NCBI GenBank assembly: GCA_900313775.1
Contig: OMSP01000137.1
Location: forward strand, 1 to 43,249
Length of the DNA stretch: 43,249 nt
Source of the DNA: an uncultured Eubacteriales bacterium
GTDB lineage: Bacteria; Bacillota; Clostridia; Lachnospirales; Lachnospiraceae
Reading direction: 5' to 3'
The notes under the pieces are model-generated. The model worked only from the letters and a program-made list of their open reading frames with translations, was not told where the DNA came from and ran no database searches. Position numbers and translations under genes: made by a program. Positions 1 to 43,249 of this stretch are shown here, piece by piece; positions within the stretch are counted from its first letter, which is position 1, and each line of letters starts with the position of its first letter.

Positions 1-837
1 ATCGATGCGGTCACACACGCGCTGAGAGAGCAGGGAAAACTGGGAACGGAAGCCCATCCGATCGCGCACAGCCGCGGCATAGAATCAGAAGCTGTCAACC
101 GCTATCTGGTGATAGCGGAGGAGGCCGGAACGCCTGTCAATATCGTGCATCTGAGCACAAAAGAAGGACTGGAATTCGCAAGAAAGGCAAGAAAACGGGG
201 CCAGACAGTATGTATCGAGACCTGCCCGCAGTATTTCTTCCTGGACGATTCTCTCTACAGTCTCCCTGACTTCGAGGGAGCAAAATATGTCTTCTCACCG
301 CCGGCACGTAAAAAAGAGGATCAGGACGCTTTGTGGGAAGCCCTGGAAAACGGTGAGATCGATACCATCGGTACCGACCACTGCAGTTTCAACTTTGCTG
401 TAGAAAAAAGGATCGGTGAGCATGATTTTTCAGCGATCCCGAACGGTATCCCCGGAGTGGAACACCGACCGGCACTGATGTATACATACGCTGTCGATAC
501 AGGCCGTATATCCAAGGAGGCGTTCTGCAGGCTTCTGTCTGAAAATGTCGCCAGAGAATACGGCATGTATCCGAAAAAAGGTCTTATCGCACAGGGCTCT
601 GACGCTGATATAGTCGTATGGGACCCGAATGCCGAAGGGGTGATCACTGCTGCCGATCAGACACAGAATGTCGATTACACACCATATGAGGGGATGAAGA
701 CCAAAGGACGCGCTGAGAAAGTCTATCTGCACGGTGAGCTTGCAGCGCAGGACGGGAAGGTAGTAAAGACAGGTCTGGGCCGCTATGTCCACAGAGGTCC
801 TGCGGATCTGTCGTTCAGAGACAAAAGAGAGGAATGA
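1..837 (+). CDS. Hydantoinase/dihydropyrimidinase-family cyclic amidohydrolase, C-terminal part (5' end lies outside the window)
   Basis: Frame 1 is open from base 1 (IDAVTHALREQGKLGTEAHPIAHSRG...), so the ORF-track start at 109 is internal. Segments VNIVHLSTKEGLE, IDTIGTDHCSF, IPNGIPGVEHR and GSDADIVVWDP are typical of this amidohydrolase family. Stop TGA at 835-837. Confidence 0.8.
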   Translation: MDAVTHALREQGKLGTEAHPIAHSRGIESEAVNRYLVIAEEAGTPVNIVHLSTKEGLEFARKARKRGQTVCIETCPQYFFLDDSLYSLPDFEGAKYVFSPPARKKEDQDALWEALENGEIDTIGTDHCSFNFAVEKRIGEHDFSAIPNGIPGVEHRPALMYTYAVDTGRISKEAFCRLLSENVAREYGMYPKKGLIAQGSDADIVVWDPNAEGVITAADQTQNVDYTPYEGMKTKGRAEKVYLHGELAAQDGKVVKTGLGRYVHRGPADLSFRDKREE

Positions 838-838
838 G

Positions 839-1936
839 ATGTATACTGTCAGTCTGTTTGAGAGAATAAATGCCGAAATGGCCAATGGCCGCGTTTGGGT
901 GGCCACGGCGATCCGTAACCGTGAGATAGTCTGGAAGATCGTCTTTACGTCGTCAGAGGTATTATACAGTGAACCGGAGGATCTTGATTTGCGTCAAGTA
1001 TGCTCACTTGACACCGATGGATTCGACTCTTTGCTTGATCTGTGGAGGACGAAGCTTGCCGCTGAATCCATAAAAGACGGCGATCAGACGATAATGCTTG
1101 AGTCGTTCGGGCAGCGCAAGCAGTTAGTCGTTTGCGGTGCAGGGCATGTAGCACTGAACTTGATCAGAATTGCAAAGATCATCGGGTTTAATGTCATCTC
1201 GCTGGAAGATCGTCCGATGTTCGCCAATATGGCATCCGAAGCGGGAGCGGACCGTGTGATCTGTGAATCCTTTGAGGAGGGGTTGGCACAGGTCGATTCA
1301 ACAGGAGATACCTGCTTTATCGTCATGACCAGGGGGCACCGCTACGATGAGATATGCCTGCGGTCCATATTGAGGAAATCATATGCCTATGTAGGCATGA
1401 TGGGGAGCCGCGGCAGGACGGTAAATGTCAAACATGATCTGGAAAAAGAAGGGTTTACAACAGAAAAACTGGACGATCTGCACGCTCCGGTCGGTCTGGA
1501 CATAGGAGCGCAGACACCGGCTGAAATCGCCGTCAGTGTGGCTGCAGAGCTGATTGAATATCTGCGGTCACACAACCGCTCGATCGATGACGGCATTCAA
1601 AGTGTCGTGGAGAGCGCTGCAGATCAGCAGAATGCACAGATGCACAATGTGGTAGCCACCATCGTATCCAAGCGCGGAGAGACGCCGCGTACGGTCGGCA
1701 CGAAGATGCTTGTACTGGAGAACGGACAGATGGTCGGAACGATAGGAGGCGGCTGTGCGGAGGCTGAGGTCATCACACAGGCGCGTGCAATGATCCAGCA
1801 GGCTCGTACGTCGGGAGCGGAGGCTGTCGAGGCAAGGCTCTGCGACGTTGATCTGACGCCGGCACAGGGCAATGCAGAGGACTCGATGTTCTGCGGAGGA
1901 TTGCAGGAAGTTCTGCTGGAAATGGTCGCGGGTTAA
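839..1936 (+). CDS. XdhC/CoxI-family molybdenum-hydroxylase maturation factor (YqeB-like context)
   Basis: ATG 839 is preceded by GAGAGGAA; the 785 start in the track would overlap the upstream gene by 53 nt. A Rossmann-like XdhC_C segment is present (LVVCGAGHVALNLIRIAKIIGFNV ... MTRGHRYDE ... VGMMGSRGR ... APVGLDIGAQTPAEIAVSVAAELI). It is followed by an XdhC_CoxI-type segment (VVATIVSKRGETPRTVGTKMLV..GTIGGGCAEAEV ... MFCGG). Confidence 0.75.
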   Translation: MYTVSLFERINAEMANGRVWVATAIRNREIVWKIVFTSSEVLYSEPEDLDLRQVCSLDTDGFDSLLDLWRTKLAAESIKDGDQTIMLESFGQRKQLVVCGAGHVALNLIRIAKIIGFNVISLEDRPMFANMASEAGADRVICESFEEGLAQVDSTGDTCFIVMTRGHRYDEICLRSILRKSYAYVGMMGSRGRTVNVKHDLEKEGFTTEKLDDLHAPVGLDIGAQTPAEIAVSVAAELIEYLRSHNRSIDDGIQSVVESAADQQNAQMHNVVATIVSKRGETPRTVGTKMLVLENGQMVGTIGGGCAEAEVITQARAMIQQARTSGAEAVEARLCDVDLTPAQGNAEDSMFCGGLQEVLLEMVAG

Positions 1937-1938
1937 AA

Positions 1939-1967
1939 TTGCAAATCCGTGCTTGACATGGTATCAT
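1939..1967 (+). promoter_or_regulatory. Candidate sigma-A type promoter for pyrH and downstream genes
   Basis: TTGCAA (1939-1944), 17-nt spacer, TATCAT (1962-1967), with a TG at 1959-1960 (extended -10). Sits in the 87-nt gap upstream of pyrH. Confidence 0.45.
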
Positions 1968-1969
1968 AT

Positions 1970-2000
1970 TGCCGATAGGCCTAGTGCCTGTCGGCATTTT
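1970..2000 (+). terminator. Hairpin plus short T-tract between the XdhC-like gene and pyrH (terminator or attenuator)
   Basis: tgccgataggc (1970-1980) pairs with gcctgtcggca (1986-1996): 11 bp with one G-U pair and a 5-nt loop, followed by TTTT (1997-2000). The T-tract is short, so strength is uncertain. Confidence 0.4.
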
Positions 2001-2023
2001 CAAATCATGCGAGGAGGTCGCCT

Positions 2024-2719
2024 ATGAAGCGGATTTTACTCAAGCTGAGCGGTGAGGCGCTCGCCGGAGAGAAGGGTACCGGTTTCGACGAGTCGGTATG
2101 CTTTGAAGTGGCCGCTCAGGTCAAAAAAGTGATCGATGCCGGAACTCAGACTGCTATCGTGATCGGGGGCGGTAATTTCTGGCGCGGCCGTTCGAGTCAG
2201 GACATGGATAGAAGCAGTGCCGATTCGATCGGTATGCTTGCAACGGTAATGAACGCAATCTATGTCTCTGACGTATTCCGCAGAGCCGGAATGAAGACAA
2301 GTGTCATGACTCCGTTTGCCTGCGGCAGTTTCACGGAGCTGTACGATAAAGATGCGGCGGTCTATGCCCTTGACGAAGGTAAAGTCGTTTTCTTTGCAGG
2401 CGGTACGGGCCATCCGTATTTCTCCACGGACACAGGTGCTGTATTGCGGGCGTTGGAAATAGGAGCGGACGCGATGCTGTTAGCCAAGAATATCGATGGC
2501 GTTTACGACGCGGATCCGGAGAAAGATCAGGATGCAAAGAAGTATGACAGTGTGACGATCGATGAGGTGATCGACAAGAATCTTCAGGTCATTGATATGA
2601 CTGCGTCGATCATGTGCCGCGATAACGGTCTTCCGATGAAGATATTTGCACTGCGCGAGGAAGATTCCATCTTACGCACGGTGCAGGGTGAGAACACGGG
2701 TACGACTGTCACAGTGTGA
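2024..2719 (+). CDS. pyrH: UMP kinase
   Basis: MKRILLKLSGEALAGEKGTGFD N-terminus, IVIGGGNFWRG and FFAGGTGHPYFSTDT motifs. GAGGAGG SD 6 nt upstream. Confidence 0.95.
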   Translation: MKRILLKLSGEALAGEKGTGFDESVCFEVAAQVKKVIDAGTQTAIVIGGGNFWRGRSSQDMDRSSADSIGMLATVMNAIYVSDVFRRAGMKTSVMTPFACGSFTELYDKDAAVYALDEGKVVFFAGGTGHPYFSTDTGAVLRALEIGADAMLLAKNIDGVYDADPEKDQDAKKYDSVTIDEVIDKNLQVIDMTASIMCRDNGLPMKIFALREEDSILRTVQGENTGTTVTV

Positions 2720-2743
2720 CCAGCATATAAGGAGGCTTAAGTT

Positions 2744-3295
2744 ATGCATGAATCCCTTGAGAGATGTGAATCGAAGATGACGAAGACACTGGCCAATCTT
2801 GACCAGGAGCTCGGTGCTATTCGTGCCGGACGCGCTAATCCGCATGTTCTGGATCATATTCTTGTCGATTACTACGGCGCACCTACGCCGATCCAGCAGA
2901 CAGCCAATGTCTCTGTACCGGAGCCGCGCGTGATCCAGATCGCTCCGTGGGACAAGAGCATGGTCTCCGAGATCAACAGGGCGCTTCAGACTTCCGATCT
3001 GGGCATCAATCCGACCGTGGACGGCAACAATATCCGCCTAATCTTTCCGGAACTGACAGAGGAACGCCGTAAAGAGCTGGCCAAGGATGTCAAGAAAAAA
3101 GGAGAAGCAGCCAAGGTCGCTCTTCGCAACATCCGGCGCGACGGCAATGATATTATCAAGAAACTGAAAGGAACTGACTTTTCCGAGGATACGATCAGCG
3201 ACATGCTGGATGATCTGCAGAAAATGACCGACGATTTTTCAAAGAAGGTCGACGAGGCGGTCGATGTAAAATCCAAGGAAGTCATGACTGTGTAA
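2744..3295 (+). CDS. frr: Ribosome recycling factor
   Basis: 183 aa with LGAIRAGRANPHVLDHILVDYYG, LGINPTVDGNNIRLIFPELTEERRKEL and ALRNIRRDGND, classic Frr segments. AAGGAGG SD. Conserved position after pyrH. Confidence 0.95.
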   Translation: MHESLERCESKMTKTLANLDQELGAIRAGRANPHVLDHILVDYYGAPTPIQQTANVSVPEPRVIQIAPWDKSMVSEINRALQTSDLGINPTVDGNNIRLIFPELTEERRKELAKDVKKKGEAAKVALRNIRRDGNDIIKKLKGTDFSEDTISDMLDDLQKMTDDFSKKVDEAVDVKSKEVMTV

Positions 3296-3301
3296 GGACA
3301 T

Positions 3302-4006
3302 ATGCAGATTCCGCAGCATGTGGCAATCATACTGGACGGGAACGGACGCTGGGCAAAGTCCAAGGGAATGCCCCGGGCGTACGGACATGTCCAGGGCGCT
3401 AAAAATGTCGAAGCTGTTTGTGACGCGGCCGATGAGTTGGGTATACGCTATCTGACCTTATATGCCTTCTCCACGGAGAACTGGAACCGTCCGAGCGCAG
3501 AGGTGGCTGCTTTGATGAAACTGTTCCGTGAGTATCTGAAGACCAGTGTGACGCGGGCCCGTAAGAAGAATATGAGGGCGCGTGTTATCGGAGATGTGAG
3601 AGGACTGGATAAGGATATTCAGGAGAGCATCCGGGAGGTTGAGGAGAGCAGCAAGGACAATACGGGTCTGAATTTCACGCTGGCCATTAACTACGGAAGC
3701 CGGGATGAGATCCGCCGTGCGGTGACGGACATAGCAGGGCGTGTCAGAGCCGGTGAGCTTGAGCCGGAGTCTATCGATGAGGATGTGATCTCAGGAGCAC
3801 TTGACACGGCTGATATGCCGGATCCGGATCTGCTCATACGTACGAGCGGAGAGCAGCGTCTCTCGAATTATCTTCTGTGGCAGCTGGCGTACTCGGAACT
3901 GTATTTTACTGAAGTTGCATGGCCCGCCTTTACCAAGAAGGATCTGGAGGAGGCTATCGAAGCATATAACCGCAGGGAGCGGCGGTTTGGAAAAATTTCA
4001 ACATAG
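3302..4006 (+). CDS. uppS: Undecaprenyl-diphosphate synthase (cis-prenyltransferase)
   Basis: HVAIILDGNGRWAK, LTLYAFSTENWNRP and DLLIRTSGEQRLSNYLLWQLAYSELYF motifs. Confidence 0.95.
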   Translation: MQIPQHVAIILDGNGRWAKSKGMPRAYGHVQGAKNVEAVCDAADELGIRYLTLYAFSTENWNRPSAEVAALMKLFREYLKTSVTRARKKNMRARVIGDVRGLDKDIQESIREVEESSKDNTGLNFTLAINYGSRDEIRRAVTDIAGRVRAGELEPESIDEDVISGALDTADMPDPDLLIRTSGEQRLSNYLLWQLAYSELYFTEVAWPAFTKKDLEEAIEAYNRRERRFGKIST

Positions 4007-4020
4007 AGAGGGGAGCAGCT

Positions 4021-4824
4021 ATGTTTAAAACAAGATTAATCAGCGGGATCATTCTGGTGTTGGTGATAATCGTTCTCTTTGTCATCGGCGGACCGTTATT
4101 ATGGGCCGGCATGGCAGCTATCAGCACGATCGGACTGATCGAGTTTTATAAGGCGGTGAGAGTGGACAGTATCATACCCATGATCATGGGGTATGTCGCA
4201 CTTGCCTGCCTTTATCTGTTGTTGCTTCTCAAATGGGAGGACCGCGCTGTCACTGCATCGACGGCCATTATGATCATCCTTCTTATGGGGACGATGGTCT
4301 TTACTTATCCGCGCTATCAGCTCACTCAGATGGCGGTGGTGGCCTTCGGCTTTTTCTACGTGCCGGTCATGCTCTCCTTTATCTATCTGACACGTTCACT
4401 TCCCCACGGTAAATCGCTGGTATGGCTGATCATATTGTCTGCCTGGGGCTGTGACACGCTTGCTTACTGTACAGGGATGCTTGTCGGCAAGCACAAAATG
4501 ACGCCTCTGCTGTCTCCGAAGAAGACGATTGAGGGCGCCATAGGCGGTGTGCTCGGAGCTGCGCTTCTTGGATTTCTGTACGGTATCATTCTGCATGCGG
4601 CGGCGCCGGCGAGTGCAGCCCACGGAGGGTGGTTTGCCTTGATATGCGCTCTGGGAGGGATCATCTCCCAGATCGGAGATCTTGCTGCGTCAGCCATCAA
4701 GCGCAATTATGAGATCAAGGATTACGGACATCTGATCCCCGGTCACGGCGGTATTCTGGATCGTTTTGATTCTGTCATCATTACTGCGCCTATCATCTAT
4801 TTCCTGTCACTGGTCTTGCTGTAG
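4021..4824 (+). CDS. cdsA: Phosphatidate cytidylyltransferase (CDP-diglyceride synthase)
   Basis: Polytopic membrane protein. C-terminal signature SAIKRNYEIKDYGHLIPGHGGILDRFDS. Conserved position after uppS. Confidence 0.9.
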   Translation: MFKTRLISGIILVLVIIVLFVIGGPLLWAGMAAISTIGLIEFYKAVRVDSIIPMIMGYVALACLYLLLLLKWEDRAVTASTAIMIILLMGTMVFTYPRYQLTQMAVVAFGFFYVPVMLSFIYLTRSLPHGKSLVWLIILSAWGCDTLAYCTGMLVGKHKMTPLLSPKKTIEGAIGGVLGAALLGFLYGIILHAAAPASAAHGGWFALICALGGIISQIGDLAASAIKRNYEIKDYGHLIPGHGGILDRFDSVIITAPIIYFLSLVLL

Positions 4825-4848
4825 AGACTGATACTGCGGAGGAATGTC

Positions 4849-5997
4849 ATGAAAAGACTGGCCATATTCGGATCGACGGGTTCGATCGGGACACAGGCTC
4901 TTGATATCGTGCGTCGCGAAAAAGAGCGTTTCACCATAAGCGTTCTTGTCGCCGGGCAAAATGTCTCACTGATGGAGCATCAGATCCGTGAGTTTTCCCC
5001 TGAGACAGTCGTCATGGGAACAGAAGAGGCAGCTGCAGATCTGCGTGGGCGGGTCTCAGATCTGCCCGTGCGTGTAATAAGCGGTATGAGCGCGATGTGC
5101 GAAGCGGCAGCCGATGATACGGTCGATCTGGTCCTGATGGCTCTTGTCGGCATGATCGGGATAAGACCGACGATCGCTGCACTCAAATCCGGTAAGGAGC
5201 TTGCGCTCGCCAACAAAGAGACACTTGTCTGCGCAGGCCATATCATCATGCCTTTGGCAGCTGAGTCCGGTATAAGGATCATACCGGTCGATTCGGAGCA
5301 CAGCGCTATTTTTCAGTGTATCGCTGAAAATGACACTCGGCAGATCGAAAAGATCCTGCTCACAGCTTCCGGCGGTGCTTTTTTCGGTATGACCGAGAAG
5401 AAACTTAGAGATGTGTCGCTGGAGGAAGCACTGAGCAATCCCAACTGGTCGATGGGAAAGAAAGTGACGATCGATTCCGCGAGTCTGGTCAACAAGGGGC
5501 TGGAGGTCATCGAAGCGAGGTGGCTGTTCGATGTACCGGTAGATAAGATAGAAGTACTCGTTCAGAGGGAAAGCCTGGTGCACTCGATGGTGCAGTTTGT
5601 CGATGGGTCAGTTATGGCTCAGATCGCTGCGCCCGATATGCATGTGCCTATCGGCTATGCGCTGGATTTTCCCTGGCATACTGAACTTGGGACGAAGAGA
5701 CTGGATTTTACGGTGCTGGAAGGAATACGTTTCTTTCAGCCGGATGTTAAGACTTTCCGCGGTCTGACGTACGGATTTGAAGCCGGCCGTGTCGGCGGTT
5801 CGCTTCCGGTCGTCTTTAACGCCGCGAATGAGCAGGCTGTGAGGCTCCTGTTGGACGGCAGGATCAGCTTTTTGGATATCTACGATATCATCGAGGCTGC
5901 TATGGATCATCACCATGTGATCCGCGATCCTTCGGTGGAGGACATATTAAACTGCGAGAGAGAAGTGACTGAGTGGATCAAGAGTAAGTGGGAGTAA
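4849..5997 (+). CDS. dxr: 1-deoxy-D-xylulose-5-phosphate reductoisomerase
   Basis: MKRLAIFGSTGSIGTQALDIV, LANKETLV, PVDSEHSAIFQC, NPNWSMGKKVTIDSASLVNKGLEVIEA. Confidence 0.95.
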   Translation: MKRLAIFGSTGSIGTQALDIVRREKERFTISVLVAGQNVSLMEHQIREFSPETVVMGTEEAAADLRGRVSDLPVRVISGMSAMCEAAADDTVDLVLMALVGMIGIRPTIAALKSGKELALANKETLVCAGHIIMPLAAESGIRIIPVDSEHSAIFQCIAENDTRQIEKILLTASGGAFFGMTEKKLRDVSLEEALSNPNWSMGKKVTIDSASLVNKGLEVIEARWLFDVPVDKIEVLVQRESLVHSMVQFVDGSVMAQIAAPDMHVPIGYALDFPWHTELGTKRLDFTVLEGIRFFQPDVKTFRGLTYGFEAGRVGGSLPVVFNAANEQAVRLLLDGRISFLDIYDIIEAAMDHHHVIRDPSVEDILNCEREVTEWIKSKWE

Positions 5998-6000
5998 CTG

Positions 6001-7038
6001 ATGGGTATTATCCTGGCTATTCTTATATTCGGCTTTATCGTGATGTTTCACGAATTCGGCCATTTTATCGTAGCCAAGAAGAGCGGCATACAGGTGTTCG
6101 ACTTTTCGATCGGCTTCGGACCTTCTGTACTACATTGGCAGCGGGGAGAGACGACCTATAATATCAGACCGATCCCCCTGGGCGGTTTTTGCGCGATGGG
6201 AGAGGACAGCGCAGAGGGCGAGAAAGGTAATTTCAATGAAAAGCCAGTCTGGGTGCGGATGCTTGTCATACTGGCCGGTCCGTTTTTTAATTTTATTTTG
6301 GCGTTTCTCATCGGAATCATACTTGTGGGGGCGACGGGTTATGACGAACCCGTTATCGGAGATGTAATGGACAATTATCCGGCGGCCGAGGCCGGCATAC
6401 GACCCGGAGACGAGATCGTCTCCATTAACGGCAAACGGATTCATCTCTGGAGAGAGATAACACTGAATAACGCCATGTATCCGGGGGAGAAAGATGATAT
6501 AGTCTACGAGAGAGACGGCAAGAGACATGAAGTTACGATCACTCCGGTCAAGGGCGAGGACGGTCGTTATATGATGGGCATACAGGCCCGCAAAGAATAT
6601 TATACCAAGGCCAATGTGCTGACTGCGATCCAATACGGATATTATGAGGTCAAATACAGTGTCCGCTCAACAATCGACGGTCTGAAAATGCTTCTCTACC
6701 GCAAAATTGGTATCAAAGAGCTGTCCGGTCCGGTCGGAATAGGAAATCTTGTCAATGATTCTTACCAGGAGAGCCGCAGCTATGGAGTCAAAGCTGTCCT
6801 CATGACGATGCTGTCCATTGCCCTGCTGATTTCGGCCAACCTGGGCGTAATGAACCTTTTGCCTATTCCGGCACTGGACGGAGGACGCCTGCTGTTTCTG
6901 ATCATCGAAGCGGTCAGAAGAAAACGCATACCGCCCGAAAAAGAAGGGATCGTCCATCTGGTCGGCATGGCGTTGCTGTTGATACTCATGGCGATAGTGA
7001 TGTATAATGATATAACGAAAATTATTGCCGGAAGATAA
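6001..7038 (+). CDS. rseP: RIP (site-2) zinc metalloprotease, M50 family
   Basis: HEFGHFIVAKK (HExxH) near the N-terminus. Internal PDZ-like segment (AAEAGIRPGDEIVSINGKRI). C-terminal NLLPIPALDGGRL motif. Multiple TM segments. Confidence 0.9.
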   Translation: MGIILAILIFGFIVMFHEFGHFIVAKKSGIQVFDFSIGFGPSVLHWQRGETTYNIRPIPLGGFCAMGEDSAEGEKGNFNEKPVWVRMLVILAGPFFNFILAFLIGIILVGATGYDEPVIGDVMDNYPAAEAGIRPGDEIVSINGKRIHLWREITLNNAMYPGEKDDIVYERDGKRHEVTITPVKGEDGRYMMGIQARKEYYTKANVLTAIQYGYYEVKYSVRSTIDGLKMLLYRKIGIKELSGPVGIGNLVNDSYQESRSYGVKAVLMTMLSIALLISANLGVMNLLPIPALDGGRLLFLIIEAVRRKRIPPEKEGIVHLVGMALLLILMAIVMYNDITKIIAGR

Positions 7039-7049
7039 AGGTAATTTGA

Positions 7050-10000
7050 TTGAAGAATAAGATCAGAAAAAGTTCAAAAGGCGATTTTTCAGCTGTAAAA
7101 CCGCAGGTAGTCTTTTCTCAGACCAATATCGGTATGACACTTGGAGAGGGAGAGATCTACCGCGGGTCTTTTACTATCAAGAGCACAAACCGTATCAGTG
7201 TGCGTGGGCTGGTCTATGTCTCTTCTAGGCGTGTGACGATAGATGAGACCGGTTTTGACGGGACGGAAAATACGATCCATTACACTTATGATGGGACCGG
7301 TCTGTATCCCGGCGATATCGAGACGGGCACTTTTGATATCGTGTGCAACGCCGGAGAGTATTCGCTTCATTTTGCTGCTTTTGTCGAAAAACCTTTCGTC
7401 ATGACTTCCTACGGCAAGGTGCAGAGCCTGAAGAATTTCGCTCATCTGGCGATGAACGATTATATGGAGGCACACCGGCTTTTTAAGTCCCGCGACTTTT
7501 TTGAGATCCTCAAGTACGAGGATGAACGTGTTTCAGCTCTTTATAAGAATCTGCGCACCTGGTCGCTCGATGAGGAAGCACTCGAGGAATTTCTGGTGGG
7601 AACTAAACAGAAAGAGCGTGTGATGCTCAGTCTGCCAAAGACCCGCAAATCGATCGACTTTTTGAGCGAGACCCGCAAGACGGTCATGGTCGCACAGAAG
7701 AATACATGGGGTTATATTCCTATCGAGATCTCAGTCGACGGAGAGTTTATCCATGTCGATAAGACCCATTTTTCGACTGATGATTTCGTGGGCAATACCT
7801 TTACGCTTGAGTTTGTGATCGACAGAGAAAAGCTCCACGGCGGCCGTAATTTTGCCCGCATAACTCTGCAGACACCTTATCAGGTGCTTCACTATGATGT
7901 GGACGTGCTCGAAGGGCATCATTATTCGGGGCAGCTCATGCAGGCAAAGAGGCTTTACGGCGATATAATCCAAAGCTATCTCCCCTGTGTCTGCGGAAAG
8001 ACGACAGTCGCGGAGTGGATGCCGCAGGCTCTGCAGATGGTTGAGGAGCTTCACGCCCGATATGACGAAGACCCCTTTGTGGATCTGGTACAGGCTCATA
8101 TCTACCTGCGCGGCAACAAGAAAGAGGAGGCGAAATGGATCCTTGACAAGTTCGAATACAACCGGATGATGCCGATCTCACAACCCGAGCTGGCAGCATA
8201 TTATCTGTTTCTTTCGGCTGTTCTTTCCGGGGACAGCAGGCAGATGCGTCATATAGCGGAAGAGCTCGAGAGACTGGAGCTGCGCAATGACGATTCGTGG
8301 ATGATCGTCTGCATGCTGGCTCAGCTATCACCCGCTTACAGAGACTACAGAAACCGGCTGGAGTATCTCAAACACAAATTTGCAAAGCACCGTTTCAATT
8401 CTCTGCTTTTCTTCAAGGAATGCTATATCTGTTATCAGGAGAGCAACGGACTGCTCAGTTCGGTCGGTCCTTTCGAACTGCATGTACTGGAATTTGCCTG
8501 TAAGCGAGGTATCTTTACCGCAGAGCTGGCGGCTCAGCTTGCCTCGCTTATCCCGCAGGTGAGAGAGTACGACGAGCGTCTTTACCGGGTGCTGTGCCGG
8601 GTATACGATATGTATCCCTCTGTGCAGATGCTGTCTGCGATCTGTTCGCTCCTGATCAAACGCCAGACAGCGCGCAGTGAGGATTTTAAATGGTATCAGC
8701 TGGCGGTAGAGGAGAACCTCAGCATTCCGAAACTCTATGAATACTATATGATGACGATCTCTGAGGAGAAAGTAAAGGAGGCGCTGCCGAGATCGATCTA
8801 TCTGTATTTCCTTCACGATGATCTTCCTGATTATCGCAAGAAAGCGCTGCTCTATGCCAATATACTGACATACGAAGAGGAGAGCTCGCCTCTGTTCGCC
8901 GATTATCTGAACCAGATGGAGAGCTTTGCGATGGAACAGCTTCTCAAGCGCCGTATCAACGACAGGCTGCGGATCATTTACAAGCGGTTCTGCAACGAGG
9001 AACTGCTGACGATCGAGCAGATCAACGCGCTCAACGATATCTGTCACGCCTACTCGATCAGCACATCGGCAGGAAACATCCGCCACGTGATGATCCTGGA
9101 CGGAAAAGGCAATCAGGTAGATAAGGTCCCTTATACGGGACCCGGTACTGTCGTGTTCGTGCACGATACGACCTCCAGGATCATATGGGAGTCAAACGAG
9201 GGACGGATGTATTCGGATTCCATACCCTATGAGACAAAGAGACTGTTCTACGAACCGCATTTTATCGAGTTCTGCAAGCATTATCTGGATACCACTCACC
9301 AGGGAGCGGAGGAGCACGCCAACGAGGAAGCGGTCATGCAGACAGTCAGAGATCAGGGATTGGCATCTGCGGATATGGAGACAGCCTTTCAGGCCTGCAC
9401 CAGACGGATCGCGGACGGCGACGGCAGCAAAGACGCTTTTCTCCTGGATCTGGCATATCACCTCTTTGAGAAAGGCATGTATAACAAGACGACGATGTCC
9501 TATCTCAACGCTTATTTCTACGGCGGTTCTCATACAATGAAAAAGATATGGCGTCAGGCGAGAAAATTTGATCTTGCAACTGAAAGTCTGGCGGAGCGCA
9601 TCATCACACAGATGCTCTTTGCGGAGCAGATGGTGACAGAAGAAGATATCTTCTGCAATTACGAGAGAAAGGGAGCTTATTTCAGGTTAAAGCAGGCATA
9701 TTTTGCATACATCTCTCACCAGTATTTTGTGTACGACCGGATCGTTGAACCGAAGATATTTTCCATGATCGCCCAGGAGTTTATTCGCGAAGAAATCCTG
9801 CCGGACATCTGCCGTCTTGCGCTTCTGCGCTATTACAGTGATCATCCGCGTGAGCCTGGTATCAGGGATATTCTGCAGACTTTTATGCAGGATTTTTGCG
9901 AAAAACGCAGCATCTATCCCTGCTTTCTCAAGTATCCGGACAGCTGGAAGAATGCTGTATGTCTGGACGACAAGACCGTCGTATCCTATCAGAGCCGTTT

Positions 10001-10355
10001 CGGGGGGAAAGTGCGGATACATTACAGGGTATTGAGTCCCGGAGATCTGAAGAGCGATATCGACTTCGTATCCGAGGTGCTGATACCTGCTTATGATCAG
10101 ATTTATGTCAAGGTTTTCGTGCTTTTTTTGAGGGAAACTCTGGAGTATTACTTCGAAGAATTCGATGATGAAAAATCAGTTAAGACTGAGCGGTCACAGT
10201 TGCGTGTGGAACGCCAGGAGAGTGTATACGGCAAGTACCACCGCTTAAACCATATGGCGTCGCTGCCTGCTAACAGTCGGGCTAAAGAGCAGGAGATCAG
10301 AGCGTATGCCGAGGAGGAACAGCTGGCCCGTGATCTTTTCAAATTCTATGAATAG
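7050..10355 (+). CDS. Hypothetical giant soluble protein (1101 aa): two N-terminal beta-sandwich-like modules, long helical-repeat body, beta-rich C-terminal module
   Basis: Uninterrupted 3.3-kb ORF. TTG 7050 is the first possible start, because an in-frame TGA sits at 7047-7049; weak AAGG SD 8 nt upstream. I could find no TM segment, signal peptide, P-loop or catalytic motif. From memory it may correspond to the family annotated as DUF5717 in Lachnospiraceae; unverified. Confidence 0.8.
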   Translation: MKNKIRKSSKGDFSAVKPQVVFSQTNIGMTLGEGEIYRGSFTIKSTNRISVRGLVYVSSRRVTIDETGFDGTENTIHYTYDGTGLYPGDIETGTFDIVCNAGEYSLHFAAFVEKPFVMTSYGKVQSLKNFAHLAMNDYMEAHRLFKSRDFFEILKYEDERVSALYKNLRTWSLDEEALEEFLVGTKQKERVMLSLPKTRKSIDFLSETRKTVMVAQKNTWGYIPIEISVDGEFIHVDKTHFSTDDFVGNTFTLEFVIDREKLHGGRNFARITLQTPYQVLHYDVDVLEGHHYSGQLMQAKRLYGDIIQSYLPCVCGKTTVAEWMPQALQMVEELHARYDEDPFVDLVQAHIYLRGNKKEEAKWILDKFEYNRMMPISQPELAAYYLFLSAVLSGDSRQMRHIAEELERLELRNDDSWMIVCMLAQLSPAYRDYRNRLEYLKHKFAKHRFNSLLFFKECYICYQESNGLLSSVGPFELHVLEFACKRGIFTAELAAQLASLIPQVREYDERLYRVLCRVYDMYPSVQMLSAICSLLIKRQTARSEDFKWYQLAVEENLSIPKLYEYYMMTISEEKVKEALPRSIYLYFLHDDLPDYRKKALLYANILTYEEESSPLFADYLNQMESFAMEQLLKRRINDRLRIIYKRFCNEELLTIEQINALNDICHAYSISTSAGNIRHVMILDGKGNQVDKVPYTGPGTVVFVHDTTSRIIWESNEGRMYSDSIPYETKRLFYEPHFIEFCKHYLDTTHQGAEEHANEEAVMQTVRDQGLASADMETAFQACTRRIADGDGSKDAFLLDLAYHLFEKGMYNKTTMSYLNAYFYGGSHTMKKIWRQARKFDLATESLAERIITQMLFAEQMVTEEDIFCNYERKGAYFRLKQAYFAYISHQYFVYDRIVEPKIFSMIAQEFIREEILPDICRLALLRYYSDHPREPGIRDILQTFMQDFCEKRSIYPCFLKYPDSWKNAVCLDDKTVVSYQSRFGGKVRIHYRVLSPGDLKSDIDFVSEVLIPAYDQIYVKVFVLFLRETLEYYFEEFDDEKSVKTERSQLRVERQESVYGKYHRLNHMASLPANSRAKEQEIRAYAEEEQLARDLFKFYE

Positions 10356-10367
10356 AGGGAATGATCA

Positions 10368-11660
10368 GTGACGGAAAAGAGTACAAAATATGTGATCGGT
10401 TACGATCTGAATGATCAGTTCTGCCAGATCAGCTACTTCCATGAGGGTATGGAAGAGCCTATGACACGGGAGGTTCTTGCCGACAATTTCAAGATCCCTC
10501 TCGTCATCGGTACGCTGGACGGCAGATGGGCCTATGGTCAGGAAGCCATGCACCATATGGCAGCAGAGCCGGAGAGGTTCTGTGATCATCTCTTTTCACG
10601 GGCTGTTGCCGGTGAGACAGTCGCTATCACGCGCAGCGAAGTGCCGGCGAACAAACTTCTGGAGAAGTATATCGAGTTATCGCTGAGTGATTACCCGCGC
10701 ATCGATTATCTGGTCTTTTCCGTGCCGGAATTGACGGAAAAAGTCGTGCGTCTGCTCAAACGGATCGGCCGCCATATCGGAGTTGATCCCGACAGGATCA
10801 TTGTGCAGGACTACAAGGAGAGTTTTTGTCAGTTTATGTACGATCAGCCCAAGGAACTCTGGAAATACGAAGCGGCTCTGTTCTACTGCGACAAGGAGAT
10901 GGTCACCGCCTATATGATGAAAAAGGTCGATACGGAATATTCAGCCGACAATACGACCTTCGTCATGGTCGAGGAGGTATCACACGCCAAGATGAGCGAG
11001 CTGCATGTGACTTTCCCCGTCATAAACGTTGAGCTGGCGATGGAAGCGGATATGCGCTTCATGCATTTTGTCGGAGGTGTTTTCGATAAGAGACGCGTTT
11101 CATCCGTGTTTCTGACCGGAGAGGGATTTGAGAGCAACTGGTACCCGGAATCCCTGAAGGTCATGTGCAACGGTCGACGTGTCTTTTTGGGCAATAATCT
11201 GTACAGTAAAGGCGCATGCTATGAGGCAGCGCGCAAAAGCAGCGGACGAAGAGACGGACCGATCTATCTGGACGAGTCGAAAATGACGGACCAGGTGTGT
11301 ATGAAAGTGCGCGTGGGAGAGGAGTTCGAATGGTTCCCGATCATCTCATGGGGAGAGCACTGGTATGAATCGGACTGTGAGTATGAAGTGCTGCTCGAAA
11401 ACGATGACCCGATCGAACTGCGTCAGAATTCGCTGGCGACCGGGGAATCCAAGACGATCGAAGTGGATCTCTCCGGACTGCCGGATCGCAAGAATTATTC
11501 GCTGCGAGTCCTGGTGAGGGCCACTTTTGCAGATGAAAACAGGTGCAGGATCACTTTTAAGGATATGGGATTCGGAGAAATATTCCCTGAGACAGACTTT
11601 TCCAAGGAGATCACGGTAGTGCTGGGAGGAAGCAATGAGCAGTTTAGTACTCTGTCATAA
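10368..11660 (+). CDS. Hsp70/actin-fold (ASKHA) protein with degenerate nucleotide-binding loops plus a C-terminal beta-rich domain; function unknown
   Basis: GTG 10368 with GAGGGA SD 7 nt upstream. By-eye colinearity with the DnaK NBD: KYVIGYDLNDQFCQISY, FKIPLVIGTLDGRWAYGQEA, YLVFSVPELTEKVVRLLKRIGRHIGVD..RIIVQDYKESFCQFMY, ALFYCDKEMVTAYMMK, VFLTGEGFESNWYP. It may correspond to the family annotated as DUF5716; unverified. Confidence 0.8.
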   Translation: MTEKSTKYVIGYDLNDQFCQISYFHEGMEEPMTREVLADNFKIPLVIGTLDGRWAYGQEAMHHMAAEPERFCDHLFSRAVAGETVAITRSEVPANKLLEKYIELSLSDYPRIDYLVFSVPELTEKVVRLLKRIGRHIGVDPDRIIVQDYKESFCQFMYDQPKELWKYEAALFYCDKEMVTAYMMKKVDTEYSADNTTFVMVEEVSHAKMSELHVTFPVINVELAMEADMRFMHFVGGVFDKRRVSSVFLTGEGFESNWYPESLKVMCNGRRVFLGNNLYSKGACYEAARKSSGRRDGPIYLDESKMTDQVCMKVRVGEEFEWFPIISWGEHWYESDCEYEVLLENDDPIELRQNSLATGESKTIEVDLSGLPDRKNYSLRVLVRATFADENRCRITFKDMGFGEIFPETDFSKEITVVLGGSNEQFSTLS

Positions 11661-12402
11661 ACAAAAAGCGACTCAGCCGACCAGGCTCGCCCATATCCGC
11701 TACAAGATATACACATTGGAAGAGCTGGCTTATCTGATGTGTGATAATCTCTACCTGCTCGATCACACTTTGATGGAAGAATCCTTCTGTGCGTGGATTG
11801 AACGCGAATTGGGGCTGTTTCAACTGGCTGACGGTCTGCGTGAGCAGATCGCCAGAAGAGTGTCACTTGAAGAGTTTATCCTCTATTTTCTGTCGCATAC
11901 TCAGATCTATACGCGATCAGAACTGGCCGACATCAAATCTGTGCTCGATGAGCTCGAGGGCCAGGAGGAGGTGGAAAAGCAGAAGCTGAAAGCAGACGAT
12001 CTGCTTGTTCACCGAGAATACGAAAACGCGGTGCTGGCTTATCAGTCGATCTTGGCAGCACAGCGCACAGAAGGCGTGAGCGCGGAGTTTTACGGTAAGG
12101 TCTATGCATGCCTGGGAGCGGCTTACGGACGACTCTTTCTCTACAGGGAGGCCGCAAAAGCCTACAGCGCTGCCTATCAGATCTGTGATGACTATGAGAT
12201 GGTAAGAGCCTATATATACGCCTGCAGGCAATATATGTCAGCTGAAGAATACCATCTGCTGCTTGCGGAGAAAGATCTCTTCAAGGTTGCAGACAAAGAA
12301 AATGCCGCTGCTATCAGCGCGGTGGAGGAAAGCGTGCCGGAGCATATCGATGACAGCGTCATCAACGATTGGAAGAAAACTTATCGTGAGATACCGGTCT
12401 AG
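11635..12402 (+). CDS. Hypothetical protein with C-terminal TPR repeats (255 aa)
   Basis: ATG 11635 with GGGAGGA SD (11624-11630); overlaps the preceding ORF by 26 nt. Residues about 117-205 fit the TPR consensus (for example GKVYACLGAAYGRLFLYREAAKAYSAAYQICDDY). Stop TAG 12400-12402 is embedded in the purB SD. Confidence 0.75.
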   Translation: MSSLVLCHKQKATQPTRLAHIRYKIYTLEELAYLMCDNLYLLDHTLMEESFCAWIERELGLFQLADGLREQIARRVSLEEFILYFLSHTQIYTRSELADIKSVLDELEGQEEVEKQKLKADDLLVHREYENAVLAYQSILAAQRTEGVSAEFYGKVYACLGAAYGRLFLYREAAKAYSAAYQICDDYEMVRAYIYACRQYMSAEEYHLLLAEKDLFKVADKENAAAISAVEESVPEHIDDSVINDWKKTYREIPV

Positions 12403-12413
12403 GAGGAATAGTG

Positions 12414-13847
12414 ATGCCTACTGACAAATATATCAGTCCGCTGTCTCAACGCTATGCGAGCGTGCAGATGCAGTATCTCTTCTCGGCTGACAAAAAGTTC
12501 AGTACATGGAGAAGACTCTGGGTGGCGCTGGCGCAGATAGAGAAGGATCTCGGGCTGCCGATCAGCGAGGATCAGATCGCTGAGATGCAGGAGCATGTCG
12601 ATACGATCAATTATGATGACGCTAGAGAGCGGGAGAGGGAAGTTCGGCACGATGTCATGGCTCATGTCTATGCCTACGGGTTGCAATGTCCCTCAGCAAA
12701 AGGGATCATCCATCTTGGCGCTACAAGCTGCTATGTCGGGGACAACGCTGATATGATCATTATGAAAGAAGCGCTGGTCTTGATCGGAGACAAGCTTTTG
12801 TGCACGATCCGCAATCTCAGCGAATTTGCGGAAAAATACAAGGATCTGGCCACGCTGGCTTATACTCATTTCCAGCCGGCACAGCCGACGACGGTCGGGA
12901 AGAGGGCGACTCTCTGGATCCGTGATCTGATGGACGATTTCGAAGACGTGGAGCGCACAGCCGGCTCTCTGTTGCTTTTGGGCAGCAAGGGTACGACCGG
13001 AACACAGGCCTCCTTCCTGGAACTGTTCGACGGAGATTTCGATAAAGTGGATGCGATGGATCCGGCGTTGGCTGAGAAGTTCGGACTCCCGGGATGTACT
13101 CCCGTCTCAGGGCAGACCTATTCCCGCAAAGCGGATTACCGTGTTCTCTCTGTTCTCGGTCAGATAGCTGTCTCTGCGTCCAAATTTGCAGGTGATATCC
13201 GACTGCTTCAGCACATGAAGGAGATCGAGGAACCGTTCGGCAGGAAGCAGATCGGTTCTTCGGCAATGGCTTATAAGCGTAATCCGATGCGAAGCGAACG
13301 CATAGCGGCTCTGTCGAGATATGTGATCTGCAATACGGTCAATCCGGCAATTACTGCTGCCAGCCAGTGGCTTGAACGCACACTGGATGATTCCGCCAAC
13401 CGCCGTCTGTCGATCGCCGAAGGGTTTCTTGCAGTCGACGGTATTCTGGAGCTGATGATGAATGTCACTGACGGCATGGTCGTTTATCCCAAAGTGGTAG
13501 AGGCTCATCTGAAGCAGGAACTGCCTTTCATGGCAACAGAGACGATACTGATGGATGCCGTTAAAGAGGGCGGTGACAGACAGGTCCTTCATGAGAAAAT
13601 ACGTCAGGCTTCGATGGAGGCCGGCAGACGCGTTAAGGAAGAGGCCGCGGACAATGATCTGATGGACAGGCTGATAGCAGATGAGGCCTTTGGTCTGGAT
13701 GAGGAGAAGGCTGCGAGAGCATTGTCTCCCGAACGCTATATCGGCTGTGCAGCGCACCAGACAGAGGGCTATCTCGAACGTCAGGTAAGACCGCTGCTGG
13801 AACAGTATAAAGACCGTCTCAAATACAGCGGAAAAGTGGACGTCTGA
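12414..13847 (+). CDS. purB: Adenylosuccinate lyase
   Basis: MPTDKYISPLSQRYAS.. N-terminus, HLGATSCYVGDN, YTHFQPAQPTTVGKR, GSSAMAYKRNPMRSE signature. ATG 12414 is 7 nt after AGGAGG; the GTG 12411 in the track is too close to the SD. Confidence 0.95.
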   Translation: MPTDKYISPLSQRYASVQMQYLFSADKKFSTWRRLWVALAQIEKDLGLPISEDQIAEMQEHVDTINYDDAREREREVRHDVMAHVYAYGLQCPSAKGIIHLGATSCYVGDNADMIIMKEALVLIGDKLLCTIRNLSEFAEKYKDLATLAYTHFQPAQPTTVGKRATLWIRDLMDDFEDVERTAGSLLLLGSKGTTGTQASFLELFDGDFDKVDAMDPALAEKFGLPGCTPVSGQTYSRKADYRVLSVLGQIAVSASKFAGDIRLLQHMKEIEEPFGRKQIGSSAMAYKRNPMRSERIAALSRYVICNTVNPAITAASQWLERTLDDSANRRLSIAEGFLAVDGILELMMNVTDGMVVYPKVVEAHLKQELPFMATETILMDAVKEGGDRQVLHEKIRQASMEAGRRVKEEAADNDLMDRLIADEAFGLDEEKAARALSPERYIGCAAHQTEGYLERQVRPLLEQYKDRLKYSGKVDV

Positions 13848-13873
13848 CACAGGTATACAGACTTGTTTGCGAC

Positions 13874-13906
13874 AAGCATGCTCATTGACTTTGAGCATGC
13901 TTTTTT
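13874..13906 (+). terminator. Rho-independent terminator after purB
   Basis: Perfect 10-bp stem aagcatgctc (13874-13883) / gagcatgctt (13893-13902), 9-nt loop, T6 run (13901-13906). Lies 27 nt after the purB stop. Confidence 0.65.
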
Positions 13907-13913
13907 ATATAAT
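13885..13913 (+). promoter_or_regulatory. Candidate sigma-A promoter nested in the purB terminator (drives nnrD-alr...)
   Basis: TTGACT (13885-13890, inside the hairpin loop), exactly 17 nt, TATAAT (13908-13913, immediately after the T-tract). Confidence 0.55.
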
Positions 13914-13923
13914 TATTCTGTAT

Positions 13924-14901
13924 ATGTATGCGTATTTGGAGGGTGGACAAATAGGATATATTGCAACGACAATCGACCCCAGAGAGCTTCTCCCCGTGAG
14001 GAAAGCTGAGAGTCACAAAGGGACTTACGGTCGCGCACTTCTGATCACCGGATCGCCTGGCATGGCCGGCGCAGCTTATCTTGCCGGTATGGCCGCCTAC
14101 AGGTCCGGATGCGGGCTTGTGGAGTTGTTTACTCATGAGTCCAACCGGATCATACTGCAGCAGCTGTTGCCGGAAGCAGTGATGACAGTTTACGGAGATG
14201 AGGATAAAAAGCTGGCCGATAAACTCGAAAAGTCGATTCGGCGTGCGGATTCCGTCGGCCTGGGCTGCGGACTGGGACTGAGCGATCAGGCTGTTGATAT
14301 TGTTCGCAATTCCTGTGAATTTGCCGTGAGCATGCACAAACCACTGCTGGCGGATGCCGACGCAATAACTCTGATTGGCAGGGAAGAGTCTTTGATCAGC
14401 AGTCTGAGGAGGCAGAGTGTTGTCTTTACACCGCACCCGAAAGAAATGACTTCACTTACACATATGCATACGGACGAGATCCTGAGCGACAGAGAGACCA
14501 TCGTTACAAGCTTTTGCTCTGTGTCAGGTACAGTATGTCTGCTCAAAGGCCACAGAACGCTTGTAGGCTCGCCTTCGGGTGCTCTTTACGAGAATCATAC
14601 AGGCAACAGCGGTATGGCGGCCGGGGGCAGCGGCGATGTGCTTTCAGGTCTGATCACAGGTCTTATGGCACAGGGCGTGGATCTGTACGATGCGGCCTGT
14701 CTGGGAGCCTGGATTCATGGTCATGCCGGGGATCTTGCGGCGGAAGACACAGGCGAGCACGCGATGATGGCCAGAGATCTGTTGGAGAGTCTCACGGAAG
14801 CAATGTGGGAACTTGAGCAGGATGAAGATGAATTGGAGGATGACGAATTCGCGGACGATGAATTCGGGTACGACGAGACAGAAGATGAGGATGATGAATA
14901 A
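13924..14901 (+). CDS. nnrD: ADP-dependent NAD(P)H-hydrate dehydratase (stand-alone YjeF-C/NnrD) with an acidic C-terminal tail
   Basis: HKGTYGRALLITGSPGMAGAAYLAGMAAYRSGCGLV, TPHPKEM and GNSGMAAGGSGDVLSGLITGLMAQG motifs. Start is uncertain. The track start TTG 13867 lies upstream of the terminator/promoter and is unlikely. ATG 13924 is the first ATG after the predicted promoter. A GGAGGG at 13938-13943 hints at an even later non-ATG start. Confidence 0.85.
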   Translation: MYAYLEGGQIGYIATTIDPRELLPVRKAESHKGTYGRALLITGSPGMAGAAYLAGMAAYRSGCGLVELFTHESNRIILQQLLPEAVMTVYGDEDKKLADKLEKSIRRADSVGLGCGLGLSDQAVDIVRNSCEFAVSMHKPLLADADAITLIGREESLISSLRRQSVVFTPHPKEMTSLTHMHTDEILSDRETIVTSFCSVSGTVCLLKGHRTLVGSPSGALYENHTGNSGMAAGGSGDVLSGLITGLMAQGVDLYDAACLGAWIHGHAGDLAAEDTGEHAMMARDLLESLTEAMWELEQDEDELEDDEFADDEFGYDETEDEDDE

Positions 14902-16072
14902 TTACAACAGGGTGTGTGCCGAGATCGATCTCGACGCGATAGAGCATAATCTGACTTCTATGCACAGGCGTCTGCCTGCAGATACTATGATGATGGGGAT
15001 CATCAAAGCGGACGGTTACGGTCACGGGTGCGAGAGGATAGGCAGCATGCTTGAGGGACTGGATTTTATCTGGGGATACGGCGTGGCTACTGCGGATGAA
15101 GCCCTGGAGCTGAAAAATGTCCCTTTAAAGAAACCGGTACTGGTCCTGGGATGTGTCTTCCCAGATCAATATGAGTCTATGATCAGAGAGGAAGTCAGGA
15201 TCAATGTCTACACCTGTGAGATGGCAGAGCGGATAGCAGACTGCGCCCGCGCTTTGGGGAAGCAGGCCTATGTGCATATCAAATTGGATACGGGAATGAA
15301 TCGCATCGGTTTTGCCTGCACTGAAACATCGGTCGATGAGATCATTAAGATCACTGAGATGAATGAATTGATCTGCGAGGGGCTGTTCACCCATTTTTCA
15401 AAGGCAGATGAGGCGGACAAGACATATACGAATGATCAGATCAGCCGCTTTGAGGCAATGATAAGCGCGCTTCGGGAGCGCGGTGTCAGCTTCAAATTGA
15501 CGCATGCCGCCAACAGCGCCGGTATCATAGATTTTGCGGAACTCACCTATCCGCTCGTTCGGGCGGGGATAGCGCTCTACGGACTCTGTCCCTCACAGGA
15601 TGTTGATCTCAAATCGGTCAGCTTACAGCCCGCGCTGGCGTTAAAAAGTCATGTCATCATGGTCAAGACAGTAGAAGCCGGCAGCCGGATCAGCTACGGC
15701 GGTGATTTTACGGCTCCGGATGTCATGCGTATTGCCACGATACCGGTCGGGTACGGCGACGGATATCCGCGCTCGCTCTCAGGAAAAGGCAGTGTGCTGA
15801 TTCACGGTAAGAGGGCGCCGATCCTGGGACGGATCTGTATGGATCAGTTTATGGTCGATGTGACAGGTATACCGGAGACTGTATTCGGCGATCAGGTCAC
15901 ACTGATCGGTACGGACGGAGATGAGACGATCACTGTCGAGGAACTGGCGGAGCTGTCAGGAAGATTTAATTACGAGTTTGTATGTGATCTGAACAAACGG
16001 ATACCCAGAGTGTATTACCATGAGGGTGATGTAGTGGGATCACTCGATTTTTTTGAGTCGGAGCAATCATAA
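14891..16072 (+). CDS. alr: Alanine racemase
   Basis: MMNNYNRVCAEIDLDAIEHNL start (ATG 14891 or 14894). PLP-lysine motif GIIKADGYGHG. Also PVGYGDGYPRSLS and RICMDQFMVDV. The 14813 start in the track lies in the nnrD tail and is rejected. Confidence 0.9.
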   Translation: MMNNYNRVCAEIDLDAIEHNLTSMHRRLPADTMMMGIIKADGYGHGCERIGSMLEGLDFIWGYGVATADEALELKNVPLKKPVLVLGCVFPDQYESMIREEVRINVYTCEMAERIADCARALGKQAYVHIKLDTGMNRIGFACTETSVDEIIKITEMNELICEGLFTHFSKADEADKTYTNDQISRFEAMISALRERGVSFKLTHAANSAGIIDFAELTYPLVRAGIALYGLCPSQDVDLKSVSLQPALALKSHVIMVKTVEAGSRISYGGDFTAPDVMRIATIPVGYGDGYPRSLSGKGSVLIHGKRAPILGRICMDQFMVDVTGIPETVFGDQVTLIGTDGDETITVEELAELSGRFNYEFVCDLNKRIPRVYYHEGDVVGSLDFFESEQS

Positions 16073-16089
16073 GGAGGATGAAGATCTTT

Positions 16090-16896
16090 ATGAAACAAGA
16101 CAAGAGCGGCGCTGCTCAACGGCGCGTAGCAAAGAAGATCATGTCGATCGTCGAAGAGGAGAATGCGGGTGTCTTTGACGAAAATGAAGTGGAGATCATT
16201 CGCAATATCTTCACCTACGGTGACAAGGATGTAAAGACGATCATGACCCACAGAAAGGATGTAGCAGCCCTGAGCGCGGATGAAAAGCTGCGCGACGCGC
16301 TGATGTTTATCCTTACGAAGAATTTTTCGCGGTTTCCCGTTTATGACGGCGATATCGATTCGATCATTGGTACGCTGCATTTGCGTGACGCGGTAAAAGC
16401 ATATCTGACTCCGGAACTTAAAGACGAGCCGTTGCGGTCACTCACGGATTCGATCCGACCGGTCAGCTTCGTGCCGGAATCAAAAGAGATCGACAGTATT
16501 TTTGAGATGATGCAGGAAGAGAAGAGCCATATGGTGATCGTCGTCGATGAGTACGGGCAGACGGCCGGTCTCGCGACGATGGAAGATATCATCGAGGAGA
16601 TCATGGGCAATATCCTGGATGAGTATGATGAGGAGGAGATCCTTCTTACACGTCAAAATGACGGCAGCTATCTGGCAAAGGGCATCCTTGAACTGGAAGA
16701 CCTTCAGGAGGAGATACCGATAGAGATCGAGGAGGGAGACTATGAGACACTAAACGGTCTGCTTGTATCGATCCTCGATCATATACCTACGCCGGATGAG
16801 AAGGCGAAGATACATTACAACGGCTATGTGTTTAAAGTGCTGAGTGTATCGGACAATATGATCCAGGTCGTTGAGATCAGAAAAGAGGAAGCATGA
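16090..16896 (+). CDS. CBS-pair plus CorC/HlyC transporter-associated domain protein (CorC-like, no membrane domain)
   Basis: Tandem CBS segments (IMTHRKDVAALSADEKLRDALMFILTKNFSRFPVY; IRPVSFVPESKEIDSIFEMMQEEKSHMVIVVDEYGQTAGLATMEDIIEEIMG), then a CorC_HlyC-like C-terminus. ATG 16078 abuts the AAGGAGG SD with zero spacing, so ATG 16090 is preferred. Confidence 0.8.
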   Translation: MKQDKSGAAQRRVAKKIMSIVEEENAGVFDENEVEIIRNIFTYGDKDVKTIMTHRKDVAALSADEKLRDALMFILTKNFSRFPVYDGDIDSIIGTLHLRDAVKAYLTPELKDEPLRSLTDSIRPVSFVPESKEIDSIFEMMQEEKSHMVIVVDEYGQTAGLATMEDIIEEIMGNILDEYDEEEILLTRQNDGSYLAKGILELEDLQEEIPIEIEEGDYETLNGLLVSILDHIPTPDEKAKIHYNGYVFKVLSVSDNMIQVVEIRKEEA

Positions 16897-17825
16897 CCTT
16901 CTCCTATGTGCTCGGCAAGATGCTGTCGCTGGCAGTGATGATGGTGCTTGGGTTCGGAGCATGCCGGTTCGGTATTCTGGACAGCAGGACTAACAAGGCC
17001 TTATCGGATCTGGTCATAGATATTACAACGCCGTGCATGATGCTGGCTTCGCTGGCAGCCACGGAGGCGAAGCGGGCGGACTTGATGCTCATGATACTCT
17101 GCGCAGTCATTATGTACGGGTTATTCTTCGGTGTGGCCCGGGTCGTACCGGAGAAACTGCCGGTACCGGAGAAAGAAAAGCCGGCGTACAAGTATTATAC
17201 GATCTTTACGAATAATGCGTTTATGGGATTTCCGGTGATACGGGCGCTCTGGGGCAGCAAGGCGCTGGTGTACGCGGCGCTGCTCAATATACCGGTCAGT
17301 GTCATGATGTATACCTACGGTATCTGGCTGTATGCGCGGGGGAGCGGAGAACAGCAAAAGTTCTCCCTTCGCAAACTGATCAATATCACAAATGTATCGG
17401 CGGTCGTGGTGTTGATCCTGGCGCTGTTTAAATTCAAATTCACCGGTCCTGCTCAGGACACGCTGAATGTCATCGGGGATGCGACCGTACCGCTGTCCAT
17501 GATCGTGGTCGGGTCGACTTTGGCGGAGAGTCCGCTCAAAGGAGCATTTACGAACTGGATCATATATGCTTTTGCAGCGGTGAGACTGGTAGCCTTTCCC
17601 TTGATCGTGTTCGCGCTTGTATACTTTTTGCCGATCAATCCGCTGATCAAGGGGGTTCTGGTCGTGATTGCGGCCATGCCCGGATCTGCAAACGGTGTGC
17701 TGTTTGCACAGCAGTACGGATATAACAGGACCGTGTCATCGCGGTATGTGTTCATATCGACAGTCATGTCGGTGCTGACGATCCCGCTGATCTCGGTCAT
17801 CGTGCTGGCCCCGTTAGCTATATAG
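16893..17825 (+). CDS. AEC (auxin-efflux-carrier) family permease
   Basis: 310-aa polytopic membrane protein whose N- and C-terminal halves are typical of the Mem_trans/AEC family. ATGA overlap with the preceding stop. Confidence 0.8.
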   Translation: MTFSYVLGKMLSLAVMMVLGFGACRFGILDSRTNKALSDLVIDITTPCMMLASLAATEAKRADLMLMILCAVIMYGLFFGVARVVPEKLPVPEKEKPAYKYYTIFTNNAFMGFPVIRALWGSKALVYAALLNIPVSVMMYTYGIWLYARGSGEQQKFSLRKLINITNVSAVVVLILALFKFKFTGPAQDTLNVIGDATVPLSMIVVGSTLAESPLKGAFTNWIIYAFAAVRLVAFPLIVFALVYFLPINPLIKGVLVVIAAMPGSANGVLFAQQYGYNRTVSSRYVFISTVMSVLTIPLISVIVLAPLAI

Positions 17826-17873
17826 TCCTGCGGGACATGATGATAAAGATATTACGAGAAAGGATGAACTTCT

Positions 17874-18614
17874 ATGTCAGGACATTCGAAATTTGCGAAC
17901 ATCAAACACAAAAAAGAAAAGAACGACGCAGCCAAAGGCAAGATCTTTACCAAACTAGGACGCGAGCTGGCGGTAGCAGTCAGGGAGGGCGGCGGATCCG
18001 ACCCGGACAACAACTCACGTCTGCGAGATGCGATTGCCAAGGCCAAGTCTAACAATATGCCCAATGACACGATCGATAAAGCGATCAAGAAGGCGGCCGG
18101 TGAAGACGGAGAACACCGTTATGAACGCGCTGTCTATGAGGGCTATGGTCCTGCCGGCACTGCGATCATAGTTGAGGCTCTGACTGACAACAAGAACCGT
18201 ACGGCTTCGAATGTGCGGCATGCTTTTACAAAAGGCGGAGGTAATGTCGGTACTCAGGGATGTGTCTCCTATCTGTTTGATCAAAAGGGACAGATCATCG
18301 TGGACAAAGACGCTTATGAGGAAGACGCAGATACACTGATGATGGAAGCGCTGGAGGCCGGTGCTGAGGATTTCAACGAGGAGGATGACTGCTACGAGAT
18401 CCTGACTGCGCCGGATGACTTCTCTGAAGTGCGTCTGTCTCTCGAAAATGCCGGTGTTCCCATGGAGGCGGCCGAGGTGACGATGATACCGCAGACCGAA
18501 GTCGATCTGAATGACCCGTCCGATATAAAGAACCTGCAGACGACGCTCGATCTGCTGGAAGAGGACGACGATGTCCAGGATGTATATCATAATGCTGAAT
18601 TCGAGGAGAATTAA
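17874..18614 (+). CDS. yebC: YebC/PmpR-family DNA-binding regulator
   Basis: MSGHSKFANIKHKKEKNDAAKGKIFTKLGRELAVAVREGG and YEGYGPAGTAIIVEALTDNKNRT are hallmark segments. Confidence 0.95.
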   Translation: MSGHSKFANIKHKKEKNDAAKGKIFTKLGRELAVAVREGGGSDPDNNSRLRDAIAKAKSNNMPNDTIDKAIKKAAGEDGEHRYERAVYEGYGPAGTAIIVEALTDNKNRTASNVRHAFTKGGGNVGTQGCVSYLFDQKGQIIVDKDAYEEDADTLMMEALEAGAEDFNEEDDCYEILTAPDDFSEVRLSLENAGVPMEAAEVTMIPQTEVDLNDPSDIKNLQTTLDLLEEDDDVQDVYHNAEFEEN

Positions 18615-18617
18615 GAC

Positions 18618-21128
18618 TTGCGTAAACTGTTTAGACAACTGAACCGAACGATGGGGATCGTGCTTGCGGTCGTCTTGGTGGCCGTTGTTTTCTGTTATAT
18701 GAGCATGGCCGGTTACTGCGGTTCTGTCGGTGCGTTCATCCGGTGGATCATGTACGGGACTTTCGGAGTGACTGCCTGGTTTGTGCCGGTATTCTTCCTT
18801 GGACTGATGTTCTTTATACTGGCCGGAAGAAAGCAGGTCGTTATCATTCTGAAGGCGGTACTGTCTCTGCTTCTCTACTGGGTGGTTGCCGGTCTGCTTC
18901 AGCAATTCATGATGCCGTATAAAGCCACTGCGACCTATCAAGCTGAGTTCGAGAAATGTGCCGAACTGCACAAGGGCGGCGGTGTGCTGGGGGCGTTTAT
19001 CGTACATACACTGCGTCCCGCGCTGGGTTCGGTCGGGCTGGTCTTTGTACTGCTCCTTTTAGCGATTCTCTTCCTGTCACTCATCACTGACGGAGCTCCT
19101 GTCAAGGCGCTCAGGGGAAAGTCAGTCGGACGGCGGGAGCGAGCACCGTGGGAGCAGTCCAGAACAGCAAAGCGCAAGGCTGAAAAGCAGCAGAGGACAC
19201 AGGAGAGGCCCAAAAAGCCGAGCCGTCCCGTGCCACAGACGGATCCAAAATATTACGATATCAAAGATGAAGGTGAAACGGATCTTATCGCGCATACGGT
19301 GACTATACATACCAATGACGGAGACTCCGTCTTTGCCACTTTAGATCCGGCAAAAGATCCTGTTCCCCGACACGAGACAAAAGAGCACGGTATCTCAGTG
19401 GGACAGTCGCCTGAAGTGATCGAGCTCAATCCCGCCGCGGTATCTGCTCCTGCAGAGCCTGAGAAGCCGTCTGTGTTTACGACTGTAGGCGATCCGGAGG
19501 CTAAAAAACCCGATCCAGTTAAAAAGACGGCAACGACTGCAAAGCCTAAAACCAAACCTAAAACAAGTGCATCGCGTGCTTCCAAACCGAAAGCATCCGA
19601 CGAGCCTTCTGCGGTCATCCCGGATGTGCGTACCGCAGACGCTGATACTGATTATCAGTTTCCTCCGTACTCCCTTCTGGCGCGCGGCAGAAAGAGCGGT
19701 GGTGATTCTGCGTCTTATCTGCAGAATACTGCCAGGAAGTTAGAGGAAACACTGCAGAGTTTCGGTGTCAATGTGACTGTTACTGATGTCAGCTGCGGAC
19801 CGGCTGTTACACGCTACGAGATGCAGCCGGAGGCCGGCGTGAAGGTTAGCCGGATCGTTTCACTTGAGAGCGATATCAAACTCAATCTGGCGGCGTCTGA
19901 CATCCGTATAGAGGCGCCGATTCCCGGCAAGGCTGCCGTAGGTATCGAAGTGCCTAACAAGACTAATACCATAGTTATGCTGCGTGACCTGCTGGAGCAC
20001 GAAGACTTCGTATCACATAAGTCGAGACTGGCTTTTGCTGCAGGACGCGATATAGCCGGGCAGCCTGTGATCGCAGATATCCAGAAGATGCCGCATGTAC
20101 TGATAGCCGGTGCGACAGGATCCGGTAAATCGGTCTGCATCAATACGATCATACTAAGTCTGCTGTATCGGGCAAAACCTGACGAAGTCAAGATGATCAT
20201 GATCGATCCCAAGAAGGTGGAATTGTCGGTATACAACGAGATCCCGCACCTTCTGATACCGGTTGTGACAGATCCGAAAAAAGCGGCGGGAGCTCTCAAC
20301 TGGGCAGTATCAGAGATGACCAGAAGATACAGTCTGTTTGCTCAATACGGAGCGCGTCAGATCGAAGAATACAACAAGCGTGTGAAGCGGGAGATGAAAA
20401 AAGCAGCCAACGCTGATAATGAAGAGCTGAGGCCACTGCCGCAGATCGTTATCATAGTAGACGAGCTGGCGGATCTGATGATGGTATCTTCCAAGGAAGT
20501 GGAGGATGCGATCGTGCGGCTTACACAGTTAGCCCGCGCCGCAGGCATACATCTTGTCATTGCCACCCAGCGTCCGTCCGTCAATGTCATCACCGGTCTG
20601 ATCAAGGCCAATATGCCTTCCCGCATAGCCTTTGCAGTGACAAGCGGTGTCGATTCCCGCACGATTCTCGATATGAACGGAGCGGAGAAACTGCTTGGAC
20701 GCGGAGATATGCTTTTCTTCCCGATCGGTTACCCGAAGCCCGTTCGCGTTCAGGGAGCATTTGTATCGGACGATGAAGTCTTTAAGGTCGTCGAATACCT
20801 CAAGAGTCACAATCAGGCTTTTGCGGCTGACGAGTCTGTGGAAGAAAAGATCAATCATGCTACTAAAGTGCTGGGTGATTCGTCAGGCGCAGCATTTGAA
20901 GATGAAGGAGACGAGAGAGACGTCTATTTCGAGGAGGCTGGCCGATTCATTATCGAGAAGGAGAAAGCTTCGATCGGTATGCTGCAGCGGAGATTCAAGA
21001 TAGGTTTTAACCGTGCGGCCCGCATAATGGATCAGCTCTGTGAGGCAGGTGTGGTCGGTGAAGAGGAGGGGACCAAGCCCCGCCGCATCCTGATGACTAT
21101 AGAAGAATTTGAAGGACGGGAAGACTAA
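18618..21128 (+). CDS. ftsK: DNA translocase FtsK/SpoIIIE
   Basis: N-terminal TM segments, P/K/T-rich linker, motor domain with Walker [10 protein letters not shown] and Walker [15 protein letters not shown]-terminal gamma winged helix ([23 protein letters not shown]). TTG 18618 is 7 nt after GAGGAGAA. Confidence 0.9.
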
Positions 21129-21982
21129 TGGCAACGATAATCAACGGAAAAGAGACGGCGCGTCGTGTGCGCGGGGAAGTCGCCGGACAGGTCGCTTCCC
21201 TGCGTGATAAAGGAATCAGCGTCAAGCTGACGGTGATCCAGGTCGGTGATGATCCGGCTTCGACCATATATGTGCGCAACAAGGAGAGGGCATGTTCAGA
21301 TACAGGAATCGAGTCTGAGATCATCCGTCTGGATAAAGCTGTCACTCAGGAGGATCTTCTCTGTGAGATCAGCAGATTGAACGGGGATGATTCCGTCGAC
21401 GGCATACTGGTGCAGCTTCCGCTCCCGGATCATCTGGATGAGCAGACGGTCAAGGAAGCTATCGATCCGCGAAAAGACGTCGACGGATTTCATCCGCTCA
21501 ATACCGGAAGGCTGCTGGCGGGAGAGGAGGCATTGCTTCCGTGCACACCGGCCGGCATCATCCGTCTGCTGGACGAATATGAGATACCTATCGAGGGAAG
21601 TCATTGTGTCGTGATCGGACGCAGTCAGATCGTCGGAAAGCCTATGGCAGTCCTTCTCCTTGAGAGGAACGCGACAGTGACCGTATGTCACTCGCATACA
21701 CGCGATCTCGCATCCCATACCCGTCAGGCTGATATCCTGATATCCGCTGTGGGCAGACCAAAGATGGTAGGGGCAGAGTATGTCAAGGAGGGAGCTGTCG
21801 TGATCGATGTTGCAATCAACCGCAGTGATGACGGCAAACTCTGCGGAGATGTCGACTTCGATGCCGTTTCTCCTGTGTGTACCGCCATCACTCCTGTACC
21901 GGGAGGTGTCGGACCGATGACGGTAGCTATGTTGTTGATGAATTGTCTGACTGCAGCGAAGAGAAAGGCAGTTGTGTTATGA
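21128..21982 (+). CDS. folD: Bifunctional methylene-THF dehydrogenase / methenyl-THF cyclohydrolase
   Basis: LTVIQVGDDPASTIYVRNKERAC, GILVQLPLP, VVIGRSQIVGKPMA, ITPVPGGVGPMTVAML. TAATG overlap with the ftsK stop. Confidence 0.95.
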   Translation: MATIINGKETARRVRGEVAGQVASLRDKGISVKLTVIQVGDDPASTIYVRNKERACSDTGIESEIIRLDKAVTQEDLLCEISRLNGDDSVDGILVQLPLPDHLDEQTVKEAIDPRKDVDGFHPLNTGRLLAGEEALLPCTPAGIIRLLDEYEIPIEGSHCVVIGRSQIVGKPMAVLLLERNATVTVCHSHTRDLASHTRQADILISAVGRPKMVGAEYVKEGAVVIDVAINRSDDGKLCGDVDFDAVSPVCTAITPVPGGVGPMTVAMLLMNCLTAAKRKAVVL

Positions 21983-23109
21983 AATGTGTAAAATGCGGGG
22001 CAGAGATACCGGACGGCAGAATGCATTGTCCGAGATGCGGATATGAGGTCCGCATGGTGCCTGATTACAATCCGATGGACGATGTTCTGGCGGGACAGAT
22101 CGGCGGCAGTGCCGGACGTCAGAAAGTCAGAGATGAGCGTCCGGATCCGCGCCGTGAGCAGCTTAAACAGGAGCGGAAAAGACGAGCAAAGCAGCATCAG
22201 GAAAGGCGTCGTCAGCGGCGTACGCTTCGGATATTGGTGTTCCTGCTTCTTATCCTCGCGGCTGCGGCGGTCTTTCTTGTCTACCGCAACACATATTCCG
22301 GTCTTGTGAAGACAGGCGACAGAGCTTATCGGAAGGAAGAATACAGTAAAGCACTCAAATACTATAACCGGGCGATCGCCAAGAGTCCGTCGCGTGATAA
22401 GGCATATACCGGTTACTATAAAGTCTATTTGAAAAAAGATGATCTGAAGACACCTGAGAAGAAGCTGCTGAATGTGATAGCCGAGTATCCGGATCAAACT
22501 GATCTGTACGAAGTGATCTTTCAGTTCTTTATCGACTCTGAGCAGTCCTACAGGATAGCGGAAGTTCTGGACGATATAGAGGATGAGTCAGTACGCGAAA
22601 AACTAAGTGATTATGATACACCGGCACCAACTGCCTCTCTGGAAGAGGGAGAGTACGATGACGTACAGCAGGTTTCGCTGACAGCTGATGGATCCGAAGA
22701 TATTTATTACACTGTCAACGGGTCGGAACCGACAGTGGACTCGACTCATTATACTGAACCGATCCAGCTCTCCGAGGGCGAAACGGAACTGCAGGCCATC
22801 GCCGTCAACAAGAAAGGCATTGAGAGTCTTCCTGTCAGTTTCAATTACAATATCGAACTGCCGATCGCTGATGCGCCGGCTGTCACTCCGAGTACAGGAC
22901 AGTACAGCGGTGCGCAGAAGATAAAGGTCAAGATCCCTAAAGGGTATAAAGCTTACTATACAATGGACGGGACCGAACCCGGCATTACATCTGAAGAGTA
23001 TACAGGACCGATCGATATGCCGAAGGGCAATACGATCTTTTCGGTAGTCCTGGAGAGTCCGGACGGCAAACTGTCGGATATAACCAAACGCAATTATGAG
23101 CGCCTGTGA
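21979..23109 (+). CDS. Zinc-ribbon / single-TM / TPR-like / two CHB_HEX_C-like (chitobiase C-terminal, Ig-like) domain membrane protein
   Basis: Start [21 protein letters not shown] (ATGA overlap with the folD stop; the 21877 start in the track lies inside folD). Basic stretch, then [22 protein letters not shown]. Two repeats of the pattern IYYTxxGxEPxxxSxxYTxPI. Confidence 0.75.
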
Positions 23110-23120
23110 GGAGCGATGAG

Positions 23121-23921
23121 ATGATCGACTATACCGAGGGAAGCGGAAAAATGTATCACATCGGCGTAGGACCCGGAGATGTCGGAGAGTATGTGATCCT
23201 GACCGGAGACCCCAAACGAACGTCCAAGATCGCCGAGTGCCTGGATGAACCGCGTTTGGTCGGTGACTCGCGAGAGTTCGTGACCTACACGGGAACTCTG
23301 CTTGACACGCCGGTCAGTGTCACATCGACCGGTATCGGAGGGCCCAGCGCTGCGATCGCTCTCGAGGAGCTCGTTGCCTGCGGAGCAAAAAGTTTTATCC
23401 GTGTAGGTACCTGCGGCGGTATCGATCTGAAGGTGCGCGGCGGAGATGTTGTCATAGCTACCGGGGCTATACGGATGGAAGGTACTTCCAAGGAATACGC
23501 TCCGATCGAGTTTCCTGCTGTTTCCGACTGGGAAGTAACGAGTCAGCTTGTAAAGAGCGCATCCGAACAGGGAATTCCTTATCACACCGGTGTGGTTCAG
23601 TGCAAAGATGCTTTTTACGGACAGCACAGACCGGAGGTGATGCCGACAGCAGGGGAACTGATGTATAAATGGCAGGCGTGGAAGATGCTGGATGCATTGG
23701 CATCAGAGATGGAGTCCGCAGCGCTGTTCATCGTCGCATCTTATCTTCGCGTGCGTATCGGTACGGTTCTTTTGGTGATCGCAAATCAGGAGAGGGAAAA
23801 GGCCGGCATGGAAAACCGGCAGGTGCACGATATGCAGCGGGGGATCAATGTCGCTGTCGGTGCGATCAAACGGCTGATCAGGAGAGATATCAGAAATGCA
23901 GAGATGGGAAGGATTAATTGA
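23121..23921 (+). CDS. udp: Uridine phosphorylase (PNP_UDP_1 family)
   Basis: Colinear with E. coli Udp as I remember it: [71 protein letters not shown] 23121 is 7 nt after GAGGAG. Confidence 0.85.
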
Positions 23922-24321
23922 GCAGGCGGAATCAGCGCGGAAAAAGGCTTATGCTCCCTATTCCGGGTTTTGTGTCGGAGCGGCCCTGCTTGCAGCCTCC
24001 GGGAGGATCTACACCGGATGCAATGTGGAGAATGCAGCTTTTTCGCCTTCTGTCTGTGCCGAGAGGACCGCTTTCGTCAAAGCCGTCAGCGAAGGCGAAC
24101 GCGATTTTGAAGCTATAGCGATCGTTGGCGGCAACTCCACAGAGACACCGGATTCGGTCTGTCCGCCTTGCGGTGTATGCCGTCAGGTAATGGCGGAGTT
24201 TTGTGATCCGGAGAGTTTCGTTGTTTGTTTGAAAGACGGAGCAGACATCAAGACCTGTCTGTTAAAAGAATTATTACCGATGAGCTTTGGAGGAAAAGAA
24301 TCGTTTGGAAGAAACGAGTAA
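23896..24321 (+). CDS. cdd: Cytidine deaminase
   Basis: [20 protein letters not shown] (zinc His/Cys-Ala-Glu motif) and [12 protein letters not shown]. 26-nt overlap with udp. Confidence 0.9.
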
Positions 24322-25318
24322 AGATATAAAGATCGCCATGGATGCGTCTTGTGCGCAAGCCGTTTTCGGAGAGTATGATCGTTTTGCAAAACTGATCGAG
24401 AGTACTTTCGATATATCAATGAGCTTTCGCGACGGTATGCTGCTTATCTCCGGGGACGCTGAAAAGGCCGAGGAGGCGCACATCGTTGTAGATGAGCTGG
24501 CTGAGCTGTACCGGAAAGGAAAGACGCTGGATGAGCAGAGCGTGAATTATGCAGTATCCATCGGTCAGGCGCACGAAGAAGTTTCCATGGCAGATACCAT
24601 GGAGGATGTTATTTGTCATACCCTGAGCGGCAAACCGATCTCACCAAAGACGATAGGACAGCAGCGTTATACGGATTCGATCCGGGAAAATATGATCACT
24701 TTCGGACTTGGTCCGGCCGGTACCGGTAAAACATATCTTGCCATGGCGATGGGGATCACTGCGTTTAAGAATCACGACGTCGACCGCATCATCCTGACGC
24801 GTCCGGCGATAGAAGCAGGAGAGAATCTCGGATTTCTTCCGGGAGATCTGCAGAGCAAGGTGGATCCGTACCTTCGTCCGCTTTATGACGCGCTTTATGA
24901 GATCATGGGGCCGGACCAGTACCTCAAATGTTCGGAGCGGGGACTGATAGAGGTCGCTCCTCTCGCTTATATGCGCGGCAGAACTTTGGACCGTGCATTT
25001 ATCATTCTCGATGAGGCACAGAATACGACGCCGGCACAGATGAAGATGTTCCTTACCCGTATAGGATTCGGATCCAAGGTAGTGGTAACGGGCGATATGA
25101 CTCAGAAAGATCTGCCGTCCGGTGCGGTATCCGGATTGACGATAGCAGTGAGAGTGATCCAGAAGATCGAAGGAATAAGGATCTGTGAGCTGACAAGCCG
25201 GGATGTCGTTCGCCATCCGCTGGTGCAAAAGATCGTCGATGCCTATGAAGTTTATGAGGCAAAATCGGCCGGAGGAAGACAGAATGATCGTAAACATAGA
25301 GGAAACAGGGGCCGTTAG
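24287..25318 (+). CDS. phoH: PhoH-family ATPase (YbeZ-like)
   Basis: Walker A GPAGTGKTYLAMA, AFIILDEAQN, KVVVTGDMTQKDLP. Start is either ATG 24287 or TTG 24305 (10 nt after GGAGGA). Confidence 0.9.
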   Translation: MEEKNRLEETSKDIKIAMDASCAQAVFGEYDRFAKLIESTFDISMSFRDGMLLISGDAEKAEEAHIVVDELAELYRKGKTLDEQSVNYAVSIGQAHEEVSMADTMEDVICHTLSGKPISPKTIGQQRYTDSIRENMITFGLGPAGTGKTYLAMAMGITAFKNHDVDRIILTRPAIEAGENLGFLPGDLQSKVDPYLRPLYDALYEIMGPDQYLKCSERGLIEVAPLAYMRGRTLDRAFIILDEAQNTTPAQMKMFLTRIGFGSKVVVTGDMTQKDLPSGAVSGLTIAVRVIQKIEGIRICELTSRDVVRHPLVQKIVDAYEVYEAKSAGGRQNDRKHRGNRGR

Positions 25319-25784
25319 ACTCCCGGATGATCCGGATGTTCAGTCGGTCGCCGACAGCGTTTTGGCTGAAGTGCTGCGTATGACGGGGGCGCCGGCAGAT
25401 ATGTGCGTTGATCTGTGGCTTTGCAGCGCGGAGGAAATCAGGACACTGAACAGGCAATACCGCTCGATCGATGCGGTGACAGACGTTCTGTCATTCCCCA
25501 ATTTCGATATGAACGCGCCTGCCGTTTGGCCTGATCCGCTTCCGGAAGACGCTTACGATCCCGATACAGCAAGATACTGTCTTGGCAGCGTGGCCGTCTG
25601 TAAAGAGCGGGTATTAAAGCAAGCGGAAGAATATGGTCATTCCGTCAAAAGAGAGACGGCCTTTTTGATAGCTCACAGTGCGCTTCACCTTTGCGGATAT
25701 GACCACGAAACAGATAGGGAAGCATCCGTTATGGAAGAGATGCAGGAGCAAGTGCTTCAGAAGCTCGGGATACGAAGATCTTAG
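25284..25784 (+). CDS. ybeY: rRNA maturation endoribonuclease YbeY
   Basis: Start MIVNIEE (ATG 25284 after GGAGGAAG; the 25203 start in the track lies inside phoH). TDVLSFP and the metal motif HSALHLCGYDH. Confidence 0.9.
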   Translation: MIVNIEETGAVRLPDDPDVQSVADSVLAEVLRMTGAPADMCVDLWLCSAEEIRTLNRQYRSIDAVTDVLSFPNFDMNAPAVWPDPLPEDAYDPDTARYCLGSVAVCKERVLKQAEEYGHSVKRETAFLIAHSALHLCGYDHETDREASVMEEMQEQVLQKLGIRRS

Positions 25785-25801
25785 GTTTTACGGAGTGAAT
25801 A

Positions 25802-27484
25802 ATGGCAGCAAACAGTAGAAAAAAGAATAGTGATTTTCTGATGCAGGGCGCCATACTTGCTGTTGCCGGTATGCTGACCCGTGTGATCGGTCTGGCTTAT
25901 CGCATCCCGATGAACAATATCCTTGGGGACGAGGGTCAGGGTTTTTACGGCGTTGCCTTTGAGATCTATTCGATAGCGCTGCTTCTGACTTCTTATTCTC
26001 TGCCCCTGGCCGTGTCAAAGCTTGTCTCTGCCAGAAAGGCAAAGGGCGACCGCAACGGCGTCATAAAAGTCTTTAAGACGGCGATCATTTTTGCGCTGAC
26101 TGTCGGAGGTGCTGTTGCACTGATCGTTTTCTTCGGCGCGGATGCTATAGCCACGAAGATAATGAGCATGCATCTTTCAGTTTATGCGCTTCGCGTTCTT
26201 GCTCCCGGTCTGTTTATCGTGGCTATACTTGGGGTGCTTCGCGGCTTCTTCCAGGGCATGGGGACCATGGTGCCGACGGCATTTTCCCAGATACTCGAAC
26301 AGATCGTCAATGCGGTCATCAGCCTTGTCGCGGCCAGCTACTTCTTCAAAGTAGGTGCTAAGGCCATGGCAAAGGCCAAAGATGCTGCCTCCGGAAATCT
26401 GAGCGGCGCATACGGAGCCGCCGGAGGAACTCTCGGAACAGTCGCCGGTGCGACGATCGCGCTGATCTTTTTACTGTGGCTGCTGTTCATGATGCGGCGA
26501 CCGCTGCGCGGTTATCGCCGCGCTGCGGCAGATCAGGAAGAAGCTTACGGTACTTTGTTTAAGATCCTGCTTCTGACCATTGCGCCGGTAATAATGAGTA
26601 CGGCCATCTACAATATCAGTCAGGTGCTGGATCAGGCGATCTTTGCAAAGACTATGTCTATTCAGGGCGTTGCGGAAGAAAAGTATTCGGCGCTTTTGGG
26701 CATGTTCTCCGGCAAATATAATACGCTGATCAATGTACCGCTTGCCATAGCCAATGCTCTGGCTGTATCGGTCATACCTTCACTGACTGCGGAAAAGGTC
26801 CACGGCCGCCGCGCAGATATGTTCAGCAAGATGGCGCTGGCCATTAGGTTCGCAATGATAGTGGCCATTCCAAGCTTCATCGGTTATCTGGTGCTGGCAC
26901 ATCCTGTTATCGATCTGCTCTACAGCGGCAATATAAACACGCCGGCCCTGATGTTAAGGATAGGATCCGTTTCTGTTGTCTTTTATTGTCTTTCCACAGT
27001 CACCAACGCGTTGCTGCAAGGGATAGACAGGATGATGACTCCGGTAAAGAACGCCGCGATATCACTCTTTATACATCTGATCTCGCTGCTGATCATGCTG
27101 ATCGTATTTCACCTGTCCATATACGGCGTAGTTATTGCCAATATCGTCTTCTCTCTGTGTATGTGCCTGCTCAATCAGAGATCTATTCGTATGTATACAG
27201 GATATCAGCAGGAGCTGAGAAAGACATTTGTTATCCCGCTGATCGCGGCCGTGATCATGGGACTGATCACCTTCCTTGCTTACCGTTTATTTGTCTATCT
27301 GCAGCTCGGTCTGTTTGCGACGATACCGGCGATGATCGTAGCAGTGATTTCCTATATGATCGCGCTGCTTGCACTCGGAGGACTGACAAGACCCGAGATC
27401 CTGCAGATGCCCGGCGGTGCCCGTCTTGTCAGGATTCTTGACCGTTTCCATCTGCTGCGAAGACCTACGGATATTACGGACTGA
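25802..27484 (+). CDS. MOP-superfamily polysaccharide/lipid-linked oligosaccharide flippase (SpoVB/MurJ-like)
   Basis: 560-aa protein with many (about 14) TM segments. N-terminus FLMQGAILAVAGMLTRVIGLAYRIPMNNILGDEGQGFYGVAFEIY is typical of the polysaccharide-biosynthesis (Polysacc_synt) flippase family. Confidence 0.8.
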   Translation: MAANSRKKNSDFLMQGAILAVAGMLTRVIGLAYRIPMNNILGDEGQGFYGVAFEIYSIALLLTSYSLPLAVSKLVSARKAKGDRNGVIKVFKTAIIFALTVGGAVALIVFFGADAIATKIMSMHLSVYALRVLAPGLFIVAILGVLRGFFQGMGTMVPTAFSQILEQIVNAVISLVAASYFFKVGAKAMAKAKDAASGNLSGAYGAAGGTLGTVAGATIALIFLLWLLFMMRRPLRGYRRAAADQEEAYGTLFKILLLTIAPVIMSTAIYNISQVLDQAIFAKTMSIQGVAEEKYSALLGMFSGKYNTLINVPLAIANALAVSVIPSLTAEKVHGRRADMFSKMALAIRFAMIVAIPSFIGYLVLAHPVIDLLYSGNINTPALMLRIGSVSVVFYCLSTVTNALLQGIDRMMTPVKNAAISLFIHLISLLIMLIVFHLSIYGVVIANIVFSLCMCLLNQRSIRMYTGYQQELRKTFVIPLIAAVIMGLITFLAYRLFVYLQLGLFATIPAMIVAVISYMIALLALGGLTRPEILQMPGGARLVRILDRFHLLRRPTDITD

Positions 27485-27490
27485 CATAGG

Positions 27491-28075
27491 ATGGGAGAGC
27501 GCAAAGAAGAAAACAGGGCCGGGATAAGACAGGATATGGCGTCACTTCGTCTGGATATGCCTCAGCAGACAAAGAGCGCGGCGGATCAGCGCATAGCGGA
27601 TCTGATCACTTCAACCGCGCTCTGGAAGAGCTGCGCCACTGTATTTGCCTATATGGCGTACAGAGGAGAGCCTTGTTTAGAGAGAGTGATAAATACCGGA
27701 CTGCTGGAAGGCAAGACAGTAGCTTTGCCGGTATGTCTCGATGACAGCCATATGGCTTTTTTTAAAATAGAGAGCAGCACCGAGGTGAAGACTGGCAGAT
27801 ACGGTATAGCCGAGCCGCTGTATACTGATGATGCGAGGATCAGAGAAGCCGACGGGCGGACATTGGTCCTTCTTCCCTGTCTGGCTTTTGACAGAAGGGG
27901 ATACAGACTGGGTTACGGAAAAGGTTATTATGACAGGTATTTGTCAGGGCATAAGGATGCGGAGACTATGATCACGGCTTATGCCTTTCAGCAGGTTGAC
28001 CGGAGCCCTGAACTGGAGGGAGACATCTCCTCAGCATGGATCGTGACGGAAGCCGGAGTCTGTCGTGCAGAGTGA
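27491..28075 (+). CDS. 5-formyltetrahydrofolate cyclo-ligase
   Basis: LPCLAFDRRGYRLGYGKGYYDRYL signature; size is typical (194 aa). Confidence 0.85.
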   Translation: MGERKEENRAGIRQDMASLRLDMPQQTKSAADQRIADLITSTALWKSCATVFAYMAYRGEPCLERVINTGLLEGKTVALPVCLDDSHMAFFKIESSTEVKTGRYGIAEPLYTDDARIREADGRTLVLLPCLAFDRRGYRLGYGKGYYDRYLSGHKDAETMITAYAFQQVDRSPELEGDISSAWIVTEAGVCRAE

Positions 28076-29492
28076 TCAGATGGATACAGAGATCATAAGA
28101 CAATTGAAACAGACAGTGACCGATTATGCAAGCATGCTTGGCTGCAGGCCGCGCGCTTGCATCGTCACATTCGGATGTCAGATGAATGCCCGAGACTCCG
28201 AAAAGCTGCGGGGTGTTCTGAGTGCCAGCGGATTTGAGCTTACCGACAGCGAAGACTGCGATTTTCTTATTTACAACACCTGTACTGTCAGAGAGAATGC
28301 CAATACACGGGTCTACGGCAGACTCGGCAAGGTAAAGAGTTATAAGAAGAAGAATCCCCTCATGATGGTAGCGCTCTGCGGCTGTATGATGCAGGAGAAG
28401 AGCGTAACAGACGAAATAGGCAGCAAATACGGTTTTGTAGATCTGGTGTTCGGTACTTTCAATCTGGACCGCTTCCCTTATCTGCTCGAAGATCTTCTGC
28501 GCGCAAGGCTGGAAGAACAACCGTGCTTTACCAGGGTCGAGATAATCGATAGCACTGAGAATGATGCGGACCGGCTCCCGTCTGCAAGGAATTATCCGTT
28601 CAAGGCCGGCGTCAATATCATGTACGGCTGCAACAATTTTTGTTCTTACTGCATTGTGCCCTATGTGCGCGGAAGAGAACGAAGCAGAGAGCCGTCAGAG
28701 ATTCTCGAGGAGATCAGGTACCTTCGCGAGGATGGTGTAAGAGAGATCATGCTGCTCGGGCAGAATGTCAATTCCTACGGAAAGACTTTGAATCGACCGA
28801 AGAGCTTCGCATGGCTGCTCGATCGTATTGCAGGAGAATTCAGCAGTGAACTTCTGATACGGTTTATGACTTCTCATCCGAAGGATCTCTCGGATGATCT
28901 GATCAGGGTAATGGCAGATCACAACAATATCTGTGAGCACATTCATCTCCCGGTACAGGCCGGCAGTGACAGGATCCTTCAGGCCATGAACCGTCATTAT
29001 ACCAGAGAAGACTATCTTGCGCTGATCGATAAGATCCGCTCGGCAATGCCCGATATCGCTATCACTACTGACATAATGGTGGGATTTCCTTCGGAGACTG
29101 AGACAGACATCGATCAGACGATCGATCTGATAGGGAGGTCGGGTTTTGACAATGCGTTCACATTCCTCTACTCCAGAAGGACAGGAACACCGGCAGCAGC
29201 CATGGAAGATCAGGTTGACGGGGAAACTGCTTCACGGTGGTTTGATAAGGTGCTTGAAGCAGTTCACTGCTCAGCGCGGGAGCGCAACCGGCGGTTCGCG
29301 GGAAGGATCATGCCGGTGTTGGTGGAACAGGAGAACCGCCATAACGACGGGTGGATCAGCGGAAGGATATCGCATAATCTACTGGTTCATTTCAAGGGAT
29401 CTCCGAAGTTGATCGGCAAGATAATACCGGTAAAGATCACAGAGAGCAAAGGATTTTATTTGATGGGAGAGACAGTGTCAGATGAAGATTGA
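28065..29492 (+). CDS. miaB: tRNA-i6A37 methylthiotransferase (radical SAM)
   Basis: UPF0004 N-domain (TFGCQMNARDSE), radical-SAM cluster motif CNNFCSYCIVPYVRG, C-terminal TRAM domain. Start is GTG 28065 or ATG 28080. Confidence 0.9.
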   Translation: MQSDQMDTEIIRQLKQTVTDYASMLGCRPRACIVTFGCQMNARDSEKLRGVLSASGFELTDSEDCDFLIYNTCTVRENANTRVYGRLGKVKSYKKKNPLMMVALCGCMMQEKSVTDEIGSKYGFVDLVFGTFNLDRFPYLLEDLLRARLEEQPCFTRVEIIDSTENDADRLPSARNYPFKAGVNIMYGCNNFCSYCIVPYVRGRERSREPSEILEEIRYLREDGVREIMLLGQNVNSYGKTLNRPKSFAWLLDRIAGEFSSELLIRFMTSHPKDLSDDLIRVMADHNNICEHIHLPVQAGSDRILQAMNRHYTREDYLALIDKIRSAMPDIAITTDIMVGFPSETETDIDQTIDLIGRSGFDNAFTFLYSRRTGTPAAAMEDQVDGETASRWFDKVLEAVHCSARERNRRFAGRIMPVLVEQENRHNDGWISGRISHNLLVHFKGSPKLIGKIIPVKITESKGFYLMGETVSDED

Positions 29493-32100
29493 CTGTGACA
29501 AACTGTCACCGATGATGCAGCTGTATATGAAGACGAAGGAAGAGTATGCGGACTGTCTGCTCTTTTACAGGCTCGGTGATTTTTATGAACTCTTTTTCGA
29601 TGACGCTAAGCTCGTCTCCAAAGAGTTGTCTCTGACACTCACCGGCAGGGACTGCGGTCTTGAAGAACGGGCGCCGATGTGCGGGGTGCCGCACCATGCT
29701 CTGGACGGATATCTCAATCAGCTTGTGCAGAAGGGCTATAAAGTGGCGATCTGCGATCAGGTCGAAGACCCTGCTACAGCCAAGGGCATCGTCAAGCGTG
29801 AAGTAGTACGTGTGGCGACTCCCGGCACCAATCTTGATATGCAGTCGATCGATGCCTCCCGCAATCAGTATCTTTTATGCGTGTTTTATCGCCCCGTCCG
29901 CTTCGGCATAGCAGTCTGTGACGTGACGACAGGCGAGTTCTATGCAACTTCCGTCGACAGTCTTGCGAGATTCATGGATGAATTCGCAAAATACGAGCCG
30001 TCAGAAGTCGTATACAATACGCTTTTTGAAGAGAGCGGTGCAGATTTCACTTTTCTGAAAGATCAGTACGGAACTTCTTTCTTCTGCCTTGAGTCATGGA
30101 TGTGCGAAGAAGAGGAGGCAAAGCGGGCCCTGCTGTCACAGTTTAAAGTTGCTTCGGAGGGAGCGCTGGGTCTGGAGAACGAGAGGGAGATCATCGCTGC
30201 ATCAGGCGCGTTGATCCAGTACCTTTCGGAGACCCAGATGAGAAGTCTCGATCATATTTCACATCTGAATTTTTACCGATCCGGTGAATATATGCTCTTG
30301 GATGCAGCGACAAGACGTAATCTTGAATTGTGCGAGACAATGCGTCAGAAGGAGAAAAAAGGGTCGCTCTTTTGGGTCCTGGACAGAACGAAGACAGCGA
30401 TGGGAGCAAGGATGCTGAGACAGTATATTGAGCAGCCGCTGACAAACCGCGCTTCGATCGAGCTGAGGCAGGACGCCGTGACTGAACTTAAGGACAGGGC
30501 GTTGGACCGGGCTGAATTGCAGGAGTACCTCAATCCTGTCTACGATCTGGAAAGGCTGGCGTCGAAAGTGGCTTATCGCAGTGCGAATCCGCGCGACATG
30601 CTGGCCCTCGCCGATTCACTTGCCATGCTGCCGCCTGTCAAATCTCTGCTTGCCGGATGCAGCAGCCGTCTGCTCGCCAAACTGCGGGATGAGATAGACG
30701 GACTTGAGGATATATGTGAATCTATCCATTCCTGCATCACGGATGATCCTCCGCTGCTGATACGCGAAGGAGGGATCATTCGCGACGGTTTTGATGAATT
30801 GATCGACCGTGACCGACAGGCAAGGAATGAGGGCACAGGCTGGCTTGCCTCTCTCGAGGAGAAGGAAAGGGAGAGGACCGGCATTAAAAAACTGCGTATA
30901 AAGTATAACAAGGTCTTCGGGTATTTTATCGAAGTCACCAATTCCTATAAAGATCAGGTTCCCGACGACTATATGCGCAAACAAACGCTCACCAATGCTG
31001 AAAGGTATATCACACCGGCACTTAAAGAGGTGGAAGATAGGATCCTCGGTGCGCAGGAACGTCTGATCGAGAGAGAGTATTCTGTATTTTGCGAACTGCG
31101 TGACGAGGCAGCGAAGGCGCTTGAGAGGATCCTTTCCAGTGCTCGCGCACTGGCCTGTCTGGATGTTCTGACCTCACTGGCTGAAGTGGCAGAGCGCGAA
31201 AATTATGCGAGACCTGCGCTGGTCGAGGGCGGACATATGGTCATCCGGGACGGTCGGCATCCTGTTGTCGAAAAGATGATGCCGCCGCATGCGTTTATTG
31301 CAAATGATGCGGAACTGGACAATGAGGAGCACCGCTTTGCCATTATTACAGGACCGAATATGGCGGGTAAGTCGACTTATATGCGTCAGACAGCTCTGAT
31401 TGTCCTTATGGCCCAGATCGGAAGTTTCGTACCTGCGTCTTTTGCTGAGATCCCTCTGGTGGATAAGATTTTCACACGCGTCGGTGCGTCTGATGATCTT
31501 GCAAGCGGACAGAGCACGTTCATGGTAGAGATGACCGAGGTGGCTAATATCCTCCGCAATGCGACAAGAGACAGCCTGATCATACTGGATGAGATCGGAC
31601 GCGGGACGAGTACCTACGACGGGCTGAGTATTGCATGGGCAGTGTCCGAGTATATCTGTGACAGGAACAGAATAGGTGCCAAGACTCTTTTTGCCACCCA
31701 TTATCATGAACTGACCGAATTGGAGGGCAAACTGGAGGGGGTCGTCAACTACAGGATCGATGTGAGAGAAGAGGGAGAGGATATCGTGTTTCTGCGCAAG
31801 ATCGTACCCGGCGGAGCTTCAAGGAGCTACGGCATCCAGGTTGCCCGTCTGGCCGGGTTGCCGCGCACTGTTCTGGAGCGGGCTGAGACGATCCTGCGTC
31901 AGCTGATCCAGGCTGATACGACGCAGATACAGGCGCCCGTAAGACAGCCGGCTGCATCAGACGGTGCCTGGGAGCTTGCGCTGTCTCCTGACGAGCGAGA
32001 AGTGCTGAATCTGGTCAGAAAGACGGATCTGTCCGAGATGACTCCGCTGGAGGCGTTGAATCTGCTTGACAGACTTCAGAGAAAGCTGGAAGAGAGGTAG
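29482..32100 (+). CDS. mutS: DNA mismatch repair protein MutS
   Basis: LSPMMQLYMKTKEEY, FYRLGDFYELFFDDA, Walker A ITGPNMAGKSTYMRQ, STFMVEMTE, DEIGRGTSTYDG. Confidence 0.95.
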   Translation: MKIDCDKLSPMMQLYMKTKEEYADCLLFYRLGDFYELFFDDAKLVSKELSLTLTGRDCGLEERAPMCGVPHHALDGYLNQLVQKGYKVAICDQVEDPATAKGIVKREVVRVATPGTNLDMQSIDASRNQYLLCVFYRPVRFGIAVCDVTTGEFYATSVDSLARFMDEFAKYEPSEVVYNTLFEESGADFTFLKDQYGTSFFCLESWMCEEEEAKRALLSQFKVASEGALGLENEREIIAASGALIQYLSETQMRSLDHISHLNFYRSGEYMLLDAATRRNLELCETMRQKEKKGSLFWVLDRTKTAMGARMLRQYIEQPLTNRASIELRQDAVTELKDRALDRAELQEYLNPVYDLERLASKVAYRSANPRDMLALADSLAMLPPVKSLLAGCSSRLLAKLRDEIDGLEDICESIHSCITDDPPLLIREGGIIRDGFDELIDRDRQARNEGTGWLASLEEKERERTGIKKLRIKYNKVFGYFIEVTNSYKDQVPDDYMRKQTLTNAERYITPALKEVEDRILGAQERLIEREYSVFCELRDEAAKALERILSSARALACLDVLTSLAEVAERENYARPALVEGGHMVIRDGRHPVVEKMMPPHAFIANDAELDNEEHRFAIITGPNMAGKSTYMRQTALIVLMAQIGSFVPASFAEIPLVDKIFTRVGASDDLASGQSTFMVEMTEVANILRNATRDSLIILDEIGRGTSTYDGLSIAWAVSEYICDRNRIGAKTLFATHYHELTELEGKLEGVVNYRIDVREEGEDIVFLRKIVPGGASRSYGIQVARLAGLPRTVLERAETILRQLIQADTTQIQAPVRQPAASDGAWELALSPDEREVLNLVRKTDLSEMTPLEALNLLDRLQRKLEER

Positions 32101-32104
32101 CAGG

Positions 32105-33943
32105 ATGAGTACCATACATCTGCTCGACGAGTCAACCATTGACAAAATAGCGGCCGGTGAAGTGATAGAGAGGCCGGCTTCAGTCGTAAAGGAACTGGTG
32201 GAAAACGCGATCGATGCCGGTGCCGACAGGATATATGTCGATATAACGGAAGGCGGGATCCGGCAGATCCGCGTCACGGATAACGGTAGAGGTATAGACG
32301 CTGATTCTGTGGCTCTGGCTTTTTTACGGCACGCGACCAGTAAGATAAAAGACGCCGACGAGCTGCAGTCGATCATCTCGCTCGGGTTCAGGGGAGAGGC
32401 GCTGGCCAGTATCGCTGCCGTCTCAAAAGTGGAACTGATCACTAAGACGCACGACAGTGACACGGGTATGCGCATTGAGATAGAAGGCGGTAGGCAGGTG
32501 GCGCTTGAATCTGCGGGGGCCCCTGAGGGAACCTCGGTAACTGTCCGGCAGCTTTTCTATAATGTGCCGGTCAGACGCAAGTTTCTTAAAACTCCGATGA
32601 CAGAAGCGATCCACGTGCATGAAACAGTTGAACGACTGGCGATGTCACATCCCGAGATAGCCTTCCGGTTTGTCACTAACGGTCAGGAAAAACTTGTGAC
32701 CGGCGGTACGGGTGATCTGAGAGAGACCCTCATGCGCATTTACGGACCGACGATCGGCAGGCATATGCTTTCGGTGCATGCGCAGAAGCAGGGGATAGTT
32801 CTTGACGGGCTGACCGGTTCGCCTGCTGTATCGCGCGGTAACAGAGCCCAGGAGGCTTTTTTTGTCAATCACCGCATCGTTCGGTCGCAATTACTGGAAA
32901 AAGCTCTGGAGGAGGCGTATAAAGGCTATACGATGCAGCACAGGTTTCCGATCTGCGCGCTGTACCTCGATATTGCTCCTGACAGAGTCGATATCAATAT
33001 TCACCCCACTAAAAGCGAAGTGCGTTTTACAAACACTGCTGACGTGCGCGAATTGATCATCGCGGCTGTGAGAGAAGTGCTCGCCGGCGGAGGATTGGTA
33101 GAGCAGGTCTCCGTACCTGAACCTGTCGGGCAGACGGAAAGAGCTGTGCGGATGCCTGCAGGGAAAAAAGCGGAAACACCGAAGACCAATGCTCCGAAGG
33201 AAGAGAAGCTTGGCTTTTTTATGGAGCAGATGCGGGATCGGGTGCAGACTTACCATGCCAAGGAATCTGCGAGCCAGACCGCTGAGCGTGCAGTAAGGGA
33301 AGAGAAAGAGGCCGGTGAGCAGCTTGCTCTGTTTAAGGAGGAGGCTTCGGATGACCGCGCCGGGCGCAGCTATCGGTTGCTCGGGCAGCTCTTCGGCACA
33401 TACTGGCTGGTCGAATCCGATCAGACATTATACATCGTAGATCAGCACGCTGCGCATGAAAAGATCCTCTACGAAGAGACTTTAGCGGCATTGAAAGAGC
33501 GAAGGCATACCTCTCAGCTTGTCACCCCGCCATTGGTGATCCGACTGACGGCACGACAGGAGCAGGTGCTGAACAGCTACCGTGAAGAGTTTATACGTCT
33601 CGGATATGAGATCGAACCTTTCGGCGATAAGGCGGTTGCTCTGACGGCTGTGCCTGCAAATCTGTACTCACTGTCAGAGGAAAGCCTTTTCACGGAGATA
33701 CTCGACAGGGCTCAAGAGGAGATCAACAGCCGTGCGACTCCGGACATGATAAGAGAGCGGATAGCCTCCCTGTCCTGCAAGGCCGCTGTAAAGGGGAATA
33801 CCGCTGTAGATGAAAAGCAGATGGATGCCCTGCTCAAGAGATTGTTCTCGCTTGAGAACCCCTATCATTGCCCGCATGGCAGACCAACGATGATCGCTAT
33901 GACCAGAGCGGAACTTGATAAGAAATTCAAGAGGATAATATGA
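32105..33943 (+). CDS. mutL: DNA mismatch repair protein MutL
   Basis: Start MSTIHLLDESTIDKIAAGEVIERPASVVKELVENAIDAG (GHKL ATPase). DNGRGI, GFRGEALASI. C-terminal CPHGRP motif. The 32066 start in the track lies inside mutS. Confidence 0.95.
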   Translation: MSTIHLLDESTIDKIAAGEVIERPASVVKELVENAIDAGADRIYVDITEGGIRQIRVTDNGRGIDADSVALAFLRHATSKIKDADELQSIISLGFRGEALASIAAVSKVELITKTHDSDTGMRIEIEGGRQVALESAGAPEGTSVTVRQLFYNVPVRRKFLKTPMTEAIHVHETVERLAMSHPEIAFRFVTNGQEKLVTGGTGDLRETLMRIYGPTIGRHMLSVHAQKQGIVLDGLTGSPAVSRGNRAQEAFFVNHRIVRSQLLEKALEEAYKGYTMQHRFPICALYLDIAPDRVDINIHPTKSEVRFTNTADVRELIIAAVREVLAGGGLVEQVSVPEPVGQTERAVRMPAGKKAETPKTNAPKEEKLGFFMEQMRDRVQTYHAKESASQTAERAVREEKEAGEQLALFKEEASDDRAGRSYRLLGQLFGTYWLVESDQTLYIVDQHAAHEKILYEETLAALKERRHTSQLVTPPLVIRLTARQEQVLNSYREEFIRLGYEIEPFGDKAVALTAVPANLYSLSEESLFTEILDRAQEEINSRATPDMIRERIASLSCKAAVKGNTAVDEKQMDALLKRLFSLENPYHCPHGRPTMIAMTRAELDKKFKRII

Positions 33944-34905
33944 TGATGCGCGCTCCTCTCATTGTGATCGCCGGACCGACGGCTGTCGGAAAAAGCGGAC
34001 TGGCAGTCAGACTGGCAGAAAAGATTGGCGGCAGCATTATATCGGCTGATTCGATGCAGGTCTACCGCGGGATGGATATCGGTACTGCCAAGATATCAAA
34101 GGAGGATATGCGGTCTATACCGCATTATCTGCTCGACGTGGCAGATCCCGCTGATGATTTCACGGTCGCTGACTATCAGCCGCTGGCTGAAACAGCGATC
34201 CGCGAGGTGCTGAATGAGGGCCGTATTCCGATACTGGTCGGCGGTACAGGTTTTTATATTCAGGCTGTCGTGTACGGGATCGACTTTGATACCGACGAGG
34301 GGACCGATACGAAGCTTCGAAAAGAACTTTCGGCTCTCGAGAAAGTGAGAGGCAAAGGTTATCTCCATCAGTGTCTGGAGGCAGTAGATCCCGTGAGTGC
34401 CCGACTGATCCATCCGAACAATACACGGAGGATCATCCGTGCGCTGGAATTCTATGAGCACACGGGAGAGCCTTTTTCTGAACACAACCGTCGTGAATCA
34501 GAGAAGAAAGCGCGTTATCGGACTGCTTTCTACGTGTTGACTGATGACAGAAAGAAGCTCTATGCACGGATCGACCGCCGCGCTGCTCTGATGGTGAAAG
34601 AAGGACTGGTAGACGAAGTGCGGCGTCTGTTGGCAGATGGGGTGCCGTACGCGGCTCAGTCCATGAATTCTTTGGGATACAAAGAGACTGTCAAAGCTCT
34701 CCGGAATTCTGAAGCAGAATTGGACCGCAAAGCCCTGATCAGTGAGATCGCGCTTCACACCCGTCATTATGCAAAACGGCAGCTGACATGGTTCAAAAGG
34801 GAAAAGGGAGCAATATGGTTTGATATCGGTGACTTCACGGAAGGTGAGATACTGACGAAGATCCGGCAAGATCTGAGCATGAGAGGGATCACGGATGGCA
34901 GGTGA
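33940..34905 (+). CDS. miaA: tRNA dimethylallyltransferase
   Basis: P-loop IAGPTAVGKS, SADSMQVYRGMDIGTAK, PHYLLDV, GGTGFYI. Confidence 0.95.
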   Translation: MMMRAPLIVIAGPTAVGKSGLAVRLAEKIGGSIISADSMQVYRGMDIGTAKISKEDMRSIPHYLLDVADPADDFTVADYQPLAETAIREVLNEGRIPILVGGTGFYIQAVVYGIDFDTDEGTDTKLRKELSALEKVRGKGYLHQCLEAVDPVSARLIHPNNTRRIIRALEFYEHTGEPFSEHNRRESEKKARYRTAFYVLTDDRKKLYARIDRRAALMVKEGLVDEVRRLLADGVPYAAQSMNSLGYKETVKALRNSEAELDRKALISEIALHTRHYAKRQLTWFKREKGAIWFDIGDFTEGEILTKIRQDLSMRGITDGR

Positions 34906-35395
34906 GTTTTACAAAAAACTCAATCTTTGCGTCAGACGGCGCCGCGTCTTGAGAGATCTTGTGCTGATCTGCAATGAGCGTCTCGTCATACCTGTCGCTT
35001 TGGTCTATCTGGCAGGGATATTTTCGGAGCTCTCAAACGGAGACCGAAAAGGAACGGTACTTCTGATAGCGGTGCCTGCAGCTGCGTTTCTGGCAATAAC
35101 AGTCCTGCGTAAAGCTATCGGCAGACCAAGGCCGTACAATGAACTGGATATCAGCCCGATAGTTGCCCGCGTCCGTGAGAGCTGTTCAATGCCAAGCCGG
35201 CATGTGGGCTCCGCGTTTGCGATCGGAAGTGTGTTGACAGCTCTTGCGCATCCCGTGCTTGGAGCGATCGTTCTCGCGCTGGGAGTGGTCATAGCCGCAT
35301 CGCGTGTGCTGGGAGGAGTACATTATCTGACAGATGTCACGGCCGGTGCTGTTATCGGTCTATTGAGCGGGGTGGCTGCGTATCTGTTGAAATGA
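34895..35395 (+). CDS. PAP2-family (acid/lipid) phosphatase, membrane protein
   Basis: The three PAP2 motifs: KAIGRPRP, SMPSRH, SRVLGGVHYLTDV. Hydrophobic segments between them. Confidence 0.8.
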   Translation: MAGEFYKKLNLCVRRRRVLRDLVLICNERLVIPVALVYLAGIFSELSNGDRKGTVLLIAVPAAAFLAITVLRKAIGRPRPYNELDISPIVARVRESCSMPSRHVGSAFAIGSVLTALAHPVLGAIVLALGVVIAASRVLGGVHYLTDVTAGAVIGLLSGVAAYLLK

Positions 35396-35410
35396 GAAAG
35401 TGAGCGAATT

Positions 35411-36697
35411 ATGATAGACAGTCAACTGTATGAGAGATTCGGATTGACCGCTCCGGTCATCGGATTTGCACAGAAGGAGCTGGAAGAACTGCGTCCGCGA
35501 TTCGACGCGATCGATGAAAATGCAGAAGCGGCACAGCTGCGCGTTATCGATGCGATGCAGCAGGCGCGTGTGGATGCGGCATGCTTTGCTTCCACCAACG
35601 GATACGGATATGACGATGTGGGGCGTGATAAGCTTGAGAAGGTCTATGCTCATCTGTTCGGCACGGATGACGCACTTGTACGGCCCCAGATCACCTGCGG
35701 CACACACGCTCTGTCGTTGGCTCTGCACGCGGTCTTAAGGCCCGGAGACGAGCTGATATCTCCTGTAGGGCAGCCATATGAGACACTCAAGTCAGTCATC
35801 GGTATCAAAGAGGCACGTAATTCTCTTGCAGAGTACGGAGTGAGCTATAAACAGATAGAGCTTAAGGATGATTTCAGTTTTGATTATGATGCGATCAGGG
35901 AAAGTATTACTGAAAAGACTCGCATGATGACGATTCAGCGCTCCAAAGGTTATCAGGTGCGGCCGAGTTTTTCCGCGAGACAGATAGGAGAGCTTATAGC
36001 ATTTATCAAGGATATCGACCCATCGATCATCTGCATGGTAGACAATTGTTACGGAGAGTTTGTCGAGGATGTCGAACCGAGTCATCTGGGAGCCGATCTG
36101 ACAGTCGGTTCGCTGATCAAAAACCCTGGAGGAGGGTTGGCACCGCTGGGAGGATATATCGCTGGAAGAGGCGATTTGATCGAACAATGCGCCTATATGC
36201 TTACCTCACCGGGGCTGGGAAAAGAAGTGGGAGCTTCCCTGTCTGTTCTTCCGGCCTTTTATCAGGGGTTGTTTCTGGCGCCTACAGTGACGGCTTCCGC
36301 TCTGAAAGGAGCGATCTTTGCCGCATCTGTCTATGAAGATCTCGGTTTCGACGTTCTGCCGGGCAAATATGATGAGCGGCATGATATCATTCAGGCGGTG
36401 ACCCTGGGATCGGCCGAACGCGTGATAGCTTTTTGCAGAGGCATCCAGGCGGGAGCGCCGGTCGATGCCTATGTCACTCCGGAGCCATGGGATATGCCCG
36501 GATATGACTGTCAGGTGATCATGGCTGCCGGCGCTTTTGTATCAGGATCATCGATCGAATTGAGTGCCGATGCTCCGATAAGAGAGCCGTATGCTGTATA
36601 CTTCCAGGGAGGGCTTACCTGGCCGCACGCTAAACTTGGCATTATGAAGTCATTACAGCAGCTTGTGGACGAAAGGCTGGTGGAAGTGCATGAGTGA
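35411..36697 (+). CDS. YnbB-type Cys/Met-metabolism PLP enzyme (methionine gamma-lyase family, 'aluminium resistance protein')
   Basis: NGYGYDDVGRDKLEKVYAHLFGTDDALVRPQITCGTHAL and GSLIKNPGGGLAPLGGYIAG (PLP lysine region) match this family as I know it. Confidence 0.85.
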   Translation: MIDSQLYERFGLTAPVIGFAQKELEELRPRFDAIDENAEAAQLRVIDAMQQARVDAACFASTNGYGYDDVGRDKLEKVYAHLFGTDDALVRPQITCGTHALSLALHAVLRPGDELISPVGQPYETLKSVIGIKEARNSLAEYGVSYKQIELKDDFSFDYDAIRESITEKTRMMTIQRSKGYQVRPSFSARQIGELIAFIKDIDPSIICMVDNCYGEFVEDVEPSHLGADLTVGSLIKNPGGGLAPLGGYIAGRGDLIEQCAYMLTSPGLGKEVGASLSVLPAFYQGLFLAPTVTASALKGAIFAASVYEDLGFDVLPGKYDERHDIIQAVTLGSAERVIAFCRGIQAGAPVDAYVTPEPWDMPGYDCQVIMAAGAFVSGSSIELSADAPIREPYAVYFQGGLTWPHAKLGIMKSLQQLVDERLVEVHE

Positions 36698-37913
36698 TCG
36701 AGCACAGGTCCTGGTCATCGGCGGAGGGGCATCCGGTATGGCGGCATCTGTCACGGCAGCTGCACGCGGGAGAGAAGTCGTCCTTCTGGAAGGGAATGAC
36801 CGCGTGGGGAAAAAGTTACTGGTCACAGGAAACGGTAAGTGTAATTTTACCAATGAGATACTTGATCCATCATGTTATCATGAGGCCGCCGGTTCTTTTG
36901 CTTCGTCCGTTATCGGTAAGTTCTCCAACAGAGATCTGATCGACTGGTTTTCGGATATCGGTATCGAATCCACGGTAAAAGACGGACGCGTTTACCCCGG
37001 AAGCGAGCAGGCATCAAGTGTCCTGGATGCACTGCGGCTGCAACTTGAAGGAACCGGTGTGCGAGTCATCACCGGGGCGAAAGTGATGTCGATCAGAAAG
37101 AAGCAAGAGCTGTTTGAAGTCCAGACGGTACAGAAGACCTGGTCGGCTGAGACAGTGATATTGGCTGCAGGTTCGGCAGCTGCTCCCAAGACAGGTTCAG
37201 ACGGATCCGGATACCGGCTTGCGGAACAGATGGGATTAACGGTGCGTGAACCACTGCCGGCTCTGACGAGTCTGCATCTGAAAGCAGATTATACAAAGTC
37301 ATGGCAGGGAGTGAGATGCGATGGCAGTATCACTCTTATATCTGACGGCAGTCCAGTTGCATCATCACAGGGCCAGCTTCAGCTGACATCTTACGGTATA
37401 TCCGGCATACCTGCGTTTCAGGTGAGTCGATACGCCTCGCGTTCTCTGGCAGAAGGCAGTAAAGTCAGCGCACGTATTTGTTTCGGCAGTGGAGAGAAGA
37501 CAGCGGAGGAAACGGGAAAAAGTTTGAAAGCAAGACGGGAGAAGATAGGAGACTATCCTGCCGCAAGCTTTCTGAATGGTGTTCTGCCAAAAAACCTTGC
37601 AGGCGTATTGCTTCGTCTCGCCGGCTTCGGCAAAGGTAAATACTGCAGAGATCTGACTGATCAGGAACTGGAGAGCCTGGCCGATATCATGACTGAGCTT
37701 GTCGTTCCGGTGACCGGAACAGGCGGTCTTGTCCAGGCACAGGTGTGCACCGGAGGAGTGGTGACGGACCAGATAGACCCAGCCAGCATGGAGTGCTTTG
37801 ATATTCCGGGTCTGTATGTAACCGGCGAGCTGTTGGATGTAGACGGGATCTGCGGCGGATACAATCTGCACTGGGCGTTTGCCACCGGGCGTCTGGCCGG
37901 ATTCAGCGTCTGA
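36690..37913 (+). CDS. HI0933/YhiN (BaiN-like) family FAD-dependent oxidoreductase
   Basis: Start MSDRAQVLVIGGGASGMAAS (ATG 36690; the 36663 start in the track lies inside the upstream gene). LLVTGNGKCNFTN. C-terminal GLYVTGELLDVDGICGGYNLHWAFATG. Confidence 0.85.
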   Translation: MSDRAQVLVIGGGASGMAASVTAAARGREVVLLEGNDRVGKKLLVTGNGKCNFTNEILDPSCYHEAAGSFASSVIGKFSNRDLIDWFSDIGIESTVKDGRVYPGSEQASSVLDALRLQLEGTGVRVITGAKVMSIRKKQELFEVQTVQKTWSAETVILAAGSAAAPKTGSDGSGYRLAEQMGLTVREPLPALTSLHLKADYTKSWQGVRCDGSITLISDGSPVASSQGQLQLTSYGISGIPAFQVSRYASRSLAEGSKVSARICFGSGEKTAEETGKSLKARREKIGDYPAASFLNGVLPKNLAGVLLRLAGFGKGKYCRDLTDQELESLADIMTELVVPVTGTGGLVQAQVCTGGVVTDQIDPASMECFDIPGLYVTGELLDVDGICGGYNLHWAFATGRLAGFSV

Positions 37914-37919
37914 GCGCGG

Positions 37920-37948
37920 TGTACAAGATGAGCGATCTATGCTATACT
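37920..37948 (+). promoter_or_regulatory. Candidate promoter of the mre operon
   Basis: TGTACA (37920-37925), 17 nt, TATACT (37943-37948) with TG at 37940-37941 (extended -10). Confidence 0.4.
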
Positions 37949-37961
37949 GACAATGTTCATG

Positions 37962-38034
37962 ACAGGGGAGTGTGATCTGCGAAAGGAACCGTCAAAGGTT
38001 CCGTTCTGATGCGTGTTTCGCGTTGATTCCCTGT
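37962..38034 (+). promoter_or_regulatory. Predicted structured 5' leader upstream of mreB-like gene (nested helices), class unknown
   Basis: Outer helix acagggga (37962-37969) / ttccctgt (38027-38034). Middle helix gcgaaa (37979-37984) / tttcgc (38016-38021). Inner hairpin ggaacc-gtcaaa-ggttcc (37985-38002). No T-tract follows. Confidence 0.3.
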
Positions 38035-38063
38035 GCAGGTTTAGTTAATGATACGGAAGACCT

Positions 38064-39086
38064 ATGGCTAAACATCATGTGTACGGCATAGATCTTGGAT
38101 CATATGAGATCAAGGTCTATGATCTGGAAAAAGACAATATATGGACGGAAAAGAATGTAGTTGCCGTTGACAGCAGCGGTGCGCTGCTTGCGGTCGGCGA
38201 CCATGCTTTTGCCATGTATGAGAAAACGCCTCCGGATATAGAGGTCGTCTTTCCTATGCATGAGGGCGTCATCTCTGACTTCCAGCATATTCAGGATCTG
38301 CTGCAGTATCTTCTGGATGCGGGCAGCACTTTCGCTGCGGGCGGCGAGTATACGATCGCTGTTCCGGCTGACGTTACTGAGCTGGAGAAGCGGGCTTTCT
38401 TTGATCTGCTCGTTCACTCTTCGGCGAAGGCACGCTCTGTCAAGGTCATCGAGCGCGGAGTCGCAGACGCGATCGGTCTCGGGCTTGACGTTCAGAGATC
38501 TGACGGAGTCTTCGTTGCCAATTTTGGCGGAGAGACGCTGGAACTGTCTGTTATCGCTGCCGGCGGGCTGGTCTTTAATCAGCGCCTCCCGATCGGCGGG
38601 AGAGTGATGGACAGGCTGATCGTAGAGCGTGTTCGGCATCATTACAATTTTCTGATCGGACTGACCACTGCCGAGAAACTGAGGATGAAGGTCGGCATCA
38701 AGGACGACAGAAGCGGACGCACTGTCAAGATCGCAGGGCGCGATCTGCTCTACGGTGTTCCGACAGTCAAACAGATTCCTGCTTCTTTGGTACGGGCTTC
38801 TCTGAAAGATCTTCTGGAACAATGCGTGGAAGCCATCCTGTCGCTCATAGAACGGACACCGCCGGAGATACACAGGATCATATTGAATGACGGGATCTAT
38901 GTGGCGGGCGGATTGGCAAGGATGACCGGTCTGCCGCAGTATATCAACCGCGCGACCGGACTGCATGTGCATACTTCACGCAAACCTGAGATGTGTTCGG
39001 TAAGGGGACTGGAGCAGATAGTCAAGCTGGAGGAATTGAATGAACTCGCGTATTCCATGGAGGAAGACACGGAGCGCTGGGCATAA
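38064..39086 (+). CDS. mreB: MreB-family actin-like protein (divergent)
   Basis: Colinear with B. subtilis/E. coli MreB: YGIDLGSYEIKVY, LLAVGDHAFAMYEKTPPDIEVVFPMHEGVISDF, FGGETLELSVIAAGGLV, IGLTTAEKLRMKVG, IYVAGGLARMTGL. Followed by mreC and mreD. Confidence 0.85.
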   Translation: MAKHHVYGIDLGSYEIKVYDLEKDNIWTEKNVVAVDSSGALLAVGDHAFAMYEKTPPDIEVVFPMHEGVISDFQHIQDLLQYLLDAGSTFAAGGEYTIAVPADVTELEKRAFFDLLVHSSAKARSVKVIERGVADAIGLGLDVQRSDGVFVANFGGETLELSVIAAGGLVFNQRLPIGGRVMDRLIVERVRHHYNFLIGLTTAEKLRMKVGIKDDRSGRTVKIAGRDLLYGVPTVKQIPASLVRASLKDLLEQCVEAILSLIERTPPEIHRIILNDGIYVAGGLARMTGLPQYINRATGLHVHTSRKPEMCSVRGLEQIVKLEELNELAYSMEEDTERWA

Positions 39087-39088
39087 TC

Positions 39089-39961
39089 ATGAAATCAGTC
39101 AAGAATATCAAAATCAAAAGCCGGCATTTGCTGCTGATCTTTGCCGCCATCTGCGTAATACTGATGGGACTTTCGCTTCTGTCCAAGATGACCAGAGGAC
39201 CCTTCCGTGTGATCGCAGGTTACACAGTCGTGCCGATGCAGAAAGGTCTGAACCACATCGGTCGCTGGACGGTGGATGTGACACAGAATTTTCAGACGAT
39301 CAAGGAGCTTCGAACTGAAAACAAGAAACTGCAGAAGCAGATAGATGACCTCACCGTTGAAAACGGTGAGCTGGCTCTGAACCAGAAGGAGCTGGAGCGC
39401 CTGGAGGGATTATATAAGCTGGATCAGAACTATGCAGATTATGAAAAGACCGGCGCCCGTGTCATTGCAAGCAATACCAGCAACTGGTTTGATGTGTTTA
39501 CAATAGACAAAGGCAAGAAAGACGGTATCAAACCGGGCATGAATGTCATGGCCGGATCCGGTCTTGTCGGTATAGTGACCGAGACAGGGCCGAACTGGGC
39601 TTCCGTGCGTTCCATCATAGATGACACCAGCTATGTCTCAGGCATGATGCTTTCGACCGGTGAAAAGTGTATGATCCGCGGGGATCTGAGGCTGATAGGT
39701 TCCGGCAAAATACGTTTCGAGGATCTGCCTGTGAGCGACGCTGAGATAGAAAAGGGCGAGCAGGTGGTCACTTCTTATATCAGCAATAAGTATCTTCAGG
39801 GTATACTGATCGGTTATGTCAGCGAGATCAAGACGGACAAGAACGGACTTACACGGCACGGGACTATTACGCCGGCCGCTGATTTCTCGGATCTTCAGGA
39901 TGTACTGGTGATTACAAAGACCAAGGTCGAACTGGATAAACAGAACAATAAGAAAGACTGA
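39089..39961 (+). CDS. mreC: Rod shape-determining protein MreC
   Basis: N-terminal TM, coiled-coil (LRTENKKLQKQIDDLTVENGEL), beta-domain GMNVMAGSGLVGIVTETGPNWASVRSIID. Confidence 0.9.
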   Translation: MKSVKNIKIKSRHLLLIFAAICVILMGLSLLSKMTRGPFRVIAGYTVVPMQKGLNHIGRWTVDVTQNFQTIKELRTENKKLQKQIDDLTVENGELALNQKELERLEGLYKLDQNYADYEKTGARVIASNTSNWFDVFTIDKGKKDGIKPGMNVMAGSGLVGIVTETGPNWASVRSIIDDTSYVSGMMLSTGEKCMIRGDLRLIGSGKIRFEDLPVSDAEIEKGEQVVTSYISNKYLQGILIGYVSEIKTDKNGLTRHGTITPAADFSDLQDVLVITKTKVELDKQNNKKD

Positions 39962-39969
39962 GGAGTTCT

Positions 39970-40494
39970 TTGAACCGCTATCGTTTTATCATAAAAATAC
40001 TGATCATATTGGTCGCGTTTCTGGCTCAGAGCATGCTGTTCGGCAGCATCTCTTTTGCTTCCGTACGCCCCAATCTGCTTCTGATCATTACGGCTCTTTC
40101 CGGTTTTATGATAGGAGAGAAAGAGGGAATATGGGTCGGTTTCGTCTGTGGTCTGTTCTGGGATATCTCCAGCGGAGAGCTGATCGGTTATTATGCGCTG
40201 ATCTTTCTGATCATCGGTTATTTCAACGGCCGCTTTCACAGCCTGTTTTTCGATGAGGACGTAAGGCTGCCGCTGACAGCTGTCGCTGTGAGCGATCTGG
40301 TCTTCGGACTGATCGTCTGCGTCACCCAGTTTTTCCTGCGCGGCCGCTTTGCCTTTGGAACTTATCTGTTCCGCATCATACTTCCCGAACTGCTCTTTAC
40401 TGTTCTCGTGACGCTGATGCTGTATCCGCTGATCATCCGTTACAGCCGTTTTGCTTATGATTTCGAGCAAAGGAGATCCGGTAAATTTGTTTGA
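39970..40494 (+). CDS. mreD: Rod shape-determining protein MreD
   Basis: 174-aa polytopic membrane protein in the canonical position after mreC. TTG start. Confidence 0.8.
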   Translation: MNRYRFIIKILIILVAFLAQSMLFGSISFASVRPNLLLIITALSGFMIGEKEGIWVGFVCGLFWDISSGELIGYYALIFLIIGYFNGRFHSLFFDEDVRLPLTAVAVSDLVFGLIVCVTQFFLRGRFAFGTYLFRIILPELLFTVLVTLMLYPLIIRYSRFAYDFEQRRSGKFV

Positions 40495-43249
40495 GCAGAT
40501 AAGAAAAAGGGCGCTTAAACTGTTTACTTCACGCGTCTTTATACTGACCTTCGTACTGGTCCTTCTCTTTGGTAATCTTATCCGCAAAGTGTTCAGTCTG
40601 CAGATCATCCACGGGCAGGAGTATGAAGAAGAGTATGCGCTTCAGATCAGAAAAACCAAGACCTTCCGCGGGACGCGAGGCAATATCTATGATTCCGCCG
40701 GCAACCTCCTGGCGTACAATACCGTTGCATACTCAGTGACGATCGAGGACGAAGGACAGTATAAGGACCGCGATCAGAAAAACCGTATGCTGAATGCAAT
40801 CATACTTCGCACGATCGATCTGATCGAATCCAACGGAGATTCCGTCGATACTTCGTCTTTCGGCATAGAAATGACGGAGAAGGGATATGCTTTCAGAGAT
40901 ACCGGCACCTCCAAGCTTCGTTTCCTCGCAGATGTCTTCGGATATACGACGATCGATAAGCTCTCCAATGAACAGAAGAATATATCAGCCGGGGATCTGA
41001 TCAATTATCTGTGTACTGACGATACATACGGGTATGACATCGATACCAAACAGCTGGACGCGTCAACCACGCTGAAGCTGGTCAATGTGCGTTACCGGAT
41101 GGGTCTGAATAATTATCAGAAATATATCAGCACCAGTATTGCAGAGAATGTCTCGGACAAGACTGTAGCCGCAATCAAGGAAAATAAGGTGGATCTGACC
41201 GGCGTGGACATATCCGAAGAATATGTCCGAAAGTATAATGACTCCAAGTATTTTGCGCCGGTGATCGGCTATACCGGCGATATCTCCATTGAGGAGTATG
41301 AGACGCTGATCAGCGACAACAAGGATTATGAGAGGACCGACGTCATCGGAAAGGCCGGTCTGGAACAGTCGCTTGATGAGTATCTGCAGGGCGGTAAAGG
41401 CGAAGAGGAACTCTATGTGGATAATACGGGCCGCATCCTTTCCAGCAAACAGACAAAGCAGGCGTCGGCAGGCAATGATGTATACCTGACGATCGACAGC
41501 GATCTTCAGAAGGCAGTCTATCAGCTGATCGAACAGAAACTTGCCGGTATCCTTTGCAGCCGGCTGATCCCGGATCTGGAGTTTGATCCCCATTCCGTGA
41601 ATGATACCTTCAAACTCAAGACGCCGATAGGCGATGTGTACTATGACCTCTTCAACAACGAAGTGCTCGACATGGATCATATGTGGAACAGCAAAGCACA
41701 GAAGAACGAGAAGGCTGTTGCGCAGGCCGTCGATGACGGTACTTCAGAGCAGCTGAAGAAGGCGCTTAAGATCATGAAAGACCCAGGCGGCAAGGTTTTC
41801 AAGGATCTGAGTGTCGAGATGCAGAATTATCTGACCTGCCTGGTCGATCGTGTGCTGACTGATGATGCGGGTATCATCATCGGGGAACAGGTCGACAATA
41901 CTGATGATATGGTGAAGGCCTGGGTCAAAGACGAGACTGTCAACGCCTATGACTATATGAATTATGTGATCTCAAAAGGCTGGATCGACATGACTTTGCT
42001 GCAGCCTTATCTGGGCAAATCGTCCACCTATTCAGACGCTTCCCAGATCTATCAGGCTGTCATTGAGTACCTGAAAGACAATGCTGCTGCCAATCATGCT
42101 TTCCGGAAGATCGTGATCAAATACCTCATCAGGGAGAAAAAGATAACAGGCAAGCAGCTGTGCATGATGCTGTACGAACAGGGAGTTCTCAAAAAGACTG
42201 ACGGTGTGTATAAGCAGCTGGCAAGCGGCTCTATGAAGCCTTATAATTTTATGCTTCACGAGATACAGACACTGGCTCTTACACCGGGTCAGCTGGGCAC
42301 GGAGCCCTGCAGCGCTTCTGCCGTTGTCACTGATGTCAAGACCGGCAAGGTCCTGGCCTGCGTCTCATATCCGGGCTACGACAACAACAGGCTCTCCAAT
42401 ATCATGGACAACAAATACTTCAAGCGTCTGTCGTCCATGAGTTCGAGCCCGCTGTACAACAAGGCGACTCAGGTGCGCACTGCGCCAGGATCGACCTATA
42501 AGATGATGACGGCCATTTCCGGACTGGGAGAGGGTGCGATAACTACTGATACTCATGTCCGCTGTACCGGAACTTTCTGGAAGGTGGAACCGCCGATCCA
42601 GTGCTGGATCCACCCCAGGGGACACGGCTCGATCGATGTGGTCAAGGCGCTGACTGTATCCTGCAACTCTTTCTTTAACCAGGTAGGTTACAATCTCGGA
42701 CTGACGGCAGACGGGACGTTCTCAAGTTCGCTGGGTATACAGAAACTGAGAAAATATGCCCGCGCATTCGGATTCGCAGATAAATCGGGTATCGAGCTCA
42801 CCGAATCCGCTCCGAAGATATCGGACACTGCCGCGGTACCTTCAGCCATGGGGCAGGGCACAAACAACTATACGACGACCCAATTGGTCAAATACGTACA
42901 GACAGTCGCGAATAGCGGAATGAGATATGACCTGACACTGGTCAATGAAGTAAAGGACGCAAAGGGAAAGACGATCAAGAAGAGTGAGCAGAAGGGGAAA
43001 AACGACCTGAAAGACGTTCCGGAGGAGGCCTGGACAGCCGTACATAAGGGTATGCATAAAGCTACGGATGAGAGTAAGCCGTTCTTCGTGCTCCACGAAG
43101 ACGGATTCAAGATGGCCGGGAAGACCGGTACGGCACAACAGAGCCGTGTGCATCCTGACCATGGTCTCTTTGTCGGCTATGCTCCCTATGAAGAACCGGA
43201 GATCGCTATGGCTATCCGCATCACCAACGGTTACAGCTCTGCATTTGCC
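40487..43249 (+). CDS. mrdA: Penicillin-binding protein 2 (class B transpeptidase), 3' end outside the window
   Basis: Not in the ORF track because it has no stop in the window. Frame is open for 921 codons from TTG 40487 (AGGAGA SD 10 nt upstream; 8-nt overlap with mreD). TM FILTFVLVLLFG, RGNIYDSAGNLLAYN, SxxK = STYK (42491-42502), SxN = SCN (42659-42667), KTG (43121-43129). Confidence 0.9.
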   Translation, partial: MFEQIRKRALKLFTSRVFILTFVLVLLFGNLIRKVFSLQIIHGQEYEEEYALQIRKTKTFRGTRGNIYDSAGNLLAYNTVAYSVTIEDEGQYKDRDQKNRMLNAIILRTIDLIESNGDSVDTSSFGIEMTEKGYAFRDTGTSKLRFLADVFGYTTIDKLSNEQKNISAGDLINYLCTDDTYGYDIDTKQLDASTTLKLVNVRYRMGLNNYQKYISTSIAENVSDKTVAAIKENKVDLTGVDISEEYVRKYNDSKYFAPVIGYTGDISIEEYETLISDNKDYERTDVIGKAGLEQSLDEYLQGGKGEEELYVDNTGRILSSKQTKQASAGNDVYLTIDSDLQKAVYQLIEQKLAGILCSRLIPDLEFDPHSVNDTFKLKTPIGDVYYDLFNNEVLDMDHMWNSKAQKNEKAVAQAVDDGTSEQLKKALKIMKDPGGKVFKDLSVEMQNYLTCLVDRVLTDDAGIIIGEQVDNTDDMVKAWVKDETVNAYDYMNYVISKGWIDMTLLQPYLGKSSTYSDASQIYQAVIEYLKDNAAANHAFRKIVIKYLIREKKITGKQLCMMLYEQGVLKKTDGVYKQLASGSMKPYNFMLHEIQTLALTPGQLGTEPCSASAVVTDVKTGKVLACVSYPGYDNNRLSNIMDNKYFKRLSSMSSSPLYNKATQVRTAPGSTYKMMTAISGLGEGAITTDTHVRCTGTFWKVEPPIQCWIHPRGHGSIDVVKALTVSCNSFFNQVGYNLGLTADGTFSSSLGIQKLRKYARAFGFADKSGIELTESAPKISDTAAVPSAMGQGTNNYTTTQLVKYVQTVANSGMRYDLTLVNEVKDAKGKTIKKSEQKGKNDLKDVPEEAWTAVHKGMHKATDESKPFFVLHEDGFKMAGKTGTAQQSRVHPDHGLFVGYAPYEEPEIAMAIRITNGYSSAFA

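Follow-up and report, generated by a model that had tools for sequence, protein, structure and literature searches.

Here, we provide sequence-based and structure-based evidence that three consecutive genes in the analysed window, a 43,249-nucleotide stretch of DNA from an uncultured Lachnospiraceae bacterium, belong to a self-contained operon that is vertically inherited and would encode one non-enzymatic, cytoplasmic pseudo-Hsp70 complex, membrane-anchored in the four-gene form of the operon. We assign this reading a probability of roughly 55%. The original prediction had tentatively named the families DUF5717 for ORF1 and DUF5716 for ORF2, and Pfam matches bore out both: the two proteins are clear full-length members of DUF5717 (PF18984 and PF18983) and DUF5716 (PF18980), which are catalogue entries without assigned function. 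In the literature library searched, no paper on DUF5717 or DUF5716 turned up. Searches of Pfam, NCBIfam and the PDB returned no enzyme family, and none had been recognised in the three ORFs before. Each of the three has hundreds of full-length homologues, which shows that the genes are real and that the open reading frames did not arise by chance. Their DUF5717, DUF5716 and TPR products most likely assemble into a single cytoplasmic complex.

Organization of the locus

Re-reading of the window sequence confirmed the positions and start codons of the three ORFs, the gaps of 11 and 12 nt and the overlap of 26 nt (Table 1). The rseP stop ends at 7038, 11 nt before the start codon of ORF1, ORF1 and ORF2 are separated by 12 nt, and the overlap of ORF2 and ORF3 reads as a translational-coupling junction. 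The TAG stop of ORF3 is part of the TAGGAGG preceding purB. The cassette is flanked by pyrH, frr, uppS, cdsA, dxr, and rseP on its 5' side and by purB, a Carb_kinase gene, and alr on its 3' side. The predicted absence of TM segments from ORF1, ORF2, and ORF3 was upheld by maximal 19-residue Kyte-Doolittle means of 1.37, 0.84, and 0.75, respectively, as compared to 2.65 for rseP. GC3 (0.57-0.63) and codon-usage distance (0.08-0.13) of ORF1-3 are inside the range of the neighbouring genes, in line with the native codon choice noted before by eye.

Table 1 Features of the cassette and its surroundings in the window
Feature	Position	Strand	Description
Sigma-70-like match	6979-7008	+	TTGATA-18-TATAAT, 11/12 consensus; in rseP 3' end
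ORF1 (DUF5717)	7050-10355	+	TTG start, 1101 aa
First beta-sandwich, ASH/PapD-like Ig fold	7107-7421	+	aa 20-124; secondary structure and Foldseek
Second beta-sandwich, ASH/PapD-like	7647-7913	+	aa 200-288; secondary structure and Foldseek
TPR-like alpha-solenoid 1	7929-9044	+	aa 294-665; about 20 helices in model
Central small beta domain	9048-9242	+	aa 667-731; model
Low-confidence linker	9294-9320	+	aa 749-757; pLDDT below 50
Alpha-solenoid 2	9324-9956	+	aa 759-969; model
C-terminal beta-sandwich	9972-10205	+	aa 975-1052; within Pfam DUF5717 C-terminal
ORF2 (DUF5716)	10368-11660	+	GTG start, 430 aa
Putative Hsp70 SBD-beta sandwich	11259-11627	+	aa 298-420; all-beta secondary structure
ORF2/ORF3 overlap	11635-11660	+	26 nt; ORF3 in +1 frame; GGGAGGA 5 nt before ATG
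ORF3 (TPR-like)	11635-12402	+	ATG start, 255 aa
Intrinsic-terminator-like hairpin after purB	13874-13902	+	11-bp stem, T run

The first terminator or promoter had been expected only after purB. This held for the terminator, as no terminator-like match beyond the cassette on the forward strand is stronger than the hairpin behind purB, but not for the promoter, as a sigma-70-like match precedes ORF1 by about 40 nt. The match is one to the consensus sequence only, from a scanned region with 22 promoter-like sites as compared to 17 expected from shuffles, and its bases are kept in the close relative L002, yet are also rseP coding there; it is possibly an internal promoter for the cassette in the lineage of the window. 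A weak terminator-like match of six pairs was also seen within ORF2 (11043-11060).

DUF5716 and its TPR partner

ORF2 had been described as an Hsp70-fold protein with lost ATP loops, and Foldseek, hhalign, and the motif columns of the family agree with this description. The protein matches DUF5716_C (5e-95), and its AF2 model (pLDDT 81, pTM 0.82) consists of a nucleotide-binding domain and a beta substrate-binding domain, the lid being absent. It shares this two-domain fold with canonical Hsp70 (DnaK, BiP, Hsc70; Foldseek E 1e-19); hundreds of Hsp70 chains, including the atypical Sse1 and Ssz1, were matched, the best being DnaK (E 1.5e-19), and lid-truncated DnaK chains were aligned almost from end to end. 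Comparison to DnaK by hhalign gave an E of 7e-5; of the DnaK reference sequence for this and for the motif columns, the phosphate-1 region alone was confirmed independently by a PDB sequence alignment. Equivalents of D8, G341, and G374/A375 and a hydrophobic interdomain linker are kept in ORF2, with a conserved Y-L-D/G linker preceding the beta-sandwich. The D8 equivalent is kept in DUF5716 as a family, and the equivalents of the structural glycines G341 and G374 are invariant.

ORF2 departs from canonical Hsp70, however, in several respects: the two share about 12% identity, the Pfam HSP70 family is not matched, the protein is 430 instead of about 640 aa long and lacks the phosphate-1 TT, the phosphate-2 GGG, and the alpha-helical lid, and its operon encodes neither a J-protein nor a nucleotide exchange factor as a partner. 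The phosphate-1 loop, DLGTTNS in DnaK, reads DLNDQFC in ORF2. In a comparison of 136 diverse DUF5716 members, Thr never predominates at the positions equivalent to T11/T12, and the phosphate-2 GGG has disappeared. At the position equivalent to D194, the window ORF2 has Tyr, and most of the family has an acidic residue. Nucleotide binding is not necessarily lost together with these canonical motifs; the D8 equivalent persists, as does the acidic D194 equivalent in most of the family.

We regard DUF5716 as an Hsp70 paralogue that retained the nucleotide-binding domain, interdomain linker, and beta substrate-binding domain and lost the lid and both phosphate loops; most likely it is a fixed adaptor or clamp rather than a chaperone that cycles ATP. 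Ssz1, an atypical Hsp70 of the yeast ribosome-associated complex (RAC), and Hsp110/Sse1 are Hsp70-fold proteins that act as stable, non-cycling subunits of hetero-complexes, and the truncated substrate-binding domain of Ssz1 is occupied by a segment of its partner. Chains of both were among the Foldseek matches of ORF2 (6sr6, 5mb9, 7x3k, 2qxl). Ssz1 nevertheless binds ATP and is partnered by the J-protein Zuo1, whereas a J-domain is absent from the cassette; the likeness of these eukaryotic proteins to DUF5716 is one of possible working mode and not of family membership.

ORF3 combines a conserved N-terminal domain (aa 1-105) with a TPR-like region (aa about 112-205). A Pfam search of the window ORF3 gave no match. 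Its earlier assignment as a TPR protein is supported by weak profile matches to the TPRs of Sti1 (E 0.007), Tah1, and SGTA (E range 0.007-0.65), by a TPR_12 match (2.5e-7) of the homologue at locus L086, and by the JGI name 'tetratricopeptide (TPR) repeat protein' of some homologues. With the TPR co-chaperones Sti1/Hop, Tah1, and SGTA it has in common a genetic pairing with a protein of the Hsp70 fold. It differs from them in an additional conserved domain at the N-terminus (about 105 aa, without known relatives), in the lack of an EEVD-type tail on ORF2, and in being covalently fused to DUF5716 in some lineages. Such DUF5716::ORF3 fusions of 687-737 aa made up 9 of the 150 top family representatives. 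The ORF3 profile aligned to residues 446-713 of the fusion P0440 with an hhalign probability of 99.7% (E 1.5e-25), and in this and other fusion proteins of other lineages the reading frame runs without a break across the ORF2/ORF3 boundary. The existence of these fusions argues that the DUF5716 and ORF3 proteins bind each other. The C-terminus of DUF5716 lies beside the N-terminus of the TPR protein, and the two form one polypeptide in some lineages.

An alternative proposal, which we regard as unlikely, is an active dedicated chaperone system with DUF5716 as a divergent but working ATPase, the TPR protein as co-chaperone, and DUF5717 as obligate giant client or targeting factor. The retained Hsp70 fold and interdomain linker, the conserved D8 and G341 equivalents, and the co-chaperone TPRs as best, albeit weak, PDB profile matches of ORF3 are consistent with it, but have to be weighed against the family-wide loss of both phosphate loops, the Tyr at the D194 equivalent of the window ORF2, and the missing lid. 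The cassette also contains neither a J-domain nor a GrpE-like or other nucleotide exchange factor nor an EEVD-type tail. The conserved tail of ORF2 is a product of the ORF3 overlap and is absent in the wider DUF5716 family, and covalent fusion to ORF3 fits a static complex better. The chaperone/co-chaperone/client logic initially suggested for the trio is an analogy only.

DUF5717 and the fourth gene

At the fold level, the AF2 model of ORF1 (pLDDT 83.7) and Foldseek bore out the proposed large, non-enzymatic scaffold; in Pfam the protein matches DUF5717_N (2e-206) and the DUF5717 C-terminal family (1e-84). Foldseek matches of the N-terminal part (about 280-330 columns) included the CEP192 SPD-2 domain, Caf1M, and chains of the ciliary central-pair apparatus, and we take the N-terminal beta-sandwiches to be linked to ASH domains. 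Solenoid 1 matched Ctr9, Ski3, Naa15, IFT-A, and OGT and had a weak BepA TPR profile match. These likenesses to ASH/PapD-like (MSP-fold) proteins and TPR superhelical scaffolds are at fold level (E 4e-6 to 2e-3) and have low TM-scores because only single domains match; neither sequence similarity nor a functional link goes with them. That the ciliary central pair contains both Hsp70 and ASH-domain proteins is probably a coincidence. At fold level, the 1100-residue platform supplied by DUF5717 comprises two Ig domains of the ASH/PapD-like type, a pair of TPR-like solenoids, and two additional beta domains.

The description of a three-gene cassette was correct in that the trio forms a unit, but not in its completeness, as the canonical cassette has four genes and the window carries a reduced version. 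The fourth gene, located directly after ORF3 in 80 of 80 metagenome loci that were retrieved via the fourth gene itself, encodes a conserved 2-TM hydrophobic hairpin flanked by coiled coils, with the motif QNKVKIRYVNNTN. It is absent beside the cassette in the window and in the related loci L001-L080 and may reside elsewhere in the genomes of this clade. As with ORF3, no Pfam family exists for its product. Alignment of DUF5717 from three-gene and four-gene cassettes revealed that the three-gene clade lacks a helical insert of about 80 aa, the site of which is the low-confidence linker of ORF1. Judging by hydrophobicity and gene linkage, the fourth protein is probably a membrane tether that keeps the complex at the inner face.

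A more specific version of our preferred reading, a Lachnospiraceae-specific scaffold at the membrane that would serve morphogenesis, division, or sporulation, is likewise doubtful. An Hsp70/actin-superfamily fold, a coiled-coil membrane hairpin, and a large scaffold recall divisome and morphogenetic assemblies by analogy, and the cassette is vertically conserved family-wide. Yet division, shape, and sporulation genes were unlinked in every locus examined, and the promoter in relatives appears to be of the sigma-A type and not of the sporulation-sigma type.

Distribution in relatives

The genes for DUF5717, DUF5716, and ORF3 have a common order and strand in all 80 related genome loci, with ORF3 located in 79 and the contig of the 80th ending before it. 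The DUF5717 gene was always directly upstream of the DUF5716 gene in the loci examined, the order of the trio was unchanged in all distant loci examined, and the length of the 26-nt overlap is conserved across the related loci. Homologues co-localise across relatives, and this conservation together with the DUF5716::ORF3 fusions substantiates the trio as one functional unit.

A functionally meaningful fusion of the cassette into the pyrH-rseP operon, as originally envisaged, was not supported, and a tie to envelope biogenesis or regulated intramembrane proteolysis through the uppS-cdsA-dxr-rseP link is very unlikely. The terminator-free 11-nt gap behind rseP, the same arrangement in L001 and L002, and the membrane protein of the canonical cassette would fit such a tie. 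However, these two loci, the closest relatives, are the only ones of the 80 with direct rseP adjacency, which is lineage-specific; eight further loci have rseP about 2-6 kb upstream with intervening genes. The upstream gene, often CobD-like, is divergent in 41 of the 80, and most related loci have a cassette with its own conserved extended -10 promoter, which is sigma-A-like and conserved across genera. Within the sampled clade the position of the cassette is stable, usually upstream of purB, whereas its neighbours in distant lineages are unrelated (e.g., valS, RNase J, ppk, adhE). A relocation to the place directly behind rseP, which replaced the ancestral promoter, has taken place in the window and in the two relatives nearest to it.

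Least probable of all is an anti-phage or conflict system with TPR and scaffold proteins as sensors and the 2-TM protein as membrane-disrupting effector: large repeat proteins with a small membrane protein recall some defence operons, and the hairpin of one fourth-gene protein has a faint SLATT_1 match (E 0.028, 14 bits at a cutoff of 41), but PADLOC found no defence system on the window, a plasmid search for the cassette gave no matches, codon usage is native, the promoter is sigma-A-like across genera, and the window's clade lost the supposed effector with the other three genes intact. Two 'phage' records (L171, L172) both carry the cassette; the flanks of L172 are bacterial housekeeping genes, identifying it as a chromosomal fragment. 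The cassette has at least 572 matches among species-representative genomes, keeps its position in the sampled clade, and its identity among relatives tracks that of purB and rseP. Native codon usage, this tracking, and the lack of plasmid matches also agree with the earlier view that the trio is no recent island.

The best reading of these sequence data is that the cassette is vertically inherited, chromosomal, and native in Lachnospiraceae and related gut Clostridia. The trio in the window is a shortened version of an operon that has four genes and occurs in hundreds of related species.

Gene organization and transcription signals

Here, we propose, with a probability of about 0.55, that the products of the cassette form a static pseudo-Hsp70 scaffold complex. 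The cassette genes co-occur obligately, are joined by junctions of the translational-coupling type and have natural fusions; ORF2 combines an Hsp70 fold with degenerate ATP loops and lacks the lid, ORF1 has a scaffold architecture, and the canonical cassette includes a membrane-hairpin partner. The three ORFs lie where the original prediction had placed them, and its junctions were read again in the sequence: the gap is 11 nt between the rseP stop and ORF1 and 12 nt between ORF1 and ORF2, ORF3 overlaps ORF2 by 26 nt with GGGAGGA ahead of it, and the TAG stop of ORF3 is part of the TAGGAGG preceding purB. By Pfam, the 5' neighbours are pyrH, frr, uppS, cdsA, dxr and rseP (M50 and PDZ domains), and the 3' neighbours are purB, a Carb_kinase gene and alr. 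TM-like segments are missing from all three cassette proteins, whose genes resemble their neighbours in codon usage and GC3, both as claimed earlier. Transcription had been expected to run without an internal promoter to a terminator after purB. The terminator was found, as a hairpin that is the strongest terminator-like signal 3' of the cassette on the same strand; the absence of an earlier promoter-like site did not hold, as a sigma-70-like match within the end of rseP may be an internal promoter.

Two features of the flanks are separate from the cassette. For the Carb_kinase (NAD(P)H-hydrate dehydratase) ORF, the TTG listed as start falls in the purB terminator hairpin and is followed by a promoter-like site, so that translation probably begins further 3'. 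In other Firmicutes, the rpsB-tsf pair is often found 5' of pyrH-frr; here, an amidohydrolase fragment and an XdhC-family protein are encoded instead.

Positions of features in the window and in related loci (L numbers)
Feature	Position	Remarks
Amidohydrolase fragment and XdhC-family protein	109-1936	5' of pyrH
Sigma-70-like match	6979-7008	TTGATA-18-TATAAT, within rseP end; sequence match
ORF1 (DUF5717)	7050-10355	TTG start, 1101 aa
ORF1 beta-sandwich 1	aa 20-124	model
ORF1 beta-sandwich 2	aa 200-288	model
ORF1 long helical solenoid	aa 294-665	model
ORF1 small beta domain	aa 667-731	model
ORF1 insert site	9294-9320, aa 749-757	short low-confidence linker in window model
ORF1 second solenoid	aa 759-969	model
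ORF1 C-terminal beta-sandwich	aa 975-1052	model
ORF2 (DUF5716)	10368-11660	GTG start, 430 aa
ORF3 (TPR-like)	11635-12402	ATG start, 255 aa
Carb_kinase ORF	13867-14901	listed TTG start
Terminator-like hairpin	13874-13902	after purB
Promoter-like site	13885-13913	after listed Carb_kinase start
Fourth gene	L081:5794-6990, L084:8500-9684, L086:9088-10266, L088:12169-13308, L089:12201-14387	also in L091-L170
CobD/HisC-like gene	L003:5449-6546 (-), L082:1079-2176 (-), L088:5184-6275 (-)	TIGR01140
Promoter-like element	L003-L080, e.g. L018:6590-6645, L046:6617-6638	about 40-110 nt 5' of DUF5717 start; conserved across genera
Virome scaffolds with four-gene cassette	L171 (MT835719.1), L172 (MT835486.1)	human faecal viromes

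An Hsp70 fold without ATP loops

The families suggested in the original prediction were the right ones: ORF2 matches DUF5716 (PF18980) with 318 bits (cutoff 34.7), and ORF1 is a full-length DUF5717 protein with 688 bits to the N-terminal PF18984 and 284 bits to the C-terminal PF18983 (cutoff 25). An AlphaFold2 model of ORF2 from 36 homologues is confident (pLDDT 81, pTM 0.82) and bears out the proposed Hsp70 fold, with an actin-like nucleotide-binding domain followed by a beta-sandwich substrate-binding domain. Foldseek aligns it to DnaK with E 1.5e-19 over about 530 alignment columns and further to BiP, Hsc70, Hsp110/Sse1 and the atypical Ssz1, covering the nucleotide-binding and the beta substrate-binding domain. 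Sequence likeness to Hsp70 is barely detectable. Pfam HSP70 (PF00012) gives no match at E <= 0.01, nothing in the PDB is significantly similar to the single sequence or the profile (DnaK at E 0.12 in the profile search), and hhalign against an approximate DnaK sequence yields E 7e-5 and a probability of 63%.

The ATP-binding loops are indeed lost, with phosphate-1 changed from DLGTTNS to DLNDQFC and phosphate-2 (DLGGGT in Hsp70) reading FYCDKEM. Among 136 diverse family members, aligned with the same approximate DnaK sequence (the phosphate-1 alignment was independently seen with a PDB DnaK chain), Thr does not predominate at either of the T11 and T12 equivalents, and phosphate-2 has lost its GGG. 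At the position of D194, 95 of the 136 have D or E; the window protein has Tyr. The family retains the structural glycines G341 and G374 and the hydrophobic interdomain linker. The alpha-helical lid (SBD-alpha) and C-terminal tail are absent from ORF2, whose model stops after the beta domain at about residue 420, and its last residues, GGSNEQFSTLS, are not an EEVD-type acidic tail. An active, dedicated chaperone system, for which the Hsp70 fold and a TPR-like partner might speak, is improbable for proteins with such loops, and Pfam detects no DnaJ or GrpE domain in the cassette.

The C-terminal GGSNxQFxxLS of ORF2 is conserved although the model shows it as disordered, and was therefore suspected to be an EEVD-like linear motif for the TPR protein. 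We reject this, as the stretch is not conserved in the wider family; it is conserved because the same nucleotides, read in the +1 frame, encode the conserved ORF3 N-terminus MSSLVLCH.

Probable partners of the Hsp70-like protein

Pfam finds no match, TPR included, for the window ORF3. A profile of 44 homologues is weakly similar to the TPRs of Sti1, Tah1 and SGTA (E 0.007-0.65), profile matches to those of Sti1, Tah1 and TTC8 lie at E 0.007-0.2, the TPR consensus fits residues 160-180 by eye, and a distant orthologue (in L086) narrowly passes Pfam TPR_12 with 31.2 bits against a cutoff of 30.1. Residues 1-105 are a separate conserved domain without known relatives.

The DUF5716 family is large and varied: searched by profile, 1.84 billion representative proteins yielded 1437 clusters at 50% identity, 562 of them at E <= 1e-30. 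Some clusters of cassette homologues comprise hundreds to thousands of sequences. Nine of the 150 best family matches are proteins of 687-737 aa whose C-terminal halves are ORF3 homologues (for one such fusion, P0440, hhalign probability 99.7%, E 1.5e-25), and DUF5717 is encoded directly 5' of the fusions. A gene pair that is split in one organism and fused in another is classic evidence that the proteins bind each other, and by this argument from gene structure the ORF2 and ORF3 products probably do so. The fusions also explain the overlapping junction in the window. Since natural fusions exist, we considered a programmed +1 frameshift joining ORF2 to ORF3 and rejected it; no recognisable shift site was seen by eye in the 26-nt overlap, which makes translational coupling the simpler reading.

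The predicted ORF1 structure (pLDDT 83.7) alternates beta domains with helical solenoids. By Foldseek, its N-terminal sandwiches resemble ASH/PapD-like domains (CEP192 SPD-2, Caf1M, chains of the ciliary central-pair apparatus) and its solenoids the TPR scaffolds Ctr9, Ski3, Naa15 and IFT-A. Single-sequence and profile searches of the PDB gave nothing significant for ORF1, and no catalytic domain is recognisable in it. Chains of the ciliary central-pair apparatus are matched both by the ORF2 model (7sqc_Z0, 7n6g_6K) and by the ORF1 beta-sandwiches (7sqc, 9ijj; window 7107-7913); although striking, this is probably chance agreement between common folds.

Behind ORF3 or the fusion, distant lineages have a further conserved gene, whose product of about 395 aa carries two central hydrophobic helices (2-TM hairpin), predicted helical or coiled-coil flanks and the motif QNKVKIRYVNNTN (invariant motif NKVKIRYVN.TN). 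We found no relatives of it in Pfam, NCBIfam or the PDB. The copy in L089, a more distant locus, has a 350-aa low-complexity K/E-rich extension. A metagenome search with this fourth gene yielded 80 loci, and in 80/80 it directly follows an ORF3 homologue, so that the canonical cassette has four genes; DUF5716 and DUF5717 are upstream wherever the contig extends far enough. Neither the window nor any of the 80 close genome loci has the fourth gene within at most 10 kb of the cassette. In four-gene cassettes, DUF5717 has an additional stretch of about 80 helical residues that the three-gene clade lacks, and this loss coincides with the absence of the membrane subunit beside the cassette, which suggests that the insert may dock that subunit.

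Conservation, genomic neighbourhood and inheritance

At least 572 loci in the scanned species-representative genomes encode a DUF5716 relative, and the best 80 of them were analysed. All named records within these 80 belong to Lachnospiraceae genera, including Dorea, Faecalicatena, Faecalimonas, Sellimonas, Merdimonas, Bariatricus, Claveliimonas and Hespellia. The trio is co-localised as predicted: DUF5717 is directly 5' on the same strand in all 80, and in 79 ORF3 comes next, likewise overlapping by 26 nt, while the remaining contig stops before ORF3. The neighbours vary and offer no consistent functional clue, apart from purB, 0-7 kb downstream in 57/80 loci and often with an amino-acid ABC transporter and purF in between, and a divergent gene for a CobD/HisC-like PLP enzyme. 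The latter is the upstream gene in 41/80 loci, occurs in distant lineages as well, is absent from the window and scores just below the TIGR01140 cutoff (269-277 against 290.55 bits). A scaffold for division, shape or sporulation would be a specific sub-case of the static-scaffold reading; nothing in the neighbourhoods points to it, and we rate it as improbable as an active chaperone system.

The original prediction saw the cassette as part of the pyrH-frr-uppS-cdsA-dxr-rseP operon, and this adjacency is not conserved. After clustering of flanking genes, rseP directly adjoins the cassette in only 2/80 loci (L001 and L002), the closest relatives at about 72% identity. Most relatives have a strongly conserved promoter-like element instead, about 45 nt 5' of DUF5717, with a -35 TTGCCA, a spacer and an extended -10 TGCTATAAT (GCATTGCCATT, spacer, then AATGCTATAAT). 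The palindrome ATGCTATAAT-TT-ATTATAGTAT overlaps the -10, and another inverted repeat (GCATTG/CAATGC) runs from the -35 to the -10; this could be the operator of a regulator. In the window and L002, rseP coding sequence replaces the element. With its own conserved promoter in relatives and rseP adjacent only in L001 and L002, the cassette is a stand-alone operon that moved behind rseP in the window's lineage. The adjacency is a lineage-specific accident with little functional information, and a functional link to rseP and the envelope, which the arrangement in the window might suggest, is quite unlikely.

Identity to the window proteins declines in step with purB and rseP, and no plasmid copies of the cassette were found. 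Five matches labelled 'Bacteriophage sp.' are unannotated virome scaffolds, and the two retrieved are labelled UNVERIFIED. In one of them (L172), the cassette is flanked by genes for RarA, ValRS, MoxR and a glycosyltransferase; it looks like a bacterial chromosome fragment within a virome data set, and we reject a phage origin. Together, these observations point to vertical, chromosomal inheritance. Least likely of all is a defence system, hinted at solely by a sub-threshold SLATT match on the TM hairpin of a fourth-gene protein: with no PADLOC match at E <= 1, no plasmid match and bacterial housekeeping genes around the one 'phage' cassette with flanks examined, no location on mobile elements was found, and a known anti-phage defence system is rejected.

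Proposed complex and significance

In the static pseudo-Hsp70 scaffold complex that we favour, the cassette products would form one stable assembly on DUF5717 as platform, in which ORF2 would act as a fixed adaptor or clamp rather than an ATP-driven chaperone. The TPR protein would bind beside the C-terminus of the Hsp70-like protein, and in the canonical form the fourth protein would tether the assembly to the membrane. The closest parallel known to us for an Hsp70 without ATP loops in a permanent assembly is Ssz1 of the eukaryotic ribosome-associated complex; it is our closest working analogy to ORF2, a likeness in logic and not in membership, and unlike the Ssz1 complex the cassette has no J-protein. 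To our knowledge, an Hsp70 without ATP loops that is permanently tied to a TPR partner and a scaffold of 1100 residues would be an unusual reuse of this fold in bacteria.

NCBIfam has nothing for the cassette proteins. As originally noted, DUF5717 and DUF5716 have no assigned function in their Pfam entries, and our searches found no literature on them, whether by DUF name or Pfam accession, and nothing relevant on atypical Hsp70 operons of bacteria. No structure is linked to the cassette either. There is no record in searchable sources of the fold assignments, the fusion, the fourth gene or the correlated deletion. The proposed assembly would be one of Hsp70-superfamily and TPR proteins, in which a pseudo-ATPase is joined by a giant ASH/TPR scaffold and, in the canonical form, by a membrane subunit, and a bacterial pseudo-Hsp70 complex is unusual. 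For experimenters, it provides a defined four-protein target with natural variants to exploit, namely DUF5716 and TPR protein fused or split, and cassettes with or without the membrane subunit and DUF5717 insert.

Lachnospiraceae are among the most abundant human-gut bacteria, and with its at least 572 matches in species-representative genomes and many human-gut metagenome contigs, the cassette is widespread in dominant gut bacteria. It is tempting, if still tentative, to propose a distinct, undescribed membrane-tethered machine of gut Clostridia, in which an Hsp70 has turned into a nucleotide-independent structural clamp with its own cellular role, and not a variant of the DnaK system. If so, the three-gene form in the window would be a natural 'untethered' derivative of this machine.

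Follow-up and report, generated by a model that had tools for sequence, protein, structure and literature searches.

A diverged, lidless Hsp70 homologue encoded between DUF5717 and a TPR protein in Lachnospiraceae

The DUF5716 protein encoded in the window, the 43,249-nucleotide stretch of DNA analysed here, is almost certainly a bona fide member of the Hsp70 lineage, albeit an extremely diverged one, composed of a homologue of the nucleotide-binding domain (NBD), a hydrophobic linker and the beta domain of the substrate-binding region (SBD-beta). It is lidless, and about one helix is left of subdomain IIB. The agreement between the fold search, the family profile and the SBD-beta matches leads us to consider it a true Hsp70 derivative. 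The best reading of its role, which we regard as moderately probable from sequence and gene order, is that of a nucleotide-independent structural Hsp70 subunit resembling Ssz1, within a three-protein complex. The conserved DUF5717-DUF5716-TPR cassette points to an undescribed chaperone-like machine.

Results

The DUF5716 gene and its family

The DUF5716 reading frame opens with GTG, with an AGGGA ribosome-binding site 7-8 nt upstream, and the initial annotation had placed correctly the frame itself, the motifs D13-C19 and Y173-A181 (Table 1) and the C-terminal domain (about 11250-11657). The protein matches the Pfam family DUF5716_C (PF18980) with an E-value of 5e-95 and 318 bits, for a gathering cut-off of 34.7, and the same family is matched by all 106 diverse homologues submitted to a Pfam scan. 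This match spans residues 115-416 and ignores the domain boundaries described below, since it straddles lobe II of the NBD and SBD-beta. The family is thus already catalogued, and none of the Pfam entries (PF18980, PF18984, PF18983) assigns a function. A search of NCBIfam returned nothing meaningful for the protein, and the literature searched contained nothing relevant on DUF5716, DUF5717, their Pfam accessions, or ASKHA proteins and atypical Hsp70s in Clostridia. The family comprises 1038 clusters at 50% identity and is present in at least 572 species genomes. The median dN/dS is 0.044 (range about 0.02-0.06), and a value of about 0.04 indicates that the protein is functional. The loci were searched with a closer alignment, and the motif frequencies reported below come from 132 diverse homologues sharing 24-72% identity.

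Table 1. Position of the cassette genes, protein segments and signals in the window
Feature	Position	Strand	Description or basis
Possible internal promoter TTGATA-18-TATAAT	6979-7008	+	Inside the 3' end of rseP; 11/12 consensus matches, pattern only
DUF5717 protein, 1101 aa, constant upstream partner	7050-10355	+	Pfam DUF5717_N E 2e-206, DUF5717 E 1e-84
DUF5716 protein, 430 aa	10368-11660	+	Diverged lidless Hsp70 homologue: NBD, linker and SBD-beta
NBD homologue, residues 1 to about 293	10368-11246	+	Profile alignment, hhalign, secondary structure of the model
Phosphate-1 remnant D13-L-N-D-Q-F-C19 (DnaK D8-L-G-T-T-N-S)	10404-10424	+	Profile alignment
Phosphate-2 hairpin remnant Y173-C-D-K-E-M-V-T-A181 (DnaK D194-L-G-G-G-T-F-D-I)	10884-10910	+	Profile alignment
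Adenosine-loop homologue V247-F-L-T-G-E-G-F-E-S-N-W-Y-P260	11106-11147	+	Least degenerate of the three loops
Interdomain linker homologue P298-I-Y-L-D-E-S-K305 (cf. DnaK VLLLDVTP)	11259-11282	+	Position in the model between NBD and SBD-beta
SBD-beta domain	11283-11621	+	Domain-only AF2 model, Foldseek, sequence motif
Translational-coupling junction, GGAGG (11625-11629) and ATG of the next gene (11635)	11625-11660	+	Sequence
TPR partner, 255 aa	11635-12402	+	TPR domain at residues about 100-222 (nt about 11932-12300)

Fold and homology

The AF2 model of the full protein (pLDDT 80.9, pTM 0.81) was built from an alignment of 30 sequences, lobe II being of moderate confidence (pLDDT 52-78 over residues 160-280). 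When this model was compared with the PDB by Foldseek, the best 50 matches were all Hsp70 or Hsp110 structures, headed by DnaK 7kru_B (E 5e-20, probability 1.0), with the Sse1 structures 2qxl and 3d2e among the top ones. The docked, ATP-type structures of DnaK (7kru, 7krv, 4b9q) superpose on the model with an rmsd of 10-12 and a TMq of 0.49-0.53, and the undocked ADP-state structures 2v7y and 5obv fit it worse (rmsd 19-21, TMq 0.44-0.48). The predicted DUF5716 structure resembles the docked state.

Homology is also detected by sequence at the family level, the profile of the 132 homologues matching DnaK in the PDB (4rtf_D, E 1.5e-5) with residues 6-195 paired to DnaK 34-215 and a second colinear stretch lying on the SBD-beta signature. 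The identity to DnaK in the structural matches is only 10-15%, a single-sequence phmmer search of the protein against the PDB gave no match, and the window's protein is not matched by the Pfam HSP70 model (PF00012) at E <= 1. This model matches two of the 106 members, the best with an E-value of 0.0022, below the curated threshold, and is the sole Pfam family besides DUF5716_C that recurs above chance among them. An hhalign comparison of the family with an E. coli DnaK sequence covered the N-terminal half of the NBD only, at 47% probability; the residue mapping onto DnaK was taken from the PDB profile alignments, for which hhalign serves only as corroboration. The colinearity with DnaK that had been noticed segment by segment in the initial annotation goes well beyond chance, as the AF2 model matches two-domain Hsp70s, the profile gives identical pairings over the N-terminal three-fifths of the protein and hhalign agrees. 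By Foldseek and family profile alike, the closest subfamily is Hsp70, and not actin, MreB or ParM.

Modelled alone (AF2, pLDDT 83.9), the C-terminal domain retrieves almost exclusively Hsp70 SBD-beta structures in Foldseek (probability 1.0, TMq 0.55-0.59), including Kar2 3h0x, DnaK 3dpp and 1dkz, BiP, mortalin and HscA. In the family profile, the DUF5716 motif LxGLPxRP...DxGFG aligns with LTGIPPAPRG...DKGTG of DnaK, from beta6 to beta8. The domain had been described as beta-rich and located where Hsp70 carries its SBD; it is this and more, an SBD-beta fold with the GIPPAP...DxGxG pattern shared with DnaK. The segment that precedes it, in which the close clade shows no variation at Y300, L301 and D302, probably corresponds to the DnaK linker. 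The lid (SBD-alpha) is absent: just 12 residues follow the final strand of SBD-beta, and no C-terminal helices are seen in the model.

The nucleotide-binding site

Both phosphate-binding loops have lost their canonical residues. In the first, position 13, which is equivalent to the first Mg-binding Asp of DnaK (D8), remains D or E in 130 of the 132 homologues; Gly occupies position 15 (DnaK G10) in just 36, and Thr is almost never found at positions 16-17 (DnaK T11/T12), which are mostly D, N, E or K. In the phosphate-2 hairpin, the equivalent of D194 (position 173) is acidic in 88/132 sequences and a Tyr in the clade of the window, and Gly is conserved nowhere in the turn, located at residues 175-177 of the AF2 model. 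The loss of these motifs, including the Gly of the GGGT hairpin, is consequently a property of the family and is not restricted to this protein. The match of K70 differs between the PDB profile alignment and hhalign (F76 or D73), and a catalytic Lys is conserved at neither candidate position across the 132 homologues. Subdomain IIB consists of about 35 residues (about 209-243) with one helix, 221-239, in the AF2 model.

The adenosine loop is better preserved, with G251 invariant (132/132), F254 and W258 nearly so (127 and 126 of 132) and G253 found in 95. The model displays a strand at 244-251 followed by a helix, which is the Hsp70 layout around this loop, and its position in the fold suggests a pairing with VILVGGQTRMP of DnaK. 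The motif of the helix that follows the loop is invariant or nearly so at G275, N277, G282 and A283. E151 and S152 are highly conserved near the position of DnaK E171, which is occupied in the family by D (55), S (39) or other residues.

The initial annotation had considered all three loops degenerate and subdomain IIB roughly half as long as in DnaK. The former holds for both phosphate loops and is overstated as a general description, given that the D8 position is acidic almost throughout the family and that the glycines of the adenosine loop are invariant (G251) or frequent (G253). The latter was right as to the shortening, which goes further than was proposed, to less than half. From the loss of the Gly/Thr phosphate loops, the missing K70 Lys, the acidic residues present in both loops and the truncation of IIB, we infer that the DUF5716 protein would not hydrolyse ATP. 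With the D8 and D194 equivalents, G251 and E151/S152 persisting, the remnant site may still bind a metal, a nucleotide or some other ligand.

Partner genes

DUF5717 lies directly upstream of DUF5716 in all 80 Lachnospiraceae loci and still adjoins it in distant relatives at 25-30% identity. The DUF5717 protein has no signal peptide, and its family profile found no sequence relative in the PDB; to judge from its composition, beta-rich segments at the N-terminus may give way to long helical regions. The downstream gene, present in 79 of the 80 loci, encodes a TPR protein, as had been assumed: its profile matches consensus TPR structures in the PDB (E 1e-12), Sti1 (3uq3, 2.7e-5), FKBP51 and Tah1, and Pfam TPR models match 11/23 members of its family. 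Its N-terminus is a conserved hydrophobic and basic segment (SLVLCHK), and a helical domain about 100 residues long precedes the TPR domain. In relatives of 687-737 aa, the TPR partner is fused end-to-end to the C-terminus of DUF5716, where the lid would be, and the N-terminal motif SL[IV]LC[HRK], conserved in the separate proteins, recurs in the linkers of the fusions in forms such as RLIFCK and GLIFCR. Judging from gene order and these natural fusions, the TPR protein is functionally tied to DUF5716, and the same evidence suggests that DUF5716 would interact physically with both DUF5717 and the TPR protein. The proposition that the TPR protein is itself a homologue of the Hsp70 lid was rejected, its N-terminal 100 residues having no detectable match in the PDB. 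A Pfam scan of the cassette proteins found no J-domain, DnaJ or GrpE.

The last 12 codons of DUF5716 contain the ribosome-binding site and the ATG of the TPR gene, so that the two genes overlap by 26 nt. This junction is conserved in nearly every locus: 79/79 have both GGAGG and ATG, and 78/79 overlap by 26 nt. Programmed frameshifting between the two genes was considered and rejected, as the TPR frame carries a stop at 11617-11619; ordinary translational coupling suffices, because a strong ribosome-binding site and the ATG are found in all 79 loci. The conserved tail LGGSNxQFxxLS was likewise examined as an EEVD-like motif for TPR docking and rejected, its conservation being explained by dual coding with the embedded GGAGG and ATG. 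The tail of the window's protein reads ...GGSNEQFSTLS, and an EEVD-like tail is absent. The TPR domain has no recognisable carboxylate clamp, the position of the clamp Asn aligning, as read by eye, with the invariant D121. The docking mode of eukaryotic Hsp70 and TPR proteins is thus inapplicable, owing to the unrecognisable clamp and to a DUF5716 C-terminus devoid of an EEVD-like tail.

Genomic context

The window is a core-gene region of unremarkable composition, with all genes on the plus strand. A divergent aminotransferase gene and purB recur as flanks across deep divergence, the chromosomal neighbours are kept across 25-70% identity, and the distribution is that of a vertically inherited feature of a single lineage. 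Genes of the cell envelope, uppS, cdsA, rseP and ftsK, are found nearby. No integrase or transposase gene was found in the window or in the flanks examined, PADLOC gave no match at E <= 1 for the three cassette proteins, and the window yielded nothing in Rfam and tRNA scans. The cassette is inherited vertically, as a housekeeping feature of Lachnospiraceae; in those of the gut and rumen, DUF5716 sits between DUF5717 and the TPR gene.

Discussion

Hsp70s are textbook ATP-driven chaperones. The DUF5716 protein shares with DnaK the NBD fold, the order of secondary structures, the hydrophobic linker and the SBD-beta sandwich with its GIPPAP...DxGxG-type signature, and differs from it by the lack of the SBD-alpha lid, of the disordered tail, of the Gly/Thr loops of phosphate-1 and phosphate-2 and of K70, with IIB reduced to approximately one helix. 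It is also encoded outside the hrcA-grpE-dnaK-dnaJ context, in the company of DUF5717 and a TPR protein instead of DnaJ and GrpE. A precedent is found in Ssz1, which is lidless, binds ATP without hydrolysing it and holds a pseudo-substrate from Zuo1 in its SBD-beta; Ssz1 is a stable subunit of RAC, in which the N-terminal segment of Zuo1 occupies and completes the SBD-beta (PMC7083937). The DUF5716 protein is lidless as well, and the RAC structures 6sr6, 5mb9 and 7x3k are among its fold matches. However, Ssz1 is a eukaryotic (fungal) protein that binds ATP through near-canonical loops, whereas those of the bacterial DUF5716 protein are gone. The partner of Ssz1 is a J-domain protein located on the ribosome, and those of DUF5716 are a TPR protein and a DUF protein of 1100 aa, with no J domain detected. 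The parallel with RAC is therefore partial, since the cassette holds no J-domain partner. Hsp110/Grp170 (Sse1), HscC and YegD are also diverged members of the Hsp70 superfamily in which ATP hydrolysis is altered or dispensable. Hsp110 is a larger protein and an exchange factor that retains both the lid and nucleotide binding, HscC keeps its motifs and lid, YegD has no SBD, and neither DUF5717 nor a TPR protein accompanies any of them. As with Hop/Sti1, CHIP, FKBP51 and Tah1, an Hsp70-type protein has a TPR companion, a short module with about three repeats. The best matches of the DUF5716 partner are nonetheless generic consensus TPRs, with D121 at the position of the clamp Asn, and its TPR module is coupled or fused at the lid position of DUF5716, in contrast to recruitment by an EEVD tail.

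We propose that the DUF5716 protein is a nucleotide-independent structural Hsp70 of the Ssz1 kind, a subunit of a cytoplasmic complex with the DUF5717 protein of about 1100 aa and the 255-aa TPR protein. As its working mode, it can be hypothesised, with rather less assurance than the reading as a whole, that the ATP cycle has been lost and that DUF5716 acts as a stoichiometric subunit of the complex. The ATP cycle would be gone with phosphate loops that carry acidic side chains, a missing catalytic Lys and the absence of half of the adenine-binding wall. Because its predicted structure resembles the docked 'ATP-like' state of Hsp70, the protein may form a fixed shell, with SBD-beta serving as a module for binding peptides or strands. 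The TPR protein would stand in place of the missing lid, and its N-terminal SL[IV]LC[HRK] may bind SBD-beta as an in-built pseudo-substrate or an added strand, similarly to the N-terminus of Zuo1 in Ssz1. The most complete form of this hypothesis is a bacterial version of the 'structural Hsp70' known until now from eukaryotic RAC, one that is nucleotide-free, locked in the docked state and clamping the N-terminal strand of the TPR partner that substitutes for the lid, with DUF5717 as scaffold in a constitutive machine specific to Lachnospiraceae and constrained like a housekeeping system. It is less likely than not, and we offer it as a speculation; on this form, DUF5716 would be the first bona fide Hsp70 paralogue with two domains to be described in bacteria as nucleotide-free.

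The retained features of the site have to be weighed against this proposal. A DUF5716 protein that is still a nucleotide-regulated Hsp70, binding ATP, another nucleotide or another ligand through compensating residues and working, by alternation of the docked and undocked states, as a specialised chaperone of DUF5717 or some other client, would account for the first Mg-binding Asp, for the second acidic residue in two thirds of the family, for the near-invariant adenosine GxG and subsequent helix motif, and for the conservation of E151/S152 and of a hydrophobic linker. We consider it unlikely, as both of the loops that bind phosphate by backbone amides are devoid of Gly and Thr and carry Asp, Glu or Lys, the K70 Lys is not conserved and the D194 position is a Tyr in the window's clade; moreover, IIB, the part of Hsp70 that forms both the adenine pocket and the site for GrpE, is down to about 35 residues and no J-domain or GrpE-like gene lies in the cassette. 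Conflict systems commonly combine an NTPase-like fold with a TPR protein and a large multidomain protein, so that the three genes could be read as an anti-phage defence, another conflict system or a mobile island with an Hsp70-like sensor. The empty PADLOC search, the vertical distribution in a single lineage with conserved chromosomal neighbours, the very strong purifying selection, the unremarkable composition and the lack of integrase and transposase genes in the window and flanks examined make this very improbable.

The ASKHA fold is shared with actin-like proteins, and the housekeeping chromosomal setting close to uppS, cdsA, rseP and ftsK would suit a cytoskeletal or polymerising protein of the ParM, MreB or FtsA type. 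Such an identity is most improbable all the same, because the top structural and sequence matches are all Hsp70s, SBD-beta and the linker are specific to Hsp70, and a protein that has lost its phosphate loops could not polymerise with ATP as the driving force. As for a chance or convergent resemblance, or a decaying dnaK pseudogene, the low identity to DnaK and the empty single-sequence searches would be in line with either. Their probability is negligible in view of independent profile and structure evidence that is colinear for both domains, and of a frame that is intact in hundreds of species with the low dN/dS given above.

The known exceptions to the ATP-driven mode, Ssz1 and Hsp110, are to our knowledge still able to bind ATP and eukaryotic. 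If the structural reading is correct, bacteria too have made the body of Hsp70 into a nucleotide-independent binding module, and its partners, a giant DUF protein and a TPR protein placed where the lid would be, are unusual. Two Pfam DUFs gain a structural identity. The family is large and under very strong purifying selection, and its genes lie among the core genes of the Lachnospiraceae, a family that ranks with the most abundant in the gut of humans and animals.

With regard to expression, a sigma-A-like promoter is found in 52/70 relatives, and the cassette would be expressed from a promoter of this type in most genera. Regulation by heat shock was considered and dropped, as no CIRCE- or CtsR-like sequence was seen by eye in the conserved promoter region of the relatives. 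In relatives, a palindrome, ATGCTATAATTTATTATAGTAT, overlaps the -10 element.

A two-domain protein of Hsp70 ancestry

The AlphaFold2 model of the DUF5716 protein (mean pLDDT 80.9, pTM 0.81), built on 30 homologues, has only Hsp70 or Hsp110 chains among its best 50 Foldseek matches in the PDB (50/50), with DnaK at the top (7kru_B, E 5e-20, probability 1.0), followed by BiP, Hsc70, Sse1 and Ssz1. Independently of structure, DnaK chains were found in PDB sequences (E 1.5e-5 to 4e-4) by a family profile built from 132 homologous sequences that share 24-72% identity with the window protein. Residues 6-195 are thereby paired with DnaK 34-215, which reproduces the segment pairings proposed in the initial annotation; an hhalign comparison with E. 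coli DnaK gives a consistent alignment over this region and serves as corroboration only. A second stretch of the profile search, colinear but individually weak, falls on the signature of the DnaK substrate-binding beta domain (SBD-beta), where the family motif LxGLPxRP...TRL...DLGFGE pairs with LTGIPPAPRG...QIEVTF...KDKGTGK. When residues 294-430 were modelled alone (pLDDT 83.9), all but a few of the top 46 PDB matches were Hsp70 substrate-binding domains (Kar2 3h0x, DnaK 3dpp and 1dkz, human Hsp70, BiP, mortalin, HscA), with probabilities of ~1.0, TM-scores of 0.55-0.59 and E-values (3e-3 and up) that are modest, as expected for a 137-residue beta-sandwich. Both domains are of Hsp70 ancestry, and the structural identity of the protein as an Hsp70 derivative is held with very high confidence. 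The segment P-I-Y-L-D-E-S-K between the nucleotide-binding domain (NBD) and SBD-beta, in which Y-L-D is invariant in the close clade, probably corresponds to the VLLLD linker of Hsp70. The helical lid has been lost, since the modelled chain ends 12 residues beyond its final beta-strand.

Although listed in Pfam, the family is undescribed. The middle protein matches DUF5716_C (PF18980, E 5e-95), homologues are named only 'DUF5716 family protein' in public sources, no match came from NCBIfam, from PADLOC or from searching PDB sequences with the protein alone, and nothing relevant to DUF5716, DUF5717 or their accessions was found in the searched literature. Only 2 of 106 members scanned singly touch the Pfam HSP70 model (best E 0.002), which explains why the family remained a DUF. 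It belongs to the Hsp70 superfamily and forms no separate new category; to judge by the searched literature, an Hsp70 that lacks both lid and phosphate loops, has a giant DUF partner and is associated with a TPR protein where the lid would be appears not to have been identified before.

The ORF, the middle one of a compact block of three genes, has an AGGGA ribosome-binding site close upstream. Its relatives form 1038 clusters at 50% identity (E <= 1e-3) and are encoded in at least 572 species-representative genomes, the named ones all Lachnospiraceae; dN/dS between close species pairs is 0.02-0.06 (median 0.044). The protein is functional and under housekeeping-level constraint. A chance Hsp70 resemblance and a pseudogene are both excluded.

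Erosion of the nucleotide site

Sites were mapped from the PDB profile alignment and the hairpins of the model, with frequencies over 132 diverse sequences. DnaK D8 corresponds to D13 (D/E in 130/132), G10 to N15 (Gly in 36/132), and T11 and T12 to D16 and Q17, where Thr is rare. K70 falls on F76 (HMMER) or D73 (hhalign), with no conserved Lys at either, E171 on D148 (D 55, S 39, E 5), D194 on Y173 (D/E in 88/132, Tyr in the window's clade), and G196-G198 and T199 on D175, K176, E177 and M178, with no conserved Gly. Within the adenosine-loop region, G251 is found in 132/132 and G253 in 95/132, F254 and W258 are also kept, and the helix motif G275-x-N277-L-Y-S-K-G282-A283 is nearly invariant. 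The earlier description of all three loops as degenerate thus stands for both phosphate loops, family-wide, and was overstated for the third loop and the first acidic residue. NBD subdomain IIB, which spans ~80 residues in DnaK, is cut to ~35 residues and one helix in the model. Most of IIB and the phosphate-loop residues are lost, and we strongly infer that the protein neither binds nor hydrolyses ATP.

An obligate genomic association with DUF5717 and a TPR protein

The upstream neighbour carries DUF5717_N (E 2e-206) and DUF5717 (E 1e-84) and lies directly upstream of DUF5716 in 80/80 genome loci, remaining adjacent in relatives at 25-30% identity. The 255-aa gene follows directly in 79/80 loci, the exception being truncated by a contig end. 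Several relatives at 25-30% identity have DUF5716 proteins of 687-737 aa, whose extra C-terminal half matches the 255-aa protein end-to-end, from its first residues (BLASTP E 1e-22, 5e-21). The genomic association of the three proteins is obligate, fusion included.

As a single sequence, the 255-aa protein has no significant Pfam match. Its family comprises three parts: at the N-terminus, a conserved hydrophobic/basic stretch (SL[IV]LC[HRK] in split forms; RLIFCK, GLIFCR, ELYLCR in fusions), a ~100-residue helical region with no detectable relatives, and a TPR module matching consensus TPR proteins at E 1e-12, as well as Sti1, FKBP51 and Tah1; Pfam TPR models match 11 of 23 members. In fusions, the TPR protein occupies the exact position of the Hsp70 lid; no evidence of homology between the two was found. 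The ribosome-binding site and ATG of the TPR gene lie inside the last 12 DUF5716 codons, and this dual coding accounts for the conserved protein tail LGGSNxQFxxLS. Across the loci, GGAGG and ATG are each kept in 79/79 and the 26-nt overlap in 78/79, and the nucleotide sequence of the junction, TTAGGAGGAAGCAATGGGCAGTTTAATTCTTTGTCATAA, hardly varies from genus to genus. The junction resembles a scar left when an ancestral fused gene was split, or else a fusion seam.

DUF5717 begins with MKNKIKKFSKGDF, a stretch that scarcely changes among 17 sequences reaching as low as 26% identity (K2 and G11 invariant; K4, I5 and K10 kept in at least 90%). Short and basic, it could serve as a further docking peptide, either for SBD-beta or for the TPR domain. 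In some distant cassettes the TPR gene or fusion is followed by a fourth gene, which is missing from the window and the 80 closer loci and encodes a ~400-aa protein with an acidic N-terminus, long coiled-coil-like stretches, two adjacent hydrophobic helices and no Pfam match. The two copies are 36% identical, and the product may be a membrane anchor or client of the complex. The gene that comes after the cassette in one distant relative encodes a 2323-aa protein, which has a hydrophobic segment at its N-terminus and no Pfam match on record.

Proposed mechanism

We tentatively propose, as a possibility somewhat short of even, that the DUF5716 protein no longer cycles with ATP, would be fixed in a docked, ATP-like geometry, and would bind peptides or strands as one subunit of a stable complex of three proteins. 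The model agrees more closely with DnaK in its docked states (rmsd 10-12) than in its undocked ones (19-21). The nearest known parallel is Ssz1, a lidless, non-hydrolysing subunit of the ribosome-associated complex; the N-terminus of its partner Zuo1 both completes and occupies the Ssz1 SBD-beta (PMC7083937). By analogy, the N-terminal segment conserved in the TPR protein may be an in-built ligand of SBD-beta.

A chaperone that is still nucleotide-regulated, which we regard as unlikely, would be in keeping with the conservation of Asp13, the partial conservation of the second acidic residue and the intact GxG. The fold ranking, the SBD-beta, the absence of PADLOC matches and the vertical synteny disfavour both an actin-like polymer and a defence system, each of which is very improbable. 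A two-domain Hsp70 devoid of a nucleotide site in an abundant gut family would be surprising to a chaperone specialist.

Genomic context and promoters

The window consists of core genes, all on the plus strand and of even composition throughout, with xdhC, pyrH, frr, uppS, cdsA, dxr and rseP upstream of the cassette and purB, nnrD, alr, corC, yebC, ftsK, folD, phoH, miaB, mutS and mutL downstream. The cassette of most relatives is flanked by a divergently transcribed class I/II aminotransferase on one side and purine genes on the other, and this recurrence of the flanks indicates vertical inheritance, not mobility.

Features of the cassette and its surroundings (window positions; L-numbers denote loci of related genomes)
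Feature	Position	Strand	Remarks
DUF5717 protein, 1101 aa	7050-10355		Pfam
DUF5717 N-terminus	7050-7100		
DUF5716 protein, 430 aa	10368-11660	+	middle gene; real ORF; GTG start
255-aa TPR protein	11635-12402		26-nt overlap with middle gene; ATG at 11635
GGAGG ribosome-binding site	11625-11629		TPR gene
Junction	11617-11660		compared across L001-L080
Promoter-like TTGATA-18-TATAAT	6979-7008		11 of 12; inside rseP 3' end, 40 nt before DUF5717 start
Terminator-like hairpin	13874-13902		after purB; 11-bp stem and T-run
NAD(P)H-hydrate dehydratase homologue	13867-14901		
Acidic tail of this homologue	14790-14901		
TTG start of alr as called	14813		
Conserved promoter region, example	L011:6540-6667		51 other related loci, among them L003, L014, L015, L022, L033
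Fourth gene	L085:11219-12451; L081:5794-6990		distant relatives
2323-aa protein	L083:11140-18111		distant relative

Of 70 relatives, 52 have a sigma-A type promoter (TTGCCA, ~17 nt, TGCTATAAT) located ~50 nt upstream of the DUF5717 gene. Its -10 element is within a near-perfect palindrome, ATGCTATAATTTATTATAGTAT, a possible operator for some regulator, and next comes a conserved leader, AAAATGCAACGAAAGAAGCAGGTG. This promoter, palindrome and leader are all missing from the lineage of the window, in which the cassette starts 11 nt after rseP. The only strong terminator-like hairpin downstream is the one after purB, so that the cassette may be co-transcribed with purB in this organism. The neighbouring NAD(P)H-hydrate dehydratase homologue has an unusually acidic tail of ~30 residues, LEQDEDELEDDEFADDEFGYDETEDEDDE, which overlaps the mechanically called start of the alanine racemase ORF; the true alr start is therefore probably further downstream.
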